Shown here in pieces: positions 1 through 64,000 of a DNA stretch of 64,000 nt (positions within the stretch are counted from its first letter, which is position 1; each line of letters begins with the position of its first letter). Both the position numbers and the translations under genes were made by a program. The DNA lies in the NCBI GenBank assembly GCA_037447605.1, contig CM074810.1:1584880-1648879 (forward strand), in the 5' to 3' direction. This DNA is from Zygnema circumcarinatum SAG 698-1b. Lineage: Eukaryota > Plantae > Zygnematophyceae. The notes beneath the pieces were generated by a model. It was not told where the DNA came from, made no database searches, and was given only the letters and a program-made list of their open reading frames with translations.

Positions 1-1110
1 GAAGGCCGCAGGGGTTAAGCTGGGACAAGACGCTGAGCCCACCCCCGATATGTGGCCGAGGGGAGCCATATGAAGGATTGCGCGGCCTGTTGGGATGGAT
101 CTGCTTCCGCTGCTCCCCGCGCCACCGCTGCACGCCTCCATTGGAACTCCGGTTCCCACCGATGAAGACATCTTCACTCTCTCTCACTCTATCTCACTTC
201 ACTCATAGCCCATAACTCACAGAATGAACCCAGAGACAAGCACAGTGGAAATAACACACGAGAGAGTATAGGAGAAATCTCACGGCTCTAAAACTCCTTT
301 ATAATAAGTATAACAATAATAAGAATGTCACTCACAGGAAGTTCTCCCCCTCTCACCAGCTACTTCTCCCCTTACTACCCTTGCGACACAAGCAGACCAG
401 CCCAGCAACACGAGCAGGCACAGAATAAGTCACGAAACTACAGTAGACTAGTGTGGTTATCCTACATAACAAAGATAAACCCTAAATACCGCCATGGCCT
501 TGTAAAGTGACATCTTCCTTGTTGACCGATGTCACGTCACGCCGCCCTCGCGTTCGCCAGCCTCGGTACGCTGCTCAACATCCAAATTTTGCGTCTTCGT
601 AAACTCCACGCCAAAGACCACCTAGTCGCCGTGTCAGCCCTCGCATAGCCTCGCCGCCCATTCAACTGTCGCCGCCCGCTCGAAGCGCGTAACTTCCGCT
701 CGTCCAGACACCGCCGCCGCCTCGCTGCCAAGATGTTCGCTTCGCTGCCAAGACTGCATAATATCTGATACCGGGCCCGCTGACGCAAATTCGGCCGCCG
801 TGATTTCCGGGCTGTTAATTGCCCATACCGCCGACTCCTGCCTCCTCCGTAGCTGACCTCGCCGAGTCCGGGCGACCAAGCACTAAGGGTCCGGACGCCG
901 GGTTCCTACTGACATCACCGACATCCTCCCGCCTCGAAAAGCGTGCACGGGCCACCTAGACATTTGGCCCGACCGTATTCCTAGGAACACTACTAGAAGC
1001 GTATCTCATGTTTCCTGCAACTCAGGACCATAACAATGTTAGTGTGAACCCGTACAATGTCTAACTATAGCACACTAACACTAACAATCCCCCTCTTGGG
1101 NNNNNNNNNN

Positions 1111-1182
1111 CCACAACAATGTTAGTGTGAACCCGTACAATGTCTAACTATAGCACACTAACACTAACAATCCCCCTCTTGG
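1111..1182 (-). mobile_element. Copia polypurine tract and start of 3' LTR
   Basis: On the minus strand, AAGAGGGGGA is followed by TTGTTAG just after the pol stop codon. The same ~70 bp also occurs at 1031-1100, before the N gap (contig overlap). The far end of the LTR was not located. Confidence 0.6.
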
Positions 1183-1185
1183 GCC

Positions 1186-1954
1186 TCAGTTCCTCATGGG
1201 CCCTAGCCCAATGAGTCTGCTATTCACTAGTAGCGTCTCACCACTAACTCCTTTAGTCAACATATCCGCAGCCTGCTCCTTCGTCCCCACGAACTTCACA
1301 ACAATCATCCCCTCCTCTACCAATTCTCGCACATAATGGTATTGCACTCTGATGTGCTTTGTCCTCTTATGAAACACAGGGTTTTCAACAAGAGCTATGG
1401 ACGACTGATTATCCGTGAACAAAGTCAAGGGACGTTGTGGCCTCTTACACTCATCAAAGAAATGTTGGAACCAAACTCCCTCCTTCGCTGCGTGACATGC
1501 TCCCATGTACTCGCCTTCGGTGCTAGACAACGCAACCGAATCCTGTAGCTTCGAGCTCCATGAGATCGCTCCACCTGCGTTCAGGTACACAAATCCGGAG
1601 GTCGATCGCGAAGTGTCCACGTCACCTCCCCAGTCAGAGTCGGTGTATCCGATCACTCTGTTCGGTGTTGCTCCCGAGTCAGCTCCTGCGCTCTCCGGCG
1701 TGCTGATCTCCTCCAAAACCGGGACCTGAGGCGCTTCAACGCCTTCTCCGCTGGTTTCCACGTCCTCATACACAATCTCCAATCCTGCCTTTTGGGGTTG
1801 GGTCTCACCTAGTCGTGTCACCACCCCTTTCTCATCCACCGTGATGTCCCTCGAGCTCTGCACTTCCTTCGCTCGCGGGTTCCAAATCCTGTAGGTGCGA
1901 CTGTCCATGTTGTAGCCGAGAACATATCCTTCAACGGCTCGCGGGTCGAACTTC
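1186..1954 (-). mobile_element. Ty1/Copia pol fragment (post-integrase SH3-like region + RNase H), RT domain missing
   Basis: KFDPRAVEGYVLGY...YRIWNP...SRDITVDE (Copia post-integrase motif) is followed by GYTDSDWGGD...RSTSG...ISWSSKLQ..VALSSTEGEY...DNQS...FHKRTKHI...QAADMLTK (Copia RNase H). The fragment is cut at the 1955-1964 gap. Confidence 0.92.
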
Positions 1955-1964
1955 NNNNNNNNNN

Positions 1965-4501
1965 ATGGTGCAGGGCCTTCCCGTCCGCCGCGTGCGGACA
2001 CGGTCGAACAGCCGCGCAAAACTGGTGCGCCAGGCGGCCGACCTAAGGGAAATGGCAAGAGGAAATTTCCTTCCTCTCACCAGCAGCAGCACCAACGGCC
2101 ACAGCCGCAGAAACTTGCTCCACAGGAGATGGAGGCTTTGCGCGCGGAAAACAAGTGTTTCCGTTGCAGGAAAGTGGGGCATAGGTCTTATGACTGCCCA
2201 TCTTTCAAGAAGGATAGGAAGGGGAAAGGGCCGGCGGAAAACGGCTCCCCACCAGCAGCTTAGGAGTCTCTGCTGGTGGGCTTGACAGTAGGGGGGGCAG
2301 CGCATTAGCTGCCATCACTAGTGTAGAATGTTATATTCCAAGGGCGGATGACATTCTTAAAGTGATTGGGGGAGTTTTCAGCGGGAATATGTTGTTGGTG
2401 TGCGATGCATTCCCTGCTGATTATTCATTGCCACCTGCTATGCTTGTGACTCCAACAGCATTTCCGAATGCTGTCTTGATGAAAGAATGGCATGTCATTA
2501 TCTTGAATGCCATGGGCAGTGATGCCTTAGTGCACTGTGCATTCGATGCCTTGCGCTTGCTGCGGTCGAAAGACCATGTACTCAGTCTGCGAGTACTGCT
2601 CCCACAACACGTGGCAGTGAAGGCTTATCCACAGACTGAGTGGAAAGTGGTAAAGCTTTGGAAGAAGGGCTTCTCCCTTCTTAGGTGGGTGATTGGAGCT
2701 TCTACCACTGTGCTGGGGAAGTCTCCTCATCCCCTTGTGTGGCGGTTAGCGCGCCCCCACGCACCGAATGTGCTACGGTCCATTTTCCACTTGTCTCATC
2801 GTGCTATGACCTTCCAGGGTTCGGCCGATGGACACTCAGCAGTGGTTTTGCTGGACACTGGCGCGGACGCTAACTTTGTTAGCGCAGCCTTTGTCAGGAC
2901 TGCGGGGTTTGCAGTCCAGCCTCATTCCGATAGTGTAACTTTCGGGGATGGACGCACGGGCCAGATTTCTGGCAGCGTCAGCGTGAAATTGAAGATTCAG
3001 TCTTACTCCGGGGTGGTCAACTGCTTGTTGACGTTATTAGCCCCAGGAACAGACTTGATCTTGGGGAGCAAATGGCTGACGCTTATGGGCGCTCAGTTGG
3101 ATTTTGTTGTCCCTAATTGCGTCCTCCGCAGTGAAGGAAGACGCATGACTCTGCAACCAGGCACTCCTTCGGGACCAGCCTCGTCGCGGTCATCTTTGTC
3201 GTTTTTGTGCTCTGCCATGCAATTGGGCAAAGCATTAAAAACGAGTAGCATCTTGTTTATGGTGCAAGTCATGACGGCAACCGAGGACGCTCATGACGGG
3301 GACCAGGAGTGGCAACCCACGGCGGGTGAAACAATGCCACTTGTCCCAACTGTGTTTCAACCCTTGTTGAAAGCGTTCGGGTGTGACGGGCTCCCGAATT
3401 TATCTGGCCAAGGGGTCTCAGCCTCTCCGCCTGGGCATACCATACCCCTTGAGCCGTAACGTAAACCTCCCCTCGAGGCCTATCTATAGGGCTTAGGTCC
3501 GGAAGGGAGACCGAGGAGATGCTTAAAAGCAACTCGCTAACTGGCGCGCGGAGAAGGGCCGGGATTGAGTTCAAATGCAGCCCCTTTGGGGCCCCATCCT
3601 CTTCGCCGCTGGTGCTAAGGATGGGTCTTTGGAGAATGTGCATCGACATCTGTGCGACCACAAGACTACTCGCAAAGAACAGGTTCTGCCTTTAATGCCA
3701 AGATAGATGATCTTCGACCTACCGCAAGGGCCAAGGTATTCACCTCGCTCGACCTTGCGCAGGGGTACCATCAGATCCGTGTCACGGATGCTGATGTTCC
3801 TAAGACGGCATTTCGGACGCCAATTGGTCACTTCCAATACAAGGTGCTACCTTTTGGACTGACCAACGCTCCGGCTACATTCCAAGCTGTGATGAACGAA
3901 ATGTTCGGCTCTAAGATGGATGAGTTTTATCCCTCGTCTACCTGATGATATCCTCGGTATTCGCGAAGATGTACGCCAACATCTGTGCATGTAATGCTAG
4001 GGTGTTCGAGGTGTTGGGCGTAAAACACACGTTTTGGCGCCGCTTTAAAGAAGTGTAACTCTCATGCAATCCAGAGTTGTTGTATCATCTTGGGCATATT
4101 CTGAATGATCAAGGCCTTCGGCCAGACCCTGCCAAAGTTTCTACGGTAGAAACTTGGGCAGCACCAACTGACTTACATCAGTTGCGATCATTCTTGGGAT
4201 TTGCGAATTATTTTCGTAAGTTTATCCAAGGCTTTAGTAGTTGGTAACACACTTTACCACTTGACACGCTCCGTGTCGCTGGCATGCATGGACACCGTGA
4301 GTGCCGCATTTGGCATTTGATGCGTGAGACATGCGCTTCAGGACAAAGACCTACGTGCTTGAGTGTTGGCTGATCCATGCATAAGTTATATGAAGTGGTA
4401 TGTGACGCTTCGGGGTTCGCTTTGGGTGCGGTCTTGTTCCAAGACGACCAACCTCTTGCTTACGAAAGTCGCAAGATGAACCCAGCTGAGCGAAACTACT
4501 C
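1965..4501 (+). mobile_element. Degenerate Ty3/Gypsy LTR retrotransposon gag-pol fragment
   Basis: CCHC knuckle CFRCRKVGHRSYDC at 2156-2197; protease LLDTGADANFVS in ORF 2362-3459; RT motifs FTSLDLAQGYHQI, KTAFRTPIGHFQYKVLPFGLTNAPATFQ and a frameshifted YLDD near 3940; RNase H CDASGFALGAVLFQDDQPLAYESRK. Many frameshifts. Both ends are N gaps. Confidence 0.9.
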
Positions 4502-5001
4502 NNNNNNNNNNGCCCTCCCTTGCCCTCCCCTCCTCGTCTATCCTCTTCTCGGTTTGCAATTTCTTGTGGTTCCTATTTTGGCTTTGTCCATGTTTATTTG
4601 ATGGCCTCACCATCTTGAGACCAATGCAAATCCCCTTTTCTTTTGTCGCACATTGTTGGAAGTCAATAGTGAAAAGGAGAAAACGAGGGGGGTGGAATGT
4701 CCAGAAAAAGAGAAGGGAAGGGGAGGGGAGGGGAGGGGAGGGGAGCGGGCGGGAGGGGAGGGCCGGGGGGGACATGGCAGGGGAGTGGAGCGGAGGGGAA
4801 GGGTGGGGAGGGGAGGGGAGGAGAGGGCAGGGGAGGGGGGGGAGCGGAGGGGACGGGAGGGGCGGGAAAAAGTTTTTTTTCCGAAATATTCAAAACTGGG
4901 GGGTACCAAAACGGGCAGGAAAAATTTTCAAAACGGGGGTGTGAAAGACAAAACGCAGGGGGTGCAGTAGAGTTACCCTTTATTATTGGATGAAACTTAA
5001 A

Positions 5002-6241
5002 GGGTAGTGATATTTCCACCCCTTTTTTGGATCCAAACACCCCTTCCCGGCCGGGCAGATTTCAAAAAGGTTTAAAAACGGAAATTGCCTTTTTCATACC
5101 TTTTTGGAATCGATACCCACCCTCCATCAGCAGATTTTATTTTTGCGAAACAAGGAAATAACCCGTCACCCCATTTTTAATATCCCGCCTACCTGAATTT
5201 TTTTTCATGCGTACGGTCAATCGCAGCCGTCGATTCCCTCGCAGATCGCAACACGGCAGATCACTATTGGATCTGCAGCCGGGCTCGGTCACAGCGAATG
5301 GCACGTGCCCACGTATCCCGCGAAACCCGTCTCAAACGTTTGTCCGTACAAATATCGTACGGTCGCAACTTTGAGGAACCCCAATATTTCGTACATTGAG
5401 AGCTTGGACCAATCAAAGTTTTCCACGTCCAAAATGTAACACGTGGCAGATGTTGATTGGCTGGGAGTTAACAATGACGAGATCTCGGGCCGAAGGACGC
5501 CCGCACTCGACTTGCGATTTGGCTTTGACGGGACTCGTGGGCGCCTTCCATTCGCTAAGATCGAGCCCGGCTGCAGATCGAACGGTGATCTGCAGTGGTG
5601 TGATCTGCGAGGGAATNNNNNNNNNNATTCCCTCGCAGATCACACCACTGCAGATCACCGTTCGATCTGCAGCCGGGCTCGATCTTAGCGAATGGAAGGC
5701 GCCCACGAGTCCCGTCAAAGCCAAATCGCAAGTCGAGTGCGGGCGTCCTTCGGCCCGAGATCTCGTCATTGTTAACTCCCAGCCAATCAACATCTGCCAC
5801 GTGTTACATTTTGGACGTGGAAAACTTTGATTGGTCCAAGCTCTCAATGTACGAAATATTGGGGTTCCTCAAAGTTGCGACCGTACGATATTTGTACGGA
5901 CAAACGTTTGAGACGGGTTTCGCGGGATACGTGGGCACGTGCCATTCGCTGTGACCGAGCCCGGCTGCAGATCCAATAGTGATCTGCCGTGTTGCGATCT
6001 GCGAGGGAATCGACGGCTGCGATTGACCGTACGCATGAAAAAAAATTCAGGTAGGCGGGATATTAAAAATGGGGTGACGGGTTATTTCCTTGTTTCGCAA
6101 AAATAAAATCTGCTGATGGAGGGTGGGTATCGATTCCAAAAAGGTATGAAAAAGGCAATTTCCGTTTTTAAACCTTTTTGAAATCTGCCCGGCCGGGAAG
6201 GGGTGTTTGGATCCAAAAAAGGGGTGGAAATATCACTACCC
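5002..6241. mobile_element. Long-TIR DNA transposon (Mutator/Foldback-like) with 8-bp TSD; interior lost in gap
   Basis: 5002-5616 is the reverse complement of 5627-6241 (615-bp arms). Termini read GGGTAGTGATATTTCC. Direct repeat AACTTAAA lies at 4994-5001 and 6242-6249. Confidence 0.8.
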
Positions 6242-6585
6242 AACTTAAATTACAAATAAAATTCAAACTTGGGGATGGCATGGCATGGGCTACATGCGGT
6301 ACTGTAGATGCCATGCCGATCCGAACACTGCCATGGACTCTCTCTCTGTACGAATACGTACGGTATCGTACGGACGAAATATTACCGTAGGGCGAAAAAT
6401 CCGGCGGGACATTATACTACATTTCTGGCCTCGCCTCCAATTTGAGCTTTCAATTTTTAGGGTGCCAGAACTGCGCAGCAAGACGATTCCTTCGCTGCTG
6501 CTCTCTCACTCTCCTTCTCTTCCTGTCTCCTACTCTCCCTCTCTCCCTCAGTCTCCCTCTCTCGCCTCTCCCTTTGAAAGCGGCC

Positions 6586-7828
6586 ATGAATAACACAGAG
6601 CTTGCTAAGGCGTTCGTTGCGCATTATTACTCGACGTTCGACCGTAACCGGCTTAACTTGATTAACCTTTATCAGGAAAATTCAATGCTCACGTTTGAAG
6701 GAAGAGAGTCGATCGGCCTAAAGGAAATTCAAGAAAAACTCTCCGAGCTCCCGCAGGAGTGTACACACGCCATAGATTCTATTGATAGTCAGCCGTCTTT
6801 TGGCGGAATGTTGGTTTTTGTGAGCGGCAAGCTTCAGCTTGCCGAACAGCAACATTCTCTGCGCTTCAGTCAGGTAAGGCGCGATTCAGATGTTGAAACT
6901 GTTACTGAATCTGTTAACTGAAAGCAAAATTACTGATGGTTTTTTTTATTATCTTTAGGATTTTTTAGGGATCTATTGCTATGGTCATGATCTCGGTGTC
7001 TGTTATCATCCTTAGTATAGCCGATTCATTTGCTAGTTTTACGGTCATCTCTATATTTGTTCAGCAGAATCTGCCACTGGAGCTGAGCGGTAGTAGTGTT
7101 GCTGAAAAGAAGTATGAGTCTTCCTGATTTGCTTTTCCTTCATGACTTCTCAACTCGTGTACTCCGCGAAATGCTGTTTGAAGTATATTTGAATGTTGTT
7201 TGAAGATTAGCGGAATGCTTTTTGAAGACTACCTGAATGCTGTTTGAAGGAATTTGCTTTTTTAATGGTATAGCAGAGAGAACTGTTAGCTAATGTTTGG
7301 TGAGATTTGATGTTTTCTGCAGCTTCACAATCCTGTTGGTTGCTTCATGCGCTCTTCTGTTATTGCTCTGTTGCAAAGATTTTATGCTATTGTAAAATGC
7401 CAAAATCTTAGCTTGACCAGTTTATATTGATCTTATTCTTTCGCTATTCAGTTCGGGTTAACTATCCAAGACCTATGCTGGTTTTTTGCTTTGAAGAACT
7501 TGTGCGTCTGTTGAAGACTGGCTCTTCAAGTAAATAATCTATTCCTTTTGTTTATCACTTCGAGAAGCAACTGGAGACGTCTCCAAGATTATTTTTTATT
7601 GGTGTTTCTTGAGCTCACGGTTGCTTTGTCATATCACACAGGATTGTGCAGTAATGACAATCTCTGTTATGGTTTGTCCTGTATGCAATCTCTTATGTTC
7701 TCTCGGTTTCTAGAGACTTTTTAATCCATGTTTCCTTTTTTTTCTTTCTGCAGATGTTCTGCCTCGTACCAACTCCAGCAGGAAGTTTTTACGTTCATAA
7801 CGACGTCTTCAGGCTCAACTATGGTTGA
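6586..7828 (+). CDS. NTF2: Nuclear transport factor 2; exons 6586-6873, 7754-7828 (120 aa)
   Basis: LAKAFVAHYYSTFD...LYQENSMLTFEG...IDSQPS...VFVSGKL...LRFSQ|MFCLVP...FYVHNDVFRLNYG*. Phase-0 GT-AG intron. Confidence 0.95.
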
Positions 7829-8927
7829 TGATGATGATGATGATGATGTGGGCATTATATCGACGTGACAGAGACTCAATGGCAGTGCAGAGAGAGTGAA
7901 GGCGGTACATGGTTTCAGAATTTTCTCATTCATAAGAATCATTCGCGGTGTTGCTCTTATGTGTCTCTAGCTTAAGATGTTTGTTTGGGCAACATGGCTG
8001 ATCCCGTGGTAGTTTTGGAACGATAGATCTATCATAATTGCGAAGTTGTGGAATCGGAATGTACTAGTAGTGTAGTGCATCTGTTAGTTACATAGCTGGT
8101 TAACTATGACCGATTATTTTTCCAAGGAGGTAGTGCCTCTCTCTCTCCCTATCTCTTGGAAGGACACGATGATGTGTTCTATGTCGCCTTGCCGGCACTT
8201 GGAGGGGTATTTTTCTCAAGCTTTTTCTCCAGAGTCAAGTCCCCCCTTGGTGGTTCCGGGAATGCTGAAGCCGGTTCAGGATGCAGGGAATTTCTCTCAC
8301 TCTCTCTCTCTCTCTCCCTGTCCCTCGTCGTCTGCCTCTTCCACTCCTTCGGCCCCGTCTGCTGCTTCTCTCCCCCTCTTCTCTTTCCCTCTACTCCTTC
8401 CCCCTCCTTTCCTCTCTCTTTTCAGTGTCCTTTGACTTCAGGGTTTTAGGTTTCAGTGTTTGAAGTGCTTCAAGGCTATGACGGGGTTATGAGACAGGCA
8501 GCTTGGTGAAGACTTCAACAGTTTAAACATAACGGAAAAATGGGCTCATGGGCTTTTAGAATGTATGAAGACAAGCGCTCTAATCTCTAGGTGCACTACC
8601 CGGAAAAAAATACCGAATTTGGGCTGTCTGTTTAGTTTTTCCGTACAATGGTTACGGTACAGTACGGGCGTAATGTACGGATGACCCTTACAAGACAAAC
8701 GGTACGGATCACGCTCGAACGGTAACAGAACTGGGCAGTCCGACATGGAAGGGTTGAATGACCCGAATTTTGCCAACGACAAGATGCAGCGTTGAACTAC
8801 AAGTGAGCGCATGGAGCGTCGCTCAAGCCAACCCTACAAGTGCAAACCCTAAAAACCCGTTCTTTCATAAAGCCCCACCTGCTCCACTCTGAACCTCACA
8901 AGGCTCATTTTCTTAAACCCTGAAATT

Positions 8928-10445
8928 ATGGCTGCCATGGCTTCGAGGCTCTCCTGCAGACCCCTGCTATTACAGAGGCAAGCTTTACCCCATTTAGTAC
9001 CGTTGCAGCTGCGCTTGACTTTATTTTCTCAGAGACAAGCGCAGCATTTCCGTCGATTTATGTACGGATTTTGTGAAACTAGGGTTCCACATAGAAACGG
9101 GCCTCGATTTAGGCTTTTAGGGTCCAGATTTTACAGAAAATTCTGTTCGCGTTCTACGGAATTGAATACGGGTACTGAAATTCGGGCACATGGAACCGCG
9201 GAAGTTCCTCCGGTGGAGGGAGGGCGAGGGGGAAGGGAGGGCGGGGCAGATTCGAAAAAAATTTACCTTCTTTTTTATGGTAAGCTTTACGGGCTTGAAT
9301 GTGAATTAAAGTTAATTCAATTTAATTTTAACAAATGCATCAAACTAATTTTTTATCCAACTTTTAAACCCCACAACGAATTACGTTGACTTAATCAAAA
9401 CCACTAAGCCACAATTTTTTAAATTGCGAATTCAACTACTAACTCAATGCAACCACATTTTTTCAGACTACGTTAAGGATGCCGCGGAACGGCGAGCTCC
9501 AATGAGAGAGCGCCACCTGGCACTCGCCCGCCAGCTGGCGGCGGAGGGCAAGCTCCTATTGGGCGGGGCCTTCAGCGAACCTCTCGATGGAGGGTGCTTG
9601 ATTTTCCTCACCGCTAATGAAAATGGTCAGATTGTGCGAACCCAAAAACCACAAACCAAAAACCAAAAACCAAAACCCAAAACCCAAAACCCAAACCCAA
9701 AAACCAAAACCCAAAACCAGAAACCCAAAACTCAAAACCAAAAACCAAAAACCAAAACCCAAAAACCAAAACCCAAAACCCAAAAGCCAAAACCGAAAAC
9801 CAAAAACCAAAACCCAAAACCCAAAACCCAAAAACCAAAACCAAAAACCAAAAACCAAAACCCAAAACCCAAAACCCAAAAACCAAAACCAAAAACCAAA
9901 AACCAAAACCCAAAACCCAAAACCCAAAACCCAAAACCCAAAAACCAAAACCAAAAACCAAAACCACCCAAAACCCAGAACCCGAAAACCAAAACTCAAA
10001 ACCCAACCACCAAAAACCACAAACCAAAAACCAAAACCCAAAAACCAAAACCTAAAAGCCAAAGACCAAAAACCAAAAACCAATTTCCCACCTTGCTCTT
10101 GATCAAGCTATGTTTTCCGACTTCTTGGTCCGCTTCATGGTAAACTATGAAACTATGAATATGAAGCCCTAAAAATCCTAAAAACCCTAAAAACCCTGAA
10201 AACCCTAATGACCCTCAATGACCCCTCCCCTCTATGCAGACATTGAAGAGCAGTTCGTCTCCCATGACCCCTATGTCCTGCACGGCCTCGTGACGTCATG
10301 GCGAATTCGAACATGGAGCCCCGTTGTTGGTTCCCTACTTCCGTTAGACTTCACCTTCACCTCACCTCCTCTTAACGGCGCGCCTTCTCTTCAAGAAGAG
10401 AAGAGAAATAATGTAAGCCGAATGGCCCTACACCCTAAACCCTGA
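8928..10445 (+). CDS. YCII/YciI-like domain protein with N-terminal organellar presequence; exons 8928-9279, 9467-9625, 10240-10445 (or 10240-10412 if fused to YicC)
   Basis: KIYLLFY|DYVKDAAERRAPMRERHLALA...GKLLLGGAFSEPLDGGCLIF...|DIEEQFVSHDPYVLHGLVTSWRIRTWSPVVGS matches the YciI-like pattern. Splice phases are consistent. The first ~48 aa are Arg-rich with no acidic residues. Confidence 0.85.
9640..10085. repeat. Degenerate (CCAAAA/CCCAAAA)n tandem array in YCII intron 2
   Basis: Imperfect 6-7-bp repeats, directly visible. They account for all the KPKT/FGFW ORFs here. Confidence 0.85.
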
Positions 10446-10593
10446 AACCGCTAAAGTCTTTCAAAAAAAAAAAAGAAAAACCGACAAAATATTGAAGCTT
10501 TGAAAAGCCACAAGCCCCAGAAATCTGAAAAGTCTCCAATGGTTAAAAAGCAGCGGTAATCTCCCAACCCCTGGTTATTAAAATCTGAAATGT

Positions 10594-13500
10594 ATGGGCT
10601 TCCAGGAGAGCAATTTGAAGCGAAGCCCGGTCTCGGGAATGACCGGATTCGGGCGAACCGAGGGGACTGCAGGACAGCTGTTCTGGTCATGGGAGGTGGG
10701 CCGTACATGCATGCAGAAAGAGAAAGATAGAGAGAATGGGGGAGGGGGAGAAAGGGAATTTGAGTGGGAGGAGAGAGAGAGAGAGAGAGAGAGGGTATAA
10801 GGAGCGACAAGGGGAGAAAAAAGTGGCGCCGGAGAGAGATGGAAAGGGGAGAAGAGGAAGGCAGAGGGGGGAATAGGGGCAGAGAAAGGAAGAGTGAGAC
10901 AAAGGAGAGAGAGGGAACGGCGGAAGGAGGGGAGGTGGGCGAAGAAGACGTTCTGGGAGGGGTGGGGAGGGGAGGGAAGGGAGGAAGGTGAGGGGGGTGA
11001 GAGAGGGGGAAAGAGTTGAAGGAAGTTGGTGGGAGGGAGTAGGGAGGGAGGTGTTGGGAGATGGATAAGAATAAGAGAAATGGGAAGTGGAGGTTGAGTA
11101 TGTGTGTGCAACGCTCCCCTGTGCGAGAGAGAGAGGGAGTGAGGGAGAGAGAGGGAGGGAGAGAGAGAGGGAGTGAGAGAAAAAGTGGAAGTGAGAGAGA
11201 GAGAGGGAGTGCGAGAGAGAGCCTCTCTCGCTGATCCGAACGATGTTGTGGGGGGCGTCTACACTCGTCACGTGCAGGGCAGGCTCGCAGTGTGAACGGT
11301 CGATCTCTCGACGTTCGGGTTCGGCTTCCGGACTCTTTTGGACCCATGCAGCAGCTCGCCACGTCAGCAGTTTCGGAACGATTTGCGAGAGGGAGCATCT
11401 CTGTCCACTTGTCAGTGAAGGTGTGGAGTCGTCAATAGTTTTTTTTTATAAAAAAAAATAAATAAATAGCGGATACCCCGATTCCTTTTTACAAGTGGGT
11501 TTTTTTTTTTTGGGCCTTTTTGGGATTGCAGGTGGACAAGGGGCAGCAAGAGAGCAAACTGAATATCAACAAAGAGGGGATTTTGCAGGTAAGAAAACAT
11601 AAAGTCGTTTTTTTATTGCTTGTCTGAAACATACTCGAATTTCCCTTCTCGCACTTCCTTGCCTCCTCTCCCTTCACCCCGTCTTCCACCCCCTCTCTCT
11701 CTCTCTCTCCCTCTCACTTCTTTTCTCTCTTTCGCTCTCCCTGTTTCCCTCTATGTTCTTCCTTTCTCTTTCGTACGCCGGTCCTCTCCTCTCTCTATCT
11801 CTTTCTCTCCCTCTGTCTCCCCCTTTCCTTTGCTGAAATTTTTTTTTTCCGTAATCTCTTTCTTTCTTCCACGATGGCAGGCAGCCGCTATGATCGAAGA
11901 ACTGCGGAATACTGATTCTGAAGGAGTCCTGGCAAAGTTCCCCCCCATAACTTTGGACTCCCTACTGAAGCTGCCGGTGAGAGTGCACAGCGAATTATGG
12001 CTAAAAAAATCTTGAAAAAAGGGATTAAACCTAGAAACTAGAAATTAGGACTATGGAACTAGAATTCTAGATTTCACGTCGAGGTTCAATTGTTAACTTC
12101 AATTTAAAACGACAAAGTCATGTCATTGGTTGCCTCTCAGGGAATGGTCCAATGGGTGGATGCGGAAGAGAGTGAGGGCGAGAGAGAGACCCACATGGCA
12201 GCTGTGACAGATAGGTATCTCCTCTCCATCTTTCATTTTCTTTCGAATGGAGTTTCTTGTTTGTAAAGGACTACTTATATAACCCTCAGTAACCCTTAAC
12301 CCTAAATACCATACACGCCTAATGACCTTCTCCATCTCCCCACTCCACCTCCCCCTCCCTCTTTCATTGGCTTTTCTTCCTCTCCTCCCCATCCTTCGCT
12401 CTCCCACACCCTATCCCTCTCCCTCCCCCCCTCCCTCTCCCTCCCCCCCTCCCTCTCCCTCCCCCTCCCTCTCCCTCCCCCCTCCGTCTCCCTCCCCCTC
12501 CGTCTCCTCCCACCCCCTCCCTCCTCCTCCCCCTCCCTCTCCCTCCCCCCCTCCCTCTCCCCCCCCCCCCTCCCTCTCCCTCCGCCCTCCCTCTCCCCTC
12601 CCCCTTCCCTCTCCTTCCCCCTTCCTCTCCCCCCCCCTTCCTCTCCCTCCCCCTTCCTCTCCCTCCCCCTTCCTCTCCCTCCCCCTTCCTCTCCCCCCCC
12701 CTTCCTCTCCCTCCCCCTTCCTCTCCCTCCCCCTCCTCTCCCTCCCCCCCTCCCTCTCCCTCCCCCTCCTCTCCCTCCCCCGTCCTCCTCCCTCCCCCCC
12801 CTCCCTCTCCTCCCTTCCTCTCCCTCCCCCCCTCCCTCTCCCTCCCCCCCTCCCTCTTCCCCCCTCCTCTCCCTCCCTCCTTCCTCTCCCTCCCCCCTCC
12901 CTCTCTCCCTCCCCCTCCTCTCTCTCCCCCTTCCTCCTCCCTCCCCCCCTCCCTCTCCCTCCCCTTCCTCTCCTCCCCCCTCCTCTCCCTCCCCCACTCC
13001 CTCTCCCTCCCCTCCCTCTCCCTCCCCCCCTCCCTCTCCTCCCCCCTCCCTCTCCCTCCCCCCCACTCCCTCTCCCCGCCCTCCTCCCTCCCCCTCCTCT
13101 CCCTCCCCTCCCTCTCCCTCCCCCCCTCCCTCTCCCTCCCCCCTCCCTCTCCCTCCCCTCTCCACCCCCTCCCTCTCCCTCCCCTCCCACTCCCCTCCCC
13201 CCCTCCCTCTCCCTCCCCTCCCTCTCCCTCCCCCCTCCTCCTCCCTCCCCCTCCTCTCCCTCCCCTCCCTCTCCTCCCCCTCCCTCTCCCTCCCCCTCCT
13301 CTCCCTCCAACCTTCCTCTACCTCCCCCCTCCCTCTCCCTCCCCTCCCTCTCCCTCCCCCTTCCTCTACCTTCCCCCCTCCCTCTCCCTTCCCCCCCCCT
13401 CCCTCTCCCTTCCCCCCCTCCCTCTCCCTCCTCCCTCCCTCTCCACTCCCCCCTCCTCTCTCCCTCCCTCTCCCTCCCCCGTCCTCTCCCCCCTCCCTCT

Positions 13501-16232
13501 CCTCCCCCCTCCTCTCTCCCTCCCCCCTCCCTCCCTCCCCCCCTCCCTCTCCTCCCCCTCCCTCTCCCTCCCCCGTCCTCTCCCTCCCCCATCCTCTCCT
13601 CCCCCCTCACCCTCCCACTCCCACCTCCCTCACCCTCCCCCCCTCCTCTCCCTCCCCCATCCTCTCCCTCCCCGTCCTCTCCCTCCCTCCCCTCCCTCCC
13701 CCCCTCCCTCCCTCCCCCCCTCCCTCTCCCTCCCCCCTCCCTCTCCCTCCCCCTCCCTCCCTCCCCCTCCCTCTCCCTCCCCCTCCCTCTCCCTCCCCCC
13801 TCCCTCTCCCTCCCCCTCCCTCTCCCTCCCCCCTCCCTCTCCCTCCCCTCCCTCTCCCTCCCCCTCCCTCTCCCTCCCCCCTCCCTCTCCCTCCCCCTCC
13901 CTCTCCCTCCAACCTCCCTCTGCCCTCCCCCCTCCCTCTCCCTCCCCCTCCCTCTCCCTCCCCCTCCTCTCCCTCCCCTCCCTCTCCCTTCCCCCCTCCC
14001 TCTCCCTCCCCCTCCCTCTCCTTCCTCCTCCCTCTCCCTCCCCCTCCCTCTCCCTCCCCCTCCCTCTCCCTCCCCCGTCCTCTCCCCCCCCCTCCCTCTC
14101 CCTCCCCCCTCCCTCTCCCTCCCCCTCCCTCTCCCTCCCCCTCCCTCTCCCTCCCTCTCTCCCTCCCCCGTCCTCTCCCTCCCCCGTCTCTCCCTCCCCC
14201 CTCCCTCTCCCTCCCCACCTCCCTCTCCCTCCCCCCCTCCCTCTCCCTCCCCCGTCCTCTCCCTCCCCCGTCCTCTCCCTCCCCCCTCCCTCTCCTCCCC
14301 CCCCTCCCTCTCCCTCCCCTCCCTCTCCCCCCTCCCTCTCCCCCCTCCTCTCCCTCCCCCTCCCTCTCCCTCCCCCCTCCCTCTCCCTCCCCCCTCCCTC
14401 TCCCTCCCCCCTCCCTCTCCCTCCTCCTCTCCCTCCCCCTTCCTCTCCCTCCCCCTTCCTCTCCCTCCCCCTTCCTCTCCCCCCCCCCTCCTCTCCCTCC
14501 CCCTTCCTCTCCCCCCCCCTTCCTCTCCCCCCCCCTTCCTCTCCCTCCCCCTTCCTCTCCCTCCCCCTTCCTCTCCCTCCCCCTCCCTCTCCCTCCCCCT
14601 CCTCTCTGTGCTTGGTCCGCAGCCTGCTGGCAGCTTTGGACCAGTTGGCAGCTTCCAGACGATCTGAGGGCGCTCGGTTGGCGTTGATCCTGGCCGTCCA
14701 ATTGGACGAGATCGCCGATCTGACGGAGGAGGCGGCAGCACAGGCAGCCAATCGCCTTGCAGCTTTGAAAGAGCGCTTTCAGAAACAAGTAAAGCTTTTT
14801 CTCTCCCTCCTCCTTCGTCTTTCTTCGCCCTCTAATCCCTTTTTTTTTTTTTTCTTTTTCTTTGGGGCCCCACTCTTGTAAGGAAGGGCATTTACCTTTT
14901 AGTCTGGTCAGTTTCGGTTTCTTGAGAAAGCTCAATAGCTGGTGAAAAGCTTATTGTTACAGCTATTGGTTTGACTTTATTAATTTGAGTTGACTTTATC
15001 AACCAGGGATCAGACTTCGTCTCTCATAGCTTTTGCTGACAGTACAGAAGGTGGGGAACGAATGACAGGTGAAGGAGTTAGTAGAAGTGGACTGCCGTCT
15101 TGATCCTGAAAGGTTGGAGATGGAGGTGGCCATCCTAGCAACCAAGATGGATGTCAGGGAGGAGGTCGGCTCTCTCTCGCTCTCCCTCTCCCTCTCCCTC
15201 TCCCTCTCCCTCTCCCTCTCCCGCTCCCTCTTTCTCTCCCTCTCCCTCTCCCTCTCCCCTTCCCTCCCCCTCTCCCTCCCCCCCTCTCCCCCTCCCTCTC
15301 CTTCTCCGTCTCCCTCTCCCTCTCCCTCTCCCTCTCCCTCTCCCTCTCCCTCTCCTCTCCCTCTCCCTCTCCCTCTCCCTCTCCCTCTCCCTCTCTCCCT
15401 CTCCCTCTCCCTCTTCCCTCTCCCTCTCCCCCTCCCTCTCCCTCCCCCACCCCTCTCCCCCTCCCTCTCCCTCTCCTTCTCCCTCTCCCTCTCCCTCTCC
15501 CTCTCCCTCTCCCTCTCCCTCTCCCACATCATCAACCCCACATATTCCTTGTTGATGACGTCAGCACATGTGATTCCTGTGGGCCATGTACCCAGCCGGT
15601 GCTTGTTACTCGCGCGTGATGTCAGCATAGCCTGTTTCCCTGGTTATTGACGTCAGCATATGTTTTGGTTTACAGGTGGAGCGGCTGCGCGTGCATATCG
15701 CAGCTGCGGGGCTCCTCGAGGGGAGGAAGGAAGGAAGAGGAGGAAGGAGGGAGAAGGGAGAGGAGAAGGGAAGAAGGGGTTCAGAAGGCGGTGCCGGTAG
15801 GACGGGCTTTGGAGTTTCTTGCACAGGAATTTGTGAGGGAGGCCAACACCATCTGCTCTAAGGTATGCATGGGGAGAGCATTATGGGTAGGATGTTGTTT
15901 TTTCGTTGATTTGAACTAAATTGGGTTTAGTTTATTTGAATTGAGTTGGTTTGAGCAGATCGAGGTCAGTGTGAACGAGGCGTACATGAGGGGGTTCAGA
16001 GTGTCCAGACATTGTGAATGCTGGGTTGCCATTTCAAAGCAGAAGCAGCAGCTTGATTCAAGGGCCACTGAAGGCTAATTTCTCGGATACAATTTAAAGA
16101 GTCTGAGTCTGACCTGCGGGTTTTTTTGCGCATGCGGCAATGCAGGCGAATGACGTCGTATTGACGCAAATCGGGCTAAAAATCAAAGGCGTGACAGAGC
16201 AATTGAGAGAGCAAGCCGCCAATGTCGAGTGA
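10594..16232 (+). CDS. yicC: YicC/YloC-family endoribonuclease (YicC_N + DUF1732), intron-containing; exons 10594(or 10606)-10695, 11283-11420, 11532-11588, 11881-11976, 12141-12214, 14623-14788, 15069-15164, 15676-15862 (1-nt frame break), 16146-16232
   Basis: [11 protein letters not shown]...WSWE|[16 protein letters not shown]...RGSI...[10 protein letters not shown]|GMV...[16 protein letters not shown]...[22 protein letters not shown]|VERLRVHI...[23 protein letters not shown]|[28 protein letters not shown]. Every YicC block is present in order, with phase-consistent GT-AG introns. Confidence 0.9.
12322..14610 (+). repeat. ~2.3-kb homopyrimidine (C/T) low-complexity tract in YicC intron 5
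   Basis: Almost pure CT repeats such as CCCTCTCCCTCCCC. This tract produces the long Pro-rich and Gly/Glu/Arg-rich ORFs. Confidence 0.9.
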
Positions 16233-16473
16233 TGACTGATAACGGAGCACATGGGGATACACGTAAACCCTAAATCGTTCATAGTACGACATTGTTAGTG
16301 TCCGCACGAGGAAAAAGTTTGAAGCGATGAACTTGTTTTGTTTAAAGGAACGTCCGCTTGGGAAAGTTCAAACCTCGAATTCGTCATATGTGCTCCTTTT
16401 AATGGAGTGTAGAGAGGGGAGCTCCCCTGAACCCTTCACTAGTTGCAAGGTACTGGCTGGCATGACCCACACC

Positions 16474-16600
16474 CATCCAACGGTCAGGATCGCCTGCATC
16501 CAACGGCCAGCATGTCCCACAAGCAGGAGCCGATAGTATGGCCATCCAACGGCCAGCATTTCGTACATCCAACGGCCTGAACGACACACATCCAACGGCA
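16474..16600 (+). promoter_or_regulatory. Five CATCCAACGG copies (MSA/MYB3R-like motif cluster)
   Basis: Copies start at 16474, 16497, 16543, 16566 and 16589. The core matches the MSA consensus YCYAACGGYY. Function is inferred only. Confidence 0.4.
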
Positions 16601-17504
16601 TGGCTCGCCTCTGTCACTACATCCAGTGTGTTTCTAACCGTGAATTTCCGTTAAGGGCACACACACTCTAATGAATGAACCAATCAAAGCTCGCACCCCG
16701 AGGAAGTGGTGTAAACCGAAGTTGGTACTGCCTTTGAAAAGTAGGGCGTGTCAGACTTTGGTACTCGTTTTGGCATCAAACTAATGGGAGGGAGGAAGTG
16801 GCATTGGTCTTACGATGCCAATGCCATCAAATGTGCATGGGCAACATCAGCATCATGGGGAACCACGAGGAACTGGTTTGGCTTGCATGGAAATGCAAAG
16901 GATGTGGCATTGATCTGATGATGGCGATGATGCCATCAAATGTACATGGCCAACATCAGCATGGGGAACCACGAGGAACTGGGCGCAAAGGACCTAAGCA
17001 CAAAAGGAAAAGGCTGTGTGGAAAGCTACGTTTCACTTTTGGGGCGAAAACTAAATCGCCGTCGTCTCGCTCTCGCTCCCGCGTCTTCGGAAACCACGAG
17101 TTCAATATGTGACGTGACAGACCCAACAGTCACATGAGCGAAAACCCAGTTTTAGTTCCAGAAAGCAAAAGCCTCACAAACCACAAAAAAACCAGAAACC
17201 AAAAAGCTGAAACTGAAAAAACCAAAACTCCAAACAAAATGCCGACAAGCAAAAACTATACGGAAAACCACGGCATGCAGTGTGCCTTTAACCACGAATT
17301 TCCGTTAAGCACATCAATTGCACGAAATGGACCAATCAGAGCTCGCCGTTAAATAATTCCGTAGTCCGAAAGTACGGAATGTGAACCTGACTTTGGAATG
17401 GCCCGTCCGTACGGCGTTTTTTTCTCGTACGGTACATATACGGAATTCCGTACCAACCGCCAGATTTATGCGAACCGCCAGAGGGCACGTCTTGCGCCTG
17501 AAAC

Positions 17505-17765
17505 AGAAGGGGGTTAGGGCAGGGTTTCGGGTTTAGGGTTTGGGGTTGAGGATTTAGAATTTAGGGTTTAATGAGGGCTCGGGCGGGGGCGCAGGAGAGC
17601 CATCCAATGGCGTGGAGCGGTCCGAGCTAAGCCAGGATTAGGGTTTGTGCAGGATTGGAAACGCTTTCGGGGTTCAGGATTAGGGTTCGGGGCTCGGGAA
17701 TTTGTGGATTAGGGTTTGGGGCTGAGCGTGGAAGGCTGTAGAGTTAGGGTTTTAGGGATTAGGCT
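17505..17765. promoter_or_regulatory. Degenerate TTTAGGG (telo-box-like) cluster at the 5' end of the SINA gene
   Basis: Repeated TTAGGGTT/GGGTTTAGGG variants. Similar clusters occur near 8845-8925, 10165-10210, 34715-34765 and 56945-56990. Confidence 0.5.
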
Positions 17766-17788
17766 TGAGGGCCCGGCTGGATGAGAGG

Positions 17789-20686
17789 ATGGCCCCGAGC
17801 AGCAGCGGAGCGGAGGAGGGCGAGCGGGAGAGCGAGGCACCGAAGGGCGGGGGAGGGCGCGCGCTGAAAGGGGTGGGGCCGAGCGTGCACGAGCTGCTGG
17901 AGTGCCCCGTCTGCATGAACTCCATGTTCCCGCCCATACACCAGGTGGGAGGGAGGGGGGGGGGAAGGGAGGGAGGGACGGAGGGAGGGAGCGAGGGGGA
18001 GGGAGGGGAGGAATTGCGTGAGGGAGGGAGAGGGAGGGAGGGGGATAATGGATGGGGGGAGGGGGGGAGGGAGGGGGATAATGTAGGGGGGGGGGGGGTT
18101 GGGGGAGGGACGTGGGGTNNNNNNNNNNTGTAGGGGGGGGGGGGGTTGGGGGAGGGACGTGGGGTTGGGGGGACAGGAGGAGGGAGAGGGGGTAAATGGA
18201 GTAAGGGAGGGAAAAAAAAGCGTATGTGGAAATGTGGAGAATAGCGTTTGGATTTTCTTCCAATTTTTTTGTTCCAGTAGTCGTCAAGTGAATGTCTAAT
18301 GCTGAGCCAATAGTTTGGGAAGATTATTCTTTCTTTACCCTCCTTTACTTTCTCTCTCCTCTTTGAAATCCCTCTTTTTCTTTATTTCATCTCGCCCTCT
18401 CTGTACTCTGAAGTTTTTACTATCTTGAGTCCCCCTTTACCCTCTCTTTCTACTCCGAAATCCTTCCCTTCACCCAACCCTCTAGTCCCTTCACTCTATT
18501 TCCAACCACCCTCTCCTCTTAGACCCTTAACTCTTCCCCTCATGCCCCTTTGAGCCATTCTATACCCTACCTCGCCCCTACTCTTACACATCTTCCCTCC
18601 CATCTCCCTTTCCCCGCCCACCCTTCCCGTCTTCTTCCACTCCTTCCCCCTTCCCTCTCTCCCTCCTTACCCATCCTTCCCTCCCCCCTCCCCGTCTCCT
18701 CCCTCTCTCAACCATGCCCTGCCCCCTCCCCCTCCAGTGCCCCAACAGCCTCTTCAAACCCCTACATTCTTAACCTTACATCTCCTCCCTTTCCACGCTC
18801 CCCCACCCCCCTCTCTCCCTCTGCCCTCTCCTTCGCATCCCCACTCTCCCTCTCTCACCCATCGTCCCCATTTGCCCCATCCTGTGCCCCAACGGCTTTC
18901 CAAACTTCCGTCTCTCCTTACGCACCCTTCCCACACTCCCTCCCTCTCCCCATCTCTCACCCTTCTCCCCCCCCTGCCCCCTCCAGTCTCACCTCTCCCC
19001 TCACACATCCCCCCCTCTCTCCCACCTCCCTCCCTCCCTCCTTCCCTCCCTCCCTCCTTCCCTCCCTCTCTCACCCAACATCCCTATCTGCCCCCTCCAG
19101 TCTCACCTCCCTCCTCACACATCCCCCCCTCTCTCCCACCTCCCTCCCTCCCTCCTTCCCTCCCTCTCTCACCCAACATCCCTATCTGCCCCCTCCAGTC
19201 TCACCTCCCTCCTCACACATCCCCCCCTCTCTCCCACCTCCCTCCCTCCCTCTCACCCAACATCCCCACCTGCCCCCTCCAGTCTCACACACTCCCCCCT
19301 CTCTCTCTCTCTCTCACCTCCCTCCCTCTCTCCCTCCCTCTCTCACCCCGTCTCCCCCCTCCCAGTGCCCCAACAGCCACACCCTGTGCTCCCAGTGCAA
19401 GGCGCGTGTGCATAACCGCTGTCCCACGTGCCGCTTCGAACTCGGCCACATCCGCTGCCTCGCACTGGAGAAGGTCGCGGAGGCGCTCGAGCTGCCGTGC
19501 CGCCACGTGGCACAGGGCTGTACGGAGATCCTGCCGTACTACTCCAAGCTGCGCCACGAGGCGCTCTGCCCCTTCCGTCCGTACAGTTGTCCGTACGCCG
19601 GCTCAGAGTGTGCCGTTACGGGGGACATTCCGGCGCTCGTGGTAGAGGCAGGGAGGGAGGGAAGGAGGGAAGGGAGGAGGAGGGGAGGGAGGGAGGGAGG
19701 GAGGGAGGGAGGAAGGAGGGAGGAGGGAGGGAGGAGGAAGGGCAAACCAGTTTTAAACCAGTCCTAAAATCCTTATAATGCGTAAAGTCCTTAAAGCGGG
19801 TATTGAAGGTCGGCCTCTTGCAGGACCATCTCCGCGACGAGCACAAAGTGGATATGCACAATGGGAACACCTTCAACCACAGATACGTCAAACACAACCC
19901 GCAGGAGGTGGAGAATGCCACCTGGATGCTCACAGTGAGCCCTCCATACTCTTCACGCAAAGACTTCATGCACGAGAGAGAGAAGGAGAGAGAGAGAGAG
20001 GGAGGGGGGAGGGGAGAGGGGAAGGGAGAGAGGGAGGGAGTGAGGGGGAAAGGGGGGATGGGGAGGAGGGCAGGGGGGCACAAGTGGGCAGGAGTGGCAG
20101 CAGGAAGCGGGTAGGAAGAAAGGGGAAGGTAGGAGAGGAGAAGACAAGAAAGAGAGGGAAGTCGAGAAGAAAGAAGAGGTGAGAGGATATGTGATAGATA
20201 AGCGAGAGGGAGAGAGAAAGGAGAGACTGAAAGTCAATCTACACTCACCTAGAATCCCAAAAGTACTTAGTAAAGTATATCCATTCCTCTAATGTAGCCC
20301 ACTGATTCAAGAACGTCCCGCCTTCGGTTTTTCCTCTCCCTGAAGGATTCTCATTTTTCCTCCCCCTGCAGGTGTTCAATTGCTTCGGGGAACATTTCTG
20401 CCTACACTTTGAAGCGTTCCCTCTCGGAACTGTTCCCGTTTATATGGCGTTTCTCCGATTTATGGGCGATGATAAGGAGGCTAAGAACTACAGTTACAGC
20501 TTAGAGGTGGGAGCTAATCGACGGAAGCTTGTATGGCAGGGGGTCCCTCGGAGCATTAGAGACTCTCACAGGAAAGTGAGAGATAGTCAGGACGGTCTCA
20601 TCATTCAGCGGTCCATAGCTCTCTTCTTTTCAGGTGGGCAGAAAGAGCTCAAACTCCGAGTTACTGGGAAGATATGGCGGGAGTGA
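17789..20686 (+). CDS. SINAT: SINA/SINAT RING E3 ubiquitin ligase; exons 17789-17944, 19366-19641, 19824-19934, 20372-20686
   Basis: VHELLECPVCMNSMFPPIHQ|CPNSHTLCSQCKARVHNRCPTCR...RCLALEKVAE...CPYAGSEC...|DHLRDEHKVDMH...ENATWMLT|VFNCFGEHFCLHFEAF...YSLEVGANRRKLVWQGVPRSIRDSHRKV...ELKLRVTGKIWRE*. All introns are phase 0. Confidence 0.97.
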
Positions 20687-22057
20687 GAGAGAGACACATG
20701 GTGGAAGTGGGGGCGGGGGGAGGAGGAAGGGGAGTGAGGGAGAAGCTGGGAGTGGCCCTCACCCGTTGATGCTGAATTGAGTATAAAGAGGTGGAGATGA
20801 GGAGGTAGAGGATGAGGAGTAAGAGTAGAGTGGTGGAGTAGGGAGGAAGGAAGAGGAAACAGGAGGATGAAGAGGAGTAAGCGCAGGAGGTCGTGGTGGA
20901 GTACGAGATGGAGTCGTTGATAGTGGAGGAGTATTTCCTCTCTCAAGGGCCTTATGCAGACCCTGAAGGGGTCATGAGTTTGAAGAAGGGTCCGCCGCAA
21001 GGCTGGGCTCTGAGTCGCCTTCGGAGTGCATGTCGAGGCATAGTTTAGCATGTATAGAACATTTTTTCTACCCCTTTATTTTTTTTGCTTGTTGTACTGC
21101 ACCTCGTATTGGCTTGTCGTTTGTTGCCGTCCTTTTGTTGATAGTAGGACGGACTGCTCTCTTCTTTGTATTGGAGGGGCTTCCAGAGGATTCCTGACGG
21201 TTTCATGTAACTTTCTTTATTATAATGTGGAAGGGGGGGAGGGGGAGTACTCTTATTTCTGTGATGGAACTTGGTGGACATTGGGTACGGGTGGGTTCGA
21301 CGTTGCTTTCATAAAGTAAGAACCGCCGAAAAGTTACGAAGAGTCGTCAGGCCCCTTTTCAGGATTTTACCTCCGCTACATCTCTGTGTCAAAACCACTA
21401 GAAACCCCAAAAGTTTCTGTCCGAATGTCTTTTTCTTCCGAACGAGAATGGCCATTCTTGAAACCCTCAAAAATTGTACTCCCAAAACCCACATAAATTT
21501 TCAAAAAAAAGAAGGATCATTTGCACCAAGTAAAATCTGAAATTGAAACATCGACTGACAAATCTACCAAGAAAAAGATTTTTGTTTCTTGAGAAACCTG
21601 CGCGAGTTTACACCAACAAACTCGGGAAGATCTTGAAAACTCTACGACTAAAACCCTGGCAATCTTCTCCCATTGGACCGCAACCCCCCTTACCACGCAA
21701 CGCGCCTCAAAGCTTCCTCTTTAGGAAGTAAAATACACAAAAGTAACAGCTACTTTCGTTGGTTCCATATGCCAAGAAACTGATTGTTTGCCTTTCAGCA
21801 TGCCAAAAAAATGGGTACATCTTGCCGCTCCCCTTCTGCTTTTTAATCCCTATTTTTCCCTTTTATGATTAAAGAAAGAAAACATAGAACCCTTTCAACG
21901 GAGTTTCCATGCTCGCATAGAAACTCACATACTGTATTTTTTCTTCGTTTCCATTTCCGTTTAACAGCCGGCACGTGTCCCCGTTCATCGCCCCATTTGG
22001 ACCCTTGGAGAAACACTGCAGTTCAACCTATACCTTCTTTCTATACCCCATCACTTT

Positions 22058-26789
<4,732 letters not shown>

Positions 26790-27698
26790 GGCGGGGGAGA
26801 AGAGAGGGGGAGAGAGAGGGCGAGGGCGCGAGAGAGAGAGTGAGAGAGGGCGAGAGAGTGGGAGAGCCAGAGAGGCTCGTCCGAATGCCACGTGGCAGAT
26901 ATAAGATGCGGATCTGACGCTGATTCCAATAGCTTCCTGTCGTTGCAAGCGTTTTTCAGCGAGCGTGGACCAATGGGATATGGGCACGTGTCCGAAAATT
27001 ACACGTGACAGGCTTTCATTGGACAACGGCGAGCGGCCGTCGGGGAATCTTCTACCCGTTGGAGAAACGTTCGTGGAGCCCCAAGTTTCCGGGCAGAGGA
27101 AAAACATTTACAGGCTGCCCCTTAGGGAGATGAGTGGCTGAGAGGATTTCGGGCAGCGGAAAAACAATGCCACGTCATGTGCTTCATGGGGTGATGCCGA
27201 TTCATGCTCGGAAAACAGTTCAACGGGTCAAATCTTGTTTGGGAACTAGTTCGCTGTAATGCACCGGGTTCTATGAAGAAATATTTTTGGGAGTAACGAG
27301 GTTAACTGCCTTATGAACATGTGCTAGCGCCGTCGTCGTTGTCGACATGGCCTCCGTACAGTACAAAATCCATAAGCAAATCTTCGTACAGCTGGCTGAT
27401 TCCGGCATTCGGGAATACAGTAGCGAACGGCCTTTTGACCGCGGATCCGATCTCCGACCCGGTACGCTCCGGCCCTGTACGGACAGACCGTATCGCTTGG
27501 ACATTCTGCCGGCCAATCCACGGCCCTCTTCATAAGGAAAAGAAAGGTGAGAATCGCGTATGGCCAATGATGAGTCGCCATGTGCACAGCGTGATACACG
27601 TGAGGAGCGCCGTTGCCGTTATCGATGATGATCCGTTAATGCGATCCACCACGTGTCTCCTTCTCGGCCTTGTTCGAACAGCAACCGCCAGTGCTGGC

Positions 27699-28130
27699 TA
27701 GGGTTGGGGGCACGGGGGCACGGGCATGCCCGGGGGGGGGGCATGCCCCCCATTTTTGACCGTCCGTGCCCGGGGCACGCCTCCAAAAATTTTCCCCATA
27801 TATTTCGTGCCCCCCCGTGCCCCCTGTCACGTGACGCTTACCTCGTACGACCGGGCCCGGGCCGGTGACGATTTTGTGTTCAGTACTGTCCGTACTTTTA
27901 ATATTTTCCCGTACATTTGTACCTTTATTCGTACGTTTAGTACATTCATCTGTACTTTTCGTACCTTCATCCGTACCGTTTTAAAATATTATATTCTTTT
28001 TGGGGCCGATTTGAATTGCTCAATGCAGTCACGTCACGGGGCACGAAAAAGGGGCATGCCCCCCCCCCCAAGGGGGGGGGGGCACGTGCCCCTGGGCACG
28101 GGTCGGAGGGGGACCGTGCCCCCAACCCTA
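27699..28130. mobile_element. hAT-like MITE (432 bp)
   Basis: Perfect 17-bp TIR TAGGGTTGGGGGCACGG / CCGTGCCCCCAACCCTA. The 8-bp flanks GTGCTGGC (27691-27698) and GTGCGGGC (28131-28138) match 7/8. Subterminal GGGCAC/GTGCCC repeats are present. Confidence 0.8.
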
Positions 28131-28345
28131 GTGCGGGCAGGGCGGGACTTTGTCGTCTTTTGGGTGAGCGGGCGATCAACTGTCAGCGACGGCGGGACGG
28201 AAGGCGAACAGCGCCGGCGGTCAACGATTCGTACGGGAATCTCGCGCTTGGCGTTTGATCCTGGATCGCGCAGGGGCGGGGGTTGGGGCAGGCGAAGGCT
28301 AGGAAACATGCGACCATGAAAACCATTTTTGTGAATAGTCTAATA

Positions 28346-28498
28346 GGGGGTGTCAGATTTCAAAATTGTTCGTGAGTTTGAGATCGGAACGAGTACTCCG
28401 GTGACATAGCGATTCCCCTGCAGAGGAGTACTTCCTAAACTTTAAACTGAGCTCTAAAAGTTTCCTTTTTGTAAAGTTTTCTTAAGTCTGACACCCCC
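28346..28498. mobile_element. Small MITE (153 bp)
   Basis: TIR GGGGGTGTCAGA / TCTGACACCCCC, flanked by TAATA on both sides (TA-containing TSD). Confidence 0.6.
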
Positions 28499-29141
28499 TA
28501 ATAGAGTCGGATATTCTTTAATTTCTTGGACGACAACGACAACATTGTTTTCATACTCGCATGTTCGTGCGAGATTGTGCTCTTGACTTCGCCACGGTCC
28601 GTTAACCGCCGTGGCCGCCAGCCACTCCAAGCAGATACGACGAAGTCACCCGCCCGGCTACCAGCGGCCCACTCTGCGCAAACCGCTGGAATGTACTCCA
28701 AGCGCGTCAAGGTGACACGTGACGGCCTCTGACTGGTCCATGTGTTTCAATTTTCTCTCCGTACACATCTGGTCGGTGGGATTTTTAACGCGTCTCGTTT
28801 TTCTCCTGAGCTCTTAAATTCAATAATAGGAGCACGAGTGCACGACAAAGCTGTCAGTACGGATTCAGTTTCCTACTGTACGGACGAGGCGGGCTGTACA
28901 AATGCAGTGTCCGTTAGAAAAATCGACGATGCGTGCTGTCCCAGTCGCCGCCTCCCCCGACTGCCACCGGCGGGAAGGAGGGAGGGAGGGAGAGAAAAGG
29001 AGAGAAAGCGAGAGAGGGAGAGAAAGAGAGGGAGAGGGAGAAGTAGATAAGGGGCAGATAGAGAGGGGGAGAGAGAGAGAGGGAGAGAGAGAGGGGGAAA
29101 GGGAGAGAGGAGGAGAGAGAGAGAGAGGGCGAGCGAGCGAG

Positions 29142-36127
<6,986 letters not shown>

Positions 36128-37930
36128 TTTGGGGCCGCTAGGTCTATTTATGAACAGGGGCTTTGAACATGGCAGAAAGCCCTCCAAGTAGGAAATAATT
36201 ATGGAACCCTAAAACCTTGAAGACCTGAAAGTTTTATTTAAAATTGACAAGATTGATTGTTGGCTTTACATAGCCCACATACTGGTTAATGTTATGTGAA
36301 GGTTTGGGAGGAGAAAGCGCATGGTGGTGCATGCATGATGGGTATGTGTGTGCATACATGTGATGTGCTGCCGAGCATGATGCGCGTGGGCGGGGCCTGC
36401 CATCTTTTCAGCCCTAAGGCTGCGATTGATTTAACCGGTTGAAGCTCCGCAGTTGAAAACAGAGGCGGAAAGTTTTGCAGCCTATGAACCGAAGTTTTCA
36501 ACTTACCTTCAACTAGTTGAATGAAAACCTGTTCACAGGGGCGATCCGGTTGAATGCAAGCATGCGCCTGGCGGCGCAACTGGCGCCAATGAGAAAGTGA
36601 CACATGGCGCCCACGTGGCACCTTAGAAAACATTGTGATGTGCCTTTTGTCCATGTTTAATTGGTTCTGTAGATTTCGCTTGTTTACTCCATTTTCCTAT
36701 TCGGGTGTGTTCGAGTTCATAATGTAGAGAGGTTCATTTAAAGTCCGACTCAGACTTAGCCCGGAACGTACTAAAAATCCGATACTGTACAGTATACCGA
36801 AAGTCAAAGTTTCGTGTACGAATTCCGGGTCGGGATCCGCGGCTCCGCCGAACCCAGCCGTTCCGAAATGCGTACATAGCCAATGCTTCATTCGCCCGAC
36901 AGGCTTACTAAATTGATTTGGCGAGGTATTAAGTCTGACTCCCACTAATTCAATCGTCCGCACTTGCGGCATTACATGAGCAACATTGAACCACGTAAGC
37001 AAAGTTGACATTCCAACAGTTTCCATTTCACATTGGTTACTGTTCACTATGAGTTTTCGAGGTTTTAGATTTTTTTGCGGTGTTTAGGGCTTTTTGGGGT
37101 TCAGGGGTTTTCAGGGTTTTGGGGTTTTTAGTGGATTTAGGATCAAGTTGGCGGAAGTTGGACCATGAAAGCAGCCTGAGAACTCCAACAATAGCGTCTA
37201 ATGGGGCAAAACCTTGAGGGATTACGGACACCTTGGAAAGGCCTAAAGCACAACACAACAACATGGAGCATTGCATTGCATTGCATGCTCGCACATTGTC
37301 ACATGCCACAAAAACGTCTTGGACCGTGTTCACATTATGCGAACCAGTTTCAAACACAATGTGAGAAAGCGCGAGTAGTTGAGACGTGACGTGCAGAAGA
37401 AGAAGTTCCTTCCCGAGTAGACCGGCAAGCTTAAATTTTTTTTTTTTTTTCAGTACTGTTCACACCTGAAGGTGGGGAAAGACAAATGCTTCACGAAGGA
37501 TTAATCGAGCTCTCTTCCATTTGACCTAAAAAATTGCTTTGAACCACGACCTCAAAGTTGTGAAGTCAGAGAGGGCCATCCGTTGAAGAGTGCCATCCTT
37601 CTTAAACTGCCATTTCGAGTGTGAGCTGACGGCCATTCCTGCAAGAACATAAACAGTCCTTAAAGGGAGGGCGAACAGAAGATTCTCAAAGCACAGCACA
37701 TATATAAACATTGCATATTTTTCTAATCAGTCCCACAAAGCAAATACTTTCGGAAATTGATTCAGTTTGACGCATATGCCCATACGGAATCATGGGTGGA
37801 CGAGAGAAAGAGAGAGAGGTACATGGAGAGGGGAGGGGAGGGGGACGAATGGAGGGAGATGTGAAGCCGGAAATTTTAGGGTTTTTAGGGGCGATGAGAG
37901 AGGGGAGGGAGAGCGCTACCTCCAGCCAGC

Positions 37931-39563
37931 TCAGGCCTTATGTGCCTCTGGGTGTGTTTCAGGCTGAGAAAGTTCCTGTACTTCTTGTCCCACATCCTTC
38001 TTCTTTCCACCGGAGAAGGCCCTATAACCGAGATAAATGAGGGCAGCCCATCCTCCGAGAGAAACGAATACAAACTGCAAACACAGTTTCCCCCCACCTC
38101 TCACATGAGCCTTCATCAGTTCTTTCATTCCCTACCTCAAAGGAAGCCTCCTGTTCGTAATTCCTCCTAAGGTCTATAGATATTCTCTGTTTGGCCCCTT
38201 TCACGATGGAAAGTCCCCTGAAAAACTGACGCTTCTCATGCTGATGTCTCTCTATCCTCCAGCTCTCATTCCACCTCCTTCCTTCCTCCTTTTCCTCCCG
38301 TTTCCTCTCTAATTATCGCTTGCCTCCCTTCATTTACGTTTGTTTCGACATTTAATGCAAAAAGAACTGCGATAGTAACACAGCTGTATGACAAGTTTAC
38401 ATCATGAAAGGGATGCATTTCATGTAGTGGGAGAGTTCATGGCAGAAGAGACATGGAGAGAGAGAGAAAAGAGCAGGAAAGAGAACAATGGAGGGGAGAG
38501 AGTGCAAAAGAAAGTTGAAGGGGAGGGGGGGTTGGCCGGGGGGGGGAGAGAGAGTGGGTGGAGAGAGATATAAAAGGAGAAAGAGAATGTTACTGACCTG
38601 CTCCTCCTTCCAATTGCCTGGGTTAGTTGGCTCCTGCCAAATGTTCACTTTTGATGACCCATGATGGTCTGCAGAACCCATTCAACCCCGTTTTACCAAA
38701 ACAAATAAAGGGGGAAAAGAAAGGTCAGTGTTCATAACAAAAATGTTTTGTAACACGAAGACGACCTTTGCCCCACATCAACAGAGATAAAAAAAAAGTA
38801 CAATACCATTCAAAAGGCCTGCTTTCGGAGAATTAGATGAACCTAAAGACAACCGTCTTGCCCCTTTTTTCAAAACTCTAATAGGAATAATTTAACGCCA
38901 ACAAACTGTTTTCTCAGCCTCGGAATTTCAATGTGCGCCCCTACTAAAAAAACAGCCCGAAATAAAATGGGAAGTCATGATAGAAGACCCTGACACTCAA
39001 CCCAAAACGTCCGTTTCTTGTGACTTCCTCAAAATCGGTTAAGCAGTCAAGTCAAGTGAATCAATTCAAAATCAAGTCAAGTCAAGTCTCTCTCCGAATA
39101 GAAAGGCGCGCAGGCCTTCACCCTAGTATAAACATGTTCCTGAAACACATTCATATAGAAAAATATACAACAGAAAGTAGAAAAAAAGGAAACGAAAAGA
39201 AAGAAAACGAAGAGATCATGGAAAAAAGCTGTAATGTTGCAAAAAGTGCAGCAAATCAAACGTCGGTAGACGCAGTAACGCTCCTCCAACCTCTCCCTGA
39301 TCGCAAACCTAAGTCCAACCCCCCTTGATTCCAGCTGCAGCTCCCTGAACCCTGAAACCCTAAAACCTTACCCTAATCCTGACCCTACTCCTAACCCTTA
39401 CCCACATCGACATACTGCTCATATCCTGCACGAAGTCTGCAAGCACAGCCGAGAGCAAGAGCAGGCCCCCACCGGATGCAAACCCGCGGCGGTGTTGCAG
39501 CGTAGCGGGGGAGGAGCTCAGCCGCAGCCGCTGTGCCGCAGCCCGAGCCCACACGGCCGCCAT
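37931..39563 (-). CDS. Small single-TM mitochondrial protein, plant-type (possible cytochrome c oxidase accessory subunit); exons 39563-39473, 38668-38598, 38074-37931 (~101 aa)
   Basis: Presequence MAAVWARAAAQRLRLSSSPATLQHRRGFAS|DHHGSSKVNIWQEPTNPGNWKEEQ|FVFVSLGGWAALIYLGYRAFSGGKK. Splice phases are consistent. The COX assignment rests on recall and is unverified. Confidence 0.75.
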
Positions 39564-39573
39564 GAGGCGAGGT

Positions 39574-39610
39574 ACACGTGGCAAGAGACACGTGGCAAGC
39601 GACACGTGGC
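39574..39610. promoter_or_regulatory. Three tandem ACACGTGGC (ABRE/G-box) motifs
   Basis: Exact copies at 39574, 39588 and 39602 (14-bp period), between two divergently transcribed genes. Confidence 0.5.
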
Positions 39611-40383
39611 ACCTGCTGCTGTGATGGAGGAGCGCACGCACCTCAGAGGGGGGAGGGCCGGAGGGCATCTCATGGAACCGTACGGTTTAATGCAGTCGAG
39701 TTCGGCGTATAACTGGAGTGCATCTCTCATGAAATCGTTCTCTTCAACGCGGTCGCGTTAAATAGAACGCGCTCAGCGTATAACGGGGTTAACTGTGTCA
39801 AAATCATATGGAGACAGTTCAAACTGGAACTGGAAAGCTAAGCAGAACATTGTCCGCTGTTGAACAACGCATTTATCAGATTTATCTCACATGTAGCTGC
39901 ATCATAGAACGTGGCCATCCTGTTGGAAGTTTTACATGTTTGTACGGATCCGCCTTCCGTATCGTACGGTTGATTCCACCTCACCGTACCTTCTTGCCCT
40001 CCCCGCTTGGAGGCGCAAGGGGCCGCCAGGAATCTGCGCTGAATCTTAGCACCACCTGAACATAGAACGGTACTTCGTATCGCGAGTCCAAAAAGCAACA
40101 TTCTCAAGAGGAATTTTATAAGAGTACTGCTTCTACGTTTGAAGCGACGCTTTTTCACTCCTACGTGGCTGGCACTCCGGCGCGCCGCCAAAATCCGAAC
40201 CCTGAACCCTGCCAAGGGCCGAGGTCCAAAACCTCCATAGCAAATCCTGCAGCGACGTTGGGGGTTTTGGAGCAGTCAGCCGCAGAGCTTGCGAGGGCAG
40301 AGAGAGGGAGAGGGAGAGAGGGGGAGAGAGAGGGGGAGAGAGAGGTCTGCCATCATTTGCTGAGAGAGCATTAGGGGGCGGCC

Positions 40384-47337
<6,954 letters not shown>

Positions 47338-48544
47338 AGTTAGGGAGGGGCAGCTGCCAGCGGCTGGTCGATATTTGGACAAGCATCCGTCTATGTAAGT
47401 ACGGAAAGTCTTTATCTCATCTCTGGTGGAGGAGGGGATTTAGTTGGAAGGACTGAGCTCCGGCTCTGAATGTTATGGAAGCCGACGAATAGCATATGCA
47501 TCGTCCGGCGGCTCTGGCTCTGGAGGAGTTTGATGTGAGAGGATATCGGAGTGCGGCTGAAAAGAAGCTGAAAGAAAGGAGCAGCGTCTGCTTTGTAGGA
47601 CCCCTTCTGGTTTTATTATCAGGCGGGATGGAGAGCGGGAATGGAAGTGGAGGGAAGGATACCGTTTAGGTTTCACAACTATGAATGTAGCTGAAAGTGG
47701 AAGTGAAACGAGGAGTGGGAGTGGGAGTGGGATTGGGAGTGGGAGTAGTGGGTTGGGTTACTACTTAATGACCGTCTATTAGAGTAGGCGGTGTGAGGTG
47801 GCTTTTGTGTAAAACTGTTAAAAAGCTAAAATGTGAGAGTCCCTTCAGTGTCTTTGTCATAGAAGCATATGGCGACGTTTCCGTCCCCGTTCCCGTTGGG
47901 GTGCAAGTGGCAGGAGCAGAGTGGTGCCTCTACTAAGGGACTTTTGTAACGCGTGTTCCAATCACAGCTTACCACGGAGGACAAAATACTTATACCCTAC
48001 CTTGATTTGCCCTTCTTACATTTACTGCCAACGGAGACCGACCCTGTGCTGTGCCGAACTTACTTTCCAAAGAGAGTACAGATGAGGTGTTAACTAAACA
48101 AAACAAAAAAGTTTATCATTGAGTTAACCCGACTTTCTTCAATATTGTTTAAAGCTCTCGACGGCAGAGGAACCCTGCCCGAGCATTTTTAGCATTTCAA
48201 GTTACCATCCTCCCATTAATTTGAACAATTGAGCAACTAAAGATTTTTGGCTGTTCAAAAATAAAACCTATGTATGTATACACTGCTACCAATTAGGTTG
48301 AACACATAAGAAGTTCAACGGTTAGATCCCTCAAAAATGTAAATCAGATCGGAATCAGCGGTGCCTTGCTTCTACGCTCCTTTGGCGCGAAGCTGCGATT
48401 GTTGGTGACCAAGGCGGTGGCCTTCCGCCGCTCCCTCCCTCCCTCCCTCCCTCCCTCCCTCCGCGCGATGTGCCACTCATTGGTGACCTTCGCGACCGCT
48501 TCGAGGGAGGGCTTGAAGCGTTGTTGAGCCTAGCCGTAGTTTTC

Positions 48545-49157
48545 CGCTCCTAGCTTTTTTCTTTTCTGCATAGGTCCTTTGCAACCAGTTCCTCGTGGTT
48601 CCCCATGATGATTTTGGCCATGTACATTTGATGGCACCGCCATCGTGAGATCAATGTCACTTCTCTTCGTACTCTTGGTGTAAAATCAATTTAAAGATAA
48701 ATAATAATATTACGGCCATCTCCTAGTCTCCACTCTGTTTAGCGAGTTCAATTTTAGATAGAATACAGGTGGCAATGGTAGTTCTAAACGCGTGGGGACT
48801 CATGGCGAAACTGCCTCCTGGACGGTCAAATTCAGACCTGCCCTTCGCCAGTCATTTTATCGAACCGCCGACTGAAAAGTTGAGGCCGAGAAAAATCGCA
48901 ACGTCATAAATCACCTGTCTGTCAGTTGGCAGAGCAGCAAGGATCTGCATTACCGTTCGTCCGTTGAATCACGGGATTTCGATACATTGTAACTTCACGT
49001 TAACTGAAGGGCCCTCTTTAAAATCCCACAATCAACACCAGTTCGCTCCTCGCTTTTTTATTTTGTGCTTAGGTCTTTTGCGACCAGTTCCTCGTGGTTC
49101 CCCATGCTGCTTTTGTCCATGTACATTTGATGGCCTCGCCATCGTGAGATCAATGCC
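48545..49157 (+). repeat. Dispersed ~110-bp repeat family (copies ~48545-48657 and ~49044-49157; inverted copies ~16800-16880 and ~16905-17005; diverged copy ~4553-4626)
   Basis: Shared core CCAGTTCCTCGTGGTTCCCCATG...CCATGTACATTTGATGGC...CCATCGTGAGATCAATG. Confidence 0.75.
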
Positions 49158-50871
49158 ATTTTCCCCCAATCAAAAACAATAATAGGCACGTGGAAGGGCT
49201 GTGACGGAAAGGATGGACATATGCATTCGGTAAGAGGTTCCAAACCTGCAAAAACATCGCCTGCATGAATTAACGATTTTCACGTGACAAGATTGTCTCA
49301 AAAATTCCGTCCAGACTCAGCCTATTGCGACACCTGATTCCACCCAAAAAACTGCATTTTTCCACCGTTTTTTTCCCTAAATAGGAACCCCTCCTGGCAG
49401 GAAAGAACCCATGACCCTCCAGTTCCACATACCCCATTTCTCACCCTCGGCATGGAAATTCACATGCATGCGGGGTCACTCACGCCTAGCACTAGTAACT
49501 GGGATGGTTTCTATAGACTATTATTCTGTTTTGTTAGCACATGAACTCGGCATGGCCACCGTTTTGCAGACGAGTTAAATAAGCTTTGTAAACTTGCTTG
49601 CAATCCTGCAAAATTCTTTAAAAAATATTCTGCAAACTTCTTGCGGAGATTCATTGCGGGTACATATAACATAATCCAATCACAGCTTTCCACGGCAAAT
49701 GAAGTACTGACATGGCAGACCTTAGATTGGCAGATGCCGTCGAACATACCCTGGATGGAAAGACACGCTTAAGAGACATAGTCTTGACAGACTCAGACAC
49801 AAACTGACACAGATGACATAGAAGCGCCAGTCCAAGCTGAGCCCATTTATGCCCCTAAAGCAATAATCTCCGTAAGAGTCACCAAGCCATCGAGTCAACT
49901 GAACCAATCACTGCAGAAAGGGACGCCAAAAGTTTGTCCTCAAGCAGAGGTGAGTTATTCACATGATGGGGCCACTGTTGAGCCTGTCCGGAAAAGGAAA
50001 AAAAAAAAAAAGAACAAATCTATACAAAAGGCTGCAGACAGCTCGCACCTCTGCCTCTCCCACTTCCTCCCCGTCCCACGGATGCGCAAACCTCACTACC
50101 AACTTATTATCTACAAAGGATGTGAAGCCCACATTGAAGCTATTTACAAAAAGTGGTAGTGACGAGTGGGCGGCGGCCAAGACACCTACCATGCCGCCGC
50201 AACCGTCTGTGCAAACAGAGACGAACTTGCGCTGTGCCCGAAGGACTGCTCCCACCATCTCCCATGGCCTATCAAGGACCCCTCATGTGCTGCAGGCACC
50301 CCTCGAGACGAAGAGAAGTCGCCCAGACTGCTCTGCCAGCAGTGAAGGGGTTGAACCCTCACTATATAGTTCACCTCGAGGGAGTTTTTAACCTACATGA
50401 TCGATACTGCTGCAGCTTCTGATAAGCGTTATGCAGATCCTTCAAAATTCCTCTTCTTCTTTCCCTCCATCAATGTCCTGAACGGCGAGAGAAGAAGGTT
50501 CAGCCACCTTCCCAAAGCACAGGCAACTGCGGGCAGCTCATTTGCAAGCAGAGGACGGCCTCGCAAGGCACCCGCCCAGCCAGGAGCAGCGCTGAGGAGG
50601 TGGTGGTGAGACACCTTAAGCTACAACTGCAGACTAAAGACTACCAGTTTCGTGACGACAATGCAAATTTGTCGAAAATGTTGATGCAGCAGTGTAAGAA
50701 ACATCCTGTGTCAACAAACCAACATCTGGTTAGCCATATTCAGCTATGCAAGTCATAAGTAAACAGTACAGCCCTAATATGACATGCACATACTGACACA
50801 GAACAAGAACAGACGCAGTAAGAATCGACATGAACAAGTAACCAAACAAGCTTACATTGACTGCCTGCCGG

Positions 50872-52861
50872 TCACCAGCTCTCCTTCATCACTTTGGCTT
50901 TCTCCAAAATGTACTTTCCCTCCTTGTATTTTTGAGTCTCCTCGTAGGCTTTTTCGTACTTCCAACCAAGAACTTCCTGGCACTCCAAGCAGTAGATGTC
51001 TGCAACAGTGTGGAGTCCCGTGATGAGGAGTCGATCCTCCCGCGGCCCTACGGCAATATTCACCACGTTGGCAAACAGGTAGGCCCGTCCATGCCTCCCC
51101 TGGAACAGGCAAAGCAACAAGCGCTTCAATATTTCTGGAAGATCTCAGGTTCTGAATTCAACTGTCACATCAGAAAGTCCAAAATTCACTCAAACTTCTC
51201 CAAGAACTATCGTCAAGATGGATGGATCAATCAGTTTTCAGGAACGAGCCATCCAAACGCAAGGAATAAGGCAATTCCCATGAACAGTCTCAAAGCGGTT
51301 TGTGCATTTCTTGCAGAGGCGATCAGGAACTTAGAGACATGAATCACATTCGACCTACACCACTATAAAGCCTTTCACAACCAAGACATAAAAGAACTCT
51401 TGACAAAAACCCCCTCATGTATGAATGCCAAAAGGCCAAAGCCCACAACAATGCTGATAGTGAGCAGCAGTTCACAAGTTGCCAAAATGAACTGATCACG
51501 CCAGATTGTAGTATCAACATGCAAAAAGACATGCTTGTAGCAGTAACTATGAACAGGATGAAATCAAAAGGAAAAACCTCTCACACAATTAACCATTGCG
51601 ACTGTATCTACATTTCGTCAACACACAGACATGCTAGCGACATTGACATTCCCAGAAAAATAGGTGATCACATTGCAGTATCAGCATAATAAAAGGTTAC
51701 AACGATATCTGCAAAACACACCACAATCGATCGATTTGCCATGGAATTTTTTTTTTAAATTCGAAAACACCGGCAGCAATGTTCAGAAAGTAAAGCAAAG
51801 GACTTCAGAACAACACAGCTTCAATCAAAAGGAAAGCTGCAGGTGTATACACGGTCAATGCTCCAAAAGTCATTCAATAAAAAACTGCACATCAGCAGCG
51901 TCATTCAGAGAGAGACGTGGTGCAAAAATGTACTGTTTCTCATGTTTCTGTTTCTCTCTGTTTCCCTGACTACCTTGACCTGAATAGCCTCATTTGACGA
52001 GAGTGAAGAGACTACTACAGGTCTGTCCAAATAGAGGCGGCTTTCGATACACGCCTACTGAACCAGCCTCACGCCAGTTCTATAACACTTGAAAAAGGAA
52101 ACGTTGCTGTACTTTACATACAAACAGAAAAGACATAATGAAGGGAAACATAGATGATTGAGAGAAGCAGCGAAACGAAGGGGAGCTGTCATGTCATTCT
52201 AGAAGAGATTTGGGAAAGCCTGAACAGAATCTACAAAGGAAGCGCAAGATGAGACGACAGAGCAGATACTAATGAGGCATGCACAAAGATAATATGGGTT
52301 AGTGATAGTATGACAATTTAGTACTATGATAGTATAGGATGTATATCATGCATGCGAACAGTAGTATTGCACTTGCAGAATTTATCTCATCATCTATAGT
52401 TGGAGTGTTTTCCAGCGCAAAATGTCCATATTGTCACCAGCTTTCGACTACGCAATCGAACATACAGGACAGTTAGTAGGAAACAGAGATGTCCACAAAG
52501 CAATAGTACAAAGATACTATCCCAAACAGGAAGATAAATAGCCTGACGATCCAATCTCCATGTTCGTCCTTCAACAAACAGAAGGACATACAAGAGCAGA
52601 AGTAATATGCCCTCGTCAACAAGTAAAGAGAGAACAAACTACTTTTCAGTATCATGACAGCACATTCTTTCAGCGGTTTTGAAAAGCACATGCAGGCTAA
52701 GAGGCATACTCTTCATACAGACATCATAATTCGAGCGCACATGCAATATGTACCTGAAAAGCTTTGGATATTATCTCGTCATGGTCTGCAGCATGGCTTC
52801 TGCAGTTGCTACAGCTATATATTTTGCTTCCAGCCAGATACTGTTTGAAAGGTCTTCCCAT
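50872..52861 (-). CDS. Yippee-like zinc-binding protein; exons 52861-52754, 51099-50872 (111 aa)
   Basis: MGRPF...YSCSNC...IISKAFQ|[15 protein letters not shown]...[41 protein letters not shown]. Confidence 0.95.
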
Positions 52862-55230
52862 GGTCAACAACTGCTGATGGCAATGACTCGCTCCGCGAGC
52901 CGAAATTGGAACAAATACACCACAAACAACAAAAACTAATACAGGAATTGCCAGAAATGTCACAGAAAAGTGAGCGGTTGCAAAAGACTACAGCCTGCTT
53001 GCGCCTGCAGAATCATCCAAGACGCAGAACAGCACATATTGCTCCCTTGCTTTCCTCCCTGAAGCAGAACCTCTGCTGGAGCATGACAGCATGCATGTCA
53101 AATGACGTGCAGGATAGCACGTGCAGCACATGCGTCATGCCGGGGATAGAGAGAGCGAGCGAGCTAGCACGGGCGCGCGCGCGAGAGAGAGAGAGAGAGA
53201 AGGGAAGTAGGCGGAGAGAGCGAGAGAGTGCAGGGAAACAGGCGAGGTAGCTTTCTCCTACTGCGCAGGAATTTGGAGAGCCATGGCCTGGAGCTCGGGC
53301 GCTGGAGCTTAATGGGCAAGTGGCATCCAATGTGGACATGCCACGTGGCAGAATGGCGAGTCCCCATTGGCGGACGATCGGCACCAGGAGACGCTCGGGA
53401 ACAGCCATGGATGGGCCCATGCCGTGCCATGCCATCCATGGCCATGGCCATGGCCCCAGCCTGGCCCTGCACATACCAGGGCGCTGCTCAAGGAAGGGCA
53501 GCGAAAACGTTTTTCGGGCAGAATATCTGCATGTACAGCAACCATGGCCTATGCACATACAGGACGTCGCACGAGCACGGGCAGAGAAAACTGTTTTTTT
53601 GGGCAGAACCGCAGGTGTGCGGGCAGTGAAAACTATTTTTCGGGCAGCAAAGCTGCAGGTCCCGGGCAGGTAAAAAAATGCGGCGGTAGGGCAATGGGCG
53701 CCGCGTCAGCTGTGAGATTCTTCCCCGTGGAATTTGAGATTCTTGCAGATTCCTGGTCCGGAAAGGGGCATAAAATCGGAGATAAAATGGCAACTGGAGG
53801 AGATTTTTTTTTTTTTTTTTCAAGAAATTGAATGGCGGAATAGTTAGTTTATTTTGGGAAAATTGGTACCACCGTACCAATGTTTTGTGTGCAAGCGGGA
53901 GTACGATGGGCCTAGAAATGTTGGCAAGTCTCAAGGACAATGAGTTGGGCAGAATCATTTTGGTAATAAGATCAAACATGATGCCACAAGGAATTGAACA
54001 ATCCCAAGGTCAGTCCTCCGAAAAATAAAAAGATAAGGTAGAAAACTCAGAAAAGGTAGCTTCAAACCCAATCCACAGGATTATTCCCACTCAGGTCCCG
54101 CCAGGAAAAACAAAAATTCCAGTCCATCGCAGAATGCCGTATACAAAAGCCGGAAAAAAAAATATTCCAAGGCAGCATTCCGCCAATCCGCGCCCAGCGT
54201 CGCCATCCAATTTTTTACGTTTGCGATTTATTGTCATTTTTTTTTTTGTCGGCGCTTTGTCGCATAGACTTTGTTCATTTCCTCCCGCGTGGCGCTTGCG
54301 CATCCCATTCGTTCGCGTCACGTCGCGTCACGTCAATACCACCGCCTTTGTTCCGACCCTTGGCTCCCACATCAGGGGAGGCCGGATATTGTCGGCGCTA
54401 AAAAGTAACCAATACATTTTATACAACCGAAGTATGGGTTTTTCTACTACTGGTTCTGATCTGGATCGTTGGAAGCACCTAATGTCCACTGTCGCCAGGT
54501 CTGTCAAACGGCAGTCGCACAGTGATCGCCCCATAGTGCGACCCGTATCCCACATCGCATGCCACGTGGCAGCCGGCGGGCCTCACCGGAGGGGCCCTAT
54601 CCTCATCGTGCGAGCGTGCGTGGCAAAACTGCGTGACGCGTCAAGAGGATCCATGCTGGAAATCTTGAAAATAGCGTTGACGAAGTTGAACGTAGTCGTT
54701 CACCATAGAGAGGTCACAAGCAGTTCTAAGAGATCACATGTAGTGTCGTCCGTCATGTTTACATACTCTAAGGATGATGTTGAGTGATGTTACGAATGTC
54801 ACATCACTTCCCTCCCCCGGAAATTCAAATCGACCTCCATCGGCTCTTTTCTCTCCGGGACTCTCCCAGTCCCTCCCACTCTCTCACTCTCTATTTCTCT
54901 CCCTCTCTCTCCCTCTCTCTCGCTCGCTCGCTCGCTGCCTCCTTCCATCCCTCTCTCTCGCTCGCTCTCCCTCCCTCCCTCTCTCTCGCTCGCTCTCTCT
55001 CTCCCTCTCTCTCTCTCCCTCCCTATATCTCTCCCTCTCTCTCACTCTTTTCCACTTCTTCGCTCCCACTCTGTCCCGCCTCTCCGAACTCCTTGCCCTC
55101 ACTACCCCTCTTTTTCTCTCATTGCTATCTCCTTCTGCCCACTTTCTCATTCTTCCTTCTTCCTCCTTTTTCACCTTCCCACTCTCTCCTCTTCCTCCCT
55201 CTCCCTGCTTCCCACCCCCTCCCTCCCAAC

Positions 55231-56775
55231 ATGGCCCTCTCCCTCCGCCAAGATCCGTCCCTTCTTTCTCCTTACCGTCCCGAAAACCTCTCCCTCGTCT
55301 CCTTACCTCACTCCTCTCCCTCCCACACCTCTCCTTCCCGCAAACCCCTCTCTCTCCCTTTCCTCACTATCTGCGCCCGCCGGACCCCCAAACCCCCTCC
55401 TTCCTCCCCTGCCAAAAATATCAATAAGGAACTTTCCGGGAGGACGGGAAGCTCCCGTGAACCTCCTTCCGCTCCCTCTCCTCCTCCGAGTCGGAAAACG
55501 GCGACAAGCGCTCCGGCTCAAGTCAATGCAAGTCAAGTCAAGTCTGTTCAAGTCAACGAAGAGCAGGAGCTAAAGGGAGCAACTGTCACACAGGAGCTTC
55601 CGGTACGAGCCGGTGTTTAACTTTCCTGAATTGTTCTCTCGCTCTCTTTGTCTCTCCCTCCCTCTCTCTCTCTTTCACTCTCTCCCTTTCCCGCTCCACA
55701 TCCTCCCCCCACCTCTCCCTCCCTCTCTCTCCTTCTTCCTCTCGCCTTCCCTCTTCCTCTTCTCCTCTCTTCCCATCGCCTTCCCGCTTGTCCTCTCCCT
55801 CAGCCTCCCCCTCCTCCTCCTCCCCCTTTCCTCTCCCTATCCCTCTTCCTCTCCCTCTCCCTAACCCCTCTCTACCATTGGAGCGTAACATCACACAGTC
55901 CCCTCCACTGCAACTTTTTGTTGTTTTCCTGACTTATTTTCTGTAATCCTTCTAACTTGTACCCTTTTTCACAACTTCCCCTCTTTTGATTCATACTTTC
56001 ATACAGACGGGCGGATGGAATTTGAAGTCTCCCGTGACCATGGGTGCCGGAGTCGCCGCCGCTCTCCTTGTGGCCGGCGTTACGTTTCGGCTTATTAAAT
56101 CCCGAACGGAGACTCGGCCCGTGGACACTCTCACTCGGCGAGGACTGCTGTACACCGATAGGCAGGAAGAGTAAGAGATTTTTACTCTGAAATAAAAAAA
56201 GAAAAACCAAGAAGAAAACAGAAGGCTTGAGACTTGAAAATGTGATGATGTTTCAGCAATGCATTTTGTGTCTAGATGTAGGAAGGTGATCCTGCATCGA
56301 TTTCGTTTGAGCTGAGAATGATGATGATGATGATGTTGATGGTGTTTTAGAGGTTCTTGGCTTTTCAGAAATACTTGGAGCTTGANNNNNNNNNNNNNNN
56401 NNNNNNNNNNNNNNNNNNNNNNNNNNNNNNNNNNNNNNNNNNNNNNNNNNNNNNNNNNNNNNNNNNNNNNNNNNNNNNNNNNNNNTGTCGATGTTTGTTT
56501 ACGAGTTAATTAAACTCTTCGCTTAATTGCATATTTATTCATTTATTAATCGCCTTCCTATATTCATCTGTTGCTTCGTCCAATTCTTTGTCTGCTAGTA
56601 CTGCTCTGGTTATCTATCCATGCGTCCATTTCTACATTTCTTTTGTCCTAAATTCTTTCTTTTCAATTCGTTTGTTTTCCCTGTGCAGGTCTCTGATGAA
56701 GCTTCCAAAGCCCAGCAGCAGCAGCAGCAGCAGGAGGAGAGCTCGGACGGGAACAAGAATCCAAGCGAGGAATAA
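55231..56775 (+). CDS. Hypothetical plastid-targeted single-TM protein; exons 55231-55602, 56007-56170, and a last exon from 56689 (possible exon lost in gap 56386-56485)
   Basis: Ser/Pro-rich transit-like N-terminus; phase-0 splice into TGGWNLKSPVTMGAGVAAALLVAGVTFRLIKSR (TM plus basic flank); canonical GT-AG sites. The frame of the 3' exon is unresolved. Confidence 0.6.
56386..56485. other. 100-N scaffold gap (10-N joins at 1101, 1955, 4502, 5617, 18119, 23259, 31464, 33382, 41992, 44511)
   Basis: N runs, directly visible. Confidence 1.
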
Positions 56776-57766
56776 AGTGATTTTAATCTCATATTTAAAT
56801 CACTTTATGTCGATTCATTGTGTATAGCTGCTGCATGATGCTAGAGAGGAGGGTCTCTTGTCCAAGGTTTGAGGTTTGGTTTGACCTTGAACCCCACAAA
56901 AGGAGGCCCTCTATCCATGGCGCTTGAAAGGGTGGAGCGCTTTCTAAGGTTTAGGGTTTAGGGCAAACGCGGTTCCATGATTTTTAGGGTTTGTAGAAGT
57001 GTAGAAATTGACTCTATTTCTATGCCACTCGAATGACTCGAAGCGACTTCGCCCTCTTTCAAAATAATAATTTTTAGTTTCACTTCTCTTCTCTGAACTT
57101 GTTTAGCATCAACGGTGGCGATATTGTTTTCCATGCAGTTAAAGTTAGAGCTACAGTAACGGTGTTGAGAACGACGGCAAGGAACTGGCATAGATCTTAC
57201 CATAGAAACGCTGGATTCAAAAAAATTGTCGCCAACCATTGCCAATGGTTGCCAGCCAAATTGGCCGACTGGCGGACAACCATTGGTAGCCCATGGATGG
57301 GCCAATGGATGGCGATGCAATGCCCGCCCGGCTCCCACGGAACGGGGCCCAGCGCCTGCCGCCTTGTCCGTACAATCTTGGCTTCTTCTGCCTCGCTCAC
57401 TACAAGTGCCACGTGGAATAATCGACGGTCTTTGGATCCTGACACTACAACAACAGTATGAACCAATGACAGAATGCCACGTCAAGAAAACTTTGGCAGT
57501 TTCCTGTGGAGGGTTTGTTGGATTAGGGTCGAAAGGTCACGACAAATCGACCGATATTTACAGGTGTGACGAGTGGACGTGATTGGCTCTTGATCACGTG
57601 CTCTGTTCCTGACTGTGGACTTTTGGTACGGTCCTACATGTCGTTTATGTTGTCACGTGGCAGTCAAACAGTCGTCCATAGACCTCCTACCGAATCCCTG
57701 ACCGTCAGATCAAATTCTAGGAGGTAAGAAGAGGACCAGAAACGTTATTTGTCTTTTCAAAAGACA

Positions 57767-58136
57767 GATATTTTCACACCTTTTTTGTCTAGATATACAC
57801 CATTTTTCGTTCGGCAGATTTTAATTTAGAAAAAAAAAAAAAAAGGGGTTAAAAACCCGTTTTATTTTGAGTGCATCTGCCAAAGAGCAATTTTTGTTGT
57901 TTATGGTTTATTCGAGTTTTTACCTTTCTTCAATTTACCATCAATTGCCATGGTGAAATTAGGCGAAGAAATATGCTGTAGGAGCAAAACCCTTGCTCGA
58001 ACTGCTTGCAGAGGGATGGGACAGAGGCACTCAAAAATAAAATGGGTTTTTTGGGTTTTTAACCCTTTTCTTTCGGAAATAAAATCTGCCCGACGGAAAA
58101 AGGTGTTTATCTAGACAAAAAAGGTGCGAAAATATC
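57767..58136. mobile_element. Diverged MITE related to the 5002-6241 TIR
   Basis: Imperfect inverted arms ~57767-57884 and ~58030-58136 (GATATTTTCACACCTTTTTTGTCTAGATATACACC...GGCAGATTTT) resemble GATATTTCCACCCCTTTTTTGGATCCAAACACCCC...GGCAGATTT. Confidence 0.6.
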
Positions 58137-59658
58137 AGTTTCCTAAAATTGAAATTGAAATTCCGTCTTTTTATATGGTGCTCACATCCTCCCCTGCCAG
58201 ATGCTTCCTCTTGCACCGCCCCCTCTCTCCCACTCCCTCTACCTCTCCCTGCTCCTTGCTTTCCTCTACCATCCTCCTGTCCCTCTCTCGGTCGTCTCTC
58301 TCATCTTCTCTCCACTATAATTCTCTCCACATTCTTCTCAATACCCTGTCTGTTAGACTCCCCCCTCCTGCACCCTATCCTCCCCTCCACTCCTCTCCTC
58401 TCCTCCTATGCTGAAGTTCTCTGCTGTCTACCTTCGTCTTCCCCACCTGCATCCTTCACCTCCTTCACTACTGCCGTCCACTTCTGCGCCTACTCGCGCT
58501 CTCTCTCCCTGTCTCTCTCTCACACCCTCCCTCTCTCTCCCGCCCCATCCCGGTGACTTTGATAGCCATTGACACTTACGTCTGCCCTTATGCCGTCTGC
58601 CGTCTGTCTTTATGTCTGCCCTAACCCCGTGGTCCCTTTCCAAACCAGCCTCGAGCCTCTCCCTTCACCCACGGTTTCCTCTCCTCCTGTAGCCTCTCTC
58701 CCATTCCTCCTCCCATGACCACCCTACCTGCCTTCCCTTGTCGCTCACCCTAGTCTACACGCTCTCTCAACCACTCCTTTCTATTCTTACCTCTCCCACC
58801 CCAATCTCCTCTCTTTCCCATCCCGGCCTGTTCACACAATAACTCAATTTAAGCACTTCATATCCTGAAACTGGCACAACCAAACCCCTGCAATCTCTCT
58901 CTCACCCCCTCGCCCTCTCCCCTCCTCTGTTCTCCTCCCCTCCCTCCCCCCTCTCTCCCTACCCTCCCTCTCCCCCTCTCCCTCACTCCATCCTAACATT
59001 CCCCTTCTCTCCCCCTCTCCTCTCTCTTCTCTCGCTCTCGTCCTCGCACTCCCTCCCCCAAAATTCAAACTCATTTCACCTGCAACTTCCCCTTGTTGCC
59101 TTTGATTGGTCAGTACCCAAAGAGCATTGGCCCCACAGAATAACTAAAACCATAGAAACTACAAATTTCGGTCCCGAGTCATAGGATCCAAAGACCTTAC
59201 AAGGCGCTTCAAATGTTCGGCATTTGCCATACACATTGACATAAACTTGCAGTCGAAGTGTATGATTTCCGTGAAAGATATTCATAATACACAGGTTCAC
59301 ACCTTGGAGGAATGTTCGGGTAAAAGCTACATTTAATCTTCAGGCCTTCTTTATATGGCCTGGAAGATAGACACGAGCTGAGTGCCTCGAATTTATTCGG
59401 AATAATACTGTCTCAACTGCAGTAGCGCATGTGCCTGAAACTGCTATGACTCAATCAATAATCCCGCCAGATGCATTCTGGCATTCTAACTATTATTCAT
59501 CCTATTATATTTCTCTGTTGTCTCTAGAAATATCGATCATGTCATAGCTTCCAACTTCATAAAATAGTCCAGCTCGCCGTCAGTAACCCATCCCCCAGGG
59601 ACCGTTCACTGTGAAGCACTCCCTGGGAGCACAGCAACAAGCATCGAGTATTCCACTT

Positions 59659-61728
59659 CTAACTCCTTTTCTTCATCGCACGCTCAATAACGAAAAAACC
59701 AACAAGTGCAACGTATGATGCGACGGAGAAGCAGACGATGGCAATAGTGATGGGGGTCGACCGTCCAGTGTACCCTTCCAGCTTGAACAGGGTGGTATTC
59801 CGGAAGGCGTTTGTGCTCTGCATTTAAACAGCACACAAGGTAAGGATAAAACCGACAGAGCAAAAGCGTACACTTCTAGAACTTATTCAAGGGTAGGTGA
59901 AAGAATTAATTATTCTTTACTTATACATCTAACTTTAAAACTGCGGCTATGCAGCCGGAAACCCAAGAACTTACCGAGCCCAAAGCAACTGCTGCGTGTC
60001 CAGGGAGAGCCGTAGGGTCGGTGGTGTTCAGAACGAAAGCGCGTACGAAGTACAAGGCAGATGGAACCGTGTCTGGGGGCTTGTAAGTCACGTTGTTTCC
60101 AGCAGCGGTGTAGGGTTGGCCTGCAAGACACGTGATCACAGATGTCAGAAAAGTATGTCAAGGATAAAAGGAAAGGAGAGAAAGAGAGCAGAAAGACTAA
60201 GAGGGAAAGAGTGGGAGGAGGAGATCACAAGAGCTAATATCCGAAAAGTACTAGGCAGGCGAAGAGAGCGGAAGAGAGAAGGGAGAAAGAGAGAAGAAAA
60301 GAGAAAGGAGAGAGAGAAAAACAAAGGGGGAGGAGTCACAAGAGGAGTTACAAAGTACTTAGGAGGAAAGGGAAGAAGAAAAGAGGGAGAGAGAGAGGGG
60401 GGAAAGAAGTGGAGAGGGATTACAAGAGATTATATCAAGGAAGTACTTGAAGCGAAAGGTAGAATAAGGAGTAGGGAAAGGAGGAGAGGGACCACAAGAG
60501 GTAATATCAGGGAAGTGCTGGAATGAGACATAGAAAAGAAGAAGGAAGGAGAGAGAGCGGGGAGAAGTGGAAAAGAGCGACAGACGGGGGAGGAGTAAAA
60601 AAAAATTGGAATTGCATGGAATCAGACAAACGACCACCCCGAGGATATTCGGAATAACCATCATATGGTTATATGTACAACGATGCCAACTGTTTGTTTC
60701 TTCAAATAAGAAAAAAAGGTGTAAGTGCGGCGTATGTCTTCAGATACTCACGTTTAATGGCGTATTTGCAGGTCTTGGACAGGAGAAGGTCGTTGTTGTT
60801 CTTCCTCCACGGCCTATCCACAGCGCTGACAGCACCAAAGCAGAGCTTGAGGAAAACCTGCAAAAGGGCAAATTCACGGCCTTTTAGTATTCTGTCACAA
60901 CCTGTAGGGCGTGTCAATCTTTGCATTTCCCGAAAAAGAGAATTCAAAACCAGTGCATGCGTCCTAGAGAAATGAGTAGTAAACGCGAAATCAGAAAGTA
61001 CTGTTTTCGAAATAAATCCCGACGCAATGTCAAATGTTGACACGCTCTAGTAGTAACAGGCAAGCCAAAAGTGGCTGCAAGACACCTTTAGTCACCAAGC
61101 CTTTCAAGCCCAGCGGACAGATAAAAAAAACTTACAGTTTTATAGCTGGAATCATCAATCACTCCAACGAGAGACTCGTTAAGCTTCCAGGTGACCGTCA
61201 AGACGTCTGTGTCCCACACGAAAACACTGCAACAAAAAAAACGAAACTCGAGCCTGTCAATGGAACGAAAGTGGATATCCTGCTTAGTCTTCATAATTGA
61301 CCAACAAGGATGCGCATGCGTCAACAAGGTATTTTGCGATCTGCCTTGGGAGGGAGAGAGAGAGTGTGACAAGCTATAAAGTGGGATTTAAATTTGAACC
61401 ACTTACTGCAGCTGAGGTTGATCACATAAGGCTACCATTGGGAAACGTTCTATCATTTTTTCTCTCGATTGACAAGTTTGTACTGGACCTAGCGACTGAC
61501 ATAAGGAGCAAGACTGAAACTTTCTGCTGGCGAAAAAACCTTGAACAGAAGTGGTAATCACCTTGAGCTGTCGGCATTGACAGGTACACCATTAATTGAA
61601 ACCTTGACAATGATTTGTTTCGGCAACAAGGTCGAATTCACCCCTCCTCCCAGCACCTGCACTGGCGCATAGCCAGCAAAAAGCGCGGCAACCAGAACCA
61701 GCAATACCGCAGCCTGCAGTCTCGCCAT
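59659..61728 (-). CDS. NAR2: High-affinity nitrate transporter accessory protein NAR2/NRT3; exons 61728-61562, 61226-61136, 60857-60752, 60120-59975, 59817-59659 (~222 aa)
   Basis: Signal peptide; LTVTWKLN; VFLKLCFGAVSAVDRPWRKNNNDLLLSKTCKYAI; PSALYFVRAF; GYTGRS...IAIVCFSVASYVALVGFFVIER (C-terminal TM). Splice phases are consistent. Confidence 0.92.
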
Positions 61729-62774
61729 GTCGCCTGCACTGTTCTTCCTCTCTCTCTCTCTCTTACTACAGCTAGCCCCTCTCGCCTTCACGGAAAGCTC
61801 GTGATTTCCCAAACTCTTTACAGAGCCGGCAGCCCTGCTAAGACCAGGCCTGGTTTTGCAGCCTCACTGCCCCGCTGCTCCTTCAGCCAAGAAACTCTGA
61901 ATGCAGTAGAGTGAATATGAGCACCAAACTATGCAGTAGGTTCCAATACGAGGACCAAACAAACAATGAAGGTAGGTTTCAACAGTTGCAAGCGATATCT
62001 TCCAATAGGGAACAGCTGGTACTCAACACCGCCACCGACTTCAGCACACCTCGTCACACAGCACTTGCCAGACCTTTAGAAGTGCCTACTTATAGCTCTC
62101 TCTGCCGAGATATCTATATAGCGAGGCGGCCGGACAGAGGGCTCTCTGGCTCCCTGCTGCTCCAAGACCTGGATGGGGCGGGCGGCTCCATGGCTTCCGG
62201 ACAGCCATGGATTGGCCCAAACAGACGCCTCAAGGGGCTCCCAGGAGCCGCGGCGCGGCCTGGCCCCGTGCGCGCAAACAGGCCAATCAGAAGTGGCCCG
62301 CACACGTGTAATCCCAATCAGCCAGTTTCTGCCCAATCCGATTCGTCCGCGGCACGCGCGAGGACCTTGACAGGGTATCGGCGTTGCAGATCTGCAGGGG
62401 GCGGGCGAGTGCGAAGGGCCGCGGCGCGCAGGGAGAAAAGGGGAGGGGTGCACGCCACGTGCACCAATCAGGGCGCGGAACGACACGCGCCGGACCAATC
62501 AGAGCTCGTTTGTCGCACGTGCGAATGGCCCTGGAGCCTCGACTTAATGGAAAATCTAGGGGGGATCTGGAGAGTACGGCGCTCTGCACTTTTTGTTTTT
62601 TAAAAGTACAAACCTGACAGGGAAGTGAGAGAAGCAGTTTGTAGTTTTCTGAAGACGACGTCATTAAATGGCGGTGTATGGCGTCGTATGTACGTCATTT
62701 CCATCCTTCCGTACATTGAAGTATCTAAGGGTTACCGTCCAGCTCGATTCTACCATAACCGTGTTGAACTGAAA

Positions 62775-63328
62775 TTATCCCGCCCCTGTTTTTTAGAAAT
62801 CCCACTCTCCCATTTTGGCTATTCCGCCCCCCCCCCTCCCATTTTGGCTATCCCCCCATTTTGGATATTTCGGGAGGCGATTCTGCTCATTCTCTCTCTC
62901 GCTCCTTTGCTCTCTCCTGTGCTCTCTCCTCTAGTCTCTCTCTCCTCTGCTCTCTCTCTCTCCTCTGCTCTCACTCTGCTCTCTCTCTCTCTCTCTCTCT
63001 CCTCTATACTCTCTCTCCTCGGCTCTCACTCTGCTCTCTCTCTCTCCTCTGCACTCTCTCTCTCTCCTCTGCTCTCTCCTCTAGTCTCTCTCTCCTCTGT
63101 TCTCTCTCTCTCTCCTCTGTTTTCTCTCTCCTTCCCCTCTCTCTCTCTTCCCCTCTCTTCTCTGCTCTGCACTCTCTTTGCGAGTGTCTTTACGGACGTT
63201 GCGCTGATGTGTAAGAAGGACAAAACAAGGGGGGAATGTCCAAAGTAGGGGGCGGAATGTCGCAAAGAGGGAGGGGGCGGAATAGCCAAAATGGGAGAGT
63301 GGGATTTCAAAAAACAGGGGCGGGATAA
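62775..63328. mobile_element. MITE-like element with ~55-bp TIRs and CT-rich interior
   Basis: TTATCCCGCCCCTGTTTTTTAGAAATCCCACTCTCCCATTTTGGCTATTCCGCCCCC is nearly the exact reverse complement of 63273-63328. No TSD was identified. Confidence 0.7.
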
Positions 63329-64000
63329 CCAAGGGGGGGGGTATATAGTTCTCCAAACTTAATTGTATTTGGCGTCATGTCACCTTGGACAGTTTGCATG
63401 CCATGGTGCCATGACCACACACATACATGAAATGAGACATGAGCCCACGCCCATGACTCCATGACTCCATGAGCTGATGTGATGGCATGGAGCCCCTGCG
63501 CGCGCATGTGCCGACCTACCCATGCATGATGCATGATGATGCATGATGCATGATGCATGATGATGCTTTACACTTTGCAGTATAGTAGTCATCCATCTCC
63601 CCCAACGAGCACATGTGTTCATGATGGCATGCATGATGCCGTGCCCCCTAATAGGCCATAGGCCATAGGCCATAGGTGCTTGTGACATGACATCCAAGCC
63701 AAACGAAACATTCAATCACGACCGCACGTTTTTTTTCCTTTTTTTTCCGTTATCATTTTCGAAATTCAAGTTAAACCTGCGACTGCCCTAGCCAGCATTG
63801 TACGTTTTCCACATTAACAAAAATCAAATGGCTTTACGAAAAAAACGGATGGACCAATAATAGCACGTTAGCACGTCATGCTTTCAAACCAGTGATGTCT
63901 GCTACAATTAAAGGGATTCATGCCAGATCCTTTTAAGAATCAGTACTGTACTACTGCAAGAAAGCATCCTTGAGGATGCAAACACAGGTACCATTATCCT

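Follow-up and report, generated by a model that had tools for sequence, protein, structure and literature searches.

A probable nuclear gene in Zygnema circumcarinatum joining a YCII domain to a YicC/YloC-type endoribonuclease

Positions 8928-16232 on the plus strand of the window, the 64,000-nt stretch of Zygnema circumcarinatum DNA analyzed here, are best read as one nuclear gene, and we give this reading a probability of approximately 80%. The gene would encode a presequence-like N-terminus, a YCII domain, a flexible linker, and a YicC/YloC endoribonuclease, with positions 10413-10605 as an intron in the linker. The YCII-YicC fusion itself is, judged from the sequence, very probably real. 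The gene model comprises 12 exons with a product of approximately 536-557 aa, and it forms a clean open reading frame when spliced with a 64-nt purine tract (15721-15784) left out. The product consists of approximately 109 N-terminal aa, the YCII domain, a linker of approximately 35 aa, and a complete YicC/YloC-type part. The 11 introns are of the spliceosomal type, and several of them are filled with microsatellites typical of the window; two interrupt the YCII domain and eight fall within the YicC part. The genes flanking the locus, NTF2 and SINA, are eukaryotic, and the NTF2 gene lies 1.1 kb upstream on the same strand. Reference searches with exon 14623-14788 and with YCII exon 2, which give a partial view, found no transcript or annotated protein for the locus.

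The junction between the two domains was examined base by base. The YCII frame (frame 0, 10212-10442) has a codon ending at 10412 (..GAG AAG AGA AAT AAT) and a TGA stop at 10443-10445, and the YicC frame (frame 1) occupies 10582-10797. The initial annotation had proposed that a 193-nt intron with phase 0 at both ends joins the two frames, and the sequence features behind this proposal were confirmed in every base: the donor GTAAGC at 10413 lies in the YCII frame, 33 nt upstream of the stop, and the acceptor TTCCAG ends at 10605, with GAG at 10606 opening a codon of the YicC frame. The GC content of 10413-10605 is 0.40, whereas those of the flanking exons are 0.51 and 0.60. A splice-site position matrix trained on 28 other introns of the window gene and its two relatives ranked 10413 as the best GT and 10606 as the best AG in 10300-10640. 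The scores, approximately 6 bits for the donor and 5.6 bits for the acceptor, are at the low end among the family's own introns, and by the same matrix approximately 0.05 equally good in-phase splice pairs are expected in the linker by chance. The spacing of the two ORFs had been put at approximately 150 bp, and the in-frame ATG at 10594 indeed sits 148 nt past the YCII stop. The lead before the first YicC motif had been called short, and from this ATG 15 residues precede MTGFGR. A pyrimidine stands at -3 of ATG 10594, which is overlapped by an out-of-frame ATG at 10590. Since the in-frame stop and the new ATG both lie within the proposed linker intron, the fusion would be hidden from gene finders, and the locus is a clean case of this effect.

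The arrangement of presequence, YCII, linker, and YicC through a 10412^10606 splice, as originally claimed, gains support from two relatives, both eukaryotic: a Logan genomic contig (L002) and a JGI metagenome contig (L003). L002 was located through P0002, the only useful one of the four matches in an exhaustive representative search with exon 14623-14788; P0004 and P0005 from the same search look like frameshifted bacterial genes and were set aside. In L002, one stop-free exon (7687-7928) encodes the C-terminal half of YCII, a 30-aa linker, and the YicC N-terminus, and in L003 one stop-free exon (6616-6992) encodes the same elements with an 85-aa linker. In both relatives the exon runs into ..ISSMSGFS.VDG..WSWE and then gt. 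By our own arithmetic, the probability that stop-free in-frame spacers of 30 and 85 aa arise by chance in both is approximately 4e-4. Because L002 and L003 encode the junction within a single exon, the fusion reading is strongly supported. Neither relative has an intron at the position of 10413-10605, and the coding sequence is continuous there. The spliced linker of the window (..QEEKRNN|..) aligns with the continuous linker of L003 (..SEEKRAEPSLLARISSM); the EEKR motif, directly upstream of the window donor, is present in L003 too, and L002 and L003 have conserved residues in their linkers. On the predicted reading frames, the same protein as in the relatives is obtainable from the window only via the in-frame splice of 10413-10605. 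As a point against the splice, either the window would have gained an intron at the linker, or L002 and L003 would have lost one. The remaining comparable intron positions and phases are all common to the three sequences, except that L003 has an additional intron in its second-to-last exon. Wider synteny was not seen, as the NTF2 and SINA neighbours are absent from the L002 and L003 contigs.

The YCII domain is distributed over three exons. The first YCII strand (..KKIYLLFY) closes exon 1 (8928-9279), whose donor TATG|gtaagc is in phase 1. Exon 2 (9467-9625) encodes the first half of the domain with the His of the His-Asp pair (..RERHLALA..); it matches PF03795 with an E value of 2e-4, and its 22.2 bits alone are under the cutoff of 24. 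As in the window, the homologous exons of L002 and L003 are flanked on each side by a phase-1 intron. Exon 3 (10240-10412) encodes the second half (..SHDPYVLHGLVTSWRIRTW..) and 27 aa of the linker ending in ..LQEEKRNN. After splicing, the domain spans 92 aa and aligns over 89 aa with P0009, a bacterial YciI-like protein that carries PF03795, at 57% identity (E 8e-37). The YCII His (RERHL) and Asp (HDPYV), taken to be the His-Asp pair, align via P0009 with REQHL and QDPYV of HI0828. The nearest solved structure found for P0009 is 1MWQ. A His-Asp pair has been described for the YCII/YciI family (PMC7641849).

The YicC part begins in exon 4 (10606-10695), which carries the linker end and the YicC N-terminus, followed by gtgggc; this WSWE|gt intron is common to L002 and L003, and the exon weakly matches PF03755 at profile positions 2-22. 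Exon 5 (11283-11420) encodes the N-terminal domain with the equivalents of N28 and R30, matches PF03755 (YicC-like_N; E 6e-10, 40 bits versus a cutoff of 25), and is 64% identical to the L003 exon. The middle region is encoded by exon 6 (11532-11588), whose boundaries are common to L002 and L003, and by exon 7 (11881-11976), which ends in ..LLKLP|gtgaga. Exon 8 (12141-12214) has 74 nt and ends in phase 2, with equal length and phase in L002 and L003. The 2.4-kb intron after it (12215-14622) consists nearly entirely of a CT-rich tandem array of 16-nt/6-nt units (12399-14606). Exon 9 (14623-14788; 166 nt) encodes the cap region and is 60% identical to the bacterial YicC P0001 and 55% identical to the L002 exon P0002, with which it shares its intron site. 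Exon 10 (15069-15164) opens the C-terminal domain and holds its catalytic Glu pair (..MDVREE), and exon 12 (16146-16232) encodes the C-terminus with a TGA stop at 16230-16232 and is 61% identical to the last exon of L003. Three successive exons, 10 to 12, cover positions 21-51, 68-92, and 93-120 of PF08340 (YicC-like_C, DUF1732) with E values of 1e-4, 9e-9, and 2e-3, respectively. With the 64-nt tract left out, residues 1-299 of the YicC part are 48.7% identical over 300 columns (E 2e-71) to a Kiloniellaceae YicC. In E. coli YicC, the residues whose replacement by alanine abolishes activity are M5, N28, R30, E216, E217, F244, R251, E252, R280, and E281 (PMC10793500). All 10 of them are kept in the window in an alignment via P0001 to 8VER, and R211, which is non-essential in E. 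coli, is Lys.

Exon 11 (15676-15862) is composed of a frame 1 part, the purine tract at 15721-15784, and a frame 2 part, the last of which gives the PF08340 match of 9e-9. As assembled, the frame is broken by +1 within the tract, and reading through it leads to a stop at 15859-15861. This frame break had been missed in the initial annotation. A short intron at the tract, the omission of which restores the frame and colinearity, is considered less probable than a loop that is translated and was miscounted by one base, because the donor would be GG, the acceptor scores -3.7, and the best L003 acceptor implies a loop of similar size. L003 has at the same place an intron and, when its best acceptor is used, a probable loop insertion of approximately 19 aa. 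A canonical splice from 15691 to 15785 was also considered and rejected; it is in frame, yet it drops 10 conserved residues and its donor scores -6.4. It is unlikely, in our estimate, that the fusion gene is real and the window copy a recently disabled allele or pseudogene, in which the +1 break would truncate the protein before the segment with F244, R251/E252, and R280/E281. That no canonical splice takes out the tract speaks for such a copy, as does the read-through stop. However, the exon parts past the break are strongly conserved and open to a normal C-terminus, with 73% and 52% identity to bacterial YicC and 61-62% identity to L003, and no other defect was found across the 12 exons. Moreover, single-base miscounts in purine runs such as this one of 64 nt are a common assembly error, and a loop of comparable length is probably inserted at this site in L003 as well.

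Slightly less probable still, and also unlikely, is a gene fission, in which an ancestral fusion acquired the stop at 10443 and now yields two products, a YCII protein with a targeting sequence and a YicC that starts at ATG 10594, lacks such a sequence, and stays in the cytosol. The stop and the in-frame ATG both lie between the domains, L002 and L003 are without an intron at the linker position, and no junction-spanning RNA was found, all of which would suit a fission. Nevertheless, a poly(A) site, a promoter, and a 5' UTR would then all have to fit into only 148 bp, compared with 1.1 kb between the genes of the neighbouring pair, and ATG 10594 stands in a poor context with an overlapping upstream ATG. 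In addition, the linker still looks like coding sequence as far as the donor and has EEKR in common with L003, and it would be a coincidence that the top-scoring donor and acceptor in this region bring back the frame of the ancestor. A bacterial contaminant, or bacterial DNA inserted very recently and without function, has a negligible probability. Both domains are of bacterial type, and the nearest YicC sequences found are alphaproteobacterial; the gene structure, however, already refutes this explanation, with its 11 spliceosomal-type introns, several carrying window-typical microsatellites, intron positions common to two other eukaryotic contigs, and the eukaryotic NTF2 and SINA genes on its flanks. 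Inheritance of the YCII and YicC pair from a bacterial operon was rejected as well. When the SVNGRSLDV exon was run against metagenomes and GTDB, only intronless bacterial yicC genes came back, with no YCII gene within 6-10 kb, and YCII was found near yicC in 0 of 91 bacterial loci. A word-index search with exon 14623-14788 (candidates of 259-823 aa) gave only one bacterial YicC, adjoining gmk, and there was no match in a reference search with YCII exon 2 (candidates of 145-462 aa) or in a metagenome scan with the fusion exon. In a quick tree, the algal YicC parts formed one clade, in which an alphaproteobacterial and a cyanobacterial origin are not separable, as the sequences were pattern-selected and almost all alphaproteobacterial.

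For the fusion protein, organelle targeting is plausible from the N-terminal composition. Exon 1 starts in the favourable context aattATGG and encodes approximately 109 aa before YCII, with no Pfam match, as expected of a presequence. This region is basic over its first half; residues 1-49 contain no acidic residue, residues 1-50 contain 7 Arg and 10 Leu, and the presequence candidate has few Ser and Thr residues. L002 and L003 likewise have an in-frame extension ahead of YCII. The protein may be imported into an organelle, and the mitochondrion is somewhat likelier than the plastid because the YicC part is alphaproteobacterial in type and because Arg and Leu are plentiful, and Ser and Thr scarce, in the presequence. 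By analogy with the bacterial enzymes, the YicC middle cap would assemble the protein into a hexameric clamshell, which would cut structured organellar RNA with Mg2+. The clamshell would then carry six tethered YCII domains at its N-terminal jaw end. What YCII does there is speculation; it could control how the clamshell opens and closes, or make cleavage depend on a small ligand bound in the conserved His-Asp pocket. As a tentative proposal, the fusion may be a "Rosetta stone", with YCII as the working partner of an RNA-cutting machine, either a ligand-sensing gate or a second catalytic step on RNA ends, and streptophyte-type algae may have an organellar YicC RNA decay or processing without a described eukaryotic counterpart.

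The identification of YicC as a ribonuclease is recent, and YCII is, to our knowledge, a widespread domain for which almost no function has been assigned in approximately 20 years. The YCII-YicC architecture had been put forward as not previously described, and our literature searches are consistent with that. No mention of a eukaryotic YicC was found; the YicC papers found describe bacteria only, and no listing of YicC among organellar RNases appeared in the literature searched. In the papers examined among those that pair YicC with the chloroplast, the main text contains no YicC. If the fusion reading is true, a spliced nuclear YicC conserved in at least three algal genomes would extend the RNA metabolism of eukaryotes, probably that of an organelle, by a new enzyme family. 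Covalently joined to YicC, YCII would be tied to RNA cleavage, and this may serve as a concrete, testable lead on YCII function. RNase activity, RNA specificity, and hexamer dynamics could be compared with and without YCII or the His-Asp pair.

Among known systems, free-standing YciI-like/YCII proteins (H. influenzae HI0828, PDB 1MWQ; the TftG dehydrochlorinase) resemble the window YCII in the approximately 92-aa domain and the presence of the His-Asp pair. Unlike them, the window domain is placed between a presequence and an RNase and has two introns within it. YciI is fused to a sigma-70 domain in Caulobacter and to BolA in Coxiella, and alphaproteobacteria have a TsaD-GpsA-YciI-EVE operon (PMC7641849). 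In these cases too, YCII is an accessory module joined to or beside nucleic-acid-related proteins; the window fusion, in contrast, is eukaryotic and its partner is an RNase. E. coli YicC, B. subtilis YloC, and C. difficile CD25890 ("RNase CS"; PDB 8VER, 8VES, 8HVJ) have in common with the window protein both Pfam domains in order, colinearity over approximately 300 aa, the MTGFGR start, SVNxR, the EE pair, LxF..QEFxRE, and the LREQ..N(I/V)E C-terminus. The window gene differs from them in being nuclear with eight introns in the YicC part, and its protein has approximately 237 more N-terminal residues (presequence, YCII, and linker) and a probable loop insertion of approximately 20 aa before the QEFxRE helix. 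Nuclear-encoded plastid RNases of bacterial descent include RNase E, RNase J, PNPase, and YbeY. Like these organellar enzymes, the window protein would be a bacterial-type RNA-processing enzyme with a nuclear gene and an N-terminal extension; however, YicC is a different enzyme family, and its window member is a candidate organellar protein.

A gene of 12 exons was assembled on the forward strand at 8928-16232, with GT-AG at every boundary, and its sole irregularity was a frame break within exon 11. Exons 1-3 (8928-9279, 9467-9625, and 10240-10412) encode approximately 109 N-terminal residues, the YCII domain, and a 27-aa tail, and exons 4-12, extending to 16232, encode a complete YicC-family protein, whose C-terminus (LREQAANVE) is as in the bacterial enzymes. 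The initial annotation had proposed that the two parts are joined through a 193-nt intron at 10413-10605, in phase 0 on both sides. Its coordinates were exact: the codon ends at 10412, GTAAGC starts from 10413, and the YCII stop lies at 10443-10445; likewise, TTCCAG ends at 10605 and the codon starts at 10606. Donor and acceptor matrices were trained on 28 other introns, drawn from this gene and from its two relatives. With these matrices, the top-scoring GT in 10300-10640 was that at 10413, and the top AG was that leading to the exon start at 10606. The scores (approximately 6 bits for the donor and 5.6 bits for the acceptor) ranked among the lowest in the training set. Across the window, approximately 5% of the GT and 4% of the AG dinucleotides scored equally well or better, and approximately 0.05 equally good in-phase GT/AG pairs are expected in the linker. 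The GC content was 0.40 across the 193 nt compared to 0.51 and 0.60 in the adjoining exons, which matches the other AT-richer introns. Three introns consisted nearly entirely of microsatellite, namely a 2.2-kb CT-rich array with a 16-nt unit (12399-14606), a 356-bp CTCCCT array (15170-15525), and a 440-bp CCAAAAA array (9642-10083), and telomere-like CCCTAAA variants were seen at approximately 10165-10210.

The 55-aa exon at 14623-14788 was used for an exhaustive search, which yielded P0002, an ORF of the genomic Logan contig L002, and the similarity ended exactly at KERVQKQ|gt, the intron site of the window. The exon order on L002 was the same as that in the window, i.e., a YCII exon, the YCII C-half, and the YicC exons. 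The L002 exon 7687-7928 leads from ..DFVSQDPYVAGGLVTSHRIRPW via a 30-aa linker to ..ISSMSGFSKVDG..WSWE|gt and contains neither a stop nor an intron. A search with the L002 ORF then recovered P0007, whose source is a 38-kb JGI metagenome contig (L003), and the L003 exon 6616-6992 continues uninterrupted from the YCII C-half to the YicC N-terminus with an 85-aa linker. By simple arithmetic, the probability that spacers of 30 and 85 codons are both stop-free and in frame by chance is approximately 0.07 x 0.006. The L002 and L003 linkers have residues in common, and the spliced linker of the window (..QEEKRNN|) aligned with the continuous L003 linker (..SEEKRAEPSLLARISSM). The YCII-YicC fusion was strongly supported by the single-exon junction in both relatives.

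Furthermore, the intron positions and phases were the same in the window and L003, and in L002 up to QKQ|. They comprise a phase-1 intron before ..YV.. and another in mid-YCII, and, in the YicC part, those at WSWE|, ..VK|, ..LQ|, REE|, and CSK|; a 74-nt phase-2 exon and a 166-nt exon ending with QKQ| were common as well. All of these introns were shared by the window and L003, and the L002 comparison, which stops after QKQ|, is without REE| and CSK|. One additional L003 intron was located between the halves corresponding to window exon 11. Since the single-exon junction and the common introns are found in the relatives, the fusion is older than the split of these lineages. The linker intron may have been either gained by the window or lost in L002 and L003.

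The spliced YCII domain matched a YciI-like protein from a Vicinamibacteria bacterium with 57% identity over 89 aa, and both the His and the Asp of the family's His-Asp pair were kept in the alignment. Its own algal orthologues in L002 and L003, which carry a 5-aa deletion, were less similar to it (45-48% identity) than this bacterial protein, which suggests more rapid evolution of the YCII part in the L002/L003 lineage. No acidic residue was present in residues 1-49, and residues 1-50 contained 7 Arg, 10 Leu, and only 4 Ser plus Thr. This composition is compatible with an import presequence, and somewhat more so with a mitochondrial than with a plastid presequence. An in-frame extension upstream of the YCII fold was also found in L002 and L003. 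The YicC part, 299 aa when 15721-15784 is left out, aligned over its entire length with a Kiloniellaceae YicC (48.7% identity, E 2e-71). Mutagenesis of E. coli YicC has demonstrated that M5, N28, R30, E216, E217, F244, R251, E252, R280, and E281 are each required for cleavage, the glutamates for catalysis and the arginines for RNA binding (PMC10793500). When mapped onto the alignment via the bacterial YicC P0001 and PDB 8VER, all ten were present in the window.

If YCII and YicC were two separate genes, they would be close together, as had been remarked earlier: the distance from the YCII stop to ATG 10594 is 148 bp, compared to 1.1 kb between the end of the same-strand NTF2 neighbour and ATG 8928. 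At -3, ATG 10594 carries T, whereas ATG 8928 carries A together with G at +4; an out-of-frame ATG at 10590 also overlaps ATG 10594. Moreover, a free-standing YCII protein would have a 37-aa tail, which is absent from bacterial YciI-like proteins. All three points argue against two genes. We conclude that this is very probably a single gene, that both domains are intact at the family-defining residues, and that the fusion is conserved.

As assembled, the upstream part of exon 11, the second-to-last exon, is in frame 1 and the downstream part in frame 2, a +1 shift, and between them lie 64 nt of pure purines (15721-15784) plus GTTCAG. The frame was regained if the 64 nt were omitted, which would suit a non-canonical GG-AG mini-intron; such an intron, however, would begin with GG and have an acceptor score of -3.7. 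The L003 counterpart is a true intron of approximately 0.9 kb, with a best acceptor of 10.1 bits that implies a loop insertion of approximately 19 aa there. Because of the GG donor and the poor acceptor here and the loop insertion implied in L003, the most probable reading of the purine tract is that it encodes a Gly/Arg/Glu-rich loop and that its length is off by one base, whether in the assembly or in the organism itself. The alternatives are either the mini-intron or a real frameshift; a genuine break would cost the protein its last approximately 55 residues, four essential ones among them. An old pseudogene is disfavoured, since the downstream exons remain open and well conserved.

The window is eukaryotic nuclear DNA, with a spliced NTF2 (nuclear transport factor 2) gene upstream (6580-7828, forward strand, Pfam E 5e-24, ending with ..FRLNYG at 7825), a gene for a SINA/SIAH-type E3 ligase located over 3 kb past the YicC stop (19779-20683, forward strand, Sina TRAF-like domain E 6e-36), and a forward-strand fragment of an LTR-retrotransposon polyprotein with aspartyl protease and reverse transcriptase domains and stops within (2218-3942). 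The segments 5162-5436 and 5807-6081 had identical translations on opposite strands, indicating an inverted duplication of approximately 275 bp with a 10-N run (5617-5626) in between. In total, ten runs of 10 N and a single gap of 100 N (56386-56485) occur in the window.

Among the GTDB species genomes, the exact motif SVNGRSLDV occurred almost exclusively in Alphaproteobacteria. In a quick tree, the YicC parts of the window and L003 formed one clade (SH-aLRT 99) within a sample selected by this motif, which makes the tree a lead on the origin and no test of it. Four GTDB yicC loci of Acidobacteriota-labelled MAGs (L035, L075, L082, and L092) grouped within the Hyphomonas clade, their sequences being nearly identical, and look like mis-binned contigs. 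At 80 genome loci and 11 metagenome loci, the 6-10 kb around yicC contained no YCII gene; therefore, the fusion appears to have arisen in eukaryotes and not to descend from an inherited operon.

YicC forms a hexamer via its middle 'cap', its N- and C-terminal parts act as jaws clamping an RNA hairpin, and the cleavage is Mg2+-dependent (PMC10793500). By analogy, the fusion protein would be imported, lose its presequence, and then form a hexamer, with six YCII domains on flexible linkers at the jaw end. We speculate that the tethered YCII domains may either pair with one another across the jaws or act as binding sites for a small ligand, and could thereby influence jaw opening, closing, or substrate choice. 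The YicC/YloC literature found by full-text search concerned bacteria only; the YicC-family texts searched did not refer to eukaryotes, plants, or organelles, and YCII was paired with YicC only in gene lists. Length- and word-filtered searches of protein databases gave no annotated full-length YCII-YicC fusion. The literature findings are consistent with the earlier remark that the architecture was undescribed. What appears to be new is the domain architecture, together with a host domain of life so far unreported for YicC.

Follow-up and report, generated by a model that had tools for sequence, protein, structure and literature searches.

The closest described relatives of the gene reported here are the bacterial YicC/YloC proteins, represented by E. 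coli YicC (8VER, 8VES, 8HVJ), B. subtilis YloC and C. difficile CD25890. YicC was identified as an endoribonuclease only in 2021–2024. A second bacterial family that concerns us are the YciI-like proteins (PF03795; NF009508; H. influenzae HI0828, PDB 1MWQ), which stand alone in bacteria and whose function there is, to our knowledge, not known. The functional residues of E. coli YicC and B. subtilis YloC have been described (PMC11417398, PMC8906540), and E. coli YicC acts upstream of PNPase (bioRxiv 10.1101/2021.05.11.443692). A further point of comparison are the other genes of bacterial origin in streptophyte algae. With these our gene shares that it is nuclear, intron-bearing, a member of an otherwise bacterial family and common to related algae, while it differs from them in combining a predicted RNA-decay enzyme with a new domain fusion. 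In the literature searched, we found no description of a eukaryotic YicC or of a YCII-YicC fusion.

The DNA analyzed is a 64-kb stretch from the alga Zygnema circumcarinatum SAG 698-1b, in the following called the window. An earlier note had assigned positions 10594-16232 to a bare bacterial-type YicC gene in a green-plant genome, beginning at ATG 10594. Judged from the sequence, it is supported that an organism of the green lineage carries a YicC/YloC gene of bacterial type in its nuclear genome; the wording "green plant" holds for the lineage only, as the organism is an alga related to land plants and not a land plant itself. The gene itself appears to be larger than thought. As the best explanation overall, which we regard as probable, positions 8928-16232 of the + strand would constitute one nuclear gene of 12 exons that encodes a leader, a YciI-like (YCII) domain, a linker and a complete YicC. 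In contrast to the bacterial YicC/YloC genes, the window gene is nuclear, interrupted by 11 introns, equipped with an N-terminal leader and fused to a YCII domain in front.

When we scanned 1.84 billion representative proteins by HMMER with the 46 residues of exon 5 as the query, 58 matches were obtained. Most of them (53 of 58) contain the YicC motif behind a bacterial-type N-terminus, mostly with MTGF at or near the start, and two very long proteins without the motif look spurious. The other three are of eukaryotic type and all streptophyte-alga-like, as far as such a short 46-aa query reaches. One is GAQ80952.1 of Klebsormidium nitens (KFL_000670100, UniProt A0A1Y1HT03; P0003), a protein of 525 aa deposited as a hypothetical protein. 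Another is SM000072S21210 of Spirogloea muscicola (P0005), which has 409 aa in a model that lacks one exon. The last (P0001) is an exon on the 55-kb metagenome contig L001, which belongs to a Klebsormidium relative, is about 74% identical and has the same exon structure. Identity of the window protein amounts to about 45% with each of the algal proteins and to 44% with the best bacterial one. With orthologues in Klebsormidium nitens and Spirogloea muscicola, the idea of a gene specific to this genome had to be abandoned. These orthologues and the window gene have the YCII-YicC architecture in common, and the alignment shows that the algal copies share an insertion of 20-25 residues that is absent from bacteria. 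Searches with words from P0003 or from a mixed alignment, both saturated by 8000 bacterial candidates among which even P0005 was not listed, returned neither this genome's own protein nor further eukaryotes, and the same two kinds of sequence were missing when we used words from the open reading frame containing exon 10. A metagenome scan with exon 9 as the query gave only two bacterial loci, and the exact products of four open reading frames of the window are not on record.

All 11 introns of the gene model read GT...AG. For the YicC part alone this leaves nine exons and eight canonical introns, just as the earlier note had counted them. The three exons further upstream encode the arginine-rich leader and the YCII domain and join the YicC part in phase. 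Exon 1 (8928-9279), delineated from its open reading frame and sequence, contains the ATG, the leader of about 108 aa and the first YCII residues; it ends in phase 1 at a gtaagc donor, and its intron agrees in position and phase with Klebsormidium intron 3. Exon 2 (9467-9625) provides the YCII core according to profile matches and to the alignment with the YCII part of the Spirogloea and Klebsormidium proteins. By alignment with the same two proteins, exon 3 (10240-10412) was found to encode the C-terminal half of YCII with the DPY...IR.W block, followed by the linker. Exon 4 (10606-10695) completes the linker and encodes the N-terminus of YicC (SGMTGFGR...WSWE), and its end directly after WSWE falls on the same site as Klebsormidium intron 5. 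YCII and YicC are linked by the strong exon 3 donor gtaagc at 10413 and the exon 4 acceptor ttccag at 10605, both in phase 0. The ATG at 10594 lies in the frame of exon 4, just upstream of this acceptor. Most likely, the gene therefore begins at 8928 and not at 10594, because the acceptor at 10605/10606 joins the three further exons upstream.

For the remaining exons, we mapped the Klebsormidium protein exactly onto its own contig and compared the introns. Exon 5 (11283-11420; 138 nt), which encodes the RSVNGR...RFARGS block of the YicC-like_N domain, and exon 6 (11532-11588; 57 nt) have the length and phase of the corresponding Klebsormidium exons. Exon 7 (11881-11976), placed by alignment with the orthologues, measures 96 nt compared to 87 nt in Klebsormidium, with the boundaries in common. 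Length and phase agree again for exon 8 (12141-12214; 74 nt, phase 2 end) and for exon 9 (14623-14788; 166 nt), which the alignment assigns to the long YicC stalk helix. Exon 10 (15069-15164) has the same 96 nt as its Klebsormidium counterpart and ends with DVREE, a motif that contains the catalytic glutamates matching E216 and E217 of E. coli. Exon 11 (15676-15862; 187 nt) comprises the RLRVH block, a GA-rich tract that forms the algal-specific insertion and the VGR...QEF.REANT.CSK block, and it contains one base too many. Finally, exon 12 (16146-16232) encodes the C-terminal helix with an 11-residue motif that includes the E281 equivalent and closes with a TGA stop. Altogether, exons of 138, 57, 74, 166, 96 and 84 nt are identical in length in both algae, and ten intron positions are common to them, including the phases, so that the intron positions are indeed conserved. 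Compared to Klebsormidium, the window gene has the basic leader, an extra linker intron and the frame break, and it is devoid of Klebsormidium intron 12. Bacterial genes have no such introns. From the introns in common we conclude that the ancestor which these algae share already carried the gene in its nucleus, introns included.

The introns had been described as repeat-filled, which applies to introns 2, 4, 8 and 10, all with long simple repeats, and is not the case for the others. Intron 8 is filled by a 2.2 kb pyrimidine-strand microsatellite (12399-14606, + strand; CTCTCC / 16-nt unit) with a GC skew of -0.88, found with Tandem Repeats Finder. A repeat scan detected about 64 copies of (CCAAAAA)n within intron 2 (9642-10083, + strand), and Tandem Repeats Finder located about 59 copies of (CTCCCT)n within intron 10 (15170-15525, + strand). 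About half of the stretch compared with sequencing runs is microsatellite. The run shares of 0.09-0.35, obtained for seven coded organisms, are not evidence of expression and may, including those of 0.09-0.18, reflect microsatellite words only.

Membership in the YicC family was examined with the profiles PF03755 (YicC-like_N), PF08340 (YicC-like_C, DUF1732) and TIGR00255. Every motif listed in the earlier note is present in the + strand translations of 10594-16232, and the YicC block order was read correctly, as the Pfam matches are colinear. The exon pieces cover YicC-like_N at profile positions 2-22 (exon 4) and 24-68, and YicC-like_C at 21-50 (exon 10, with 21.5 bits), 66-92 and 93-120 (exon 12). 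Exon 5 alone reaches 39.4 bits against YicC-like_N (cut-off 25), while the second part of exon 11 alone gives 36.4 bits against YicC-like_C (cut-off 27), well outside what chance would produce. Both Pfam domains stand in the same order as in the bacterial proteins. In addition, the acidic active site of YicC/YloC is conserved: the alignment with E. coli YicC shows that the equivalents of E216, E217, E252 and E281 are kept, together with the His of RLxxH (H228 in YloC) and with M5, N28 and F244. The fold was checked on the Klebsormidium orthologue only. This protein scores 176.9 bits with TIGR00255 (cut-off 167.5) and aligns with the E. coli YicC chains 8VES, 8VER and 8HVJ with E values of about 1e-27. 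Its predicted model has a pLDDT of about 90 over residues 207-525, with the algal insertion unstructured, and superposes on 8VER_B with a Foldseek probability of 1.00 and a TM-score of up to 0.80. The window protein differs from the bacterial ones by the low-complexity insertion, which separates the His helix from the VGR block.

We scored the YCII domain of the window exon by exon, not as a spliced whole. Exon 2 yields 43.8 bits (E 2e-11) with the NCBIfam profile NF009508 (YciI-like) and 22.2 bits (E 2e-4, 52 residues) with Pfam YCII (PF03795), which is just below the cut-off of 24. The orthologues are clearer: with NF009508 the Spirogloea protein attains 102 bits and the Klebsormidium protein 68 bits, and the former also passes the Pfam YCII cut-off with 38.8 bits. 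As in the HI0828 alignment, the conserved His and the DPY block are retained in the N-terminal domain. Unlike the bacterial YciI-like proteins, however, the YCII domain of the window is fused to a putative RNase. In the full Klebsormidium and Spirogloea proteins YCII precedes YicC as well, and since the C-terminal half of YCII and the YicC N-terminus share a single exon in both Klebsormidium and contig L001, the fusion is beyond doubt in these two. We considered a bacterial operon as the precursor of the fusion. Among 80 alphaproteobacterial loci no YciI-like gene was found within 1.5 kb of yicC (0 of 80), and we rejected this precursor for the sampled loci; a bacterial precedent of the fusion is not known. 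Probably, the fusion arose in the alga. The leader in front of it is strongly basic, with 10 R, 0 K, 0 D and only 1 E in residues 1-60, and suggests import into an organelle. The N-terminus of the Klebsormidium orthologue is acidic (17 D/E versus 3 K/R), which argues against organelle targeting as a common feature.

One irregularity needs to be discussed separately. The 12-exon coding sequence adds up to 1675 nt, which is 3n+1. Within exon 11, the frame of the VGR...QEF.REANT.CSK block is shifted by +1 relative to that of the RLRVH block, so that the assembled sequence offers no uninterrupted frame over both YicC domains; two catalytic glutamates, the equivalents of E252 and E281, and the C-terminal helix lie beyond the break. 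The shift by +1 must occur in the GA-rich tract at 15721-15778 (+ strand), a 23-nt repeat in 2.6 copies with a G4 run at 15772-15775. No GT donor spans the break, and neither a GT-AG intron nor a plausible GC-AG intron of the right length is available. Introns with a GC donor were tried and discarded; they would remove conserved residues and leave the spacer too short. In Klebsormidium, the equivalent of exon 11 is split by an intron into 59 and 124 nt, together 183 nt, compared to the 187 nt of the window without an intron. We conclude from this that the window lineage lost an intron and that the low-complexity insertion that it flanked is coding. Regarding the extra base, we consider an assembly error in the low-complexity tract to be the likelier cause, followed by a real lesion.

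How firmly the single-gene reading stands depends on its rivals. Bacterial DNA in the assembly, as a contamination or as an insert, would account for a family that is otherwise bacterial, but it is contradicted by eleven spliceosomal-type introns, ten of them at Klebsormidium sites, by a GC content of 0.55 in the coding sequence versus 0.57 in the introns, and by the surroundings. The neighbors are intron-split eukaryotic genes (NTF2, Sina, the ketol-acid reductoisomerase KARI, a serine carboxypeptidase and an aldose epimerase), next to a retrotransposon pol. The assertion that the locus is no contamination was thus well founded, and we reject this explanation as having virtually no chance of being correct. 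Another proposal is that the ancestral fusion underwent fission into two genes, a YCII gene that ends at the stop 10443-10445 and a YicC gene that starts with ATG 10594. Indeed, the frame of exon 3 runs into that stop 33 nt past the proposed donor, and 12 nt ahead of the proposed acceptor there is an ATG in frame. We nevertheless believe such a split to be unlikely: three relatives contain the fusion, two of them within one exon, the donor gtaagc and the acceptor ttccag are strong and match in phase, and a second promoter would need to fit into about 150 nt. The more serious rival concerns the frame break. If the extra base were real, translation would stop at 15859-15861, the product would be devoid of the REANT block and the last helix, and the gene would be a young pseudogene that died recently. 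This would agree with the frame break in the assembled sequence, which no intron removes, and with the fact that the window protein is absent from the library of 1.84 billion proteins. The extra base is, however, the sole lesion; GT...AG is retained by all 11 introns, none of the other 11 exons is interrupted, and past the break the exons stay open in the shifted frame, with conserved sequence and correct splicing. Because all other exons, the splice sites and the catalytic residues are intact, an old pseudogene is argued against. Moreover, the break lies within the GA-rich 23-nt repeat with its G4 run, a typical site of assembly errors, and the orthologues are under purifying selection, with a dN/dS of about 0.12 between K. 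nitens and contig L001 over 180 codons and at a dS near saturation. Taken together, we see a recently dead gene as possible yet rather improbable, and favor the intact single gene.

The question of where the YicC part came from was addressed with a tree of 97 rows. Besides the 4 algal sequences it comprised 79 genome sequences with a name and 13 without, as well as E. coli, for which alone a place outside the Alphaproteobacteria is known. The four algal sequences form one clade (support 100/99), inside which the window groups with the Klebsormidium pair (99/85). This clade is placed among the Alphaproteobacteria without support, and an AU test did not reject a tree that holds all 92 other bacterial rows together (p 0.39). 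The resemblance to alphaproteobacterial YicC, which had been noticed from the motifs, is borne out by the best 120 of the candidates that were scored and by the 80 best genome loci, almost all of which are Alphaproteobacteria. Identity to the closest bacteria amounts to about 40-44%. A plastid origin is argued against by a survey that has no YicC in the annotated Cyanobacteriota (bioRxiv 10.64898/2026.05.21.726821). Of the two sources left for discussion, we lean slightly toward horizontal transfer. A mitochondrial legacy, meaning endosymbiotic transfer from the mitochondrial ancestor and subsequent loss in nearly all other eukaryotes, is a tentative possibility. It would fit to the nearest relatives being Alphaproteobacteria, to the AU test, which did not reject placing the algal clade outside all the alphaproteobacterial sequences in the sample, and to the window leader, which resembles a presequence. 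On the other hand, many independent losses would be needed, and the eukaryote-type matches are only streptophyte-alga-like, although the search with 46 residues was not exhaustive.

Based on these data, we propose the following history. The window gene would be the orthologue of Klebsormidium nitens KFL_000670100 and Spirogloea muscicola SM000072S21210, with a YicC part that may have been acquired once from an alphaproteobacterium-like source. The introns and the YCII partner would have been gained before these algal lineages split, and inheritance would have been vertical since then, under purifying selection. By analogy to the bacterial enzymes, the mechanism is likely that of a YicC-type hexameric, metal-dependent endoribonuclease. 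The protein would assemble as bacterial YicC does, into a hexamer that clamps structured RNA, and the RNA would be cut by the glutamate cluster with bound Mg or Mn. In the window species, the protein is probably imported into an organelle, where YicC might start the decay of RNA and exonucleases such as PNPase might finish it.

In summary, the sequence evidence describes a real gene whose enzyme family is known, whose host is unusual and whose architecture is new, with at least two other streptophyte algae having the gene. It is undescribed in the literature searched, though a database entry as a hypothetical protein already exists for the Klebsormidium copy. In practical terms the gene carries modest weight, as it adds one more bacterial-type gene to algae that are known for such genes. 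For the biology of the lineage, the introns in common show that the gene was present before Klebsormidium-like and Zygnema-like algae diverged from their common ancestor. With the accepted phylogeny, this would mean that the land-plant stem also had it and that it was later lost. The conserved fusion furthermore provides a concrete hypothesis for the role of YciI-like proteins. Read as a Rosetta stone, it would tell that YciI-like proteins work with the YicC ribonuclease and that streptophyte algae keep a working, organelle-directed YicC which was lost in land plants, a reading that we regard as doubtful. If true, YicC would count as an RNase of eukaryotes and not of bacteria only, and a testable lead on the role of YciI would be at hand.

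Some introns of the YCII-YicC fusion gene are occupied by simple repeats. Inside intron 2, which lies within the YCII part, we found a (CCAAAAA)n array of 440 nt (window 9642-10083) followed by a telomere-like (CCCTAAAAA)n repeat (10167-10208). Intron 8 is filled by a tract of 2.2 kb (12399-14606) whose + strand consists almost entirely of pyrimidines (GC skew -0.88). At several places in the window the ORF translations contain XXXX, corresponding to short runs of N, for example near 1290, 4500, 5620, 17850, 31450, 33390 and 42000. The assembly thus contains small gaps, a fact to be weighed in judging the reliability of the one surplus base in exon 11 (15676-15862), which breaks the frame within a GA-rich tract (15721-15778).

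One of the N runs is spanned by both a + strand ORF (5396-5830) and a - strand ORF (5413-5847). Because both give the same 144-aa translation, the data indicate that the stretch 5396-5847, some 450 nt long, is an almost perfect palindrome with an assembly gap at its centre. Furthermore, two pairs of ORFs with identical translations were detected 1947 nt apart, at 43774-44504 and 45721-46451, adjoining or falling inside the ketol-acid reductoisomerase gene. Either a segment of about 1.9 kb has been duplicated in tandem here, or the assembly has created the duplication.

Among the relatives of the YicC part, we encountered a 616-aa protein (P0189) with the precomputed Pfam domains YicC-like_N, YceG and YicC-like_C, which is a YicC fusion of another kind than YCII-YicC. 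Four metagenome loci (L034, L048, L049 and L053) carry an alphaproteobacterial-type YicC in bins labelled Flavobacteriaceae, Archangium and Lactobacillaceae. In the 97-row YicC tree these YicC sequences cluster with Alphaproteobacteria, and the four contigs are probably mis-binned.

Finally, the Klebsormidium nitens fusion protein (P0003, GAQ80952.1) begins with an acidic region, of which residues 6-45 are conserved at 38% in the Klebsormidium-like metagenome contig L001 (6925-7059). Given this conservation in a metagenome relative, the acidic N-terminus of the Klebsormidium protein is real coding sequence and not a mis-called 5' end.
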